Source of the DNA: an uncultured Acidobacteriota bacterium
GTDB lineage: Bacteria > Acidobacteriota > Thermoanaerobaculia > Gp7-AA8
Length of the DNA stretch: 64,000 nucleotides
Assembly (NCBI GenBank): GCA_963822445.1
Contig: CAWGHO010000001.1
Coordinates: forward strand, 928,001-992,000
Direction of reading: 5' to 3'
Both the position numbers and the translations under genes were made by a program. Shown here in pieces: positions 1 to 64,000 of the stretch. The notes below the pieces were generated by a model. That model had not been told where the DNA came from. It saw nothing but the letters and a program-made list of their open reading frames with translations, and did no database searches. How positions within the stretch are numbered: position 1 is the first letter of the stretch; every line of letters begins with the position of its first letter.

Positions 1-857
1 CGACGAACGTCTTCTACTCGGTCGGCCGCGAGACCCCGGACATGCTCGGGCTGATGTTCTTCGCGCTCTTTTTCGGCATCTGCCTGACCATGGTTCCGCG
101 CGAGACCGGGGCGCCGCTGATCTCCGTGCTCGAAGCGGTGTTCGCCGCGGTCGAAGCCGCGATCCAGATCGTGATGCGGCTCGGTCCCTACGCGGTCTTC
201 TGCCTGCTCTTCACGATGACCGCGCGATTCGGCTTCGGCCTGCTGGCGAGCCTGGGCTGGTTCGTTTTGACAGTTCTTCTCGGCCTGGCCATCCACATGT
301 TCGGCGTCTACTCGGCGTCGGTCTGGTTCCTCTCGCGCATCAATCCGCTGGTCTTTTTCAAGCGCATCAAGACGGCGATGATCACCGCCTTCTCGACTTC
401 GTCCTCGAACGCAACTCTGCCGACAGCCCTGCGGGTGTCCGAGGAAAACCTGGGCGTGCCTCGGGACATCAATTCGTTCGTGCTCACGGTCGGCGCGACC
501 GCAAATCAGAACGGCACCGCGCTTTATGAAGGGGTGACCGTGCTGTTCCTCGCGCAGCTTGCCGGCGTCGATCTGTCGATGGGCCAGCAGCTGATGGTCG
601 TCTACCTGGCCATCCTCGGCGGCGTCGGCACGGCCGGCGTTCCGTCGGGCTCGATCCCCTTCATCATCGTCGTCCTCGCGCAGATCGGTGTGAATCCCGC
701 GCTGATCGCGATCATCCTCGGCGTGGATCGCATCCTCGACATGTGCCGCACGACGCTGAACGTGGTCGGTGACCTGACCATCGCCACGTACGTCGCGCGC
801 TCGGAGGGATACGAATTGCTGAAGGAAACGCCCGAGCCGGCGGCCGTCGATCTGTGA
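1..857 (+). CDS. Dicarboxylate/amino acid:cation symporter (DAACS, GltP/DctA family), 5'-truncated by window edge
   Basis: AFSTSSSNATLP, GATANQNGTALYE and GVDRILDMCRTTLNVVGD signature motifs; multi-TM protein. Confidence 0.93.
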   Translation, partial: TNVFYSVGRETPDMLGLMFFALFFGICLTMVPRETGAPLISVLEAVFAAVEAAIQIVMRLGPYAVFCLLFTMTARFGFGLLASLGWFVLTVLLGLAIHMFGVYSASVWFLSRINPLVFFKRIKTAMITAFSTSSSNATLPTALRVSEENLGVPRDINSFVLTVGATANQNGTALYEGVTVLFLAQLAGVDLSMGQQLMVVYLAILGGVGTAGVPSGSIPFIIVVLAQIGVNPALIAIILGVDRILDMCRTTLNVVGDLTIATYVARSEGYELLKETPEPAAVDL

Positions 858-1537
858 AACGGCCGCCGCGGGCAGTGGCGGCAGGTCTCGCCGGCCAGCT
901 CTTCCGCGCCGTTCCCTACCGCTACCGTTTCGCGACGGCGCTCGCCGTCAGCCGCTTCCTGCCGTTCGTGCGGCGGTTTCGCACGCCGTTCGAAAAGGAA
1001 GCCGACACGCGGGCGCGCGTGGTCATGCGCACGCTGACGTACGCGAACGTCCGGTTCCCGAACCCGATCGAAGTGCGCGGCCTCGAACAGCTGCAGGGAC
1101 CGGCGGTGATCATCAGCGTGCATCTCTTTTTGAACGCTCTGTTTCTTCGAGCGGTCGTCGAGGCCGGCCACAGACTGGCGATCGTTCGCGCGGTGCCCGC
1201 CGACCCGCCCTACCTCGCCGGTTCGGCGATTCCGCTCGATAACGATCTTCTGATCTCGCCGACGATCCTCGTCCGCCTTCGCGGCAGCCTCGCGAACGGA
1301 GAGGTCGTCTTCATCAACGTGGACGACGAGAAGCCGACGCGCTGGCAAATGCACGGGCTCAGCCTTTCCTCTGCCGCGGCGAGCTTCGCGCGCCGCCTCG
1401 GAGTGCCATTGTTCTTCGCCGCCACGCGCATGGCGAACGGGCACGTCGTCGCCGAGCTGCGACGCGCGAACGGAAAGACGGTCGATGAGGTGATGGAAGA
1501 ATTGAAGGACTTCCTGACGGTTGCCGATCGGACCTGA
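854..1537 (+). CDS. Putative acyltransferase-like protein (LpxL/lysophospholipid acyltransferase fold)
   Basis: GTG start overlaps upstream stop; IEVRGLEQL...AVIISVH, LANGEVVFINVD and FARRLGVPLFF resemble LPLAT blocks. Confidence 0.5.
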   Translation: MKRPPRAVAAGLAGQLFRAVPYRYRFATALAVSRFLPFVRRFRTPFEKEADTRARVVMRTLTYANVRFPNPIEVRGLEQLQGPAVIISVHLFLNALFLRAVVEAGHRLAIVRAVPADPPYLAGSAIPLDNDLLISPTILVRLRGSLANGEVVFINVDDEKPTRWQMHGLSLSSAAASFARRLGVPLFFAATRMANGHVVAELRRANGKTVDEVMEELKDFLTVADRT

Positions 1538-1560
1538 CGGCCTGACAATGCAGCCATCCC

Positions 1561-2418
1561 ATGTCAGTTTCAGCCATGCCTTTCTCTTCAATCGGCGTAG
1601 CCCGCTCGTTCGCACCCGAGAACTCGCCATACGACTGCGTGATGGTCGATGTGACCCACCGGTGCAACATGACCTGCGCGAACTGCTATCTCCCCAACCG
1701 GGTCATTCCGGACATGGACGCGCAGTGGCTCTCCTCGATCCTGGCTCGTCTGCCGCGCGGCACCTTCATCCGCTTGACCGGCGGTGAGGCCACGCTGCGT
1801 CACGACCTGCCCGACATCATTCGCGAGGTTCGCAACCACGGCCACCATCCGGTGCTGCTGACCAACGGCCTGAAGCTCGCCGATCGCGCCTACGTGCGCG
1901 AGCTGAAGCGCGCCGGGATCCAGGTCACGTATCTTTCGTTCAGCGGCGGATTCGACGACGACCTGTACGAGAGCATCGATGAGATGCGCTGCGCGGACCG
2001 CAAGATCCGCGCGTTCGAGAACCTTCGCGTGGAGCACATGTTCACCTCGCTGGGCATGATCCTGATCCGTGACGTGAACGAGCATGAAGTGAAGAACGTG
2101 TGGAAGGCCGTGCGGCGCGCGCGGAACGTCCGCGAGCTGCACCTGCGCTCAGTCGGCGCGATGGGCCGGCACATGAACACGGTGCCGTTGACCGCCGAGG
2201 AGATGTTCGACGTGTTCTGTCGCGCCGCGGAGATTTCGCCCGACTCGATCGAGTTGCGCGAGCGCTCCGCATCGGCCGATGAGTTCTTCTTCGGCCGCGT
2301 GCACGTGCAGATGACCGAGTGGCCGGCGCTGGGCAGCAGCGTTCGCGGCCGGCTCACGCCCGAGGGGTTGATCGCGCCGTTCATGGAGCACGTGATCGCG
2401 AACGACGGCGGCTACTGA
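1561..2418 (+). CDS. Radical SAM enzyme
   Basis: CNMTCANC (CxxxCxxC), LTGGEAT and LTNGLKL motifs; no SPASM cysteines visible. Confidence 0.9.
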   Translation: MSVSAMPFSSIGVARSFAPENSPYDCVMVDVTHRCNMTCANCYLPNRVIPDMDAQWLSSILARLPRGTFIRLTGGEATLRHDLPDIIREVRNHGHHPVLLTNGLKLADRAYVRELKRAGIQVTYLSFSGGFDDDLYESIDEMRCADRKIRAFENLRVEHMFTSLGMILIRDVNEHEVKNVWKAVRRARNVRELHLRSVGAMGRHMNTVPLTAEEMFDVFCRAAEISPDSIELRERSASADEFFFGRVHVQMTEWPALGSSVRGRLTPEGLIAPFMEHVIANDGGY

Positions 2419-3122
2419 TGACGTTTGCGGAGCAGCTCTTCGCGGCCGCGCAGCCGCTTCCGATCGAGACGAATCCCTTCGTCGTTCAGGTGATGCGTGG
2501 CGAGGCGTCGCGCGAAGCGATCCGCTCCTTCGCACTGCACCTCGCCTCGGCGACCGAGTCATTCACGCGCGCTCTGTACGCGGTGCTCAGTGTCTGTACC
2601 GATCTGCGGGCGCGGCAATCCTTCATCGGCAACGTTCTGGAGGAGGAAGGCGCGACCGGATTCGCGCCCGGCGTTGGAGCCACGTTCGACGAACGGCGCC
2701 GCCATCCGGCCATGGCCCGGCGTTTCACTCGCGCGGCGGGCGCGGACGACCACGAGATCGACGCGTTCCGGGTCGCGCCGCCGAACTGGTTCGACCGGCA
2801 GATTCGCGCGGGCAACTGGATCGGACCCTTCGCCTACATCGCCGTCGGCACCGAAGCGAATGTGCCGCCGACGTACCGCCTCCTGATCCCGGCGCTCGAG
2901 AAGCACTACGGCTTCAGCGAGAGCGACCTCGAATTTCTCATCGAGCACCTCGGCGCCGACGATCGCCACGCCCTCGAGGGCGCCATGCTCATCGAATCAA
3001 TCGCCGATACCGACGCCGCCCGGAACCAGGCACTCGAAGGCGCCCGCCGCGGCGGACGAGGCTGGTGGAAGATCCTGGAGCGCCATCAATCGAGCCTGAA
3101 ACCGACCTTCATCTTCACCTGA
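2418..3122 (+). CDS. Heme-oxygenase-like diiron enzyme (PqqC/CADD/TenA-like, HDO superfamily)
   Basis: ATG overlaps rSAM stop (TGATG); NVLEEEG...H, GTE and EHLGADDRH match HDO E/H iron ligand pattern. Confidence 0.75.
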   Translation: MTFAEQLFAAAQPLPIETNPFVVQVMRGEASREAIRSFALHLASATESFTRALYAVLSVCTDLRARQSFIGNVLEEEGATGFAPGVGATFDERRRHPAMARRFTRAAGADDHEIDAFRVAPPNWFDRQIRAGNWIGPFAYIAVGTEANVPPTYRLLIPALEKHYGFSESDLEFLIEHLGADDRHALEGAMLIESIADTDAARNQALEGARRGGRGWWKILERHQSSLKPTFIFT

Positions 3123-3295
3123 TACTGGGAAACCTTCCCGTCGGTGACCTTTCCGCGCATCTCCGTGACCTCGAACCAATCCACGTGCCGGAGCGTCTCC
3201 GACGCCCGCTCCACGCCCGCGGAAACGGCCTTCGCGAATGATTCCGCCGAGGTCCCGACGATCTCCACCATCTTGTAGATCTTGTTGTCAGACAT
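3086..3295 (-). CDS. Dodecin (flavin-binding protein)
   Basis: YKMVEIVGTS...RASETLRHVDWFEV...YQVKMKVGF, 69 aa; GGAGG RBS. Confidence 0.93.
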   Translation of the reverse strand: MSDNKIYKMVEIVGTSAESFAKAVSAGVERASETLRHVDWFEVTEMRGKVTDGKVSQYQVKMKVGFRLD

Positions 3296-3367
3296 GAACT
3301 TCCATCCTCCCGAAGCGCGAATCTTAGTGCGGTCAAGCTAGAATTGGCCGTTACGGGTGAGACGGGA

Positions 3368-4393
3368 ATGAAGGCGGCAACCATCGAACGAGTCAAACGC
3401 CGCGTGCTGCAACAGGCGGTGGCGGAGAACGTCGACGTGATTCGCGGCCTGCCCCCGCGCGCCCTCCGTCCAGCAAACCGGCTGTTCCGGGTCTGGGTAA
3501 AACGCGCGCCGTTCGTACTCGTTCCCCTGTTGCTGGCGGGCTCGACCTACCTCGCACGCCAGGATGTGACACAGCCCGCGCACGTAGAGCAGACACTCCT
3601 GTCTGCTGCTTCTGCTGTTCCAAAGGCCGAGCAGACAGGAGTGTCTGCTCTACGGAATGCGCCGCTCGAGCGCGTCACCGCGGCGGCGTTCCCCCTCGCC
3701 GTGCGGCGGGTCGTCCTCGACGCCGGTCACGGCGGATCCGACCCCGGCGCGATCGCCGACAAGGTCATCGAGAAAGACGTCACCCTCGACATCGGCCGCC
3801 GCCTTCGCACGCTTCTCGAAAAAGAAGGCTTCGAAGTCGTCTTCACGCGCTCGGATGATCGGACGATTGCTCTTCGCGATCGCGCCGTCGCCGCGAACGC
3901 CTCGAAGAGCGACATCTTCGTTTCCATCCACGTCAACACGATCCTCAAACACACCGCCAGCCGCGGCGTGGAGACGTACTACCTCGGCCCGACGAACGAC
4001 GAGCGGCTGACAAAGATCGCCGCGGCGGAGAATCGCGTGTCGGGTTACTCGATCGCCGACATGCGCAAGCTCCTCGACGGCGTGTACGCCGACGCGCGGC
4101 GCGATGAGTCGCAGGAGTTGGCCAATGCGGTTCAGCGCCAGCTTTTCGCGACGTTGAAGGCGAACGACCCGGGTATCGAGAACTGGGGCGTGAAGCGCGC
4201 GCCGTTCATCGTGCTCGTGGCCACCGACATGCCGGCCATCCTCGCGGAGGTCGGCTGTATTTCGAACGACAAAGAAGCAGCGATGCTTGGGCGTCCGGAG
4301 CACCGTCAGAAGATCGCCACCGCGCTCTTCGAAGGCATTCGCGCGTATGCGACCGCCAACGACGCACCGCCCAGGCAGGAGAAAGGAACTTGA
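3368..4393 (+). CDS. N-acetylmuramoyl-L-alanine amidase (Amidase_3) with N-terminal membrane anchor
   Basis: VVLDAGHGGSDPGA, EKDVTL, FVSIHVN and PAILAEVG zinc-amidase motifs. Confidence 0.92.
   Translation: MKAATIERVKRRVLQQAVAENVDVIRGLPPRALRPANRLFRVWVKRAPFVLVPLLLAGSTYLARQDVTQPAHVEQTLLSAASAVPKAEQTGVSALRNAPLERVTAAAFPLAVRRVVLDAGHGGSDPGAIADKVIEKDVTLDIGRRLRTLLEKEGFEVVFTRSDDRTIALRDRAVAANASKSDIFVSIHVNTILKHTASRGVETYYLGPTNDERLTKIAAAENRVSGYSIADMRKLLDGVYADARRDESQELANAVQRQLFATLKANDPGIENWGVKRAPFIVLVATDMPAILAEVGCISNDKEAAMLGRPEHRQKIATALFEGIRAYATANDAPPRQEKGT
3583..3654. repeat. REP-type palindromic doublet inside amidase CDS
   Basis: Perfect 25-bp inverted repeat CGTAGAGCAGACACTCCTGTCTGCT (3583-3607) / AGCAGACAGGAGTGTCTGCTCTACG (3630-3654); each arm is GTAG plus an internal hairpin; 72 bp total. 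Confidence 0.8.
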
Positions 4394-4396
4394 TGC

Positions 4397-5416
4397 ATGG
4401 CTGAGCTTCTCCTCGTGGGAATCGACCTCGGCACATCGCGGAGCGCAATCTCCGCATCCAACGGCGAGCGGTTCGTCGTCGACAGTTTCGTCGGCTGGCC
4501 GCTGGACATGGTCGCGAAGAAAGTCCTCAAGCGCGACGTCCTCATCGGCCATGAGGCGGTTGCCAACCGCACCATGCTCGACCTCCACCGTCCTCTCGAG
4601 CGCGGCCTGCTCAAGGAAGGCTCGGAGAAAGACGTCGAGGCGGTGCGCGAGCTGCTCAAGTACCTGCTCAAGCTCGTCGGCGTGAACGGCAAGATCAAAG
4701 CTTCGAGCGTACGGGCGGTGGTTGGCGTTCCGGCCGCGGCGCTGCGCACGAACAAGCAGTACCTGCGCAATTCGATGAAGGGCATCGTCGACAGCCTGCT
4801 CATCGTCTCCGAGCCGTTCGCTGTTGCGTATGGGCTCGACGCGCTGCTGCACACGATGATCATCGACATCGGCGCGGGCACGACGGACTTCTGCGTGATG
4901 AAGGGCCGGTATCCGACCGAAGAGGATCAACGGACGTTGACCGTTGCCGGCGATTCCATCGACACGCAGCTTCTGAAGCTGATCGAAGAGCGCTACCCGC
5001 AGGCCAACGTGACCGTGTTCATGGTCCGCGAGTGGAAGGAAAAGTACAGCTTCGTCGGCGACCGCGAGGAGCGGTGCATCGTCACCGCGCCGGTGAAAGG
5101 CGTCCCGACGGAGCTCGACATCACCGCGGAAATGCGCACGGCGTGCGAAACGCTGCTGGCGCCGGTGACCGAGACGATGCTCGACCTGCTCGCGCGCGTC
5201 GAGCCGGAGTTCCAGGAGCGCGTTCGCCAGAACATCATCCTGTCCGGAGGCGGCGGCCTGATTCGCGGCCTGCCCCAGGCACTCGAGGCCGCGCTGAAGT
5301 CCGTCGGCGGAGGCAGCGTCCGCTACATGGACGATCCGGTGTTCGTCGGATCGGACGGCGGACTGGCGCTGGCCACTGATGCTCCGGAAGGGGACTGGGA
5401 AAAATTGACAGCGTGA
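4397..5416 (+). CDS. MamK-like bacterial actin (MreB/MamK family)
   Basis: GIDLGTSRS, VVGVPA, VSEPFAVAYGLD, IIDIGAGTTD, PTEEDQRTLTVAG, KEKYSFVG and QNIILSGGG; reads closer to MamK than to canonical MreB as I recall them. Confidence 0.85.
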   Translation: MAELLLVGIDLGTSRSAISASNGERFVVDSFVGWPLDMVAKKVLKRDVLIGHEAVANRTMLDLHRPLERGLLKEGSEKDVEAVRELLKYLLKLVGVNGKIKASSVRAVVGVPAAALRTNKQYLRNSMKGIVDSLLIVSEPFAVAYGLDALLHTMIIDIGAGTTDFCVMKGRYPTEEDQRTLTVAGDSIDTQLLKLIEERYPQANVTVFMVREWKEKYSFVGDREERCIVTAPVKGVPTELDITAEMRTACETLLAPVTETMLDLLARVEPEFQERVRQNIILSGGGGLIRGLPQALEAALKSVGGGSVRYMDDPVFVGSDGGLALATDAPEGDWEKLTA

Positions 5417-5420
5417 GTAC

Positions 5421-6286
<866 letters not shown>

Positions 6287-6305
6287 CAATCAAGGAGGCT
6301 CTGCG

Positions 6306-7742
6306 ATGAAGTCCTGGCTGTCCCTTCCCGTTGCCGCGCTCATTCTCCTCGCGGCATGTACGACCACCTCTCCCCCGCCGGCTGACCCGGTGACCGCCGC
6401 GCCGGTTACCGACGCGGCGCCGGCTCCCGCACCAGCGCCCGCTCCGGCACCTGCACCGATCGCGTATCAGGTCCCCGTCGAGTATCACAAGCTCGACAAC
6501 GGCCTGAAGGTCGTGTTGTCGCAGGATCGCACCGCACCGACGGTCGCCGTCGGCGTCTACTACAACATCGGTTTTCGCGTGGAGCCTCGCGACCGCACCG
6601 GCTTCGCCCACCTGTTCGAGCATCTGATGTTCCAAGGCTCGGACAACCTCGGCAAGATGGAGTTCATCAAGCTCATTCAGTCGAACGGCGGCGTCCTGAA
6701 CGGCTCCACGCGCTTCGACTTCACGAATTACTTCGAGATCGTCCCCGCGCACACGCTGCAGACCATCCTCTGGGCGGAAGCGGATCGCATGCGCAGCCTG
6801 GCGATCAACCAGGACAACCTGAAGAACCAGCAGGAAGTCGTGAAGAACGAGGTCCGCGTCAACGTCCTCAATCAGCCGTACGGCGGATTCCCCTGGCTGG
6901 ACATGCCTCAGTACGCGAACGCGAACTGGTACAACGCCCACAATTTCTACGGCGATCTGACCGACCTCGATGCGGCGACGCTCGAAGACGCGAGCAGCTT
7001 CTTCAAGACCTACTACGCGCCGAACAACGCCTCGATTGCGATCACCGGCGACTTCGATCCGGCGCAGGCACTCGCCTGGGTGAAGCAGTATTTCGGACCG
7101 ATTGCAGCGCAGCCGCAGCCCGCGAAGGTGGACATCAGCGAGCCCCGTCAGACCGCCGAGAAGCGCGCCACGAAGACAGACGACAAGGCCACACGTCCCG
7201 CGCTGGGCCTGGCCTGGCATGCGCCGGAACAGAACACTCCCGAGTACTACGCGATGGGTCTCATCGACCAGATCCTCGCCTCGGGCAAGGACAGCTGGCT
7301 GTATCAGGACGTGGTGCAGAAGCGCGGTCTCACCGGTGAGATCGGCTCGTCGATCAACCTCCTCGGCAACATGTTCAACATCGACGGCCCGACGCTCTAC
7401 ATGGCCTGGCTGTTCCACGACAAAGACAAGCCGGCCGACGACATCATCAAGGCCTTCGACGAGAACATCGTCCGCCTGCAGACGACCCAGGTCGACGCGG
7501 AGACGCTGAATCGCGCTCGCGTGAAGATGCGCTCCGCGCTGTACGGCGACATCGAAGGATTTTTTGGGTTCGGCCGCGCGGACCTGCTGGCCTCCTTCGC
7601 ACTGTTCGACGACGATCCGCACAAGATCAATCGCATCGAGTCGGAGTTCGCGAAGGTCACTCCCGAACTGATTCAGAAGACCGCGCAAGAGTACCTGCGC
7701 CCGACGAACCGCACGGTCCTCACGATCGTGCCGAAGGGATAA
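6306..7742 (+). CDS. M16 zinc peptidase, catalytic subunit (lipoprotein)
   Basis: HLFEH (HxxEH); lipobox LAAC followed by Pro/Ala linker; AGGAGG RBS. Confidence 0.92.
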   Translation: MKSWLSLPVAALILLAACTTTSPPPADPVTAAPVTDAAPAPAPAPAPAPAPIAYQVPVEYHKLDNGLKVVLSQDRTAPTVAVGVYYNIGFRVEPRDRTGFAHLFEHLMFQGSDNLGKMEFIKLIQSNGGVLNGSTRFDFTNYFEIVPAHTLQTILWAEADRMRSLAINQDNLKNQQEVVKNEVRVNVLNQPYGGFPWLDMPQYANANWYNAHNFYGDLTDLDAATLEDASSFFKTYYAPNNASIAITGDFDPAQALAWVKQYFGPIAAQPQPAKVDISEPRQTAEKRATKTDDKATRPALGLAWHAPEQNTPEYYAMGLIDQILASGKDSWLYQDVVQKRGLTGEIGSSINLLGNMFNIDGPTLYMAWLFHDKDKPADDIIKAFDENIVRLQTTQVDAETLNRARVKMRSALYGDIEGFFGFGRADLLASFALFDDDPHKINRIESEFAKVTPELIQKTAQEYLRPTNRTVLTIVPKG

Positions 7743-7745
7743 ATC

Positions 7746-9122
7746 ATGAAGAGAACGATTCTCACACTGGCTATCGCGCTCTTCGCGATCTCTGCGTTCG
7801 CGCAGAAACAAACACCGCCTGCCGCCGGAACGCCGAAGAACTTCGCGGTTCCACAGATCCGCAAAATTGATCTTCCGAACGGCCTGAAGGTGCGCTTCGT
7901 GCCGTACGGCGACATGCCCAAAGCGACCGTCCGCCTGGTGATTCAGACCGGCAACATGGATGAAGCAGAGAACGAGGTCTGGCTCGCTGATCTGACCGCC
8001 GATCTCCTCGAACAGGGCACGACGACGCGCAGCGCCGAACAGCTCGCGCGCGAGGCCGCGCTGATGGGCGGCGCGCTCGAAGTGAGCGTCAGCGCGAACC
8101 AGACGTCGATCGGCGCGGACGTGTTCTCCGAATCCGCACCCGCGGCGGTGAATCTCATCGCCGATGTCGCGAGAAATCCACGTTTCCCGGAATCGGAGCT
8201 CGCTCGCTTGAAGGCGGATCGTGTCCGCACGCTCTCCATCTCGCGCAGCACGCCGCAATCCGCCGCGCAGGAGAAGTTCTACAGCGTGATTTATCCGAAT
8301 CACCCTTATGGCCGCGTCTATCCGACCGAGGCCATGTTGCAGGGGTACACGCTCGATCAGGTGAAGGCGTTCCACGATCGCAGTTTCGGCGCGGCACGCT
8401 CGTTCGTGTACGTCGTCGGACGGTTCGATCAAAACGCCGTGGAGCGCGCGATTCGCGACGCGTTCGGCAACTGGAAGGCGGGCAGCACCGCGACGCGCGC
8501 CACCATCACGCCGGTCAGCAAGCGCGGTGTGTATTTCGTCGAGCGTCCCGGCGCCGTGCAGTCGACGCTGTACATCGGCCTCCCGGTCATCGATCCATCC
8601 AATCCCGAATTCCTGCCGCTTACAGTCATGAACTCGCTCCTCGGCGGATCGTTCGGCTCGCGCATCACCAGCAACATCCGCGAGCAGAAGGGCTACACCT
8701 ACTCGCCGCAAGGCGTACTTCAGGGGCGGCTCGGGACGGGCACCTGGATCGAGATCGCGGACGTGACGACGAACGTGACCGGCCCGTCGATCAAGGAGAT
8801 CGTCGGCGAGATCGACCGCCTCCGTAACGAAGCACCGACGGCCGCGGAACTGACCGGCATCCAGAATTACCTGGCCGGCACGTTCGTGCTCCGCAATTCC
8901 TCACGCAGCGGCATCGCCAACCAGCTCTCATTCCTCGATCTGTACGGAATGACCGAGGACTACTTGCGGACGTACGTGCAGAAGGTTTACGCGCTGACCC
9001 CGGCGGACATTCAGCGCCTGGCGCGAACGTACATCGACCCGGGCAAACTGGCGATCGTGGTGGTCGGCGACCCGGCCACGGTGCCGGATCAGATCAAGAC
9101 GTACGGGGAAATTGTGCGGTAG
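7746..9122 (+). CDS. M16 peptidase, non-catalytic partner subunit
   Basis: M16 fold (LPNGLKV, LGGSFGSRITSNIREQKGYTY); HxxEH absent; signal peptide. Confidence 0.88.
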   Translation: MKRTILTLAIALFAISAFAQKQTPPAAGTPKNFAVPQIRKIDLPNGLKVRFVPYGDMPKATVRLVIQTGNMDEAENEVWLADLTADLLEQGTTTRSAEQLAREAALMGGALEVSVSANQTSIGADVFSESAPAAVNLIADVARNPRFPESELARLKADRVRTLSISRSTPQSAAQEKFYSVIYPNHPYGRVYPTEAMLQGYTLDQVKAFHDRSFGAARSFVYVVGRFDQNAVERAIRDAFGNWKAGSTATRATITPVSKRGVYFVERPGAVQSTLYIGLPVIDPSNPEFLPLTVMNSLLGGSFGSRITSNIREQKGYTYSPQGVLQGRLGTGTWIEIADVTTNVTGPSIKEIVGEIDRLRNEAPTAAELTGIQNYLAGTFVLRNSSRSGIANQLSFLDLYGMTEDYLRTYVQKVYALTPADIQRLARTYIDPGKLAIVVVGDPATVPDQIKTYGEIVR

Positions 9123-9170
9123 CAGTTTTCATCGACGGCCTCCTGGTGTCGAAAGAACCAGGAGGCCGTC

Positions 9171-9578
9171 ATGCGCGCGAGTCCTGCGAATTCGTTCAAT
9201 TCCGACATCAACGTCACACCACTGGTCGATGTCTGCCTCGTTCTTCTCATCATCTTCATGGTCGTACTGCCGGCGCTGGTGAACGGCGTTCCTGTAAACC
9301 TTCCCGAAACGTCGAGCAAGACCGCTCCGGACGATCGCCTGATCCAGGTGACAGTGAAAGAAGACCTGACCGTCTATATCGACACGCTCGCCATCCGCCG
9401 CGAGGAGGTCCCGGGAGCTCTGGAACGGCTGCGCCTCTCTGCCGCGAACCGTCCGATCGGCGTCCGCGCCGACAAACGGGTCCCGTATGGCGAGGTTCTG
9501 GGTGTACTCGATGCCTGCAGGAAGGCGGGGTGGGCGGACGTGACGCTGATCGCGCAACAGCGCTCCGGTAGCAGCTAA
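9171..9578 (+). CDS. ExbD/TolR biopolymer transport protein
   Basis: DINVTPLVDVCLVLLIIFMV and VRADKRVPYGEV. Confidence 0.9.
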   Translation: MRASPANSFNSDINVTPLVDVCLVLLIIFMVVLPALVNGVPVNLPETSSKTAPDDRLIQVTVKEDLTVYIDTLAIRREEVPGALERLRLSAANRPIGVRADKRVPYGEVLGVLDACRKAGWADVTLIAQQRSGSS

Positions 9579-9590
9579 ACTGCTCCGGTT

Positions 9591-11393
9591 ATGCAACCTG
9601 GCGACTCTCTCGACGGCCGGTACACGATCATCGGCCAGCTCGGCGCGGGCGGGATGGGCGAGGTCTACAAGGCCACGCACAACTTCCTCGGCGCCACGCG
9701 CGTCATCAAGATCATCCATCCCCACATCTCCGGACGGCAGGACGCGCACGAGCGCTTCCTCCGCGAGGCGCGCATCGCGACCAAAGTCCAGCATCCCAAC
9801 GTGGCCACGCTGCACGACTTCGCGTCGCTTTCCGACGGCTCGCATTACATGGTCTGGGAGTTCATCGACGGGGAGAACCTCGCCCAGCGCCTCCGCACGC
9901 GCGGGACGCTGCCGCCGCGGCAGGCCGTGCGCATCGCCATCCAGTCCTTGCGCGGACTCGAAGCCATTCACGCCGCGGGAATCATTCATCGCGACATCAG
10001 CCCCGAAAATCTGATGATCACCGCCGACGACTCGGTCAAGATCATCGACCTCGGCGTAGCCAAGATGGACGATCCCGATGCCGTGTCGCAGACGCGCACG
10101 GGCATCTTCGTCGGCAAGCTCCGTTACGCCGCCCCCGAGCAGCTCGGTTTCCTTCCCGAGGACGAGAAAATCGACGGCCGCACCGATCTGTACGCGATGG
10201 CCATGGTCCTCGTGGAATTGCTGACGGGACGGCCGCCGTACGAGGCCAAGTCGCCGCACGAGTACTTCCTCCATCACGCTCGCGAAGTGCAGCGGACGAC
10301 GGTCTCACTGCCGCCGACGCTGCCCGGCAGCAGCGCGCTGGTCGCCGTTCTCGAAAAAGCGCTGGAGCGCGATCGCAAGGACCGTTTCGCCACCGCACGC
10401 GACTTCGCCGCGGCGCTCGAGGAAATCGAGAGGACGCTGCCCGTTGCCGTCGACACGCCGACGGTGATGACGCCGCTGGATACGCCGACGCTCGTCACGC
10501 CGCTCGACGGCGATGAAACGTTCAAGCAGCGTGCGACGAGACCGGGAACGACGTCGCAGAAGCCGATTCCTGTTGCTGCGCCGGCCACGGCGGCCGGCCT
10601 GACGCTCGCGTCGGGCGTTCCCACGATTCAGACGCCTCTGCCGGAGGCGTCCATACCGGTCGCCAGGCAGCGGTCGGGGATCAATCCGGCGTACGTCATC
10701 GGCTTCGTGGTGCTCCTGCTGATCCTCGCCGGCGGCGCGCTGGCGTACAAGATCACCTCGGCGAGGCCGACGATCGAGCCCGAACGGAAACCGGCGGCGA
10801 CTGTCGCGCAATCAAGACCGTCGCAATCGAGCATCACCGCGACACCGGATCCGATCATCACCGCGACCACCGCCACGACCGCGCCGGCGAATCAGATCGT
10901 GCCGCCTTCGCCGACACTCACCGCGACGATCGCGCCTCCCATCGTGGCGCCTCGCATCGTCAAGAACGAGCCGCGCGCGGAGGACCTGCGAAAACCCGAG
11001 CCTGAGCCGGAGCCTGCCCGCGTTCGCAGCGTGAGTGTGTACGTCGACGGCCCCGGCAGCGTCGGCGCCAACGAACGCGCGCTCGCGCGGCTGGGCCAGG
11101 AGCTCCGTGGCGTGACGAAGGTCGCGCTTCACGCAGGCGCGTTGCAGGTGCAGGTGTACCGCGCGATTCATCGCTATCTGCCGGACCTCGAGTTCGACGA
11201 AGAAAGCGACGTGGTGATCACGTTCGACAGCACGCCGCAACGGCTGAGCCTCGACAAGAACGAGATCTCCGCGCGCGTCACGATCGAAAAAGCCGGCCGG
11301 GTGATCTTCCGCTACGAGCTGCCGCGGCACTACGACCGCAGCGCGGCACCGGACGCGTTCGCACGGACGCTGGCCGAGGCTTTCGGTAACTAG
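9591..11393 (+). CDS. Hanks-type Ser/Thr protein kinase with TM helix and C-terminal extracytoplasmic region
   Basis: GAGGMGEVY, HRDISPEN, DLGVAK and YAAPEQ; TM segment YVIGFVVLLLILAGGALAY. Confidence 0.93.
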   Translation: MQPGDSLDGRYTIIGQLGAGGMGEVYKATHNFLGATRVIKIIHPHISGRQDAHERFLREARIATKVQHPNVATLHDFASLSDGSHYMVWEFIDGENLAQRLRTRGTLPPRQAVRIAIQSLRGLEAIHAAGIIHRDISPENLMITADDSVKIIDLGVAKMDDPDAVSQTRTGIFVGKLRYAAPEQLGFLPEDEKIDGRTDLYAMAMVLVELLTGRPPYEAKSPHEYFLHHAREVQRTTVSLPPTLPGSSALVAVLEKALERDRKDRFATARDFAAALEEIERTLPVAVDTPTVMTPLDTPTLVTPLDGDETFKQRATRPGTTSQKPIPVAAPATAAGLTLASGVPTIQTPLPEASIPVARQRSGINPAYVIGFVVLLLILAGGALAYKITSARPTIEPERKPAATVAQSRPSQSSITATPDPIITATTATTAPANQIVPPSPTLTATIAPPIVAPRIVKNEPRAEDLRKPEPEPEPARVRSVSVYVDGPGSVGANERALARLGQELRGVTKVALHAGALQVQVYRAIHRYLPDLEFDEESDVVITFDSTPQRLSLDKNEISARVTIEKAGRVIFRYELPRHYDRSAAPDAFARTLAEAFGN

Positions 11394-11452
11394 CGGCAAA
11401 CTTGTCGTGACGCACCTTCCCGCCGCGCGTCTCGTGGCGCACCTTGGTCCTC

Positions 11453-11935
11453 ATGAAGACGTTCGCCATCGCCCTGCTGCTGGCCACCAACCCGAACATC
11501 GACATGGAGCGCTACCTGAAGCTCTCGACCGAAGCCGCGGCGCATCGCCAGCGGCGCCGCGTCAGCGAGGCGGACTTCCTGCGCATGAGTGCGGAGCCGG
11601 GGACGGTGGTTCTCGATGCGCGAAGCCGCGCAAAATTCGAAGAGCTTCACGTCGACGGAGCGGCCAATCTCAGCTTCCCGGACTTCAACGCGACGAGCCT
11701 CGCGGCGCTCCTTCCCTCGAAGAAAACGCGCGTGCTGATCTACTGCAACAACAACTTCAGCGGAAATGAGAGCGCGTTCGCGACGAAAGCACCGCCCGCT
11801 TCCCTGAACCTCTCCACGTACATTGCGCTCTACACCTACGGATACAGAAACGTGTACGAGCTCGCGCCGCTCCTCGACGTGAAGACGACCAGGCTGAGGC
11901 TCGTCTCGCGGCAGGCGAATAACGCCGCTCCGTGA
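11453..11935 (+). CDS. Rhodanese-like domain protein
   Basis: VVLDARS...HVDGAANL...LIYCNNN. Confidence 0.8.
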   Translation: MKTFAIALLLATNPNIDMERYLKLSTEAAAHRQRRRVSEADFLRMSAEPGTVVLDARSRAKFEELHVDGAANLSFPDFNATSLAALLPSKKTRVLIYCNNNFSGNESAFATKAPPASLNLSTYIALYTYGYRNVYELAPLLDVKTTRLRLVSRQANNAAP

Positions 11936-11951
11936 GGCGTTTCAACGCGCG

Positions 11952-12338
11952 ATGGTTCTTCAGGCTCTCAAGTACGGCTGGCGTAAACGTTGCCCTCGCT
12001 GCGGCGAAGGTCCGCTCTACAGCCGCGGCCTGAAGCTGCACGATCGCTGTTCGGCCTGCCAGATGCGCCTGCAGCGGAACCACGGCGATACGTGGATGTT
12101 CATGATCATCACCGATCGCATCCCCATGCTCGGCGGCATCGCCGCGGTCTACTTCGGGTTCCAGCCCGACAACTGGCTGCTCGTGGTCGGGTTCTTCCTG
12201 GCCATGGCCGCGCCGCTGCTGGCGACGCTGCGCGAGCGCAAAGGCCTCGCGCTCGCGCTCGACTACCTGGTGCGGGTGTACATGCCGGACCCGTCCGACG
12301 AGCTGCACGGCGGGCGCGAGTACGTTCGTCAGGCTTAG
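11952..12338 (+). CDS. DUF983-like membrane protein
   Basis: RCPRCGEGPLY...CSAC followed by two TM helices and KGLALALDY. Confidence 0.75.
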   Translation: MVLQALKYGWRKRCPRCGEGPLYSRGLKLHDRCSACQMRLQRNHGDTWMFMIITDRIPMLGGIAAVYFGFQPDNWLLVVGFFLAMAAPLLATLRERKGLALALDYLVRVYMPDPSDELHGGREYVRQA

Positions 12339-12380
12339 ACACACCGGGAGGCCTCCGGACATCTGAGCCTTCCTGTCAAG

Positions 12381-13050
12381 TCAGGGAGCAGCTGTGGCGA
12401 GGGTTGAGCCTCGGGTGGCGAGCTGCCGCAGATAGAGAGCTTCGTCGTAGACGGTGCGATTGTTCCAGCAGGCGTAAAGGACGCGGATCCAGCGGTAAGC
12501 GAGCGTGCGGATAGCCTCGTGGTGGCTGTGTCCGCGCGCGCGTTGCTGCTTGTAGAAGGCTCGAGCCCATTCGGACTGACCGATCGACACGCGGGCGTAC
12601 TCATGGAACGTCTGACGCAGGAACTTCGGACAGGCCCAGCGCATGTGCACGACCGCCGTTTTGCCGCTCCGGCGGAGAACCGGGGCGATGCCGCTTCGGG
12701 TGGCGACGTTGACGGCGCTGCCGAAGCGCTTGCGATCGGTCCCGAAGGCGGCGGCGAGCCGCGGCGCGAGCTGTTGGCCGGCGCCAGGGAAGCTCGCGAA
12801 GATCGACGCGTCCTGGTGGGCGGCGAACGCCGCCGAGATCTTCTGGTCGTACGTGGCGATGCTCGTGTTGAGGGCCCGGATCTGCGCAACCTCGCTTCCG
12901 ATCAGCAGCACGGCAGCGTCAGTGGTGACCTGGTCGTCGTGGAACGCGACCTCTGAACGGATCTCGGCGAGCCTCTGGTCGATCCACGCGGCCGCGTGAT
13001 GATGACCCGCATAGAACCTCCGTATCGCGGACGGCCGAGCCCTTTGGATG
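12381..13050 (-). pseudogene. IS110 transposase, C-terminal about 220 aa
   Basis: FASFPGAGQQLAPRLAAAFGTDR...SGIAPV; truncated at the junction near 13050. Confidence 0.85.
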
Positions 13051-13407
13051 GATCGCAAGCGCTTCGGCAGCGCCGTCAACGTCGCCACCCGAAGCGGCAT
13101 CGCCCCGGTTCTCCGCCGGAGCGGCAAAACGGCGGTCGTGCACATGCGCTGGGCCTGTCCGAAGTTCCTGCGTCAGACGTTCCATGAGTACGCGCGAGTC
13201 TCGATCGGTCAGTCGGTATGGGCTCAAGCGTTTTACAAGCAGCAACGCCTGCGCGGACATAGCCACCACCAAGCCATCCGCACGCTCGCCTACCGCTGGA
13301 TCCGCGTCCTTTACGCCTGCTGGAACAACCGCACCGTCTACGACGAAGCTCTCTATCTGCGGCAGCTCGCCACGCGAGGCCCAACCCTCGCCACAGCTGC
13401 TCCCTGA
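13051..13407 (+). pseudogene. IS110 transposase, C-terminal about 118 aa (second, diverged copy)
   Basis: Same C-terminal protein with 5 aa differences by manual comparison. Confidence 0.85.
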
Positions 13408-13450
13408 CTTGACAGGAAGGCTCAGATGTCCGGAGGCCTCCCGGTGTGCT

Positions 13451-16400
13451 CTAGCTTTCGACCAGCCCGCGCAATTGCCGCAGCGTCACGGCCAACATCG
13501 CCAGATCCACGCTCGTCGCGGCGCGGAACTCGTTCATCGTCTGATCCACGCGCTCGACCAGACGCTGCCGGCTCGTCAGCCACAACTCCACAGGGTCCGC
13601 ACCTTTCGCGCCGTTCGTCTCGGTGATCACCCGTGACGCCAGCGAGCTCTGATAGGCAAACAGATCGTCGATCAGCGTCGTCAGTGCGGTCTTCTGCCAA
13701 GGCGTTTCCGCGGCGATGTTCGCGGTCGCGCTGCGCAGACGGTCCAGACTGAAACGCGCACCGACGCCGAAGTAGACCCGCGCCACTTCATCGACGCCGT
13801 GGCTCGCATCCGCGCGGGCGATGCGGATGATGTCCATCGCCGAGCTCATGATGTCCAGGCTGGCCACCCGACGCGCAAGCTCCTCGGGGATCCCATCCTC
13901 CATCAACTCCGCCTGGCGCACGCGAACGTTCGCGAGCAGGGAAGCCGGGAGAATCTGGACGAGATGATCCTGAATCGCGGCGATGCGGGGACGGAATTCG
14001 TTCACGTGCGCCGCGATGTCCAGCTTCTCGTACGGGCTGTGCAGCAGCCAGAGAATGGCCCGCTCCAGGAGGCGGGCGATGGCGATCATCATGTCGAGCT
14101 GCGCGGCCGCGGGCAGCTTCGTATCCAGCGCCTCGATCTCCGACCAGACCGTCCGCAGGTCGAACGAGTCGCGCATGATGATGAACGCGCGGGCGATGTC
14201 CGCCGGCGGCTTCGACGTCTCTTCGCACATCTGCCAGGCGAAGGTGGGGCGGACGCGGTTGATCATCGCGTTCGTCACCACCGTGGCGATGATCTCGCGG
14301 CGCAGGCGATGCCGTTCGATCGCCGCGCGGAACCGCCCCTGCAGATCGTCCGGGAAGTAGAGAACTAGATCGCTGACGAGCTGCGGATCGTCGGGAAGAT
14401 CGGATTTGAGGAGGTCCTCGAACAGGACCATCTTCGCGTACGCGAGCAGGACGGCGATCTCGGGGCGGGTCAGGCCGAGGCCCTGTGTGTGGCGGTCGGC
14501 GATGGTCTCGTCGTCCGGCAGGCCTTCGATGGCTCGATCGAGCTTCCCCTGCTTCTCGAGGCCGCGCATGAAGCGGGCGTGTGCGTCGAGCTGAGTCTCG
14601 CTGAGGGTCTGGGTGATGGAGATGGCCTGGGTCTGCTCGTAGTTGTCGCGGAGGACGAGCCGGGCGACGTCGTCGGTCATCTCGGCGAGGATGCGGTTGC
14701 GCTCTTCGATGCCCGACAGCTCCGCGCGGGCGATCGCGTCGTTGAGGGCGATCTTGATGTTGACCTCATGATCGGATGTATCGACGCCGGCCGAGTTGTC
14801 GATCGCGTCGGTGTTGATCTTGCCGCCGGTGAGCGCGAACTCGATGCGGCCACGTTGGGTGAAGCCGAGATTCGCCCCCTCGCCCACCACTTTCACGCGC
14901 AGCTCGTCACCGTTGACGCGCAACGCGTCGTTGGAGCGGTCGCGAGCGGCGGCGTGATCTTCCCAGCTCGCCTTCACGTACGTTCCGATTCCGCCGAGCC
15001 AGAGCAGATCCGCGCGGGCAATCAGAATCGCGCGCATCAACTGCAGCGGCGTGACGTTCTTCTTCGGCAGATCGAACATCTTCTGCACTTCGTCGGAGAT
15101 GGTGATCGACTTCGCACTCCGCTCGTAGATCGCGCCTCCCGGTGAAAGCAGGGCGTTGTCGTAGCCGTTCCAGTTCAGGCGGTTATCGAACATCCGCCGG
15201 CGCTCGGCGAAGCTCGTCGCCGGGTCCGGATTCGGGTCGACGAAGATGTGCGAGTAGTTGAAGGCCGCGATGAGCTTGATGTGCGGCGAGAGCAGCATCG
15301 CGTTGCCGAACACGTCCCCGGCCATGTCGCCCACGCCCACGACCGTGAAATCCTCGGACTGCGTGTCCACGCCCAGCTCGCGGAAATGTCGCTTGACCGC
15401 TTCCCATCCGCCGCGCGCGGTGATGCCCATGCCCTTGTGGTCGTAACCGGCTGATCCGCCCGATGCGAATGCGTCACCGAGCCAGAAGCCGTACTCGGCG
15501 GAGATCGAGTTCGCGAGATCGGAGAACGTCGCCGTGCCCTTGTCGGCGGCAACGACGAGATAGGGATCGTCGGGATCGCGACGGACGACGTCGCGCGGCG
15601 GCACGAGCTCATCGCCGCGCAGGTTGTCGGTGATGTCGAGCATCCCGCGGAGCAGCGTCTTGTACGACTCGATGCCTTCCTGCTGGTACGCCGCGCGGTC
15701 GGTCGATGGATTCTTGACCACGAACCCGCCCTTCGAGCCGACCGGAACGATGACCACGTTCTTGACCTGCTGGGCCTTGACCAGTCCGAGAATCTCGGTG
15801 CGGAAGTCCTCGCGGCGATCGGACCAGCGGATGCCTCCGCGCGCGACCTTGCCGAAGCGCAGATGAATGCCTTCCATCCACGGCGCGTACACGAAGATCT
15901 CGAACATCGGCCGCGGCAGCGGCAGCTCCGGTACCTGCTGCGAGTCGAGCTTGAACGACACGTACAGCTTCCGCTCGCCGTTCTCGCCGCGCTGGAAGTA
16001 ATTCGTGCGCAGCGTGGCCTCGATGAGGCTGACGTAGAGCCGAAGAATCCGGTCTTCGTCCGGATTGGTCACGTGCTCGAGCGCGTCCTCGATCTGTGAG
16101 CGGATGCCCATCGACGCGCCTTTGCGTCCCAGGCCGGTGTCGCCGATGGCCGGATCGAAGTGGTTGTAGAAGAGCGCGACGAGATTCCGCGTGATCGCCG
16201 GATGCTTGGCGAGCGTCTGCTGGATGTAAGCCTCGCTGAGCGCGACGCCGACCTGGCGGAGGTACTTCGCGTACGCGCGCAGCAGGACCACTTCGTCCCA
16301 GGCCAGTTCCGCGCCGAGGACGAGACGATTGAATCCGTCGTTCTCCGCGTGACGTGTCCAGACCCGGATGAACGCGGCCTGGAACTTTTCCTTGATCGGC

Positions 16401-18283
16401 GTGAGATCGTCCTGCATGCCCTCCGCGTCGAGGCTGAAGTCGCGGATCCGCACCGGGAAAGGAGCGCCGTGCGGCAGAACTTCGTACGGAACCTCGGCCA
16501 GCACCTTGAGGCCCATGTTCTCGAGGCGCGGCATGATCTCGGACAGCGGCACCGGCGCGCCGGCGTGAATGATCTTGCAGTGGAACTGCCGCGTGTCACT
16601 GCGATGACGATAGAGATCGACGACGAGCTCCCCCGTCGCCAGCACATGCTCGATGTGTTTGATGTCGTACAGCGCCGCTTCGGCCGTGAAGCGCTCCGCG
16701 TACGCCATCGGGAACGCTTTCATGTAGCGGTGGTGCAGGTCGATACCGACTTCCTCGCCGTGCGACTGCACGAGGGCTTCGAGCAGGCGGTCGGTCCATG
16801 TGCGCGCGACTTCGCCGAGGATTGCTTCGACGCGGCGGATGTCGACGTCGGGAATCGCGCCGGCGGTCGTGCGGACTACGAACAAGCCTCGCGCGAGCGC
16901 TGAGCCGGTGATGGTGTCGTAAATCTGTGTATCGCGGCCGTTGAATGCTTCTTCGAGCACGACCTTCGCCCGTTCTTTGAACTCGGCGGTGTATCGATCG
17001 CGCGGAACAAAGACGTAGCAGGAGACGAAACGCTCGAAGACGTCCTTGCGCGTAAACAGCGCGACGCGCTGGCGCTCCTGCAACAGGAGGATGCCGCGGG
17101 CGATGTCGAAGAGGTCTTCGTCGGTGATCTGGAAGAACTCGTCGCGGGGAAAGTTCTCGAGGATGTCGATCAGGGCCTTGCCGTTGTGCGAATGCGGCTC
17201 GAGACCGGACCGGTCGAAGACGCGCTTCGCTTTCAACCGCAGCATCGGGATCTCGCGAACGCTGCGGTTGTACGCGGCCGAGGTGAAGATGCCGAGGAAG
17301 CGATCTTCGGCGATGAGGTTGCCGTTCACGTCGTAGCGCTTCACGCCGATGCGATCCATCGGCACCGCGCGATGGACGACACTTCGGCTGTTGGCCTTGG
17401 TGATGATGATCAGATCTTTGGTGCGCGCGTAGTCGCTGAATTCTTTCGACAGCGGCTGCTTGCCGCGCTCGATCGACTCCGGACGCGTCTCGCGGAGGAT
17501 GCCCAGGCCCGTTTCAGGCTGGGCGATCAGATAGTCCTTGCCGTCGCGCGTTTCGAATCCGTAGCGGCGGTGTCCGAGGAAGACGAAATTGCCGTCGTCG
17601 AGCCATTTGAGGAACTCGCGCGCTTCGGTCACTTCCTCCGCGGGCATGGGCAGCACCGCGCCTTCGAGGTTGGCGATCTCCGCGGCGAGTGCGGCGCGCA
17701 TCGGACGCCAGTCGGTGACGGCGAGACGAACCTGCCCGAGGATGCGCTCGATCGACGTGCGGATCGACTCGAGCTCGGCGGGCTCGGTCTCCTGATCGAT
17801 CTCTATGTGCATGTACGACTCGACCACGGCATCCGCGGGAGCGTGGAGCGTGTCGGTGATCTCGACGCGGTTGCCGCTCTCATCGCGACGCGCGCGGATC
17901 AGCGGGTGCAGCAGAAGGTGGATCTTGCGCTCGCGGCGGTTGATCTCCGCGGTCACGGAGTCGACGAGGAAAGGCATGTCGTCGTTGACGATCTCGACGA
18001 CGGTGTGCTCGAGGCCCCAGCCGTTCTTTTCGATGTTCGGATTGAACAGGCGGACCTTGGCGGTGCCGGGAGTGCGCTGCGCGCCGTACTCCCAGAGCGA
18101 GAGCGCCCCGCCGATGAGCGTGTCGAAGGAGGTGTAGATGACGTCGTCGGGAGCGACGTGTGCGAAATAACGGCGGACGAAGTGCTCCGCGCTCTGCCCC
18201 TGCTCGGGGGGAACGCGCTTTCTCGCCTCGGCCGCAAGCCGGTCGACGAGATCGACCTGGCGTTGTTCTGCGGTGATGGTCAT
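13451..18283 (-). CDS. gdhB: Large NAD-specific glutamate dehydrogenase (GdhB type)
   Basis: About 1610 aa; ARGGIRWSDRREDFRTEILGLVKAQQVKN, YLVVAADKGTATFSD and GEGANLG. Confidence 0.96.
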   Translation of the reverse strand: MTITAEQRQVDLVDRLAAEARKRVPPEQGQSAEHFVRRYFAHVAPDDVIYTSFDTLIGGALSLWEYGAQRTPGTAKVRLFNPNIEKNGWGLEHTVVEIVNDDMPFLVDSVTAEINRRERKIHLLLHPLIRARRDESGNRVEITDTLHAPADAVVESYMHIEIDQETEPAELESIRTSIERILGQVRLAVTDWRPMRAALAAEIANLEGAVLPMPAEEVTEAREFLKWLDDGNFVFLGHRRYGFETRDGKDYLIAQPETGLGILRETRPESIERGKQPLSKEFSDYARTKDLIIITKANSRSVVHRAVPMDRIGVKRYDVNGNLIAEDRFLGIFTSAAYNRSVREIPMLRLKAKRVFDRSGLEPHSHNGKALIDILENFPRDEFFQITDEDLFDIARGILLLQERQRVALFTRKDVFERFVSCYVFVPRDRYTAEFKERAKVVLEEAFNGRDTQIYDTITGSALARGLFVVRTTAGAIPDVDIRRVEAILGEVARTWTDRLLEALVQSHGEEVGIDLHHRYMKAFPMAYAERFTAEAALYDIKHIEHVLATGELVVDLYRHRSDTRQFHCKIIHAGAPVPLSEIMPRLENMGLKVLAEVPYEVLPHGAPFPVRIRDFSLDAEGMQDDLTPIKEKFQAAFIRVWTRHAENDGFNRLVLGAELAWDEVVLLRAYAKYLRQVGVALSEAYIQQTLAKHPAITRNLVALFYNHFDPAIGDTGLGRKGASMGIRSQIEDALEHVTNPDEDRILRLYVSLIEATLRTNYFQRGENGERKLYVSFKLDSQQVPELPLPRPMFEIFVYAPWMEGIHLRFGKVARGGIRWSDRREDFRTEILGLVKAQQVKNVVIVPVGSKGGFVVKNPSTDRAAYQQEGIESYKTLLRGMLDITDNLRGDELVPPRDVVRRDPDDPYLVVAADKGTATFSDLANSISAEYGFWLGDAFASGGSAGYDHKGMGITARGGWEAVKRHFRELGVDTQSEDFTVVGVGDMAGDVFGNAMLLSPHIKLIAAFNYSHIFVDPNPDPATSFAERRRMFDNRLNWNGYDNALLSPGGAIYERSAKSITISDEVQKMFDLPKKNVTPLQLMRAILIARADLLWLGGIGTYVKASWEDHAAARDRSNDALRVNGDELRVKVVGEGANLGFTQRGRIEFALTGGKINTDAIDNSAGVDTSDHEVNIKIALNDAIARAELSGIEERNRILAEMTDDVARLVLRDNYEQTQAISITQTLSETQLDAHARFMRGLEKQGKLDRAIEGLPDDETIADRHTQGLGLTRPEIAVLLAYAKMVLFEDLLKSDLPDDPQLVSDLVLYFPDDLQGRFRAAIERHRLRREIIATVVTNAMINRVRPTFAWQMCEETSKPPADIARAFIIMRDSFDLRTVWSEIEALDTKLPAAAQLDMMIAIARLLERAILWLLHSPYEKLDIAAHVNEFRPRIAAIQDHLVQILPASLLANVRVRQAELMEDGIPEELARRVASLDIMSSAMDIIRIARADASHGVDEVARVYFGVGARFSLDRLRSATANIAAETPWQKTALTTLIDDLFAYQSSLASRVITETNGAKGADPVELWLTSRQRLVERVDQTMNEFRAATSVDLAMLAVTLRQLRGLVES

Positions 18284-18369
18284 GGCGGGCGATTGAATAT
18301 CACAGTCCGGAGGGTCCGGCACGCGATCGTAACCTCTGCCGGAGGGGCGCGCCGCTAGGCTTTCGGGCC

Positions 18370-18647
18370 ATGCTCCGGCCGGTGCGAACGATCCTCTGCC
18401 TCGTCCTGCTCGCGTTCCCGAATCTGGTTCTCTGCTGATCCCGGGACACGGCGCGCCGATGGCCCGCACGCAGTTCGGCGCCTACCGCCGGGCCTTCGAC
18501 GCGCTACTCGATTGCACCGCGGAATGCACGGACGGTTGGATCCGCGACGTTCGACCGTTGATGCCGGATTTCGACGCGGCCTTCACGCGGACGCTGATGG
18601 CGTATTACGTCGACGTCCTGAAACGATCGAAGCCCTGCGGCGAGTGA
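18370..18647 (+). pseudogene. Possible remnant of a secreted metallo-beta-lactamase-fold gene (signal peptide joined out of frame to C-terminal IPGHG segment)
   Basis: MLRPVRTILCLVLLAFP then LLIPGHGAPM in another frame. Confidence 0.3.
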
Positions 18648-19657
18648 CGCCGCGCCCAGAATGGGGACTCCGGCCAGCGTTTCTCGATGAGGTAGTAAGC
18701 CTGCCTGCGCGCGAGATAGGCCTGGTAATGCTGGGCGACGTCGTTTGCATACATCCGCGCGTGTTCGACGTTGCCGCCGAGCGTGCTCGCGGCGACGCGC
18801 GCGGCTTGAATGCCCGAAGCGATGGCGTAGCCGATTCCCATCGAGGAGAGCGGATCGAAGCCGACGGCGGCCTCGCCCGCCGCGACCCAGCCGTCGCCGG
18901 CGACCGGATCGAGAATCTGCGAATGCGCCGGCGCGGCAATCGGGCCATGAACGAGCTCCGCGTCGACGATGCGAAGAGGGGTCGGGCGGGTGCCGCCGAG
19001 GCGCTCGAGCCAGGCATCGCGCTCGTGCAGATGATGCGTGCGAACGACATCGGCGTCGGTCATGAACGCGACGACGGTGCGGTTCTCCGGGAGATGCGCG
19101 GAGTACCACCAGCCGTCTTCGACCGCTTCGACCAGCGTCGCCGTCTGCGTGTCATGGCCACCTTCGAACATGGCCACGAGGCCGGTGAGGTGATCGTCGA
19201 CGCTCGGGCGAGCGCCTTGGGCACGTGCGAAGGCGGCGTGGCGGCCGGTGGCGTCGATGGTGAAGCGGGCGGGCGGCGCGTTCGTCGTCGATCGCAGGAC
19301 CGTGCCGCCGCGCGCCTCCACCAACTCCGCGAGCGCGGAGTCGAATCGCGTCCGGTCGAGATGCCACGCGTCGCCGCTGCCCGCAAACAGGAAGTCGCGC
19401 GAGACCACATCCGCGCTGCCCCACGCCGCGGCAGTTGCGTACGCGCGGCGCTGGCCCTGATCAGCGAGAACGCTCTCCGCTCCCAGATAGTTGAGCAGCG
19501 GGAGCACGCCTGGTGAAACGGTTTCGCCGACCCGCCAGCCGTCATACGACGTGCGCTCGACGACGACCGGCCGCAGTTTCGAGTAGCGCAGCAGCGTCAA
19601 CGCGGCGGCGGTGCCTGCCGGCCCGCCGCCGATGATAGCTACATCGAATTCAGTCAC
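18605..19657 (-). CDS. LodB/GoxB-like flavoprotein (CTQ maturation)
   Basis: IIGGGPAG, VGET, IDATGR and FDPLSSMGI; GTG start overlaps the lodA-like stop. Confidence 0.85.
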   Translation of the reverse strand: MTEFDVAIIGGGPAGTAAALTLLRYSKLRPVVVERTSYDGWRVGETVSPGVLPLLNYLGAESVLADQGQRRAYATAAAWGSADVVSRDFLFAGSGDAWHLDRTRFDSALAELVEARGGTVLRSTTNAPPARFTIDATGRHAAFARAQGARPSVDDHLTGLVAMFEGGHDTQTATLVEAVEDGWWYSAHLPENRTVVAFMTDADVVRTHHLHERDAWLERLGGTRPTPLRIVDAELVHGPIAAPAHSQILDPVAGDGWVAAGEAAVGFDPLSSMGIGYAIASGIQAARVAASTLGGNVEHARMYANDVAQHYQAYLARRQAYYLIEKRWPESPFWARRHSPQGFDRFRTST

Positions 19658-21911
19658 GCTTGCAATCTTCCGGAGGGACTCCGTTGCACTCCGCGATTTC
19701 CTGCTCGTCCTTCATGAACCAGGCGACGGTGAAGTAATTCGTCGGCTGGGCGTACATCGCGTTCGCGGACATCTGATTGATGGAGTGCCCGACCGCAACC
19801 GCCGCGGCGACAAACCGGTCGTGATTCCGCTCCTTCTCCACGAAGTACGGATACATCCGCCCCTCGGGCGACTCGTTCTCGTTGACGATGAAGCCCATGT
19901 ACGACCAGGAGATGACCAGATTGCCGATGTTGTTCGCGCCGCGCGTGTAATAGACCTGGAAGCCGGCCGGAACGCCGGCATCGGCCTGTTCCTTCGGCGT
20001 CATCCCGCCGGTGAGCACGTGCATCGGCGCCTGGGGCGGCCACCAGTACGCGTAGTACGTCGGTGGCGTGGGGATGTCGGTCACGGACGTCGCGTTCGGC
20101 GCGGGCGGCAGCGGCGGATCGCTGAAGTTGATGTATTCGATCGAGCACTGATAGAAGTCCGACATCCACGGACCGGACATGCGCTTGGTCAGATCGCCGG
20201 GCTCGCACCCGTCCTGCACCATCAACCACTGGGGCGGCTTTTCCTTCGGTCCGTACTTCGCGTACCAGGTGCCGGTCTCGTCGCCGAGGGTGCTCAGGCC
20301 GTGCTGGCGATACCAAGCCTCGTCCTTGTGAATTTTGATCCGGTACGGCGCCTCCCAGATCACGGGATTGCGCACGGTCCAGGTCACTTCGATGCCCGGT
20401 GACATCGGATGGCCGACGCAGTTGCCGATCGACGCGCGATCGAGCGGATGGACGGCGTTCGGCCACGGCTTCGCCGGACCGGTCGTGAACTTCCCTCTCG
20501 CCCACTGGCTCATGAGGAAGTACTGCGTGCGGGTCAGGCCCATGTACTTGTCCTGATCCTCGTTGGTGACGGAGTTCGATCCGGAATTGAGCGGGACCAT
20601 CGGCACGCGGTTGTGGAAGAGCTGCTGATGCGGCTCGGAGAGCTCGCTCTTCGACGAATCGCGGAAGTAGGAGAAGAAGATCTCGCGATTCCTGCGATTG
20701 GCCTCGGATGCATCGCGCCCGTTGAAGCGAGGATTGGTGAACGCGATCATCGACTGCACGTTGGCCACCCACAGGTAGTCGCCGATGCGCTCGAGGATCG
20801 GCTCCACGTCGCGGTCGTAATTGGCCTGGAAGTTCGGGTTGTAGCCGCCGTAGCGTTCCTGGTCGTACAGATCGGGAACGAGATCGTAGAAACGCGTTCC
20901 GACGTCGAAGGCGATGTCGTCGAGCGTGGAGATGCTGCGCAGCTCCGGCGCGTACTTCGGTGAGCCGACGAGAGCCCATGCCGTGAGCACGATCGGCTCG
21001 GCCTGCCCTTTCAGTTTCAACTTGCACCACACCGGACCGTCGGCGATGTCGTCGAACCAGGTGTCCGCGCCGGTGTAGGTCGCGATCGGAACCTGTCCGC
21101 CAGCGCGCCCAAACCCGCCGCGAACGAGCAGCCGTCCGCTCCTGGCCATCAGGATGTCGCCGAGGGTGTCGATCTCGTAGGGAACGCGCGGGTTCTCGGG
21201 ATCGATCGGAGGAAACGCGCCGTGCGGGTAGTCGGCCGGAATGGTCTTGCGCGAAAAGTCCGCGCGCTCGCCGGCCCTGCGCACGGTGCGCGGTCCCGGG
21301 TCGATGATCAGCTGCTTCTGCCGCTTGCCCTCCCCCTGGATGTACCAGTTGCGAAGGCTGGCATCCTCGGTGGGCGACGGCGGCGTGTCGGGATTCGGGT
21401 AGTAATTCGCGTTGTCGGCGACTGCATTCGGATCGCCGGCGAGATACACGTTCCCGATGAAACCGGCGTTGTTGTACCAGACCGCTTTCTTGTTCGCGAG
21501 ATGCACGGTCCATTCGATGGATTCGACGTCGCCGTCGTTCAGCGTGACTTCGCGGCCGGGATCGTTCGGGTCATTCGAGTCGAATGCGAACACGCGAAAC
21601 TGCGCGGCCTGGCGCTTGATCCGCCCTTCCTCGTCCTTGAACTTCTTCGTGAAGACCGGCCGCCCGCCTTCGATCTTCGGCGTGCCGTCGGCCGTGCATT
21701 CGATGGGCAGTCCGCCGATGGTCTCCGGCTCGAGATAGAACTGATCGGGACTGTTGCCGAGCCGGGCCACCCCGATGGCGGGATGAACGGCGTAACGCGT
21801 CGGACCTTTTTTCTTCGGACGCTTCGCCGGTTGCTGCGCCGCGATCTCCGCGGCCGCCGCTGCTGCGACAGACGTAACGGTGATGAACTTACGCCGGGTC
21901 CACTTGGCCAT
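19650..21911 (-). CDS. LodA/GoxA-family CTQ-dependent amino acid oxidase with Tat signal
   Basis: HPAIGVARLGNS, WTVHLANKKA, WFDDIADGPV, NCVGHPMSPGIEVTW, PGDLTKRMSGPWMSDF and WWPPQAP; N-terminal TRRKFI. Confidence 0.92.
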   Translation of the reverse strand: MAKWTRRKFITVTSVAAAAAAEIAAQQPAKRPKKKGPTRYAVHPAIGVARLGNSPDQFYLEPETIGGLPIECTADGTPKIEGGRPVFTKKFKDEEGRIKRQAAQFRVFAFDSNDPNDPGREVTLNDGDVESIEWTVHLANKKAVWYNNAGFIGNVYLAGDPNAVADNANYYPNPDTPPSPTEDASLRNWYIQGEGKRQKQLIIDPGPRTVRRAGERADFSRKTIPADYPHGAFPPIDPENPRVPYEIDTLGDILMARSGRLLVRGGFGRAGGQVPIATYTGADTWFDDIADGPVWCKLKLKGQAEPIVLTAWALVGSPKYAPELRSISTLDDIAFDVGTRFYDLVPDLYDQERYGGYNPNFQANYDRDVEPILERIGDYLWVANVQSMIAFTNPRFNGRDASEANRRNREIFFSYFRDSSKSELSEPHQQLFHNRVPMVPLNSGSNSVTNEDQDKYMGLTRTQYFLMSQWARGKFTTGPAKPWPNAVHPLDRASIGNCVGHPMSPGIEVTWTVRNPVIWEAPYRIKIHKDEAWYRQHGLSTLGDETGTWYAKYGPKEKPPQWLMVQDGCEPGDLTKRMSGPWMSDFYQCSIEYINFSDPPLPPAPNATSVTDIPTPPTYYAYWWPPQAPMHVLTGGMTPKEQADAGVPAGFQVYYTRGANNIGNLVISWSYMGFIVNENESPEGRMYPYFVEKERNHDRFVAAAVAVGHSINQMSANAMYAQPTNYFTVAWFMKDEQEIAECNGVPPEDCKRD

Positions 21912-21934
21912 CTTTCACCTCACCCCGCGCCGCG

Positions 21935-22366
21935 TCAGCTGAACCGGCGCAGATAAATGACACCGAGGATGCCGAGTGCCGCCGCCATCAGACACTGACC
22001 GGCGAACGACAGGCTTGGGACAAAGGGAGCGCCGGCGTCCGCGACGACGAACGTGCCGCTTCGATCGAACGAGTCATCGAGGTAGACCTCGTATGTGTAC
22101 GTTCCGGCCGGAAGGAAGCCGGCGTCAAGCGTCGTCCGAACGGTAATCGGCGGAATGAGGATGCACGACGATGGAACATCGATCCGAATCACGTTCCCCG
22201 TTCGGGTCATCGTCACGTTCGCGCAGGGATGAAGAGAATCCACGTGGATGAGCACACGCGACTGGGTGGTGGGCGATGCCGGCTCGATCGTCACCGCGAT
22301 GACCTGCGCTGACAACGAGGCAGTCCAGGCGAGCATCAACGCGAGTGCGAGCGTCCTGATCATCAT
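21935..22366 (-). CDS. Secreted hypothetical protein with IPTL-CTERM-like C-terminal anchor
   Basis: Signal peptide; ends VPSLS + TM + LRRFS. Confidence 0.6.
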   Translation of the reverse strand: MMIRTLALALMLAWTASLSAQVIAVTIEPASPTTQSRVLIHVDSLHPCANVTMTRTGNVIRIDVPSSCILIPPITVRTTLDAGFLPAGTYTYEVYLDDSFDRSGTFVVADAGAPFVPSLSFAGQCLMAAALGILGVIYLRRFS

Positions 22367-23939
22367 TTCTTTCCGAACCTTTCGCCGAAATAATCGCCGG
22401 GCTTCCACTTCGGCCGCTCCGCGCGATTCGCGAGCGCGAAACCGAGACGGAAATCGAATTCTGCGAGGAGCAGCGCCGCCGAATAATCGATTCGCTGTTG
22501 CAGGTCATCGCCGGGCGCGTGATAGCGCGTGCGCAGCCACTCCTTGTGCAGCTTCGGCAGATCGATGTTCGGATCTGCGGCTTTGTAGCCGGGATCGACG
22601 TACAGCGCGGGGATGCCCCGCCTCACGAACGGATACTGGTCGCTCCGAACGAACACCACTTCCTCGGGGAACGGATCGGGCGACAGCTCGACGTTCATCT
22701 CCCGCGCGACTTCGCGGGCCACGTCGCCGATCTCGTTCGTCTCGATGCCGATCGGGATGAGGTCCGTCGTGCGCGCGATCATCACCAGCATGTCGATGTT
22801 GATGTTGCCGATGATCGACTCGAACGGAACGGTGGGGTTGTTCGCGAAGTAGTCGGCGCCTCGCAGACCCTTTTCTTCTCCGGTCGTCGCCAGGAACACG
22901 ATCGACCGCTTCGGTTTCTCGGGCAGTTCCGCGAAGGCGCGAGCGATCTCCAGCAGGACCGCGGTACCGGAGGCATTGTCGAAGGCGCCGTTGTTGATCC
23001 TGTCGCCATTCACCGGCTCGGTGATGCCGATGTGATCGAGGTGCGCGGAGTAAACGAGATATTCGTCGCGCAGCTTCGGATCGGAGCCGCGCACGACGCC
23101 GACGACGTTCGGACTGGTCAGCGGGCGATGCTTGCTGAGGAGATGAATCCGCGCGCGGGTCCGCAAAGACTTCGGCTTCGGCGTCCCTTTCTCCTGCGCC
23201 GCGAAGATCGCATCCGCGTCTTTGCCGAGGAGATTGCGTGTCGCGTCGAGGCTGATCGTGACGTTGCTACTGAGGCGAGGGTCGACGCCCTGCAGCGTTT
23301 CATCGGCACGGCGCCAGTGCATCGATCCCAGTCGCGCGCCGCGCGTTCTGCGCGGCCACGGCGAGCGCAAATCCTCGGTCGGCGTGGTGAGAAAAATCAG
23401 GCCCTTCGCGCCATGTGCGGCCGCGGTCTCGACCTTGTTCAGACTGGAGCTGTAGTGCGCGCGGAGCGCGTTCGGGAACGACGACGGCGCGCCGGAGAGG
23501 ATCGCCACGATCTTCCCTTTCGCATCGATGCTTCCGTAGTCGTCGTGCTTCTTTTCCGGCGCGGTCACGCCGAAACCGGCGAAGACCACTTCCCCTTCGA
23601 TGACCTTGTCCGCGCTGAGCGGATCGCCGGAGGAGGTGAAGCCGTCGAAAATGCGCAGCGTCACCGGTGCTTCGCCGGCGCGGGTGAAGGTGACCGTCGA
23701 GTCGGCGCTGGCGATCGTCTCGCGGAGCGGCACTTCCTGATACCAGTCGCCGTTTACACCGGGCTCCACGCCCGCGATCTCGAACTGCGCCGCGACGTAT
23801 TCCGCGGCGATGCGATAACCGCGAGTCCCTGTCGCGCGGCCCTCGAGGAGATCGCTCGCGAGGAAGGTCATGTGCGCACGAATGGCCTCCGTGCGCGCGA
23901 CCGTTGTCGAAGCGACGAGCGCGAGGACCAGAAACAGAT

Positions 23940-23943
<4 letters not shown>
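22363..23943 (-). CDS. M28 family aminopeptidase with PA domain
   Basis: SDLLEGRATG, SAHLDHIG, GAFDNASG, GEEKGL, RSDQYPF and YHAPGDD. Confidence 0.92.
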
Positions 23944-26052
<2,109 letters not shown>

Positions 26053-26056
<4 letters not shown>

Positions 26057-27923
26057 GCCCGTCGGGCGGAGAGGTCCGCTGCAGCAGAGGTCATGACAGT
26101 TTCCACCGAGTTTTCGTCAGCGTAGAGCTGATCGATGACGCTCTTGTATTTCTTGTCGATGTTCTTCCGTTTGACCTTCAGCGACGGCGTGATCTCGTCG
26201 TCTTCGATGCGTGAAGTCGCGCGGGAGCAGCGCGAAGCGGCGGATCTTCTCCTGCCGGTCGAGGTTCTGATTGAAGCGGTCGATCTCGCCCTGGATGAGT
26301 GCCTTGCGACGCCGTCGTGCTTGACCAGCTCTTCGTTCGATTTCGCGTGGATGCCGAGGGCCTCGGCCGTCGCGCTGCAGCTTCTCGAAGTTCGGAACGA
26401 TCAGCGCGGAGAGGTACTTGCGGCGGTCGCCGATCAGCACCGGCGTGCCGACGTACGGTGAGCTCTTGAGCAACGCTTCGAGCGGCTGCGGCGCGATGTT
26501 CTTGCCGTAGGCGTTGATGATGATGTCTTTCTTGCGGTCGGTGATCTTGAGGAAGCCGTCGCTTGTCGATCTCGCCGATGTCGCCGGTGTGGAACCAGCC
26601 TTCCGGATCGATGGCCTGGGCGGTGGATTCGGGGTTGTTCCAGTAGCCCTGCATGATGTGCGGGCCGCGCGAGAGGATCTCGCCGTCCGCGGCGATCTTC
26701 ACTTCGATGCCCTGGATGATCGGACCGACGCGTGCCGAGGCGCCGCCGCTTCGGGACGGTTGACGGCGATGACCGGCGAGGTCTCGGTGAGTCCGTAGCC
26801 TTCGAGGATCTCCACGCCCGCGCCGATGAAGAACGCGGCGAGTTCTGCGGAGAGCGGCGCGCCGCCGGAGACGACGTACTTCACGTTGCCGCCGAGGCGG
26901 GCGATGATCTTGCGAGAAGACCAGCTTGTCGGCGATGGCGGATTTGACCTTCAGGCCGAGGCTCATCGGCTTTCCTTCGATCCGATGTACGGCAACCGCT
27001 CCTCGGCCACTTTCAGCGCCCAATGGAAGATTTTCTGGCGCGCCGGCGGGCGCGGCGGCGACGTTGTCCATGCACGCGCGAGCGCATCTTCTCGAAGAGG
27101 CGGGGCACGGCCGCGAAGAACTGCGGCTTCACTTCCTGAAGGTTGTCCGCGACCTTGGTGACGTTCTCCGCGTACGCGATACAGCCGCCTTTGTAGAGGT
27201 AGAGGAAATCGACCATCCGCTCGAGGATGTGCGAGAGCGGAAGGATCGACAGAGCGACGTCGCCGGCCTGGAACGGAACGAATTCGCGCACGGCCATCAC
27301 GTTGCTGGTGATGTTGCCGTGCGTGAGCATCGCGCCCTTCGGATTGCCGGTCGTGCCGGATGTGTAGACGAGCGTGGCCAGATCGTCGGGTTTGCGGCGT
27401 CGCGCGCGAGGTCTCGAACCAGGTCGTGCCATGGGACTCCTCGAGCTTGCGCCCGCGATCGACGACTTCCTTGAACGTCAGCACGCCCTCGGGTTGCGGT
27501 GAAGGCGCGTCGCAGACGATGACGTTGTTGAGCGTGGGGACGTGCGAGCGGATCTCCAGGACCTTGTCGAGCTGCTCCTGATTCGAACAGATGACCGCCA
27601 CGGTTCCGGCGTCGTTGAGGATGTATTCGATCTGCCAGCCGAGCAGGGTCGGGTAGACCGGAACGGTGATCGCGCCGAAGCGGAGAGGATGGCGAAGTCG
27701 CCCATCGTCCACTCGGGACGGTTCTCGGAGAGGATGGCCACGCGGTCGCCGCGCTTTACGCCCAGATCGTTGAGCGCCGGTCGAAAGCCAGCGGACGGTG
27801 TCACGGAACTCCGGGAACGGTGACGTCGGCCCACCGCTGCCGCTCTTGTACTTCATGATCGCGGGACGATCGATGGAGCACGTGACGTCGTAGATGTCCG
27901 TTGAGCGTTTTGGGTTCCTGCAT
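26053..27923 (-). CDS. Long-chain acyl-CoA synthetase (FadD-like), several frameshifts
   Basis: [26 protein letters not shown] and GWFHTGDIG in different frames. Confidence 0.88.
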
Positions 27924-27986
27924 GCGTCCCCCTGCCCGATTTCGGTTGAAGCGGGGGGATCATACCCGGTCCGTCGGCACCTCGCG

Positions 27987-29337
27987 CTAGGCGACCTTGA
28001 TCCACTTCCAGAGCTCGGGAATCGTCGGCCGCTTGCCGTACGACAGGATGCCCACCCGGAAGATCTTCGCGGTGACCCAGAAGAAAACGAAGATCGTGGC
28101 GATGGAGACGACGATCGTCACGAGCACGTGCCATAAAGGCGGCTCGGTGACGAGCAATGCGGACGAACATGGTCATCGGCCCGAAGACCGGCGATAACGA
28201 GAACGCGACGGCGAACGGTGCATCTGGATTGAGGACGATCGGCATCATGAGGATCCAGGGCATCATCATGACGATCATGATCGGTCCGATGAACTGCTGG
28301 GCCTCGCGCTCGGTGTTGCAAGCCGCGCCGGCGATCGCGTAGACGCAGACGTAGGTCAGGTAGCCGAGGACGTAGAACAGGAGGAAGTAGACGAACACCA
28401 TCGGCCGGACGAACTGCCCGATGTTGATGTCCGCGACGGCGATCACGGCCGCGCCGAATGCGCCGACCAGGCCCATCATCGTCAGCCAGACGAAGACCTG
28501 GGTCAGGCCTGCCAACGCGAGCCCGAGGATTTTTCCGATGAGCAGCTCGCGCGGCGACATCGAGGAAATCAGCACCTCGACCACGCGGTCCGCTTTCTCC
28601 TGGACGATGCCGCGCATGATGTCCTGGCCGTAGATCAGCGTCGGCAGCACCAGCAACGCTCCGAACAGGAAGGCGAGGATGAAATTCAGCTCTCCGCCCT
28701 TTTTCTGTTCGCCGCTGCGCGAGAGCTGGACTCCGTTGACGGGGACGTCCTGCATGAGGTCATCGATGATGTCGGGGTTCATCCCCTTCTGGGTAAGGCG
28801 CAGACGCTGAATGGCTTTGTTGGCCATGCGCTGCAGACGTTCCTGCACGATCAACTCGGTGGCGGAGCGGCTGTAGTACGTGAACCGCGCGGTCTGGTTG
28901 TCGGTGAGGGCCGTCGGCGGAATGGCGAAAACGCCTTCCAGCTTGTCCGATGCGTCTTTGTCGGCGGCGAGACGGGTAAGGTAGGACTTGTTGCCGGTCT
29001 CCAGGTCTTTCCCGGAGAAATCAATGTATTCGAGATGCAGCTGGGTGGGCAGGTCGGGACCGCGACGGCGGCCGCTGAGGGCCTTCTGCGCTTCCTGCTG
29101 CACGTCCGATTTCTCCGGTTTCTCGTCTTCGGACGGCTTGGTGAAGGCATCCCGCAGTTTGCCGGTGCCGTCGAGGATGGCGATGCGCTTCTGGCCCATT
29201 CCCTTGGCCATGATCAGGCCGGGCACGATCATCAGGCCGGCCATGAGGAACGGGAAGATGAGCGTCATGATGATGAAGCTCTTCTTGCGAACGGTCTGCA
29301 GGTACTCGCGCTTGAGCACGGCGAACATCTTGTTCAT
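27987..29337 (-). CDS. ABC-2 exporter permease (NatB/YhaP-like), frameshift near 3' end
   Basis: MNKMFAVLKREY and EKADRVVEVLISS..PRELLIGK; multi-TM. Confidence 0.88.
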
Positions 29338-30265
29338 ACGGCCACCTCTTCGCTCGCGAGCGTTTCCGCTCCCGACTTTGTCGATGAAGATTTCCTCGAG
29401 AGAGGGGGCGGCGATCTCGAACTTGCGGATGCGCACGCGGGACATGCAGGCCTCGAGGATCGCCTGCGGATCGCCTCCTTCGACGAGGCTGAGCTCCGCG
29501 CCGTGACCGACGATGGAGGCCTTCTGCACGTTCGGGAGGTCGCTGATGAACGCGCCGTCGCCGTCGAAGTCGATGTGGAGGGTGTTCTTCCCGAAGGACC
29601 CCTTGACCTGATCGAGGCTGCCTTCGAGCACGACCTTGCCGCGATGGATGAGGATGATCTCGTCGGCCATGCGCTCGGCCTCGCCCATCATGTGGGTGGA
29701 GAGGAGGATGGTCTTGCCCTCCTGCCGGAGATCGCGCAGGAGATTGCGGACGAGGACCATGTTGACGGGATCGAGTCCGGACTGGGGCTCGTCGAGGATG
29801 ATCAGGTCGGGGTCGTGGAGCAGGGTGCCGATGAGCTGGATCTTCTGCTGGTTGCCCTTGGACAGCTCTTCGACCTTGGCGTCGCGTTTCTCAGTGAGCT
29901 CGAAGCGCTCCAGCCAGTAGTCGATCTTGGGCCGCACGTCGGCGCCGCGCTTGTCTTTGATGGCCGCGAGGAAGACCAGCAGCTCGACGACTTTCATCTG
30001 CCGGTACAGCCCGCGCTCTTCGGGCAGGTAGCCGATGCGGTCGCGGAACGCGTTCGCCGCTTGCCTCACCAGCCAGCCACTGGATCTGACCCGAGTCCGG
30101 CATGAAGATGCCGGTGATCATGCGGATGGTCGTGGTCTTCCCGGCGCCATTCCGGCCGAGGAGGCCGGTGATGGTGCCTTTCCGGACGGTGAACGAAACC
30201 CCATCCACCGCCCGGACATCCCCAAACGTCTTCCGAACATCCCGAACCGCCAAAATATCGGCCAT
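29334..30265 (-). CDS. ABC exporter ATP-binding subunit (NatA-like), frameshifted
   Basis: GRNGAGKTT, IGYLPEERGLY, LSKGNQQK and LDEP. Confidence 0.9.
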
Positions 30266-30316
30266 ACCCATCCTTTGCGAAGCGACGGGTATTGTACGAG
30301 GGCGGGGGCCGGGGGT

Positions 30317-30520
30317 TTAGGGTCGGGGGGGCTGGGGCAGCGTGTCGTTCGTTGAGATACCGAAGAACTTCTGGAGATGCTTGACGATCTTGACGATCTT
30401 TGCAGGAAGGTCCTGTCCCCGATCATCGCGCGGACCGGCGGCGGCTGTGGGCCCCGCGGTTAGAGAAAGAACGACCGTAAAGACAAAAGCAGCAGCTACT
30501 CGTCGAGAAAATGACTTCAT
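30317..30520 (-). CDS. Small secreted peptide precursor (67 aa)
   Basis: AGGAGG RBS just upstream of the ATG; n-region MKSFSRR, h-region VAAAFVFTVVLSL, AxA site; C-terminal DTLPQPPRP. Confidence 0.7.
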   Translation of the reverse strand: MKSFSRRVAAAFVFTVVLSLTAGPTAAAGPRDDRGQDLPAKIVKIVKHLQKFFGISTNDTLPQPPRP

Positions 30521-30567
30521 ACGCCCTCCTGCGGATGGTTAAGCGGGTCGGAGGGCGCGCCCTTGCT

Positions 30568-30598
30568 GTAGGTGTGACGCAGCGCGTCAAATCCCTAC
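30568..30598. promoter_or_regulatory. Dyad upstream of the peptide gene (TGACGC-N3-GCGTCA within GTAGG...CCTAC)
   Basis: Inverted repeat seen directly in the TPR-peptide intergenic region; function inferred. Confidence 0.35.
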
Positions 30599-30622
30599 CT
30601 CAAAGGTTGCGATTTTCCGCGA

Positions 30623-31975
30623 TCAGGCCGGCGGAGGAGGCGCGAAGAGGAGGTTCGGTTGCTGGGGTAAGCGAGTCAGATACTCGCGGACGTGCCGAAC
30701 CAGCTTCGGAGTGGCGGATCGGTTGTGAGCTGCCTCTTTCATCAACGCTAACGCGGTGAGGGCGTGGGCGGTGTACGCCAAACCCTCTGCCTCGAGCAGT
30801 TGGATGGCAGTGCGGCAAATACTCTCTACGCTCTCAAAGTCGGCTTTGTGCGCGAGGAGGAGCTCGGCACGCTCCAGAGCCGCCTCGGTTGCCGAGCCGG
30901 CCATTCCGAAAGAGATGAATTCGGCTGCGATCGATTCGAGGCGCCGAATGGACTCCTCGGCCTGCCCCTCACTTCCCAGCATCGAGGCGATGTTCCATCT
31001 TGCTCGCGTCGCCGCTGGCTGATCTCCGATCAGTTCGAAGAGATCCGACGCAGCTTGTTGATATTGCATCGCCGCTGTCGTCCTACCCAGCCGGAAATTG
31101 CAGTAGCCGAGGTTCCCGAGGATCATCGCGTGAACGCGAGTGTTGCCAGTGCTTCGGACGACGGTCTCCAACGACGTCAACACATCATGGGCGGACGAGA
31201 ACTCGCCGCGGCTGAATTGGAGATTTACTTCCGCGAGTCGCGCTGAGATCTGTCGCGATACGTCACCGAATCTCTCGAAAACGCTGGCGCTCTCCCGCGC
31301 GTGACTCAAGGCGGAGGGGTACTGTTCGAGTTCTCGCTCGACGACGGCGTGGACAATCCCGAGACGGCTCATGTCGTAATCGGCAATGGCGCAAAGAGCG
31401 AAATGGTGGTCGGCGCGGGTGAGAGCTCTTTCGGCCTCCTGATATCGGCCACCGTAAAACAGCGCATACGCCCTCTCCCGCCACGCCGCCCCGCGTAACC
31501 GGGCGACTGTGTCGGAACGATAGCTCGTTGGCTCGAGTTGCTCGGCGATGTTGGTCGCCAGAGCGGTGATCTCCGCGGCGTCGGCCGGCATCGTGTCGAG
31601 AGCGCGATCGGTCGCGGCAATCAACCCCCTCACCACCCCCGCCGTCCGCCACTGCGGGTGCGCGGCCAGGTTCGCCATCCACGTCTCGCGCGGACCAGCG
31701 AGCAGCTCGGCCAGGTATCCCTGGGCGGCGGCGTCTTCGGCGGCCATGGTGTCGGCGAAGGCGCGGAGGGTGGCGATCGTGTTGGGGTTCGGGGCGGTGC
31801 TTACTTCGCGCTGGTTCCAGGTCGCGGCGTCGCGCAGGGCGGTGGTGACCATGCGGAAGTCTTCCAGGCGCTCGGCGCACTCGCCGCAGGCGGCCAGGTG
31901 GGGATCGGAATCCATCACCGGCGCGCCGAGCATCGTCACCAGAGCGTCTTCGTCGTAGTGCCGCTCGACCATCAC
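30623..31975 (-). CDS. Soluble anti-sigma factor: zf-HC2 (ZAS) domain plus TPR repeats
   Basis: HLAACGEC (Hx3Cx2C) at the N-terminus; TPR-like helices (AYALFYGGRYQEA, LGNLGYCNFRLG, WNIASMLGSEGQAEE); no TM; start overlaps sigma stop. Confidence 0.75.
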   Translation of the reverse strand: MMVERHYDEDALVTMLGAPVMDSDPHLAACGECAERLEDFRMVTTALRDAATWNQREVSTAPNPNTIATLRAFADTMAAEDAAAQGYLAELLAGPRETWMANLAAHPQWRTAGVVRGLIAATDRALDTMPADAAEITALATNIAEQLEPTSYRSDTVARLRGAAWRERAYALFYGGRYQEAERALTRADHHFALCAIADYDMSRLGIVHAVVERELEQYPSALSHARESASVFERFGDVSRQISARLAEVNLQFSRGEFSSAHDVLTSLETVVRSTGNTRVHAMILGNLGYCNFRLGRTTAAMQYQQAASDLFELIGDQPAATRARWNIASMLGSEGQAEESIRRLESIAAEFISFGMAGSATEAALERAELLLAHKADFESVESICRTAIQLLEAEGLAYTAHALTALALMKEAAHNRSATPKLVRHVREYLTRLPQQPNLLFAPPPPA

Positions 31976-32661
31976 TTCTTCACCGCCGTGATGTTCATGT
32001 AGATCTCACGGACGCGCTTGAGGCAGTTGTGGATCAGCTTCTCCGCGTAGCGGTTTGTCGTCTCCAGCTCGCGGGCCACGTCGGCGGCCGAACGGCCTTC
32101 GAAGTAGTGCAGCCAGAGCGTCTCGCGGCAGCGGGGCTGGAGGTAATCCAGCGCCTGGCGGATGGTCATGCGACGCGCGTACTCGTCCGCCAGCCCCTGT
32201 GAGCCCGGATCGCAGTGATCGTTGAAATCCTCAGGCAACGACTCCGTCCGCCCCGATGCGCGCCAGTAGTGACGGCTGGCGTTGCACATCGCGGCGACCA
32301 GCCACGCCCGCACGTTGTCGATCTTCGTGCCCGTCTGCAGGAAGGAGAGGAACACTTCCTGGATCAGATTCTCGGCGTCGGTGTCGGGGATGCGGAACTT
32401 GCGGCAGGCGACATAGAGCAGCAGATTGCGGTGCTCGATGTACAGCTTCTCCACGTCATCGCCCGCCGTCGGAACCGGCGCCGGCACCGTTGCCGGAGCG
32501 GCCGCGACCGGTGGAGTGGGTTCAGACTTCGGCTGCGCCTTCTTCCCGTTCTTACGGGAAGCGGCTGGCGTCACATCGCTCGTGTTCTGTTCAAGCACGG
32601 CGGCGCTCTCCTCGCCTTCCTGTTCCGCGGACCGATGCACTCTTGTGGACTTTAGACCCAT
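31972..32661 (-). CDS. ECF RNA polymerase sigma factor
   Basis: DAENLIQEVFLSF...RAWL (region 2) and LHYFEGRSAADVAREL (region 4). Confidence 0.9.
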   Translation of the reverse strand: MGLKSTRVHRSAEQEGEESAAVLEQNTSDVTPAASRKNGKKAQPKSEPTPPVAAAPATVPAPVPTAGDDVEKLYIEHRNLLLYVACRKFRIPDTDAENLIQEVFLSFLQTGTKIDNVRAWLVAAMCNASRHYWRASGRTESLPEDFNDHCDPGSQGLADEYARRMTIRQALDYLQPRCRETLWLHYFEGRSAADVARELETTNRYAEKLIHNCLKRVREIYMNITAVKK

Positions 32662-32825
32662 GTCACGTTACCACGTTTCTTCCGTGGGGGCTGAGCTTCC
32701 GTAGTGAAAGCCTTACCTCCCGCGACCTCTTGTGGACGAGTGAAGCCTACCGCAATTACTCAGATTTTCCGGATGTATGGAGATCATCGCACGAACCGGG
32801 TCTTCGATGCTATCCTCCGCCGCCG

Positions 32826-34235
32826 ATGAGCGCCGATCAGACCCGCCGGCTCGTCGACGAAACCTGGTCCTCGTCGATCGTGCCCACCCTCGAGCAGTAC
32901 ATCCGCATTCCCAACCAATCTCCCCTCTTCGATCCGGACTGGAAACGCAACGGCCATATGGATCGCGCCGTCGCGCTCGCCAGGAGCTGGGTCGAGCAGC
33001 AGGGCATCGCCGGTCTGACGCTCGAAGTCCACGAGCTCGGTGATCGCACTCCATTGATCTACATGGAGATCGAGGGCGACGATTCCTCGACCGTCCTCAT
33101 GTACGGCCATCTCGACAAACAGCCGGCCATGGTCGGCTGGGAAGAAGGCCTCGGACCCTGGACGCCCGTCCTGCGCGACGGCAAGCTCTTCGGCCGCGGC
33201 GGCGCGGACGACGGCTACGCGATCTTCGCCACCATCGCCTCGATCAAAACACTGCAGCAGCAGAAGCTCCCCCACTCGCGCATCGTCGTGATGATCGAGT
33301 GCTGCGAGGAAAGCGGCTCGGTCGACCTGCCCGCGTACATCGATCTTCTCGCCGACCGCATCGGCACGCCGCGCCTGGTCATCTGTCTCGATTCCGGCTG
33401 CGGCAACTACGACCAGCTCTGGATGACGACCTCGCTCCGCGGATCGATCGTCGGCAACCTCAACGTCGAAGTCCTGACCGAAGGCGTTCACTCCGGCGAT
33501 GCGTCCGGCATCGTGCCTTCCAGTTTTCGCATGATCCGGATGATCCTCGATCGCCTCGAAGACGCGAAGACCGGCCAGATCATCCCGGACTGGCTCCACG
33601 TCGAAGTGCCCGCCGACCGTCTCGAGGAAGCGAAAGCAACCGCGAAGGTACTCGGCGACGAGGTCTGGTCGAAGTTCCCCTTCATCGGCGACATGCAGCC
33701 GGTCAGCAAGGACCCGCTGGAGCTGCTCCTGAACCGCACCTGGCGGCCCGCGCTGTCCTACATCGGCCAGGCCGGACTGCCCGACCTCGTCCAGGGTGGC
33801 AATGTGCTCCGGCCGAAGACGTCGATCAAGCTTTCCCTGCGCATCCCGCCGTCACTCGATGCGACCGACATCGACCGCAAGCTGAAAGAGCTGCTCGAAA
33901 GCGATCCGCCCTACGGTGCGAAGGTCTGGTTCGAGCCGGAAAAGGGCGGCGGCGGATGGGTAGCGCCGAAGGTCGCGCCGTGGCTCGAGGAAGCGGTGGA
34001 GCGCGCATCGCAGACCTGCTTCGGCAAGGGCGCGATGACGTTCGGCGAAGGTGGCTCGATTCCGTTCATGGGAATGCTCGGCACGCGCTTCCCGACCGCG
34101 CAGTTCCTCATCACCGGCGTCCTCGGCCCGCACAGCAACGCCCATGGCCCGAACGAGTTCCTCGACATCGAGTACGCCAAGGGACTCACCGCGTGCGTGA
34201 CGCAGGTGCTCTCGGCCGAACGCGCCAGCGCCTAG
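32826..34235 (+). CDS. M20 metallopeptidase (Cys-Gly/carnosinase-like dipeptidase)
   Basis: YGHLDKQP, GRGGADDG, EESGS, HSG and SNAHGPNE. Confidence 0.9.
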   Translation: MSADQTRRLVDETWSSSIVPTLEQYIRIPNQSPLFDPDWKRNGHMDRAVALARSWVEQQGIAGLTLEVHELGDRTPLIYMEIEGDDSSTVLMYGHLDKQPAMVGWEEGLGPWTPVLRDGKLFGRGGADDGYAIFATIASIKTLQQQKLPHSRIVVMIECCEESGSVDLPAYIDLLADRIGTPRLVICLDSGCGNYDQLWMTTSLRGSIVGNLNVEVLTEGVHSGDASGIVPSSFRMIRMILDRLEDAKTGQIIPDWLHVEVPADRLEEAKATAKVLGDEVWSKFPFIGDMQPVSKDPLELLLNRTWRPALSYIGQAGLPDLVQGGNVLRPKTSIKLSLRIPPSLDATDIDRKLKELLESDPPYGAKVWFEPEKGGGGWVAPKVAPWLEEAVERASQTCFGKGAMTFGEGGSIPFMGMLGTRFPTAQFLITGVLGPHSNAHGPNEFLDIEYAKGLTACVTQVLSAERASA

Positions 34236-35107
34236 GCGTGCTTTCCCGTGTACCGCTTCTCCCCCGCCTCGACGCGAATCGGTAGCCGGTTCTGCGGCGG
34301 CGGCAGCGGGCAGGTCGCGAACGGCGTGAACACGCACGGCGGGTTGTAGGCCTTGTTGAAGTCGATGATGACCTTGCCGTCGGTACCCGGCTTCTTCGCG
34401 TACAGATAGCGGCCCGCCTCGTACGTCGAGTCCTTGCTCGTCTCGTCCTTGAAGATGATGAAGAACTCGTCCCCCTCGATGATCGGATCGATGCGGTACT
34501 CCTTGCCGTCGATCTCGAACACCAGCGCTCCCGGCGCGATGTTGTTGGTCGTCATCCCCGTCACGTCCGTGATCGGGACCTGTTTCGGCGGGTGATAGGC
34601 CTCCAGCCGCGCCTCCACGCGCCACTTCGGATCGATCGGGAAATACTCGAGACCCTTGAAGTTCAGCCGCGTCGGCGCCTCCGAATCCTTGATCCGCAGC
34701 CCGAAGCGGTCGCCGCGTTTGATCACGTTGAACTGCTTCGTGCCCATGCGGACGATCGTCGGACCACCTTCGTCCGCGTCTGCCAGCAGTTTCACCGATC
34801 CACTGACCGGCGCCCCTTCGATCTGCGCATCCTCGGACGGGTTGAACGTAACCTGGCCGCCGTTCAGCGAGACCGTGCCGGCAGGTGCCTTGTTGTCCCC
34901 CTCCTTCAGCCAGTCCAGCCCGACCAAAGTCAGCCAGCTGTCTTCCTTCTTCAGCCGCTCCGCCCGGTCGGTCTGCCACTTCCGGATCTCATCCTGATGG
35001 CTCGTATCGGGCGCCGAAGCGGTCGTGTCAGCTGCTTTCTCCACCACCTGTTCCTGCTTGCAGGCCACGACTAGCAAAAGAAGGAGCAGCGCCGACAGTC
35101 GTCTCAT
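34232..35107 (-). CDS. DUF1684 family lipoprotein
   Basis: TYEAGRYLY, DFNKAYNPPCVFTPFATCPLPPPQNRL; lipobox VVAC. Confidence 0.88.
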   Translation of the reverse strand: MRRLSALLLLLLVVACKQEQVVEKAADTTASAPDTSHQDEIRKWQTDRAERLKKEDSWLTLVGLDWLKEGDNKAPAGTVSLNGGQVTFNPSEDAQIEGAPVSGSVKLLADADEGGPTIVRMGTKQFNVIKRGDRFGLRIKDSEAPTRLNFKGLEYFPIDPKWRVEARLEAYHPPKQVPITDVTGMTTNNIAPGALVFEIDGKEYRIDPIIEGDEFFIIFKDETSKDSTYEAGRYLYAKKPGTDGKVIIDFNKAYNPPCVFTPFATCPLPPPQNRLPIRVEAGEKRYTGKHA

Positions 35108-35165
35108 GGCGGGTAGCATACGTGAGGGTGGTTTCTCTTTCGCCAACAGACGTGTCAAAAGAAAC

Positions 35166-35774
35166 GTGGCCGAAGTCGCCTCTTTTCCAACAGCCGAGCC
35201 GGAGCGTGCGAACGTGAGCACGCCCGGGCCGTGGGACGAGGAACGGATGCTGCTCGCGGCCATCCGCGCGGGAGATCAGGTGGCCGCAGAAGAACTGGTC
35301 GACCGGACTTACTCGGCCGTGTTCGCTTCGATCTTCCGGCTGTGCGGCGACAGCGACCTCGCCGCGGACCTGACCCAGGAGACATACCAGAAAGCATGGG
35401 GTGCATTGCCCGGCTTCGACGGCCGATCGCAACTCTTCACGTGGCTTTACCGTATCGCCTACACGACATTTCTGAACTACATCCGCCGCCCGCGGCGGAT
35501 GACGTCGCTCGATGAACCGGACTCGTTCGAACCAAGGGACGAAACGCCGTCGGCCGACGCAGTGTTGATGCAACAGGAGGAGGCCGAGAACCTCCGCGAG
35601 GCAGTGATGAAGCTCCCCGAAGACCTGCGATTCACGGTGACCGCGCACTTCTGGGGAGGGCTGCCTGTGAAAGAGATTGCGAGGATCGAGAACATCACCA
35701 CGGTGGCCATCCGCAAACGGCTGCACAAGGCTTTCTCGCTTCTCGAGTCGACGCTCGGCGAGGACGTCCCATGA
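35166..35774 (+). CDS. ECF RNA polymerase sigma factor
   Basis: AADLTQETY, FDGRSQLFTWLYRIA and EIARIENI. Confidence 0.9.
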   Translation: MAEVASFPTAEPERANVSTPGPWDEERMLLAAIRAGDQVAAEELVDRTYSAVFASIFRLCGDSDLAADLTQETYQKAWGALPGFDGRSQLFTWLYRIAYTTFLNYIRRPRRMTSLDEPDSFEPRDETPSADAVLMQQEEAENLREAVMKLPEDLRFTVTAHFWGGLPVKEIARIENITTVAIRKRLHKAFSLLESTLGEDVP

Positions 35775-37243
35775 ATACGAAACGCAAAGCTGATCTCCAG
35801 CGGCGACTGTCGCTGGCTCCGGTGCCGAGGCCGCCCGCGGACCTGGCTGACCGGATCAAGTCCGATATCCCGGAGTATCTGCGTCCGGAAACCGACCGCC
35901 GCCGCCTGACGCGCTCCGTCGCGTTCAACATGCGCGTCGCGGCGTCGATCCTGGTCGTCATCTCGTCCGTCATCGCCGCGATCTACCTCCTCGGACCGGA
36001 GGAGGAGATGATGCGGATGTCCCCCACTCCGCAGGCCGCAGCCGTTGCCGACAACAAGAGTCTCGTCGGAACTGACGAACTGCAGGTCGAGATCGCGCAG
36101 CAGGCGGCTCCGCCGGCGGAGGCGGTGCGTCTTGCCGATGCGCCCGCCTCACTCGATGCGGCTTCGCCTGAGAGTGAAGTCGTCGAGCGCACCGGTTCGC
36201 GCCGCAAGGAAGAAGATCGTCGGACCGACGGCGTCGAGTACGGCGTAGTCGGCGGCGTCGCCGGCGGTGTGGTCGGCGGGATGGTGGGCGGAGTCGTCGC
36301 GAATACGACCACCGCCGTCGCCGCGGCGCCAGCGCCGCCCGCCGATTTTGTTTCCGAGGTTGCAGTTGCTCCTGCGCCGGTGCTGGCTGCGCCACCACCG
36401 ACCGTCTCGGAGAGCATCAGCGTCCAGGCCGCGGCGCCAAGAATCGAGCAGCGCACGGCCAAGACGTCCGCCTCCTTCGTTCGCGAGGCTCACGCCGCGG
36501 ATCTCGCCTTGGGCCCTCCGTCGAGCGTCTTCGGCATCTCCATCGATGAAGGCGTCTTCCATCGCATCAAGGAGACGCTCGAAAAGAACCAGCGGCCCAC
36601 CGCGGCCGCGGTGAACGTCGAGGCCATCATCAACTACTTCGCCGGCGGACCGGTGAAGCCGCCCCGCCGCGGTGTGAAGCTCGAGGTCGAAGGCTCCCCT
36701 TCGCCGGTCGGCGGCGTCGGTGCGCGCGGCGGATACCTTCGCTTCACCATCGACACCCCCGTTGCGGAATCGCAGTTGCCGGTCGCGTCGAATGCGAAGC
36801 TCGAGATCGAATTGAACAGCAAGGTCGTCGAGAGCGCGTCGCCGGTCGGCGACTCCGCGATTACCGCTCCGGAATCCGCGCTGCGGCACAACCTGTCGGT
36901 CACCGGTCTCTACCACCTGACACTCAAGCCGAACCTGCGCACGACCGATCGCGTGGCCACCGTCCGCCTGCACTACACGACGGTGGGCGACGGCAAGCCG
37001 CAGTCGCTCGAGAAGACGGTTTACGTTCGCGACTTCGTGAAACTCTGGACGAAAGCCTCGCGTCGCCATCGCGTGGCCTCGCTCGGCGCGGTCTGGGCGG
37101 AATCGCTCAGAGCGGCGTCGCCGGCGCCGGAAGTCGTGAAGCGTGCGGAAGAGCTCGCGACACAGGATCCGGGCGACGAGCGCGCGCAGGAGCTGGCGAC
37201 AGCGGCAAGTGCTTCGTCGAAGCTACCCGCGAGCAGCTTCTGA
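35771..37243 (+). CDS. Membrane-anchored anti-sigma-like protein with YfbK-type vWF_A/DUF3520-like segments
   Basis: Overlaps sigma stop; single TM; AVNVEAIINYF and ASLGAVWAESLR resemble YfbK flanking domains. Confidence 0.55.
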   Translation: MNTKRKADLQRRLSLAPVPRPPADLADRIKSDIPEYLRPETDRRRLTRSVAFNMRVAASILVVISSVIAAIYLLGPEEEMMRMSPTPQAAAVADNKSLVGTDELQVEIAQQAAPPAEAVRLADAPASLDAASPESEVVERTGSRRKEEDRRTDGVEYGVVGGVAGGVVGGMVGGVVANTTTAVAAAPAPPADFVSEVAVAPAPVLAAPPPTVSESISVQAAAPRIEQRTAKTSASFVREAHAADLALGPPSSVFGISIDEGVFHRIKETLEKNQRPTAAAVNVEAIINYFAGGPVKPPRRGVKLEVEGSPSPVGGVGARGGYLRFTIDTPVAESQLPVASNAKLEIELNSKVVESASPVGDSAITAPESALRHNLSVTGLYHLTLKPNLRTTDRVATVRLHYTTVGDGKPQSLEKTVYVRDFVKLWTKASRRHRVASLGAVWAESLRAASPAPEVVKRAEELATQDPGDERAQELATAASASSKLPASSF

Positions 37244-37244
37244 G

Positions 37245-37508
37245 TCAGCGTCGCGGGTCGCGCTTCTTGCCGCCGCCGAAGTTGCGCACCGACTGAAAGT
37301 GGACGTTGAAGTAGTTCGCGGCAGCGCGAAGCGCGTTCGCCACGACTCCCTCATCCTTCGCCGGGATGTTCTCGATTGCCAGCCTCATGTGCGGCGGAAG
37401 CTTGCTCCGGCACCGGCGGCAGAGAGCATTCCCGACAGTCTTTTCCAGATCGCAGCGCGGGCAGCTCTTCTTCTTTGCCAAGCCGTTGACTTGATCTTTG
37501 GTGAGCAT
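37245..37508 (-). CDS. Small CxxC-CxxC zinc-finger protein
   Basis: CPRC-x10-CRRC, 87 aa. Confidence 0.55.
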   Translation of the reverse strand: MLTKDQVNGLAKKKSCPRCDLEKTVGNALCRRCRSKLPPHMRLAIENIPAKDEGVVANALRAAANYFNVHFQSVRNFGGGKKRDPRR

Positions 37509-37560
37509 CGATTCGTTGGTTATTGTGACACAATCCGCCGCCGCAAAAAGCGGAGGAGCC

Positions 37561-38238
37561 ATGAAGGGTCAGCGAGTCGAATTTCCATCCAATGCTCATA
37601 CGTGTCAGGGCTACTTTTCGTCGCCCCCCACCGGTACCGGTCCGGCTGTGGTCGTCATTCAGGAGTGGTGGGGCCTGGTGCCGCACATCGAGGATGTCGT
37701 CGACCGTTTCGCCGCTGACGGCTTCGTGACCATTGCGCCCGATCTCTTCCACGGCAAGACCACCAAGTCCCCCGACGACGCGGGCAAGATGCTGATGGAG
37801 CTCGACGTCGAGCGCGCTCACAAGGAGATCGCCGGGGCGGCCGACTTCGTCCTGGGCCGCCCCGAATGCACGTCGGAGAAGTTCGGGGTCGTCGGTTTCT
37901 GCATGGGCGGCGCGCTCGCGCAGTACGAGGCGACGCTCAACCCGAAGGTCGGCGCGGCCGTGAGCTTCTACGGCGGATTCAAGAAGGTGCCGCTCGACTG
38001 GGCGAACCTCAACGCGCCGCTGCTTTTGATCTACGGCGAGAACGACAGCGGCGTGCCCGCGTCGCAGGGCATCGAGCTGCAGAAGAAGCTGCGCGAGATG
38101 GGCAAGACGGTCGACGCCGTCGTTTACTCAGGCGCCAATCACGCGTTCTTCAACGACTCTCGGTCCGAGGTTTACAACGCTGATGCGGCGGCCGACGCGT
38201 GGCGGCGGACGATCGAGCTGTTCCGGCGCAGTCTGTGA
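37561..38238 (+). CDS. Dienelactone hydrolase family protein
   Basis: QEWWGL, GFCMGG and HAFFND. Confidence 0.93.
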   Translation: MKGQRVEFPSNAHTCQGYFSSPPTGTGPAVVVIQEWWGLVPHIEDVVDRFAADGFVTIAPDLFHGKTTKSPDDAGKMLMELDVERAHKEIAGAADFVLGRPECTSEKFGVVGFCMGGALAQYEATLNPKVGAAVSFYGGFKKVPLDWANLNAPLLLIYGENDSGVPASQGIELQKKLREMGKTVDAVVYSGANHAFFNDSRSEVYNADAAADAWRRTIELFRRSL

Positions 38239-39149
38239 TTCGCACTGCGGCGTTCGTCGCTCTGCTGCTGTTCTGCCTCACCCCCTGGTGCTCGCCGCCG
38301 ATCGCCCTGGCCCTCGGCCTCGCTTTCGCGTTGACCGTCGGCAGTCCGTTCAAGACTTCGAAGGCGACGAAGATCCTGCTCCAGGCCTCGGTCGTCGGTC
38401 TCGGTTTCGGTATGAACCTGCAGCGCGTGATCGCCGCCGGTCGCACGGGCATCCTGTTCACGCTCGCGACGATCGTGGGCACGCTCCTCCTCGGCTACGC
38501 ACTTGGACGAGCGATGCGCATCAGCACGGGAACCGCGCACCTCATCTCCTCCGGAACCGCGATTTGCGGCGGCAGCGCGATCGCCGCGGTCGGTCCGGTG
38601 ATCGGCGCAAGCGATGAAGAGATGTCCGTGTCGCTGGGCACGGTCTTCATTCTGAATTCGATCGCGCTCTTCATCTTTCCGCTGATCGGAACGGCCCTTC
38701 ACCTGACGCAGACCCAGTTCGGGGTCTGGTCGGCGATCGCCATCCACGACACGAGCTCGGTGGTCGGCGCGGCCGCGGCATTCGGTGCCGAGGCGTTACA
38801 GGTCGCGACGACGGTGAAGCTCACTCGCGCGCTCTGGATCGTGCCGCTGACCATCGGAACGGCGCTGGCCTTTCGCCGCGGCAAAACCCGCGTGGCCATT
38901 CCCTGGTTCATCGGACTCTTTCTTCTCGCGGCGGTGATGCGAACGTATGTCGACGCGCCTGCTGTCGTCTGGGACACGATCGTGCGCGCGGCGCGCATCG
39001 GTCTCACCGTGACGCTGTTCCTCATCGGGTCGCAGCTCTCGCGAAAGAGTCTCGCCGCCGTCGGCATCCGTCCGCTGATCCTCGGCGTGGTGCTCTGGAT
39101 CGCCATCTCGGCCGCCGGTTTGTGGGCGGTTCGGGCGATGCTCGTCTGA
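38235..39149 (+). CDS. YeiH/UPF0324 putative sulfate exporter
   Basis: GTAICGGSAIAAV, IHDTSSVVGA and VKLTRALWI. Confidence 0.9.
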   Translation: MIRTAAFVALLLFCLTPWCSPPIALALGLAFALTVGSPFKTSKATKILLQASVVGLGFGMNLQRVIAAGRTGILFTLATIVGTLLLGYALGRAMRISTGTAHLISSGTAICGGSAIAAVGPVIGASDEEMSVSLGTVFILNSIALFIFPLIGTALHLTQTQFGVWSAIAIHDTSSVVGAAAAFGAEALQVATTVKLTRALWIVPLTIGTALAFRRGKTRVAIPWFIGLFLLAAVMRTYVDAPAVVWDTIVRAARIGLTVTLFLIGSQLSRKSLAAVGIRPLILGVVLWIAISAAGLWAVRAMLV

Positions 39150-39172
39150 GCGCGGTTACAATCGCCTCCTCC

Positions 39173-41637
<2,465 letters not shown>

Positions 41638-41644
41638 TCATAAA

Positions 41645-43264
41645 TCAGTGACGCGCGGCGCGACGGCGCATCGGCTGAGCGTCCTCGAGATCACCGGTGA
41701 TCACCAGCGCGTAGCTCTGCTTCGTGCCGAAGCCGAGTTGGTGCGCGGTCACGGTGATGTCGTACGTCCCCCCTGATGGATCGTCGATGGAGATCACCTC
41801 GACGTTGTTCAGCCGGTCCGGCGTGGTGGTCACGCCGCTCACGGTAAGGTCGAGGTCATTCACCAGCTGCGGCGTCGTGTCGTTGACTCCGCGAACCGTG
41901 CCGGGCGGATCGGTCCACACCAGGACGGCCTTCAGCGGCGTGCCGGCCCGCGCTTTCACACGAACTGTCGACGATGCACCCGCGGCCAGACCGTTGCTGA
42001 GCGGGACGTCAACCACGCGCAGATCCTTCGTGTCTCCGTCGAAGAAGAGCGCGTCATCGAGCACGGGGAAGCCCCAGCCCTGCTCCGGCGATGGAACGGG
42101 AAGCGCCGGCACATCGAGCACGCCTTCGCGACGCCAGAGCGCGGGACGCGCGGCGGAGATGAGCGTCGCCTTCATCAGCGCGGCGCTGGGCGTCATCGCG
42201 TTCGGCGCGCTGCGCGAGCCGCTGGGATAAAAACCGTCGGTGTAGTACTGGCGAACCAATGCCGCCGCGCCGGCAATCGTCGGCGAAGACCAGGACGTGC
42301 CTGCCTGGCGGGTCACGTCGCACGTGTTCGGATTCGAATCGAAATCGCGATCGCCACCGACAACCGAGGAGGGGCCGATGAGGTCGGGCTTGATGCGGCC
42401 GTCGCGAGTCGGGCCGAACAGCGTGAACGACGAGATCACGTCGTCGTCGTTGCCGCGCGAGCGCGAGCCGCCAACCTGCACGGTGTTCTTCGCGCTGCCC
42501 GGTGCCGAGAGGGAGCGCGGCGGCGAGACGGTTCCGCTGCCGAGGTTGCCGGTGTTGAAGAGCACCAGCGAATCGGGGTGCGACCAGACGAAGGCATCGA
42601 CGTCGCGCGCCGACTGCGGGTAATTCGCGCGCGGCGGGTTCTGAAATGCATTCGCCCCCTGGCGATCGCCCCAGGAGTTCGAATGAATGCGCGCGCCCTG
42701 CTTGTACGCCTGTTCGAACACGCGGGTCAGGTCCAGCGGGCAGCGCAGACCGGGAAGTTGCGCGCAGGTGTCGCCGGTGTTGACGAAGCCGCCGTCCTGA
42801 ATCACGAGCTTCGCCGCAGGAGCGATCGCGTCGGCGTGGTCGTGCATGACCGGCGCGCCGCGATCGCCCGCTGCCGCGCCCGCGGCGTGAGTGCCGTGGC
42901 CTTGGTTATCGAGCGAGCCCGCCGCGCCCGGCGTGTCGCAGCCGACCGCGTTCGGATACTGATCGCAGGAGTAGAGGAAGTTGTAGGCGATGACTTTCCG
43001 CCGCGACAGATCGACGTTCTCCCACTCCAGCCCCGCCGCCGAGCCGGTGTTGAACGGCGGCGCGGAGCCGTCCGGCTCCGCGAAAAAGCAGGAGCTGTAC
43101 TCGAGCCCCGTGTCGATGATGGCGATGATCTGCCCCTGGCCATGGATGCCGCGGTCGTGCAGCGGCGTGGGTCCGCCCGGCCCTCCGGACTGGAGCGAGC
43201 GGTAGGAGACCTCGTTCGCGAACGCGGTCATGGAGATGAGGAGGATCGCAAATAACTTGCGCAT
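41645..43264 (-). CDS. Secreted S8 subtilase (KP-43-like)
   Basis: Catalytic triad IIDTG / GHGTH / GTSWSSP; C-terminal beta domain (LVWTDPP...VNDLDL); ends RRRAARH. Confidence 0.9.
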   Translation of the reverse strand: MRKLFAILLISMTAFANEVSYRSLQSGGPGGPTPLHDRGIHGQGQIIAIIDTGLEYSSCFFAEPDGSAPPFNTGSAAGLEWENVDLSRRKVIAYNFLYSCDQYPNAVGCDTPGAAGSLDNQGHGTHAAGAAAGDRGAPVMHDHADAIAPAAKLVIQDGGFVNTGDTCAQLPGLRCPLDLTRVFEQAYKQGARIHSNSWGDRQGANAFQNPPRANYPQSARDVDAFVWSHPDSLVLFNTGNLGSGTVSPPRSLSAPGSAKNTVQVGGSRSRGNDDDVISSFTLFGPTRDGRIKPDLIGPSSVVGGDRDFDSNPNTCDVTRQAGTSWSSPTIAGAAALVRQYYTDGFYPSGSRSAPNAMTPSAALMKATLISAARPALWRREGVLDVPALPVPSPEQGWGFPVLDDALFFDGDTKDLRVVDVPLSNGLAAGASSTVRVKARAGTPLKAVLVWTDPPGTVRGVNDTTPQLVNDLDLTVSGVTTTPDRLNNVEVISIDDPSGGTYDITVTAHQLGFGTKQSYALVITGDLEDAQPMRRRAARH

Positions 43265-43301
43265 CGGGCGAGGGAACGGAGGGCGCGGCGAGGCAATTCC
43301 G

Positions 43302-44399
43302 CTAATGCACGAACTTCCGCCGGTTCCGGATGTAGTCCGCCAGGATGTACTCCCCCAGCCGGTCCGCCGAGGCGTAGAACGCCCGGCCGCGATTGATCTT
43401 CGAGAGCTGGTCGACGAAGTTCACCAGCATCGGATCGGTGGCCAGCATGAACGTCGTGATCGGAATTCCCTGACGGCGGCAGCGATCGGCCTCTTCGAGG
43501 GTGCGGTTCACGATCTTCATGTCCAGCCCGAACGAGTTCGTGTAGAGGCGGCCGTTCTCGGTCAGGGCCGAGGGCTTGCCGTCGGTGATCATGAAGATCT
43601 GTTTGTTGTTGTGTTTGCGCCGCCGGAGGATCCGCTGGGCGAGCTCGAGGCCGGCCTTCGTGTTCGTGTGATACGGCCCGACCTGCACGTAAGCGATCTC
43701 CGAGATCGGCACTTCCCTCGCCTCGTCCCCGAAGAGCAGCACGTCGATGGCGTCCTTCGGATACTTGGTCAGGATCAGTTCCGTCAGCGCGAGCGCGACC
43801 TTCTTCGCCGGCGTGATGCGATCCTCGCCGTAGAGGATCATCGAGTGGGAGATGTCGATCATCACCACCGTCGCGCAGCTCGAGGCGTGCTCGGTCTCGA
43901 AGACTTCCAGATCGTCCGCGGCGATGGTGATCGGATCCGCGGGGTCGTTGTGCTTCATCGCGTTCTGAATCGAGCGGATGGAGTCGATCGACATCGGATC
44001 GTCGCCGAACTGATAGGGCCGCGTCTCGGTGAGCCGTTCCGTTCCCTGCCCCGCCGTCGGCACGGAGTGCGATCCGCTCATCGACCGGTGCAACCCGCCG
44101 AAAATCTCGTCGAGAGCATCGCGGCGGATCTGCCGCTCCCCGCCCGCGGTCAGTGACAGATTGCCTTCATGATCGGCGGTGATGACGTTCTCAGCCATGA
44201 GCTGCGCGAAGAACTGATCGAGGTCGATGTTCTCGTCGAGATACCCGCGCTGCTGCAGCATGCGCATCCAGCGCATCGCCTCATCGACATCGCCACCGCT
44301 CTGCAGCAGAAGGTGATTGAAGAGCCGCCGCAGGCCCATCTCGGAAAGCAACTGGCGGATGAGATCCGGATCTAAGTGCGAGTACCGAGTTCGAGGCAT
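43302..44399 (-). CDS. vWA domain protein
   Basis: MIDAS DISHS, TNT and ITDG. Confidence 0.88.
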   Translation of the reverse strand: MPRTRYSHLDPDLIRQLLSEMGLRRLFNHLLLQSGGDVDEAMRWMRMLQQRGYLDENIDLDQFFAQLMAENVITADHEGNLSLTAGGERQIRRDALDEIFGGLHRSMSGSHSVPTAGQGTERLTETRPYQFGDDPMSIDSIRSIQNAMKHNDPADPITIAADDLEVFETEHASSCATVVMIDISHSMILYGEDRITPAKKVALALTELILTKYPKDAIDVLLFGDEAREVPISEIAYVQVGPYHTNTKAGLELAQRILRRRKHNNKQIFMITDGKPSALTENGRLYTNSFGLDMKIVNRTLEEADRCRRQGIPITTFMLATDPMLVNFVDQLSKINRGRAFYASADRLGEYILADYIRNRRKFVH

Positions 44400-44411
44400 G
44401 AGACGAAAGAT

Positions 44412-44493
44412 ATGAGTGATGAGTAATGAGGGATGAGTGATGAGGTATGAGTTCTGAAAACTCATACCTCATCACTCATTACTCATACCTCAT
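44412..44493. repeat. Heptamer-repeat hairpin (ATGAGNN)n
   Basis: Six ATGAGNN units facing five NNCTCAT units. Confidence 0.8.
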
Positions 44494-44924
44494 GCCTCGC
44501 CTCTAGGCTTCATCTTCTGCAGTTTCTCGATCCAGCGGGCGATGGTGGGATTATTGGGCAGTTTCTCGTGGGCTTCCTCGAGCGCCAGTAGCGCGTCGCC
44601 TTCGCGGCCGAGCACCAGCAGAATCTGCACGCGCAACTCGACCAGCGACTGGTAGAGCGCGAAGTCGGTCATGTTGTGATTCGCCAGCAGCGACAGTGCG
44701 CGGGTCGTGAACTTCAGCGCCACCTCGGGTTTCGAATCGTTCAGCGCATCCGCGGCGAAGCGGTGCAGCATGCGGGGCGAGTCGCCGAGGAACGACTTCG
44801 CGTCGACGAACTGCAGGAGTGCTTCGCGAACCACTGACTCGTGATCGGGAAACCATCCATCGCGGATGATCCGGTCGATCTGGCGGGACAGTTCGTTGGG
44901 AATCTCGGCCGTCAACTTCGGCAT
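44490..44924 (-). CDS. Ribbon-helix-helix (CopG-like) plus TPR-like protein
   Basis: MPKLTAEIPNELSRQIDRII...SVVREAL followed by helical repeats. Confidence 0.6.
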   Translation of the reverse strand: MPKLTAEIPNELSRQIDRIIRDGWFPDHESVVREALLQFVDAKSFLGDSPRMLHRFAADALNDSKPEVALKFTTRALSLLANHNMTDFALYQSLVELRVQILLVLGREGDALLALEEAHEKLPNNPTIARWIEKLQKMKPRGEA

Positions 44925-44975
44925 GGACCGCGATTGTAAGTCCCAAAGTCGCGGAGCGCGCCTCCGGCGCGTCGG

Positions 44976-45003
44976 AAAGCGGCGGCAGAGCCGCCGCACT
45001 CCA
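44976..45003. repeat. Single REP-like palindrome
   Basis: AAAGCGGCGGCAGAGCCGCCGCACTCCA hairpin directly after the AAA+ stop. Confidence 0.5.
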
Positions 45004-46599
45004 TCACACCGTCCGCAGCACGTTGAACTTCATCAGCTCGTGGAACGTGATCGTCGAATCCAGGTCCTCGCGCGCGAGCCGCAGGGCCTGATGCAATCCC
45101 TCCAGCACGAGCTCCATCCAGAACGCCACTTCCTCGTCGCGTGACGCACCGGAATGCTTCCGCGCAACGTCGGCGAGCTGGGGAACGCGCTTCAATTCGC
45201 CGAAGAACTCGGCGAAGGGCTGTTCATCGGAGAGGGTGATCTTGTTCCCGTCTGCGAACCAGCCGAGGATCGCGTCGTAGGCCGGTTCGTGCGGCGCGGT
45301 CGGCTTCGGCTCCTCGCGCGGCGGCTCTTTCTTCTTCGTCCGGCGGCTGGCGAACGCGTCGTCGAGATCATCGTGGTCGATCTCGATCTGCCCGTACCCA
45401 GGGCCGCGACGCTCGCGCGCCGCGCGCTCGCCGATGCCGGCGCGCTCGATCGGCGGGAACTTCGTCGCGAACAACTTGCCGACGGCCATGCCCACCAGCT
45501 TCCGGGCCACGACCTCCGCGCCCTGCTGCTCGCCTTCGTAAACCATCTCCACCTTGCCGGTGATCGCCGGCAACACCATCGAGAGATCGGAAAGCCGCGG
45601 AAAGACGAAGCGATCGCCGGTCATCGCCGCGCGGCGCTCCAGATTCGAATGCAGCAACTCCATGGCCGCGATGGTCAGCCGCGCGGACACGCCGGACGAC
45701 TGATCGACGAGATCCGATTCGCGCGCGACGAACGCCACCGACTCCACGAGGTCGCTCACGTACGCGGGAACTTCGATCTGCGCACCGTTTTCGCGTTCGA
45801 GCCACGCTTCCTGCTCGGTAATTCGCCGCGCGGTCTCGACCGACTGCGGGTAGTGCGTGAGGATCTGCGAATCGATGCGGTCCTTGAGCGGGGTGATGAT
45901 GTTCCCGCGGCTCGTGTAGTCCTCGGGATTCGCGCTGAACACGAGCACGACGTCCATCGGAATGCGGATCGGAAAGCCGCGGATCTGCAGGTCGCGCTCT
46001 TCGAGGATATTCAGCAGCGCCACCTGAATGCGCGGCGCGAGATCGGGCAGCTCGTTGATCGCGAAAATGCCGCGATTCGTGCGCGGGATGATGCCGTAGT
46101 GGATCACTTCCTCGTCGGCGTACGTCAGGCGCTGGTTCGCGGCCTTGATCGGATCGATGTCGCCGATGAGATCCGCGACAGTGACGTCCGGCGTCGCCAG
46201 CTTCTCGCGGTAGCGCTGATCGCGCTCGAGCCAGGAGACGTGCAGGTCCTCGCCCATTTCCGCGGCGAGGCGGCGGCACCGTTTGCAGGTCGGCTCGAAC
46301 GGTGAGTCGTTGATCTCGCATCCTTCGATGATCGGCACGCGCTCGTCGAGCAGCGCCGTCAGCGAGCGCAGGATGCGCGTCTTGGCCTGACCGCGCAGGC
46401 CGAGCAGGATGATGTCGTGCCGGGAGAGCACAGCGTTGTGAATCGCAGGAATGACCGTCCGCTCGTAACCGTGGATTCCGGGGAAGGTGGTCTCCCCTTT
46501 TGCGATCTTCCGGAGCAGGTTCGAGCGCATCTCGTCCTTGACGGAACGGACGCGCGTGGCCGACGCGCGCAGCTCGCCGAGGGTGTGAATCGCCGTCAT
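45004..46599 (-). CDS. Mg-chelatase ChlI/MoxR-like AAA+ ATPase
   Basis: GLRGQAKT, INELPDL, SANPEDY and LKDR. Confidence 0.88.
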   Translation of the reverse strand: MTAIHTLGELRASATRVRSVKDEMRSNLLRKIAKGETTFPGIHGYERTVIPAIHNAVLSRHDIILLGLRGQAKTRILRSLTALLDERVPIIEGCEINDSPFEPTCKRCRRLAAEMGEDLHVSWLERDQRYREKLATPDVTVADLIGDIDPIKAANQRLTYADEEVIHYGIIPRTNRGIFAINELPDLAPRIQVALLNILEERDLQIRGFPIRIPMDVVLVFSANPEDYTSRGNIITPLKDRIDSQILTHYPQSVETARRITEQEAWLERENGAQIEVPAYVSDLVESVAFVARESDLVDQSSGVSARLTIAAMELLHSNLERRAAMTGDRFVFPRLSDLSMVLPAITGKVEMVYEGEQQGAEVVARKLVGMAVGKLFATKFPPIERAGIGERAARERRGPGYGQIEIDHDDLDDAFASRRTKKKEPPREEPKPTAPHEPAYDAILGWFADGNKITLSDEQPFAEFFGELKRVPQLADVARKHSGASRDEEVAFWMELVLEGLHQALRLAREDLDSTITFHELMKFNVLRTV

Positions 46600-47177
46600 G
46601 CGGGCGAGGGTAGCACGTCGTCTTTGTTGTATTGATTCATCGCGCGCTTGAGATCGTCGCGGCAGAAAAGGACCAGCGCATCGACCGCTTTGGCGATGGC
46701 CTGATCGATGGCCGGCTGCTCGTCCGGCGTGAACTCGTCGAGCACGTAATCGCGCAGGTTTCCCTCACCCGCCGAGCCGATTCCGACGCGCAGCCTCGGA
46801 AAGTTCTCGCTCTGCAGCTCGCTGATGATCGAGCGCATGCCGTTGTGCGTTCCTGCTGACCCGTTCGGCCGGATGCGCAGCCGCGCCAGCGGCAGATCGA
46901 TGTCGTCGTAAACCACCATCAGGTCCTGCGTCGACTCGAGATACGCGTTGACCAGCAGCCGCACCGAGTCACCGGAAAGGTTCATGTAAGTCAGGGGCTT
47001 GCCCACCATCACGCTGCCGCCGGCCACCCGCCCTGTCCCGGTCATGGCGCTCTTCTCGTGGCGCGACAGCTCGATGCGGAACTTCTTGGCAAAGGCGTCG
47101 ATGACCTGCCATCCGACGTTGTGCCGCGTTCGCTCGTACTCGGCGCCCGGATTGCCCAGGCCGACGATCAATTTCAT
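46596..47177 (-). CDS. pth: Peptidyl-tRNA hydrolase
   Basis: GLGNPG, TRHNVG, KPLTYMNLSG and GTHNG. Confidence 0.96.
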   Translation of the reverse strand: MKLIVGLGNPGAEYERTRHNVGWQVIDAFAKKFRIELSRHEKSAMTGTGRVAGGSVMVGKPLTYMNLSGDSVRLLVNAYLESTQDLMVVYDDIDLPLARLRIRPNGSAGTHNGMRSIISELQSENFPRLRVGIGSAGEGNLRDYVLDEFTPDEQPAIDQAIAKAVDALVLFCRDDLKRAMNQYNKDDVLPSPA

Positions 47178-47236
47178 GCGCGCGGAGGGTACAACGGGTA
47201 GGGATCTGCGTCGCGCCCGACTCTCCTTTTTCGATC

Positions 47237-48994
47237 ATGAGACGAATCAGCGCCGCCCTTGCACTTCTCTTCTGCCTGTCCGCCGTTGCCGCGCCGCCGA
47301 AACATCTCCCGCAGAACTGGTCGGCCATCGACTGGGACTGGTTCTACACGACGCCGCAGGGATCGAAGCTGATCCCGTACGGATGGGCGCTCGCGCTCGA
47401 GGAGGCCGGCAATGACAAGCTGTTCCTCGCCGACGGCCTGGCGCGTCTCGGCTATCTGCCGAACGCGAAGAGCTCGGACAATCCCGACGGCCTGCCGGTC
47501 GGCTTCGTCCGAGATCCCGCCCACGCCGGCGATCACCTCGGCATGACCTGCGCCGCCTGCCACACGAGCCAGCTCAACTACAAAGGCACGATCTACCAAG
47601 TCGATGGCGCGCCGACGGACGCCGATCTGTTCGGACTGCTCGCGGAGATGTCCGAGTCGTTGCAGGCGACGACGGTCAGTGCGTCCGATCCGAAGTTCCT
47701 CCGCTTCGCCGGCCGCGTCCTCGGAACGAAAAACAGCGCCGCGCGGCGTGCCGACCTCTATTCGAAGGTGAAGGCGTTCTCGCGTTACTTCGCGGACTTC
47801 GTCGCGGCCACGTCCTCACCCACGCAATGGGGTCCGGCGCGCGCTGACGCGTTCGGCGCGATCTTCAACCGCGTCACCGCCATCGACCTGAACATCCCCG
47901 CGAACAACCGCCCACCGAACGCACCGGTCAGTTACCCGTTCCTCTGGGACACGTCGTGGCACAACGTCGTGCAGTGGAACGGCTCCGCGCCGAACACGCA
48001 CGCCGTGCTCCGGCTCGCCCGCAACGTCGGCGAAGTCCTCGGCGTCTTCGCCGAGATCGACATCCGCAAGCCCAAACCGCTGCACTGGTTCTACGCGTCG
48101 AGCGCGAATCGCATCAATCTTCTGGAGATCGAGGACCGCCTCGCCAACCTCCGCGCGCCGAAATGGACGGACACGATCTTTCCGCCGATCGACTCCGCCA
48201 AAGCCGCGCGCGGCCAGCAGATCTACACGCAGCAATGCTTGAGCTGCCACGCCATCGCCACGCCCGGAGTCCATCAGGACGTGGTGATGACACCGCTCGC
48301 GACCGCGGGGACCGACCCGGAGATGGCGACCGTCGCCGCCACGCGAACGGCGAAAACCGGCGTGCTGGAAGGCGTCCCGTCGATGGTCCTCCTCGGCCCG
48401 AAGCTCGGCGCGACCGAGCCGGCCGGCACGATCACGTTCAACGCCGTGGTCGGCGCGATTCTCTCGCCCATCCCCAGCGATTGGTTCAAGGGATCGCCCG
48501 GCACGGCGTCCACGAAAACGGCGAAAGCCTCGTCGGCAACGCGAACCGGCGAAGGATCGGAGCACGACCTGCGACTCGATCTGCTGTCGGCCATTCATCA
48601 GAAGTCCTCGAAGGCCAAGCCCGCGAATCACGATGCGCCCGAGGATCCGGTGAAGGACGACCTCGAGGATGCGGTCGCGGCGATGAAGGACCAGGCGGCG
48701 ACGGGGCTGGCCTACAAAGCGCGGCCGCTCGACGGGATCTGGGCAACCGCGCCGTATCTGCACAACGGCTCCGTGCCGACGCTGCACGACCTGCTGTTGC
48801 CGCCCGCGCAACGACCGAAGACGTTCCGCGTGGGCAGCCGCGAGCTCGACCCGGTCAAAGTCGGCTTCGACAACGCGGGCCGGTTCCTGTTCGACACCAG
48901 TCTGGTCGCGAACAGCAATGGCGGACACGACTGGGGAACGGTGTTGCCGGCGAGCGATCGGGAGGCGCTCATCGAATATCTGAAATCGCTTTAA
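47237..48994 (+). CDS. Secreted di-heme cytochrome c (RoxA/peroxidase-like)
   Basis: CAACH and CLSCH; YKARPLDGIWATAPYLHNGSVP; SNGGH. Confidence 0.85.
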   Translation: MRRISAALALLFCLSAVAAPPKHLPQNWSAIDWDWFYTTPQGSKLIPYGWALALEEAGNDKLFLADGLARLGYLPNAKSSDNPDGLPVGFVRDPAHAGDHLGMTCAACHTSQLNYKGTIYQVDGAPTDADLFGLLAEMSESLQATTVSASDPKFLRFAGRVLGTKNSAARRADLYSKVKAFSRYFADFVAATSSPTQWGPARADAFGAIFNRVTAIDLNIPANNRPPNAPVSYPFLWDTSWHNVVQWNGSAPNTHAVLRLARNVGEVLGVFAEIDIRKPKPLHWFYASSANRINLLEIEDRLANLRAPKWTDTIFPPIDSAKAARGQQIYTQQCLSCHAIATPGVHQDVVMTPLATAGTDPEMATVAATRTAKTGVLEGVPSMVLLGPKLGATEPAGTITFNAVVGAILSPIPSDWFKGSPGTASTKTAKASSATRTGEGSEHDLRLDLLSAIHQKSSKAKPANHDAPEDPVKDDLEDAVAAMKDQAATGLAYKARPLDGIWATAPYLHNGSVPTLHDLLLPPAQRPKTFRVGSRELDPVKVGFDNAGRFLFDTSLVANSNGGHDWGTVLPASDREALIEYLKSL

Positions 48995-49006
48995 CATGGC
49001 GGCCCC

Positions 49007-50131
49007 ATGGAGAAGCGGGAGCGGATCGTCGTCATCGACGACAGCGCGAATGATTTGCAGGTGACCCGGCGCTTTCTCGAGCGCCGCGGATACGACGCCG
49101 TGCCCGCACTTTCCGGCGAGGAAGGCCTTCGCCTGGCCCGGCAGGTCCTTCCGGACGCGTTCGTCATCGACTACCGGATGCCGGCGATGGATGGGTTCGA
49201 AGTCACCCGCCAGGTCAAAGCCGATCCCGAGCTCCAGACCATCCCCGTGCTCATGCTCACGGGCGCCGACGCGCCGCAGACGATCGTCGACGGCCTCAGC
49301 GCGGGCGCCGACGACTACGTCACCAAAGGTTCCGATACGGAAGTGCTCGTCGCGCGATTGCGCGCGCTGCTCCGGGTCAAGGCCTATCAGGATCAGCTGC
49401 GGCGGATGAACCAGCAGATGACCCGCGATCTGCAGATCGCGCGGCGCGTGCAGGAGGCGCTCGTTCCGCAGCGCACGTTCCGCTCGCAGAACATCGAGAT
49501 CCGCTCGGCCTACATCCCCAGCGAAGTGCTCAGCGGCGATTTCTACGACTACTTTCTGCAGGACAACCTGATGTACCTGTTCGTGGCCGACGTCTCCGGC
49601 CACGGCCTGCCCGCGGCGATTCTCGTGTCGCTGCTGAAGAGCTACATCCACACCGAGGCGACGCCGGATGGGTCGCTGGCGGAGTTCATGACCCGGCTTA
49701 ACGACTTCCTGTTCAGCGTGAGCCTGCCCACGCAGTTCGCGACCGCGGCGCTGTTCCGGATGAACGAGCAGCGCCAGATCGTCTACTCGAACGCCGCCCA
49801 CCCGCCGTTCCTGCTCTACGAGCGCAAGCGGAAACGCACCACCGTTTACGAGCAGCCCAGCAATCTCCTCGGCGCGATGCCGAACATGGCTTTCGAGGAG
49901 CACAGCCTCACCGTCGCGCCCGGCGACACGCTCTTCGTCTACACCGACGGGCTCACCGACCGGCGGAACGCGGAGGGCGACTTCTACTCGATCGACCGCG
50001 TCGCGGCGATGCTCGAGCGCGACACGGACCTCGCCGAAACGTACGACGCGATCTTCGCCGACGTGCAGGGCTTCGCCGCCTCGGAAGAATTCAAGGACGA
50101 CATTGCGTTCGTGGTGACGCGGTTCCACTGA
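49007..50131 (+). CDS. Response regulator-PP2C phosphatase (RsbU/SpoIIE type)
   Basis: REC domain (IDD, DYRMP) plus GDFYD, ADVSGHG, YTDG and DD. Confidence 0.92.
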   Translation: MEKRERIVVIDDSANDLQVTRRFLERRGYDAVPALSGEEGLRLARQVLPDAFVIDYRMPAMDGFEVTRQVKADPELQTIPVLMLTGADAPQTIVDGLSAGADDYVTKGSDTEVLVARLRALLRVKAYQDQLRRMNQQMTRDLQIARRVQEALVPQRTFRSQNIEIRSAYIPSEVLSGDFYDYFLQDNLMYLFVADVSGHGLPAAILVSLLKSYIHTEATPDGSLAEFMTRLNDFLFSVSLPTQFATAALFRMNEQRQIVYSNAAHPPFLLYERKRKRTTVYEQPSNLLGAMPNMAFEEHSLTVAPGDTLFVYTDGLTDRRNAEGDFYSIDRVAAMLERDTDLAETYDAIFADVQGFAASEEFKDDIAFVVTRFH

Positions 50132-50138
50132 ACGCAAG

Positions 50139-51155
50139 ATGAAGAAAATCCTGGCCCTTCTCCTCCTCGCGGCTACCAGCGCGCTCGCAAACGGCCGCCG
50201 GGAGCCGTTCCCCGACGACTACACGCCGCATCCCTGTGCGCCGGCGGCGACCTGCCAGACCATCCCGCAGTCGCAGTTCGTCGACATGGCCGCGCTCGCC
50301 AAAGGCTTCGCCATCGACAACGACTGGCTGGACGAGAACTGGAACCGGATGATCGAGCTCACCAAGCCGGTCTGCGGGAAGCTGGGGACCTGTCTGGCGA
50401 CGCCGGGCAACCTCTCCGTCTTCTGCATGGATCTCATCTGGCCGGAGATCATCGCCACGTGCGACCGTTTCGAGAAAGGCACTCAGGACTTCGACCAGTG
50501 CTCGATGTTCATGCGCACGTTCGCGATCGGCGCCGATCTTCGCGACAAGAAACCGTGGCAGGAAGCGCAGGCCTGCGCCGCGAAAACGCCGCGAACCGGC
50601 GAGCGCACGATGGAGGCCTGGATCGAGCCGGCCGATTTCTCGACGTACGACGGTTCGTTCCGGGTGTACGCGATCGATACCGAGACGCACGTGCCGGTGA
50701 TGGCGCTCGTGTCCATCCCTGACACGACCCTTCGCGCCGGCGCGCCCGGTGGCAAGCCGTACATCGGTTACGACATCAAGTGGAAGCCGAAGTTCCTCCG
50801 CGTCCCGAACGCGGACGGCCACACCGATCTCGCCGCGCCGAAGATCACTGTCACCGCTGAAAACTACGCGCCAGTGACGCTCGACATACCTATGAAGCCG
50901 GGCCAAGTGATCGTGGAGATGAATCCGCCTGTCTCGCAGCTCACCCGTGGCAAGAACACGATCACCGTGACCGCGCGCGACGCCGCGACGAACAAGCCCG
51001 TCGAGCTCCGCGTCCTCGCAGGAGAGACGATCCTCGGCGACACGAACAAGCCGCTGGAGATCGAGCTCAAGAAGGGGCAGAAGCGGCCGGAGATCTGGGC
51101 GACGTCTCTGTTCAACGTGTACAGCGACGTGGTCGTCGCACCGGCTGAAAAGTAA
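50139..51155 (+). CDS. Secreted hypothetical protein with Cys-rich N-terminal domain
   Basis: Signal peptide; 8 Cys in the N-terminal half; beta-rich C-terminal half. Confidence 0.7.
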   Translation: MKKILALLLLAATSALANGRREPFPDDYTPHPCAPAATCQTIPQSQFVDMAALAKGFAIDNDWLDENWNRMIELTKPVCGKLGTCLATPGNLSVFCMDLIWPEIIATCDRFEKGTQDFDQCSMFMRTFAIGADLRDKKPWQEAQACAAKTPRTGERTMEAWIEPADFSTYDGSFRVYAIDTETHVPVMALVSIPDTTLRAGAPGGKPYIGYDIKWKPKFLRVPNADGHTDLAAPKITVTAENYAPVTLDIPMKPGQVIVEMNPPVSQLTRGKNTITVTARDAATNKPVELRVLAGETILGDTNKPLEIELKKGQKRPEIWATSLFNVYSDVVVAPAEK

Positions 51156-51216
51156 TGAGGTATGAGGTATGAGTAATGAGTAGAGCGCTTCTACTCATAC
51201 CTCATCACTCATCACT
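51155..51216. repeat. Heptamer-repeat hairpin (ATGAGNN)n between convergent genes
   Basis: ATGAGGT ATGAGGT ATGAGTA ATGAGTA ... TACTCAT ACCTCAT CACTCAT. Confidence 0.8.
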
Positions 51217-51624
51217 TTCGAGCAGTTCTTCGAGATCGCGCTCCGCGAAAAGCTCGTCCGTGATTCCGGCATGCTTCTCCGTGCCGTAGTACCACGCGGC
51301 CTTGATCTCCGGTGACTCCGGAAACCCGCCGTCGTAAACCGAACACTCCAGCGATCGCAATCGTCCGCTGTACACGTTGAGCGCGGTGTCGACCGGCGTC
51401 TTCGCACCTTCGAGCTCGACCTGCAGGTCGTCGAGATGCATCAGCTTCCGATCGATCGCCTCCGCGGACGCGGGGACGTCGAAACGCGTGACGAAGCCGG
51501 TAGGTGTGATCTCGCGATCGCGAACCGTCGCCACTTCGTACTGCGCGCGCAGGGTCTCCAGAAGCGGGTCGTCGCCCGCGAGGAGCGCCTGCATCACGGC
51601 CCGTTCGAATTGTTCGAGAGTCAC
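51205..51624 (-). CDS. Hypothetical acidic protein
   Basis: GTG start overlaps upstream stop; codon usage typical of the window. Confidence 0.65.
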   Translation of the reverse strand: MTLEQFERAVMQALLAGDDPLLETLRAQYEVATVRDREITPTGFVTRFDVPASAEAIDRKLMHLDDLQVELEGAKTPVDTALNVYSGRLRSLECSVYDGGFPESPEIKAAWYYGTEKHAGITDELFAERDLEELLESDE

Positions 51625-52712
51625 TAGGCGATTCGCTGGAGCAGCTCGACGGCTTGCGGCTTCTTGTCGTAGCGGACGTCGGTCGCGGCGATCTTCTCCA
51701 GATACTTCCGCGCGTCGGCCGAGGCGTCGCGGCGCAGGTGGCAGCGCGCGATCCAGAACCAGGTGTCGACCACGTACTCGTTCTCGCTGAAGCGGTGCGT
51801 CTGCACGGCCTTTTCGAACGAGGCCACGGCGTCGTCGTACTTTTCCTGCGCGTAGTAAATGCGGCCGAGGTGGGAGAGCGCGTCGAAGAAATCGAACGAA
51901 GTCTGATCGACGCTGCCGATCACGCGGCGGTAAAAGCCCTCCGCTTCCGGATACGCGCGGCGATCGAAGTGAATCGCGCCGCAGAACAGCAACGCGTTCC
52001 GGAAGAAGTAGGAGTTGAAGAAGGGCTTGTTCTCGTCGAAGAGCGCCAGGGCCTCGCCGAAGAGGTGCAGGGCCTCGTCGTAATCCTGAAGCGCGTACGA
52101 GTTCAGCGCCTTGAGCGCCAGCGCCTGCGCGGTCACGTTGTCGTTCGGCGAGTAGCGCATCGACTGGTCGTGCAGGTCTTTGGCCTTCGCGAAGTCGCGC
52201 TCTTCGTGTGAGAGGTGGCCGAGGATCACGTACGACTTATACTTGATGTCGTTCGCTTCGTCCGACTCCTCGGAAGCACACGCCGCGCTGAACCCCTCGC
52301 GCGCGCGACCGAGATCGCCGGCATACAGCGCCGCGACGGCGCGGTAGTACGTCGCTTCGAGCGTGGTGAGCACCGAGCTTTTCTCGCGGCTCATGTCGTC
52401 GATGAACTTCGTCACCAGCTGCGCGAGCAGGCGATTCTCCGAGCTCGGGTCGACGATGAAGTTCTGCAGGTAGACGAGCCGGTTCTCGAGGATGCGCATC
52501 ATCTCCAGCATGATGGTGATGCGCTCCTGGTCCGCGGGCGCGTCCTTGAACATCGACGCAAGCTGGCGCTGGAGCGTCTGGTACTTGCCGTCGTATTCGT
52601 GGAGGGAGCCGTCAGAGAGGTCGCCGGGCTCGTTCTGGAGTTTCGTTTCAACAGCGACACGCTCATCGACGATCTGTCGGAGGCGCGTCGCGAGATCTGT
52701 GCGGTCTGCCAT
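51624..52712 (-). CDS. TPR repeat protein
   Basis: Multiple TPR-like units (YYRAVAALYAGDL, LGHLSHEERDF, LGRIYYAQEKY, WFWIARC). Confidence 0.8.
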   Translation of the reverse strand: MADRTDLATRLRQIVDERVAVETKLQNEPGDLSDGSLHEYDGKYQTLQRQLASMFKDAPADQERITIMLEMMRILENRLVYLQNFIVDPSSENRLLAQLVTKFIDDMSREKSSVLTTLEATYYRAVAALYAGDLGRAREGFSAACASEESDEANDIKYKSYVILGHLSHEERDFAKAKDLHDQSMRYSPNDNVTAQALALKALNSYALQDYDEALHLFGEALALFDENKPFFNSYFFRNALLFCGAIHFDRRAYPEAEGFYRRVIGSVDQTSFDFFDALSHLGRIYYAQEKYDDAVASFEKAVQTHRFSENEYVVDTWFWIARCHLRRDASADARKYLEKIAATDVRYDKKPQAVELLQRIA

Positions 52713-52787
52713 GTAATTGCCCGTTCTATCAGGGGTTACAGTCGCCTGCAATGGCCGCGCCGGACTCAACGGTCGATTAATTTGGGG

Positions 52788-54995
52788 CTACCGCTCCCGC
52801 TCCGCGATCGGTTTCCCGGCCACTTCCAGCAGGCGGAACTCGATCTGGTGCTTGTCCTCGTCGATCGACTCGACGCGGATGCGGACCTTGTCGCCGAGGC
52901 GCATCTCGCGATTCGAAGACTCGCCGCGCATGCGGTGCTCGCGATCGGCGTAGTGCCAGAAATCGCCGCCGATCGTGGCCACGGGCACCATCCCCTGCAC
53001 GAAGATTTCATCGAGCTCGACGAACAGGCCGAACGACGCGACGCCGGTGACGATGCCGGTGTACTCGTTGCCGACCTTGTCGCGCATGAAGATGACTTTC
53101 TTCCACTCCAGCACTTCGCGCTCCGCCTCTTCCGCGCGGCGTTCGCGATCGCTGGACTGCAGCGCGTACTGCGGATGCAGCCGCTCGATCTCCTCGCGGC
53201 GCTCGCCGTACAGCGCGCCGGTGGTGATCAGCTCGAAAAGCCGCCGGTGCACGATCAGATCGGGATAGCGGCGGATCGGCGACGTGAAGTGGCAGTAGTG
53301 CTCGAACGCGAGCGCGAAGTGTCCCGTGCTCTCCTCCGAGTAAAAGGCGCGCTTCATCGAGCGCAGGATGATGTTCGTGAGGAACCGCTCTTCCGGCGTT
53401 CCCGCGACTTCCTTCAGAACGCGCTGCAGCTCCGCGGGGCGGATCTCTTCGACGTTGCCGCGCAGCTTGAGCTTGAACTCTTTCAGGATCTCTTTCAGAT
53501 CCTCGAGCTTCTGCGCATCGGGCTGCTGGTGAACGCGATAGAGGCCGGGCTGATTCGCGAAGACGAGCTCGCGGGCGACAGTCTCGTTCGCGGCGAGCAT
53601 GAACTCTTCGATCAACCGGTGAGCAACGTTGCGCTCGGTGGCGCGGATGTTCTCGATCACCCCGCTCTCATCGAGCATGACCTCGGCTTCGGGAAGATCG
53701 AAGTCGATCGACCCGCGCTGCTCGCGGCGCGTGCGCAGGATCTCGTAGAGCTGATGCATCCGCTCGAAGTCTTCGAGGAGATAGCCGTAACGCTCTTCGA
53801 GCTCCGGCGTTCTCGCGGTGAGGATCGCGTTCACGTTCGTGTACGTCATCCGCTCGCGCGTCTGATCACCGATTTGTAGATCTTGTGATTGACGAACTTG
53901 CCGCGCGGATCGATCTCCATCTCGCAGGAGAAGGTCAGCCGGTCGACTTTCGGATTCAGCGAGCAGATGCCGTTCGACAGCCGCTCGGGCAGCATGGCGA
54001 TGGCGCGGCCCGGGAAGTAAACCGAAGTCGCACGCTCAAAGGCCTCCGCATTCAGCAAGCTCCCCTCGGTCACGTAATGCGAGACGTCGGCGATGTGCAC
54101 GCCGAGGAGGATAGTTGCCGTTCGGAAGGCGCTGCACTTCGACGGCGTCGTCGAAGTCCTTCGCCGTCTCGCCGTCGATGGTGACGATGTTCCGCTCGCG
54201 CAGATCGACGCGTTTCGCGATCTCCTCCGCGGAAACCTCCGTCGGGATCGCTTCCGCCTCCTCGCATCACGTCTTCGGGGAAGTGATGCGGGAATGTGAT
54301 GCTTGCGGATGACCACTTCGATGTCGACGCCGGGATCGCCGATGAATCCGAGGACCTCCACGACGCGACCGTGGGCGAACGGGCTGGAGCGATCGGGATA
54401 GCGATCGATTCCACGTTCACCATCTCGCCGTCGCGCGCGTCCATGCGTCGCGTCGTGATCGATGAGGATGTCGTTGTCGATGCGGATGTCGAAGGGGACG
54501 ACGTACGGATCGGGCTCGTGGACATGGAAGCGGCCGACCAGCGTGCGATGCGCGCGACGGAGGATCTGCGGATCACCTCGCCGTCGATGTACTCGCGCTC
54601 GCGGACCCGGCGGATCTTGGGATTGCGCTTGTCGACGCGGACGACGACGAGGTCGCCGTTCATCGCGCCCTTCATAGCCTTGCGCTCGATGTAGATGTCG
54701 GGGTTGCCCGGGCCGCCGAGGACGTTGCCGTGGCCGTCGTTGAAAACCTTGATCGTGCCGGCGTGATACGGCGTGAACTCGAGCAGCGAGTAGCGCTTGC
54801 CGCGCGATGGCGATGAGCACGCCGTCCTGCTCGAGATCCTCGACGGCGCGATCGACGTCATCCGCGTGACGTCAGGATCGTCGAGCCGCTCGTGGATCTC
54901 CTTCGAGCCGAGCAGACGGTTCCCGCGCTGGCGGAGAAGCTGGATGATCGCTTGATGGAGCTCGGGACGCTGCGGGACCGCGAGGGAGCGCGCCA
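52788..54995 (-). CDS. rnr: Ribonuclease R, several frameshifts; start approximate
   Basis: HRLIEEFMLAANE, HFTSPIRRYPDL, S1 domain, LGVHIADVSHYV and LPERLSNGICSL. Confidence 0.9.
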
Positions 54996-55010
54996 AATGC
55001 CGCGACTCCG

Positions 55011-55323
55011 TCAGTCGCGGCGTGCGCGAGATCTTGCTCGGGCGGGTGGCCGGGGCGTGAGACCGCTTGTGCGAGACGCGGCGGCGCACCGGACGCACCG
55101 ACTCGGCGAACCCGTTCAGCATGGTCTGCGTGCGCAGCTTGTTGTGCAGCGTGTTGCGGTGAACGCCGAGCTTGCGCGAGGCCTGGGTGACGTTGCCCTT
55201 GCTGGCCGTCATGGCCGCGACGATGTACTTTCCCTCGAAAGCTTCGACCGCCTGCTCGAGTGTGATTCCGTTGCCGATCAATTCGCGAATGATGGCGTTC
55301 AAGCGATCGTCGATGCTTACCAT
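55011..55323 (-). CDS. Stand-alone Fis-like HTH protein (3' end approximate)
   Basis: GNVTQASRKLGVHRNTLHNKL. Confidence 0.75.
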
Positions 55324-55417
55324 TTCTGTTGTAGACCTCAGTGGTGATGTCTGGAGGAAGCGAGGATTCTACTACTCAAGATTCGAGAGACAGGAAGAAA
55401 AATTTTTCTCTTCGTCG

Positions 55418-57207
55418 TCATCGCGAACGCTTGACAAACGCAAGAAATTTGCATCGTGAGAGCAGTGATCAGACGTCACCAGAGCACCCACGAAAAGTGT
55501 CTTCGGACGATATGTCCAGACGATCTCGTGCTGCCCCTTCGTCACTTCCACGCCGCGGAAAATGTGTTCTACCACGAGCGGCTGTCGCGATTGCCCATCA
55601 ACCGTGACACTCCAACCCGGAGCGTGCTGCTGAGCGAGAATTACCACGCCATTTTGTGGCGCGTCGAACGTGATTCGCGCCGATCTCGTGGTCATTTCCC
55701 ACTTATTCGCGGCCACCGCGACGCCGTTCACCATCATGCGCGCCATCGGCCAGGCGTTGGGGTCGTAAAAGAGGTGGACGTGACCGGCGTGACCGATGCG
55801 CTGGAGGCCTGGCGGCATCGGAATCGAGCTCAGGATGTAACCCGCGGAGAGAAACCTCACCTTCTCCGGCGAGGGCGACTCCAGAACGCCGTGATGAAAG
55901 TGCAGATAGCGATCGGTGGAGAACGGCGCGGCGCTGTCGGCGTCGAAACGGCGGTCGTAGAGATTGAGATAGCCGGAGATCCAGGTCTCCCTGTCCGCGG
56001 GCGTGCGCTCGGCGACGCGCAGGAACTTCAGGTCCGCGCCGATGTTGCGCGGATACGGAACGATGTCGCTTCGGAACGGCGCTGCATCGAGCAGCGGGCG
56101 CATGCGCGGCAGCAGATCGACGATGACCAGCGCGATCAGAATCAGATCGAGCCATCGCTTGTTCGCGCGCAGCCGATCCCAGCCCGCTACAGCCAGTCCG
56201 GCGATGGCCAGCGCGCCGAGGGGGACGAGCCGCGCCGGGTAGCGGAAGAAGGTCAGCGGAAGCTGCGCGAGAAACGCCGGCCCGGAAGCGATGAACGCGG
56301 CGACCGCGAGCAGCACGACCCATCCGTAAACGTGCGGTTTCCTGATGGAGATCAAGCCGACCAGAGCGAGAGCCACGACGAGCATGCCCGTGTAGATGAC
56401 GGGGATGAAGTGCTGGCCGAGGTTGGGGTCGAATGCGCCGTCGGTGAAGGTTGGAGGAATGACGATGCGCAGCCAGTCGCGCCACGGCATCGAATCGCGC
56501 AGGATCAGCTCCGGCTTCATGCCCGCGAGGCGATCGCTTTCCTCCAGCGCTTCGAGAAAGGGAAAGAGCTGCACCGCGGCGAGTCCGGTCGCGCCAATCC
56601 CGGCAAGGATCGTCGTCTTGATCGAGCGCGCCGCGACGATCGCGAACATCACCGCGCCGACACCGGCGAAGAACGGCTCGCCCGCGAGAAACGACAGCGC
56701 CAGCACGATCGCGCCGCGCCGCCAGGCCCGTTCGGCCGCGCACCAGATCACCAGCGGCAGCCAGGCCAGCGTGGCCAGGTTGTTGTTGATGTCGAGCAGA
56801 GACAGCGTCGGCCCGCAGAACATCACCGCCGTCGCGCCGACGAGCGCCGCTCCCTGCGACGCCGTGCGCGCGAACAGCAGATACGCCGACCATCCGAGGA
56901 GCACCAGATGGCCGAGGAGGAAAAGCATGTACGCGGTCGCGAACGGCAGCACCAGAAAGATCCACGACGGCGGGTAGAAGATGCCGGTCTGCGGATTCGC
57001 GAGCCACGGCTCGCCGCTGGCGCTGTACGGATTCCAGAGCGGCAGGTGGCCCGCCTTCAGCTCCTGCGCCGTGAACCAGCGCAGCGGCTGGAAGTAATCG
57101 AAGTGATCGCGGACGGTGAAGACATGTTGCCGCAACAGCGGCGGCAGAAAGATGACCGTGGCGACGAGAACGACGAGGGCGAACGCGAAGCGATGCCTGC
57201 GAATCAT
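55418..57207 (-). CDS. YfhO-like membrane protein (GT-C type glycosyltransferase-like); 3' end uncertain because of frameshifts
   Basis: LPLWNPYSASGEPWLANPQ..FYP, FRYPAR and PGWSVTVDG. Confidence 0.8.
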
Positions 57208-58608
57208 TTCGTCTCGCAGAATCTCCGCACGATGTCGCGCATCAGCATCACGCCGTCCGCGAAGAACGCCGCGCGGATCCGCTCGTCGGTGCTGTGGATG
57301 CTGTCCGCGTCGTAGTAGTTGATCTTGAACGGCAGCAGGCCGTAGGTGGTGATGCCTTTCGCGCGGAAGTAGCGGCTGTCGCTCGCACCGGGCGTCACTG
57401 TCGGCGCGACGTTCGATCCCGGCTCCGCATCACGCAACGCGCTTGCGATCGTGTCGTACAACTCGCCCGACGCCGGACTTTCCGGCGAAGGCTCGCCGGC
57501 GTGAATGATTTCGACGGTGGCATTGCCGCCGGCGGCATCGCGAACGCGCTGGAGCATCGGCCCGGTCTGCGAGTCGGGCAACAGGCGGATGTCGACTTCG
57601 GCCATCGCCTTGACCGGCACGGCATTCACGGCGTTGCCCGCTTCGAGCCGGGTGATGGTGATGGTGTCGTGCAGAAGGTTGCGAATCGAAGCCGGGACTT
57701 CTTTCTCGATGCGCGCGACGTCGAAGGGCTCGCGCACGATGCGAAGGCGCTCCCCTTTCGGCCCCGGCCTGATCGCGCCTGCTGCGGCAACCGCGCGGGC
57801 GACGCTCGGCGTCAGGCGATACGGCGTTTCGAGTTGATCAATCGCCGCCAGCGCACGCACCAGCTTCGCCGGCGCTCCCCCACCCTTCGGCGGTCCGGCT
57901 CCATGTCCGCCCGCGGCATCGGCAGTCAATCGCAGCCAGAGCGGCACTTTCTGATGGACCTCGATGCCCCAGTGGAGCACGTGATCGACGGCGGTCTCGT
58001 TCGCACCGCCTTCGTTGATCGCCGCATCCGGCGCCGGTGAAGAGCTCCGGATATTTTTCGAGGAAGAGTTTTGCGCCGAGGACGCCGCCCAGCTCTTCAT
58101 CCGGCACAGCCAGAAAAATCACATCGCGTTTCAACTTCGCGCCGCGGCGCTTGAGATCGATGAGGGTCATCATCTCGGCGATGGTCAGCGACTTCGTGTC
58201 GAGCGCGCCCCGTCCCCAGATGTAGCCGCCGGAGCGCGCGCCGCTGAACGGCGGCTGCGTCCATACCGCCGCATCCGCGGGAACGACGTCGATGTGACTG
58301 AGCAGCACCAGGGCCTTCTCGTTCGATTTCGGATTCGCTTCGAGCCGCGCGTACACGCCCTGCCGTTTCGGATCGTCACCGACGAGCCGCGCGGCGATGC
58401 CGTCTTTGGTCAGGTAGTCGCGAAGGAAGATCGCGCCGGCGGTCTCGTTGCCAGGCGGGTTGGTGGTGTCGATCCGGATGAACGCGACCAGCGCTTCTTC
58501 TGCCTCGCGCGCGAGCGGATCGCGCGATTCACCGCCGGCCTTGCGGCAGTGAAGCGAGGAAATGAAAAGGAAAAGCGCGAGCAGGACCAGTGTTGCGCGC
58601 GCGCCCAA
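57204..58608 (-). CDS. M20/M25/M40 family peptidase, one frameshift
   Basis: SHIDVVPA, WGRGALDTK, DEELGG, GASDSR and IHSTDER. Confidence 0.88.
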
Positions 58609-58611
58609 GCG

Positions 58612-59220
58612 TCAACCAGCGACCGGCTGCGGGATCGTGAGCTGCACCGCCGGCGCCTCTTCGGGCGCGGCGTGGTAACTCTCGAAGCAAGCGCGACAGC
58701 GCGCCTCATATGACGAGTCGCCCACTTCCACCTGCGCGTTGCTGCCCGAGACGCGCTGCGAGTAATGCGCGGCAGCGCGGCACCGCACGCACACCGCATG
58801 CATCTTCGACACTTCCTCGGCTACCGCGAGCAGGGCCGGCATCGGCCCGAACGGACGGCGCATGAAATCCTGATCGAGCCCGGCGGCGATCACGCGAATG
58901 CCGGCGTCCGCGAGCTGCATGCAGACGTCGACGACACCGGCGTCGAAGAACTGGATCTCATCGATGCCGATGACCTGCACGCCGATCTCGATGCGGGCGA
59001 GCATCTCCGCGCTCGTGCCGACGGGAATGGCCTTGAGGCGCCGCTCATCGCGCGAAACGACTTCGTCGGTTGCGAAACGGTCGTCGATGATCGGCTTGAA
59101 CACCTGGACCCGCTGGCGTGCAATGACCGCGCGCCGCAGCCTGCGAATCAGTTCTTCCGATTTTCCGGAAAACATCCCTCCGGCAATGATTTCAATCCAG
59201 CCGCCGCGATGACCGTCCAA
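58612..59220 (-). CDS. tdk: Thymidine kinase
   Basis: GGMFSGKSEEL, IDEIQFFD, CVRC and YEARCRAC. Confidence 0.95.
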   Translation of the reverse strand: MDGHRGGWIEIIAGGMFSGKSEELIRRLRRAVIARQRVQVFKPIIDDRFATDEVVSRDERRLKAIPVGTSAEMLARIEIGVQVIGIDEIQFFDAGVVDVCMQLADAGIRVIAAGLDQDFMRRPFGPMPALLAVAEEVSKMHAVCVRCRAAAHYSQRVSGSNAQVEVGDSSYEARCRACFESYHAAPEEAPAVQLTIPQPVAG

Positions 59221-59264
59221 GGATCAGGACCTCCGAGTGAATTGCGCGACAGAATAACAGGCCG

Positions 59265-60448
59265 TCAGGCGAAGACGCGCGCCAACTTTTCCATCCCCTC
59301 CCGAATCCTCTCATCACTCTCTTTTGCGAAGGTCAGGCGCATCGTGTTGCGGCCGCTTCCGTCAACGAAAAAGGGCGCGCCGGGGATGTAGGCGACGCCG
59401 TTTGCGACCGCGGTTTCGATGCGCGCGGCGGTGTCGAGGTCCTCGTTGAACGTCACGAAGGTGAACAGCCCGCCATCCGCCGATGTCCATCGTGCGCGGC
59501 CGGTGAAGTGGCGCTCGAGCGCCTCGATCATCGTCCCGCGTTTGCCGCGGTAGAACGCGCGGACCTTTTCGATCTGCGGAGCGAGCTCGCCGCGGGCGAC
59601 GAGCTCGTCGACGATCGACTGGTCGAGCATTCCCGAGCAGAGATCGGCGGCCTGTTTGGCGATCTCGAGCTTTTCCAGCAGCGCTTTCGGCCCGACGATC
59701 CAGCCGCAGCGCAGTCCCGGCGCGAGCACTTTCGAGAACGAGCCGAGGTAGAGCACGCGGCCGGACGCATCGCGCGATTTCATCGCGGTGGTGTCGGCGC
59801 CGTCGACGTACACCAGCTCGCCGTATGGATCGTCTTCGATGACCAGGAAATCGTGTTTCTCGGCGATTTCCAGCACTTCCGCGCGGCGGGCCTGCGTCAT
59901 CAACCTGCCCGAAGGGTTCTGAAAATTGGGAATGGTGTAGAGCAGCTTGATGCGCCGCTTTGATGCAACTTCCCGCAGCGATGCGGGCACGATTCCCTCG
60001 TCGTCCTGCGCAACGCCCACCAACTCGGCACTGCGCGCGAAGAACGACGCCGACCCGCCGATGTACGTCGGTAGCTCCACGGCAACCACGTCGCCCTCAT
60101 CGAGCAGCGGTGTGGGCGATGAGATCGAGCGCCTGCTGCGAGCCGGTCGTGGTCAGCACATCGCCGCCATCGCACGTCGATTCGCGCGATCGCGACAGAT
60201 CGCCGCGATGGAATGCGCAGAGCCGCGGCAGCCCGCGCGTCGGGCCGTACTGCAGCGTCACCGACCGCCGCTCGCGAATCAGTTTCGCCGCAACTTCCGC
60301 GATCCGACTCCGCCGGAAACGTGTCCGGATTCGGCACGCCGCCGGCGAAGGAAATGATGTTCGGATCGTTGATCAGTTTCGCGAACGCGCGGATGGCCGA
60401 GGGGCGGAAGCTGTGGGCGTCGCGCGAGAGGAAGGCGTCGTACGTCAT
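59265..60448 (-). CDS. PLP-dependent aminotransferase class I/II (LysN-like), frameshifted
   Basis: ISFAGGVP, PNFQNPSG, EDDPYGEL and SFSKVLAPGLR. Confidence 0.9.
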
Positions 60449-61462
60449 GGTCCGGTGTGGTGTAGGCCTCCGGCCTGCCCTCGGTCCCGAAAAGGCAGGC
60501 CGGAGGCCTGCACCACACCATCTAAAGCAATCGCGGCGTACGACGCGGCAAACCACGTCCCCAGCGCGGCGGAGAACGCGGAGTTGAGGAGCGACCCCGC
60601 CAGCCGGAGCGGCAGCATCATCACGATGAGCGTGTTCTGGCCGCTGCCGAATGCCTCGCCGAGGCCGGCGAAGAACGAGAACGACGCGAAGAAGGCCGAG
60701 CCGGCCATGGCCACGACGAAGATGGCGATGGCGGCGAGCACGTGGCGTCCGAGGTCCGCGCGGATCTCACTCGACGCGGATGCTGTTGCTTCGCGCGCGC
60801 CGCTGTCGCGCATCGCCCAGTCGACGATGGCCCGGTTGCACCAGATCGCGGCGACGATGGTCACGATCACCGCCAGAAACATCGTCACCAGCAGGCCGAG
60901 ACAGCCCGCCAGCACGGCCACGCCTTCCTGCGCGCGGAAGATGAGCATCAGCGCGATCGTCGGAATCAGAGGAATGAGCAGGATCAGACAGGCGACGCCC
61001 CAGATGATGTTGTAGATCCAGAAGACGGTCCACCAGCCGTCCTTCGCGGCGGTCAACCAGCGCTCGAGCGAGAAGCGCGCGATAGCGGCCGCGATCTCCG
61101 GCAAGCGCCGGACCGGCCTTGCGATCGGCATCGACGAGCACGCGCACACATCCCGCCTCGACGAATGCGTGAATGAGGATGAAGACGAGCAGCATGACCG
61201 TGATGCCGAGGAAGACCCAGAGCAGCAGCACCCACTTCCCCGCCAGGAGGACCAGCGCCTGCTCGATCTCCTCCGGCGCGTTGATGCTGGCCGCGCTGAG
61301 GCCGAGCGAAACGGCGATGGGCGCGATGAGGATCACGATCACCGCGCCGATGCCGATGGCCATGAACAGGATCGCTTCGAGAAAACGGATCAGCGAGACC
61401 TGCCAGTTGGCGATGGTGTTGTCGAGACCGCGGCGGAGGACGTCGAAAATGCCGCGCTTCAC
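60445..61462 (-). CDS. Multi-pass membrane protein, frameshifted
   Basis: Hydrophobic helices continue across two frames; GTG start overlaps upstream stop. Confidence 0.65.
60454..60519. repeat. REP doublet
   Basis: GGTGTGGTGTAGGCCTCCGGCCTGCC / GGCAGGCCGGAGGCCTGCACCACACC inverted pair. Confidence 0.8.
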
Positions 61463-62181
61463 AACGTGTTCCGCCGATGATCGGTCGCGCCCGCGAACTC
61501 GATCCGCTCGGCCATCTCCGCGAGCCGGCTCCTCAGGCGCGTGCCGATGCGCTGCTCGAGCGTCTCTTCCTTCGCGTCCGCGGAGCGGTCGTAGTAATTC
61601 GTGGTGAAGATCGTGGCCAGCTCGGAGTTGTACCGCGTGTTGATCACGTAATAAAGGATGTCCTGCACGAACGTGGTCGGCTTCTGCGACCCGAGCTCGT
61701 CGAGGACGAGCAGGTCGACCTCGAGCAGCGGCCGCATGAGCTCGGACTTGCTCGGCACCTGATCGGAGTCGAAGGAAGCCTGGATCTCCTGAATCAGATC
61801 CTGGAAGTTCGAGAAGAGGACGCGTCCGGGCTTGCCGCTGTTGACGATGTCGATCAGCGCGGCTACGGCCAGATGGGTCTTGCCGACGCCGCATCCGCCC
61901 ATCAGCAGCAGGCCCTTGCCTTCCTGCGTGTTCGGCCAGAGATCGACGAACTCCTGCACGCGCCGCTTCGCATTTTTCAGCACCGTCGATTTCTCGCGGA
62001 ACGTGTCCAGCGTGCAGTGCGCGTAGCGCTTCGGAATCATCGACGCGGCGATCCTCTGCTGTCGTCGCAGATCGCCCTGGCAACCACACGCCTCCACTCT
62101 CAGCGAGTCGCCGGGGAGCGGGATCCAGCCGGTCCCGTTGCAGCGGGGACAGGTCGCGGGCGGGGCGGAAGCAATGCGCAT
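61459..62181 (-). CDS. DnaC/IstB-like AAA+ ATPase (probable helicase loader)
   Basis: CPRCNGTGW...CGC Zn motif, GGCGVGKTHL, LVLDELG and IFTTN. Confidence 0.88.
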   Translation of the reverse strand: MRIASAPPATCPRCNGTGWIPLPGDSLRVEACGCQGDLRRQQRIAASMIPKRYAHCTLDTFREKSTVLKNAKRRVQEFVDLWPNTQEGKGLLLMGGCGVGKTHLAVAALIDIVNSGKPGRVLFSNFQDLIQEIQASFDSDQVPSKSELMRPLLEVDLLVLDELGSQKPTTFVQDILYYVINTRYNSELATIFTTNYYDRSADAKEETLEQRIGTRLRSRLAEMAERIEFAGATDHRRNTL

Positions 62182-62184
62182 GGG

Positions 62185-62305
62185 AGTCGTTAGTGGTTAG
62201 TCGTTAGTCGTTAGTAGAACCGGAGCTAACCGGAGCAAGAGTACAGCACTCGGGACCCGCGCGCCGCCTCTACTACTAACGACTAACCACTAACGACTAA
62301 CGACT
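62185..62305. repeat. Heptamer-repeat hairpin (AGTCGTT/AGTGGTT)x4
   Basis: AGTCGTT AGTGGTT AGTCGTT AGTCGTT AGTAG ... CTACT AACGACT AACCACT AACGACT AACGACT. Confidence 0.8.
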
Positions 62306-62341
62306 CGACTGTCTATACTTCCCCCTCACTACACCCGGCCA

Positions 62342-64000
62342 ATGCTGCCCCTCATCTCCTATCTCGCACAACGCGCCGACAGCGCGACGTTCCTGCTTCC
62401 GAACGATCTGGAGCGGACGCTGCGAGAGCTGTTTACGCGGCCGGAAACGATGCTTCCGCAGCCGTACAAGATTTTCCCGGCCGACGAGACCCAGCCGCCC
62501 TCGCTCGGCTTTCCGGTCGCCGAGTCGGCGGTGATGAAGGACCTCGAGCAGAAGCTCGACCGCTGGCTGGCCGAGGAGATTCCGTGGCAGGTCAACCGCG
62601 CCACGAACAAGGAAAAGGCCCAGGCCGCGTTCACGGTCTACATCACCCAGCTGATGAAGGCCGCCGAGAACGCGCTGCTGTCGAATCTCGTCGGCGACTA
62701 CTTCGCCATCTTCTGGCTCGCCCACTCCTTCGATCTGGCGAAGCAGTTCAGCTCGAATTCCGCGGCGCATCAACGCCGTCGACGCGCAGGCGGGCAAGGC
62801 CCTCGGCGAAACGCTCAAGTACCGCATCTTCGGCCGCTGGGTCAGCGAGACCCGCGAGCAGATGTCGCAGGTCGCCTCGAAAGCGGCGTCGCTCCTCGAA
62901 GGCGAGGAGCAGCGCGCGCTGCAGTTCTTCCGTCTGCTGCAGGACGACGTGCTGATCCTGACCGAGGAGTTCGTCGGTCCCGATCTGCGCGAGCTGCGCA
63001 GCTTCGTGACCGGCTACCTGCGCCGCGATTTCCAGAGCTTCCGCGATTCCGTGGAGAAACTGCGAATCACCGCCGCGGACCTGCTGCAGAAAGAGCGCAC
63101 GTTTCGCGCGTCCTTGCCGCTGTTCGGCGTGAATCCCGATCAGGGCATCACCCTCGCGTTGCTGCTCGATCCCCGCTTCGAAGCGTTCCTCTTCGATCAC
63201 CCGGCTGTGCAGAACGCGATCACCCGCGAAGACCGTGAGCAGCTGCATCTCATCGCCCGGCGCATCCGGGAGTTCGCGGTCCTCAATCAACTGCGGCGCG
63301 CCATCGTCTGGACGGCGACGCTTCCCGATGGCCAGGTCGTCTCGGCGGACCGGCGAAGCGGCGCGGCGTTCTCGCGCTCGACGCGGCCGCTCGACTTCGG
63401 CAGGCCCGGCGTGGTCGATCCGATGGTTCACCGCTTCGGGATGATCTACGACATCTCCAAGTTCTCGGAGACCCTCGGCAACATCCGCCGCGGCGGCGAG
63501 AAAGAGGAGATCAAGCTCGTACCGGCAGATGCTGATGTTCCAGCGCAAGCTGGACGCGATCGCCGAGCGACACCTGCTCCAGTTCGAGAAGTTCCTCGGC
63601 GACGGCGCGTTCTACACGACGCGCCGCGCGCTCCGTCTCGTTCGCGCGGCGGTCGAGATCCAGCGCTTTTACGCGGAGATGAAGCGCAAAGGCTTCGCGT
63701 TCAACAAAGGTCTGCGCATCGCCCTGAACTACGGCTACTACCGACTGCTGCCGATGCGGACCTCGCTCGATTCGAACGAGAAGATCACCGAGTTTTACGG
63801 CCCGGGAATCGTCGAGCTGTCGCGACTGACGACGGGAAAGGCGAACAAGGAGATCGAAGAGATCGCGACCTTCCTCGTCTCGCACGGCTTCGATCAGACC
63901 AAGGTGCAGACGTTTTTCGCGCCGCTGGCGCAGGGCGTGGACATGATCGATCGCGCCCAGCACGCGCGCGAGTACTACGCGTATCTCGACGGCAACGGGC
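62342..64000 (+). CDS. Large hypothetical protein with class III nucleotidyl cyclase-like domain; frameshifted and 3'-truncated
   Basis: Across frames: IYDISKFS, EKFLGDG, LRIALNYG and FYGPGIVELSRL. Confidence 0.6.

What the first reader, a model, noticed from the sequence alone, without database searches (positions are those of the whole stretch)
3368..5416. MamK-like actin outside a magnetosome island, operonic with a cell-wall amidase
Seen: a 339-aa actin starting 3 bp after the amidase stop. Its motifs (GIDLGTSRS, VGWPLDMVAKKVL, EPFAVAYGLD, DIGAGTTDFC..KG..P..EDQ.TL..AG, KEKYSFVG, C-terminal W..L) match MamK as I recall it better than MreB, which has DLGTANT and EEPMAAAIG. I see no mamAB-type genes (CDF transporters, MamE/O proteases, LemA-like MamQ) and no mreC/mreD in the 64 kb. 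Inference: a MamK-clade filament with a non-magnetosome role, perhaps positioning wall hydrolysis or another organelle, or a dispersed magnetosome gene set in a lineage not known for magnetotaxis.
Basis: partly seen in the sequence, partly recalled or inferred. Interest (0 to 1): 0.75.

Follow-up and report, generated by a model that had tools for sequence, protein, structure and literature searches.

The report
MamK-like actin paired with wall amidase
A soil-type acidobacterium that has no magnetosome genes carries a relative of the magnetosome actin MamK locked behind a membrane-anchored cell-wall amidase whose short cytoplasmic tail probably docks on the actin, pointing to an undescribed way of steering cell-wall cutting from inside the cell.

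Summary
A 341-aa Amidase_3 gene (3368-4393) is followed 3 nt later by a 339-aa actin-like gene (4397-5416).

The actin belongs to the MamK/BeeR superfamily and is not an MreB:
- MamK HMM 376.7 bits (cut-off 400), against MreB 66.8 bits.
- MamK structures score 261 bits, and fold TM is 0.91/0.95 to 5LJV.

The genome (Thermoanaerobaculia, 94.7% complete) has a separate mreBCD cluster. None of 7 core magnetosome families scored over its cut-off.

In a tree, the amidase-linked actins lie outside the clade that holds all magnetosome-cluster MamKs.

The amidase sits directly upstream on the same strand in 46 of 46 other acidobacterial genomes examined, and in 4 loci from three other phyla.

Its cytoplasmic tail carries an Asn-centred helix. 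That helix is predicted to dock on the actin: score 0.82, best control 0.55. A similar motif ends the ORF directly upstream of MamK-family genes in 43 of 80 other loci, against 8 of 9,543 background ORFs.

Best reading: a filament that positions a peptidoglycan amidase. This scan had already flagged the same module on other DNA. My literature searches found no description of it.

The parts
3368..4393 (+). Gene for a bitopic N-acetylmuramoyl-L-alanine amidase (341 aa from the ATG at 3368; an alternative TTG lies at 3344)
   Evidence: ORF. PF01520 Amidase_3 at 167.4 bits. AF2 model with pLDDT 76.8. Foldseek top hits are E. coli AmiA 8C2O (E 1e-17), CwlD 7RAG, AmiC 4BIN and AmiB 8C0J.
3389..3439 (+). 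Cytoplasmic tail motif of the amidase (residues 8-24, an Asn21-centred amphipathic helix); proposed actin-docking peptide
   Evidence: N21 is invariant and V18 at least 90% conserved in 20 amidases from four phyla. The region is a helix at residues 3-25 in the AF2 model. Residues 6, 9-18, 20-22, 24-25 and 27 make the confident contacts in the predicted complex.
3503..3559 (+). Single hydrophobic segment (about residues 46-64), read as a transmembrane signal-anchor with the N-terminus inside
   Evidence: The sequence is, which also gives 11 K+R against 3 D+E in residues 1-45. AF2 gives a helix at 35-65. Hydropathy is only moderate (Kyte-Doolittle 19-residue maximum 1.47). The topology is inferred, not shown.
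3569..3691 (+). Low-confidence, length-variable linker (residues 68-108) between the membrane segment and the catalytic domain
   Evidence: pLDDT is below 50 for residues 68-108. These alignment columns are gappy and variable.
3710..4342 (+). Amidase_3 catalytic domain (residues 115-325), apparently catalytically intact
   Evidence: Pfam match. H121, E135, H188 and E294 are invariant in 20 of 20 sequences. Their roles as Zn ligands and catalytic Glu are recalled from AmiC/CwlV-type enzymes, not tested here.
4378..4388 (+). Shine-Dalgarno-like site for the actin gene, inside the end of the amidase gene
   Evidence: Read directly from the sequence. No terminator-like site lies on the + strand between 2900 and 6400.
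4397..5416 (+). Gene for a 339-aa MamK/BeeR-superfamily actin-like ATPase (amidase-linked lineage)
   Evidence: NCBIfam: MamK 376.7, BeeR 217.5, MreB 66.8-73.3 bits. PDB: MamK 261 bits, BeeR 131, MreB 53 or less. AF2 pLDDT 92.4, and Foldseek 5LJV TM 0.91/0.95. Nucleotide-binding motifs and the Glu of SEPF are conserved.
5421..6227 (+). Alpha/beta-hydrolase gene with a hydrophobic N-terminus, 4 nt after the actin stop; a genus-level neighbour, not a core part of the module
   Evidence: Pfam Hydrolase_4/Abhydrolase_1. It lies downstream in 13 of 21 same-genus loci (some of those loci are too short to show it) and in 0 of 6 loci from other families of the class.

Best explanation
The two genes form one functional unit. 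The amidase is a bitopic inner-membrane protein. It has a basic cytoplasmic tail of about 45 residues, one membrane span, a flexible linker and a periplasmic AmiA/B/C-type catalytic domain. The actin-like protein is a cytoplasmic ATP-dependent polymer of the MamK/BeeR superfamily that works alongside the cell's ordinary MreB. The tail's Asn-centred amphipathic helix docks on the actin. By position, the docking site is the hydrophobic cleft between subdomains IA and IIA. The filament therefore gathers, places or moves the amidase in the membrane, and so decides where stem peptides are cut from peptidoglycan. Shown here: the family placement, the absence of magnetosome genes, the strict gene linkage, the intact catalytic and ATP-binding residues, and the conserved tail motif. 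Inferred: the topology, the binding, filament formation, and the cell-biological purpose. I guess that purpose is septal or polar wall splitting, because SPOR-domain genes follow the pair in some lineages.
For: Family. The MamK HMM scores 376.7 bits against 66.8-73.3 for MreB. MamK structures score 261 bits, E 1e-76. The model matches the MamK filament subunit 5LJV at TM 0.91/0.95 and rmsd 1.8 A.

Not magnetosomal. None of 7 Mam families scored over its cut-off, with working controls. Genes from 10 magnetosome loci are not clustered anywhere in the genome.

Not the shape actin. mreB (519.9 bits), mreC and mreD lie on contig 2.

Linkage. The amidase is directly upstream on the same strand in 27 of 27 loci and in 24 of 24 loci (19 of these are new genomes). 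It is also upstream in 4 loci from Nitrospirota, Schekmanibacteria and Gemmatimonadota.

Amidase. H121, E135, H188 and E294 are invariant, and so is N21 in the tail, in 20 of 20 sequences.

Predicted complex. The score is 0.82 with the best of 3 controls at 0.55. That mark was reached by 58 of 80 solved complexes and 2 of 110 mismatched pairs; these counts hold only roughly, because my own alignments were used. The runs agree in at least 77% of contacts and the partner pLDDT is at least 66. The contacts fall on tail residues 9-22 and on actin residues 134-151, 170-172 and 325-337.

Independent support for the motif. A 12-residue pattern of the same kind occurs in the last 45 residues of the ORF directly upstream of the actin gene in 43 of 80 other MamK-family loci. 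These include magnetosome clusters of Nitrospirota and Omnitrophota, and 32 of 39 Planctomycetota loci. The background is 8 of 9,543 ORF ends. The stricter pattern gives 6 of its 9 hits within 1.2 kb upstream.

Downstream genes. In the amidase-linked loci that were scanned, 2 of 10 downstream genes carry SPOR and 2 of 10 carry PilZ.
Against: Nothing here is experimental. There is no evidence of expression, polymerisation, topology or binding.

One complex control scored 0.55 (tail kept, actin replaced by an unrelated protein), so the model treats the tail as a generally sticky helix. Solved complexes of a helix in the actin or ParM cleft exist (recalled), so the pass may reflect likeness.

The predicted docking surface is only slightly more conserved than the rest of the protein in the amidase-linked set (identity 0.70 vs 0.60). 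It is not more conserved in the other clades.

The 12-residue pattern was written after seeing the sequences. The Planctomycetota carriers are partly homologous to each other, so 43 of 80 is not 43 independent events. The same pattern fits only 12 of 21 amidase tails plus the window's own.

The membrane segment is only moderately hydrophobic.

In actin-like filaments that cleft also takes part in longitudinal contacts (recalled). Binding might therefore be limited to filament ends or to monomers.

The pair was not found in 2 of 24 same-genus genomes (one 99% and one 71% complete) or in 10 of 16 other genomes of the class and order. It is therefore dispensable. The genome also has a second Amidase_3.
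Confidence: 0.55

Rival explanations
1. Anchor reading. The same physical link exists but works the other way round. The amidase, or simply its peptidoglycan-binding catalytic domain, serves as the envelope anchor that fixes the filament to the wall. The filament's real task is something else, such as positioning a cytoplasmic cargo or a polar structure.
For: The same linkage and docking evidence applies. In other clades the motif-bearing partners are non-enzymatic coiled-coil or unknown proteins. That suggests the motif is a general adaptor device rather than a feature of amidases.
Against: The catalytic residues are invariant across four phyla, which argues that enzyme activity is under selection. 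No other conserved cargo gene accompanies the pair.
Confidence: 0.15
2. Co-expression only. The two proteins are made together but do not touch. The actin acts on an unknown target, and the conserved tail serves membrane insertion or some other partner.
For: The complex control with an unrelated protein scored 0.55. Interface conservation is only modestly raised.
Against: Adjacency is strict over sequences down to 48% actin identity and across four phyla. A similar motif sits next to MamK-family genes on unrelated proteins.
Confidence: 0.15
3. The N-terminal 65 residues are a long cleavable export signal (Sec or Tat type, as in E. coli AmiA/AmiC) and not a cytoplasmic tail, so no contact with a cytoplasmic filament is possible.
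For: The region is a basic stretch followed by one hydrophobic segment. AmiA and AmiC are Tat substrates (recalled).
Against: The conserved Arg-rich helix lies about 33 residues before the hydrophobic segment rather than abutting it. No small-x-small cleavage site follows by eye. The invariant Asn motif recurs at C-termini of unrelated proteins next to related actins, which an export signal would not explain. No signal-peptide predictor was available.
Confidence: 0.07
4. A second MreB-type elongation actin.
For: Public annotations call the orthologues 'rod shape-determining protein MreB'. Pfam's only general model for it is MreB_Mbl (82.5 bits).
Against: The MreB HMMs score 66.8-73.3 bits against cut-offs of 293-366, while MamK scores 376.7. 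MreB is the long outgroup branch in the tree. There is no mreCD beside it, and a true mreBCD lies elsewhere.
Confidence: 0.03
5. A remnant or dispersed magnetosome system.
For: Only the similarity to MamK.
Against: None of 7 Mam families scored over its cut-off. MamH, J, L, M, N, O, P, R, S and T proteins of Magnetospirillum gave no tblastn hit. The actin lies outside the magnetosome-cluster clades.
Confidence: 0.01

Closest known systems
MamK, the magnetosome actin of magnetotactic bacteria (PDB 5LJV, 5LJW, 5JYG), with its adaptor MamJ
   Same: It is the best sequence and fold match (261 bits; TM 0.91/0.95; about 40% identity). It has the same ATP-binding motifs and the Glu of SEPF. In both, the gene directly upstream encodes the presumed partner.
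   Different: There is no magnetosome gene in the genome. The score is under the curated MamK cut-off. The protein lies outside the clades of magnetosome-cluster MamKs. The partner is a peptidoglycan amidase, not an acidic organelle adaptor.
BeeR, the three-stranded tubular actin of Verrucomicrobiota (PDB 8R2N; PMC11929497, passages read)
   Same: It is a MamK relative found in non-magnetotactic bacteria, and the second-best hit by HMM, sequence and fold (217.5 bits, 130.6 bits, TM 0.86).
   Different: BeeR's hallmark is a disordered N-terminal extension of 30-50 residues (PMC11929497); it is absent here, where the first strand starts at residue 5. The BeeR HMM is far below its cut-off (217.5 vs 530). 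BeeR-like representatives form their own group. The passages read do not mention an amidase.
ParM with ParR (plasmid segregation), and eukaryotic actin with WH2-type helices
   Same: This is a working analogy. A short amphipathic helix of the partner sits in the hydrophobic cleft between subdomains IA and IIA. The predicted contacts here map to the equivalent elements: the helix after SEPF, the G-R-Y loop and the C-terminal helix. The mapping itself is recalled, not computed.
   Different: The locus is chromosomal with no centromere or ParR. The cargo is a membrane enzyme. Only weak Alp7A_C and ParM-type Pfam traces were found.
Regulated Amidase_3 enzymes: AmiA/B/C with EnvC/NlpD, and membrane-anchored LytH-ActH and CwlD-GerS
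   Same: The catalytic fold is the same (8C2O, 4BIN, 8C0J, 7TJ4, 7RAG). LytH and CwlD are likewise membrane-anchored amidases that depend on a partner protein (entry titles; biology recalled).
   Different: Those partners act from outside or within the membrane. Here the proposed partner is a cytoplasmic filament that contacts a cytoplasmic tail. No AMIN domain is present, since Amidase_3 was the only Pfam hit.
MamK-like actins already noted outside magnetotactic bacteria: Saltatorellus ferox (bioRxiv 10.1101/817700, passages read) and Beggiatoaceae/Thiomargarita (bioRxiv 10.1101/2022.04.11.487978, passage read)
   Same: They show that MamK relatives exist in non-magnetotactic lineages and can form filaments when expressed in E. 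coli and Magnetospirillum.
   Different: Neither text contains the word 'amidase'. In my tree the Planctomycetota and Beggiatoa sequences fall in other clades.

Membership tests
MamK family (NCBIfam NF040964) | Whole-protein score at or above the curated cut-off (400 bits) | tested here: not met
   The score is 376.7 bits, just under the cut-off. Magnetospirillum MamK scores 548. The amidase-linked relatives P0126 and P0148 score 425 and 412.
MamK family (NCBIfam NF040964) | Sequence and fold closest to solved MamK | tested here: met
   5LJW, 5JYG and 5LJV score 260-261 bits. Foldseek gives 5LJV TM 0.91/0.95, rmsd 1.8 A and 41% identity.
MamK sensu stricto (magnetosome actin) | Encoded in or with a magnetosome gene cluster (mamB, M, E, O, P, Q, I) | tested here: not met
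   None of 7 families scored over its cut-off in the 94.7%-complete genome. No clustering was found.
MamK sensu stricto (magnetosome actin) | Branches within the clades of cluster-encoded MamK | tested here: not met
   All 20 magnetosome-cluster rows lie inside a 58-row clade (SH-aLRT 87) that excludes all 12 amidase-linked rows. This is a quick search rooted on a long MreB branch. A single amidase-linked clade is not rejected (p-AU 0.21).
Actin/MreB/ParM-type polymerising ATPases | Phosphate-1, phosphate-2 and adenosine motifs and the catalytic Glu are intact | tested here: met
   D10, G12, D157, G159, G284 and E139 (the Glu of SEPF, aligned to MamK E143) are conserved. The functional roles of these residues are recalled.
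Actin/MreB/ParM-type polymerising ATPases | Forms nucleotide-dependent filaments | not testable with these tools
   The model best matches the filament-state MamK subunit, but that is not evidence of polymerisation.
MreB (TIGR00904 / PRK13927) | Score over the cut-off, with mreC/mreD as neighbours | tested here: not met
   The scores are 66.8 and 73.3 bits against cut-offs of 365.75 and 293. The true mreB (519.9 bits) lies with mreC and mreD on contig 2.
BeeR (NF053558) | Score over the cut-off (530), and a disordered N-terminal extension of 30-50 residues | tested here: not met
   The score is 217.5 bits. The protein starts 4 residues before the first strand.
Amidase_3 (PF01520) N-acetylmuramoyl-L-alanine amidases (the partner gene) | Domain score over the gathering cut-off, with metal-binding and catalytic residues present | tested here: met
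   The score is 167.4 bits against 27. H121, E135, H188 and E294 are invariant in 20 of 20 sequences. The fold matches AmiA, AmiC, AmiB and CwlD. No equivalog model (CwlD, AmiA, AmiB, AmiC) reaches its cut-off.

The most novel reading that the evidence does not exclude
MamK-superfamily actins may share one docking code. In this reading, a short Asn-centred amphipathic helix (hydrophobic-hydrophobic-x-x-hydrophobic-V/F-x-x-N-hydrophobic) sits at a terminus of the protein encoded immediately upstream and plugs into the actin's hydrophobic cleft. Different lineages have hung different cargo on it. Nitrospirota, Desulfobacterota and Omnitrophota have small coiled-coil proteins of magnetosome clusters. 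Planctomycetota, including anammox bacteria, have unknown proteins of 200-580 residues. In Acidobacteriota, Gemmatimonadota, Nitrospirota and Schekmanibacteria the cargo is a peptidoglycan amidase. The amidase-linked lineage branches near the base of the family. Steering wall hydrolysis could therefore be an older job of this cytoskeleton than aligning magnetosomes.
Probability: 0.3. Interest if true: 0.85.

Novelty: new variant of a known kind. Interest (0 to 1): 0.7.

Why it matters
Known bacterial actins guide wall synthesis (MreB), division (FtsA), plasmids (ParM) or organelles (MamK). Control of a wall-cutting amidase from the cytoplasm by an actin filament has not been described. My searches found no paper that links MamK-type actins to amidases.

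Known amidase control runs through periplasmic or membrane activators. A cytoskeletal route would be a new answer to how cells aim dangerous hydrolases.

The shared docking motif, if real, gives a simple handle for finding the unknown cargo of MamK-like filaments. Targets include Planctomycetota, giant sulfur bacteria and deep-branching magnetotactic bacteria.

It also means that 'MamK' or 'MreB' annotations in soil metagenomes are misleading. Orthologues are annotated as MreB, and mamK has been used as a marker gene for magnetotactic bacteria (abstract listed).

Tried and rejected
- Expression: the look-up of sequencing runs listed no RNA holder. All 20 holders carried only small shares of the sampled words (0.20 or less), so no reads were laid.
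- Cluster names: two look-ups gave names for only a few representatives. The one useful label was P0194, a deposited 'Magnetosome protein MamK'.
- Motif in cis: the strict motif was sought inside the actin representatives themselves, to test for an N-terminal extension or fusion carrying it. It gave 0 hits in the 309 proteins stored at that point.
- Long fusion proteins: the N-terminal parts of the 700-1232-aa fusions have no Pfam domain in 9 of 10. One is FtsZ-MamK. I did not follow them further.
- Motif-bearing upstream proteins: NCBIfam named none of 6 convincingly, and Pfam gave no convincing match for 7 of 8. One had only weak hits below the gathering cut-off, and one has a PAS domain.
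- Promoters: the consensus scan found no sigma-70-like site and no + strand terminator in 2900-6400. This is uninformative for this phylum.
- Base composition is flat across the window (GC 0.62-0.67), so there is no sign of an island.
- Interface conservation gave only a weak signal.
- The first FastTree placed BeeR-like sequences as sister to the window's clade (support 91). The IQ-TREE run did not keep that, so I make no claim on it.
- Slips: three calls failed on my own errors and were corrected.
Full report
OBSERVATION. One search lists three tightly packed + strand ORFs. The first is an amidase at 3368-4393 (341 aa from the ATG; a TTG at 3344 would add 8 residues). The second is a 339-aa actin-like protein at 4397-5416. 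The third is a 268-aa alpha/beta hydrolase at 5421-6227. The amidase stop (TGA, 4391-4393) is followed by three bases and then the actin ATG, with an AGGAG-type site 9-19 nt upstream. No + strand terminator-like site lies between the genes. Upstream, a divergent 69-aa dodecin gene (3089-3295, minus strand; PF07311, 100.5 bits) bounds the unit. Base composition is flat across the window.

WHAT THE ACTIN IS. Pfam sees only the general MreB_Mbl and Actin models (82.5 and 38.2 bits). The curated NCBIfam models discriminate better:
- MamK scores 376.7 bits (cut-off 400).
- BeeR scores 217.5 bits (cut-off 530).
- MreB models score 66.8-73.3 bits (cut-offs 293-366).

Among solved structures, the three MamK entries score 260-261 bits (E about 1e-76), BeeR scores 130.6, and every MreB scores 53 or less. 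An AlphaFold model (pLDDT 92.4) superposes best on the MamK filament subunit 5LJV (TM 0.91/0.95, rmsd 1.8 A). BeeR comes next (TM 0.86), and eukaryotic actins follow. The phosphate-binding and adenosine-binding motifs are conserved, as is the Glu of SEPF, which aligns with MamK E143. The functional meaning of those residues is recalled, not tested.

THE GENOME. The names attached to the closest homologues (87-98% identity) place the organism in the Thermoanaerobaculia, Acidobacteriota. Those homologues are publicly annotated as 'rod shape-determining protein MreB'. The genome is 6.0 Mb in 3 contigs and 94.7% complete. It holds one MamK-like gene and, on another contig, a canonical mreB (519.9 bits, over cut-off) followed by mreC and a weak mreD. 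The MamK-like protein is therefore an extra cytoskeletal element.

NO MAGNETOSOME GENES. I took a Magnetospirillum sp. UT-4 locus (L037) as a control. In it MamE, L, M, O, P, A, Q, B, I and K all score above their curated cut-offs. I used its proteins as tblastn queries against the genome.
- MamH, J, L, M, N, O, P, R, S and T gave no hit.
- MamE, A, Q and B gave only scattered generic hits: HtrA-type proteases, TPR proteins, one LemA and one weak CDF. These lie on other contigs or far away.

ORFs from 10 magnetosome loci of Proteobacteria, Nitrospirota, Desulfobacterota and Nitrospinota found no place in the genome that gathers three distinct cluster genes. Inside the window they hit only the actin and a Ser/Thr kinase. 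At the HMM level, none of 7 families (MamB, M, I, Q, P, O, E) scored over its cut-off. The sub-threshold matches are of the kind that also ring in E. coli and the other control genomes. The same pipeline finds MamI in the Magnetospirillum genome (108.7 bits). About 5% of the genome is unseen.

WHERE IT SITS IN THE FAMILY. An exhaustive search of 50%-identity representatives found 188 proteins at E <= 1e-30. The nearest named ones come from Nitrospira, Verrucomicrobiota, Gemmatimonadota and ANME-2 archaea. One representative, an FtsZ-actin fusion, is a deposited 'Magnetosome protein MamK'.

A scan of one genome per species returned 80 named loci. The query was an alignment drawn from that magnetosome clade.
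- 23 loci have at least one non-K/A Mam gene nearby; 21 have two or more.
- 4 loci have an amidase directly upstream: Nitrospirota L055, Schekmanibacteria L060, and Gemmatimonadota L069 and L075.
- 53 loci have neither; 39 of these are labelled Planctomycetota.

The four amidase-linked loci are the most similar to the window's protein (48-49%; one Planctomycetota locus, L057, reaches 48.0% and another, L103, 47.5%).

I built an IQ-TREE tree of 81 rows (quick search, LG+C20) rooted on the genome's own MreB, which is a very long branch.
- BeeR-like representatives lie at the base. They were labelled by their BeeR HMM scores of 337-510 bits.
- All 12 amidase-linked rows form three unresolved groups just above the base.
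- All 20 magnetosome-cluster rows lie inside a 58-row clade (SH-aLRT 87). That clade also holds the Planctomycetota, the archaeal sequences and the long fusion proteins.

An AU test does not reject a single amidase-linked clade (p 0.21), which permits a clade but does not show one. An earlier FastTree had put BeeR-like sequences as sister to the window's clade. The better tree did not keep that, so I leave it open.

THE LINKAGE.
- In 40 relatives plus G000, the actin was found in 22 of 24 same-genus genomes. The two without it are 99% and 71% complete. It was also found in 6 of 16 genomes of other genera of the class and order.
- In all 27 loci fetched from those genomes, the amidase lies directly upstream on the same strand. 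This includes six loci with only 58-65% actin identity.
- An even sample of the phylum found the actin in 25 of 301 genomes, concentrated in this class plus a few other families.
- All 24 of those loci have the amidase upstream with gaps of 8-148 nt; 19 are new genomes.
- Together that makes 46 of 46 other acidobacterial genomes, plus the four loci from three other phyla.
- By contrast, the alpha/beta hydrolase follows the actin in only 13 of 21 same-genus loci and in none of the six loci from other families.

THE AMIDASE. It has an Amidase_3 domain at residues 115-325. No equivalog model reaches its cut-off; CwlD is the best at 122 bits against 221.55.

The AlphaFold model (pLDDT 76.8) shows four parts:
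- an N-terminal helix at residues 3-25;
- a second helix at 35-65 that contains the only hydrophobic segment outside the catalytic core;
- a disordered linker at 68-108;
- a compact domain at 114-332.

The best fold matches are E. coli AmiA, then C. difficile amidases including CwlD, then AmiC, AmiB and LytH. H121, E135, H188 and E294 are invariant in 20 of 20 aligned sequences from four phyla. By recall these are the zinc ligands and the catalytic Glu. Residues 1-45 carry 11 Lys+Arg against 3 Asp+Glu. By the positive-inside rule this puts the tail in the cytoplasm and the enzyme outside. That topology is inferred. A second Amidase_3 paralogue (39% identity) lies on contig 2, so this copy is a specialised extra.

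THE TAIL MOTIF AND THE PREDICTED CONTACT. In the tail, N21 is invariant and V18 nearly so across the 20 sequences. These residues sit in a helix of basic and hydrophobic residues.

I used the one complex job on the actin (26-row alignment) and tail residues 1-45 (20-row alignment).
- The score is 0.82 (runs 0.80, 0.82, 0.82).
- The best of 3 controls scored 0.55. In that control the tail was kept and the actin was replaced by an unrelated protein. The two controls that replaced the tail scored 0.00.
- The mark was reached by 58 of 80 solved complexes and 2 of 110 mismatched pairs. These counts hold only roughly, because my own alignments were used.
- The runs agree in at least 77% of contacts, and the partner pLDDT is at least 66.

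The confident contacts involve tail residues 9-22, N21 and V18 among them. On the actin they involve residues 134-137, 141, 145, 148 and 150-151 (the strand and helix around SEPF), 170-172, and 325-337 (the C-terminal helix). By recalled correspondence with actin and ParM, this is the hydrophobic cleft between subdomains IA and IIA, where ParR and WH2-type helices bind. Because such complexes are solved, the pass may partly reflect likeness. The 0.55 control shows that the tail is a promiscuous helix in the model's eyes. The docking residues are only slightly more conserved than the rest of the protein in the amidase-linked set (0.70 vs 0.60 identity), and not in the other clades.

THE SAME MOTIF BESIDE OTHER FAMILY MEMBERS.

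A strict 13-residue pattern occurs 9 times in 1.27 Mb x 6 frames of the 80 loci. Six of those hits lie on the actin's strand within 1.2 kb upstream:
- three are in the amidases of L060, L069 and L075;
- two are at the C-terminal ends of unrelated ORFs directly upstream of the actin, in a Nitrospirota magnetosome locus (L090) and a Beggiatoa locus (L101);
- one is in a tiny frame in L074.

A looser 10-residue pattern gives 6 such hits against 1.1 expected.

The L090 protein has homologues directly upstream of mamK in Ca. Magnetominusculus and in four Desulfobacterota or deltaproteobacterial magnetosome loci. All of them end in a similar helix.

Reading the ends of all upstream ORFs showed the same signature in most Planctomycetota loci. 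One ends ...VLIRVFNENLDLIRG and another ...KKKELMAGIFQANLKLQKK. The window's tail reads ...VLQQAVAENVDVIRG.

A 12-residue pattern fits the last 45 residues of the upstream ORF in 43 of 80 loci. That count includes 32 of 39 Planctomycetota, 2 of 3 Nitrospirota and 1 of 1 Omnitrophota. The background is 8 of 9,543 other ORF ends in the same loci.

Four caveats apply:
- The pattern was written after seeing the data.
- The Planctomycetota carriers are partly homologous to each other, so these are few independent events.
- The exact pattern fits only 12 of 21 amidase tails plus the window's own.
- It does not fit the proteobacterial MamJ-type partners (0 hits in the Magnetospirillum-type loci).

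Most carriers match no convincing Pfam or NCBIfam family. Even so, an Asn-centred helix recurs at the N-terminus of an amidase and at the C-termini of unrelated proteins, always encoded next to a MamK-family gene. That is hard to explain unless it concerns the actin.

WHAT THE UNIT IS FOR. The genes downstream of the pair differ by lineage. Ten were scanned from diverse amidase-linked loci:
- two carry a SPOR domain (L030; L055 with a receiver domain);
- two carry PilZ (L032, L129);
- one carries DUF4384 plus DUF4214;
- five have no Pfam match.

By established knowledge, SPOR domains bind glycan strands stripped of peptides, which is the product of amidases at division sites. This tips my guess towards septal or polar wall splitting, possibly under c-di-GMP control in some lineages. 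For this window's own genus the downstream gene is an alpha/beta hydrolase of unknown role. The surrounding genes are a dodecin, an M16 peptidase pair, ExbD, a Ser/Thr kinase and a rhodanese, which give no further hint.

LITERATURE. MamK relatives outside magnetotactic bacteria are in print.
- BeeR in Verrucomicrobiota (PMC11929497; passages read).
- A MamK-like protein of Saltatorellus that forms filaments in E. coli and Magnetospirillum (bioRxiv 10.1101/817700; passages read).
- mamK-like ORFs in Beggiatoaceae and Thiomargarita (bioRxiv 10.1101/2022.04.11.487978; passage read).
- A review that treats planctobacterial MamK as an actin ancestor (PMC7203096; abstract passage only).

None of the texts searched within holds the word 'amidase' (0 occurrences in PMC11929497, PMC10653835, 10.1101/817700 and 10.1101/2022.04.11.487978). 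Full-text searches gave the following:
- 'MamK' + 'amidase': 2 papers, both unrelated by title and abstract and not opened.
- 'MamK' + 'Acidobacteria': 8 papers.
- 'MamK-like' + 'peptidoglycan': 4 papers.
- 'actin-like' / 'Amidase_3' / 'MreB': 12 of 705 listed.

No description of the module turned up. Subscription journals and supplements are outside these searches.

PRIOR NOTES OF THIS SCAN. Eight earlier AI notes describe the same amidase plus MamK-like unit on other genomes. This is therefore a repeat sighting on new DNA, not a first discovery within the scan. I re-derived the linkage, the absence of magnetosome genes, the tail motif, its presence on partners of related actins, and the SPOR and PilZ neighbours from my own calls.

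VERDICT. The unit is real, is conserved across at least four phyla, and as far as my searches reach is undescribed. The mechanism, tail docking that positions a wall amidase, is supported only by conservation and a model. I put it at about 0.55, with reversed-role and no-contact readings as the main rivals.

Noticed in passing
L056-L114 (39 Planctomycetota loci, e.g. L098 Ca. Kuenenia 8562-9581; L082 and L106 Brocadiaceae): A large group of MamK-family actins occurs in Planctomycetota, including anammox bacteria. None has Mam genes or an amidase nearby. In 32 of 39, an upstream ORF of 180-580 aa ends in the Asn-centred motif. Their function is unknown.
   Followed up: partly
L090 9448-9918; L104 5556-6095; L074 9492-9911; L076 7650-8174; L093 9302-9793; L086 8462-9124: A family of small (140-220 aa) coiled-coil proteins is encoded directly upstream of mamK in magnetosome clusters of Nitrospirota and Desulfobacterota. 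They match no NCBIfam family (4 of the 6 scanned) and no Pfam family (only L090 scanned), and they end in the same kind of helix. They are candidate MamK adaptors in deep-branching magnetotactic bacteria.
   Followed up: partly
Proteins P0132-P0159 (14 representatives, 523-1232 aa) and P0194 (768 aa): These are long proteins with the MamK-like domain at the C-terminus. Their N-terminal parts of 190-900 residues match no Pfam family (9 of 10 scanned). One is an FtsZ-MamK fusion deposited as a magnetosome protein.
   Followed up: partly
L079 (Ca. Methanoperedens) and protein P0145 with its cluster members (ANME-2 / Methanosarcinales): MamK-family actins occur in methane-oxidising archaea and form a strongly supported clade. 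Their context was not examined.
   Followed up: no
L023 510-2576 and L025 540-2552 (same-genus relatives): In these two loci the amidase reading frame has no stop before the actin start. It stays open through the whole actin gene in another frame (689 and 671 aa). In this high-GC DNA that may mean only that the stop was lost or shifted. It was not resolved.
   Followed up: no
L034 (G003:C2:3918000-3934000): In one same-genus genome (86% complete, 4 contigs) the actin match is split into two overlapping pieces, one with 4 in-frame TGA. The neighbouring M16 peptidase is also split into two pieces. This looks more like indel errors in the assembly than a true pseudogene.
   Followed up: no
window 1561-3122 (+) and 3089-3295 (-): A radical SAM gene (1561-2418) overlaps the start of a Haem_oxygenase_2-type 'iron-containing redox enzyme' gene (2319-3122). 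A convergent dodecin gene follows. This may be a small modification or cofactor cassette. It is unrelated to the finding as far as I can tell.
   Followed up: no
window 6306-9122 (+) and 9591-11393 (+): A pair of M16 peptidase genes and a 600-aa Ser/Thr kinase with a long non-catalytic C-terminal part lie here. In several relatives the kinase directly follows the actin gene in place of the hydrolase (L018, L026, L033).
   Followed up: partly
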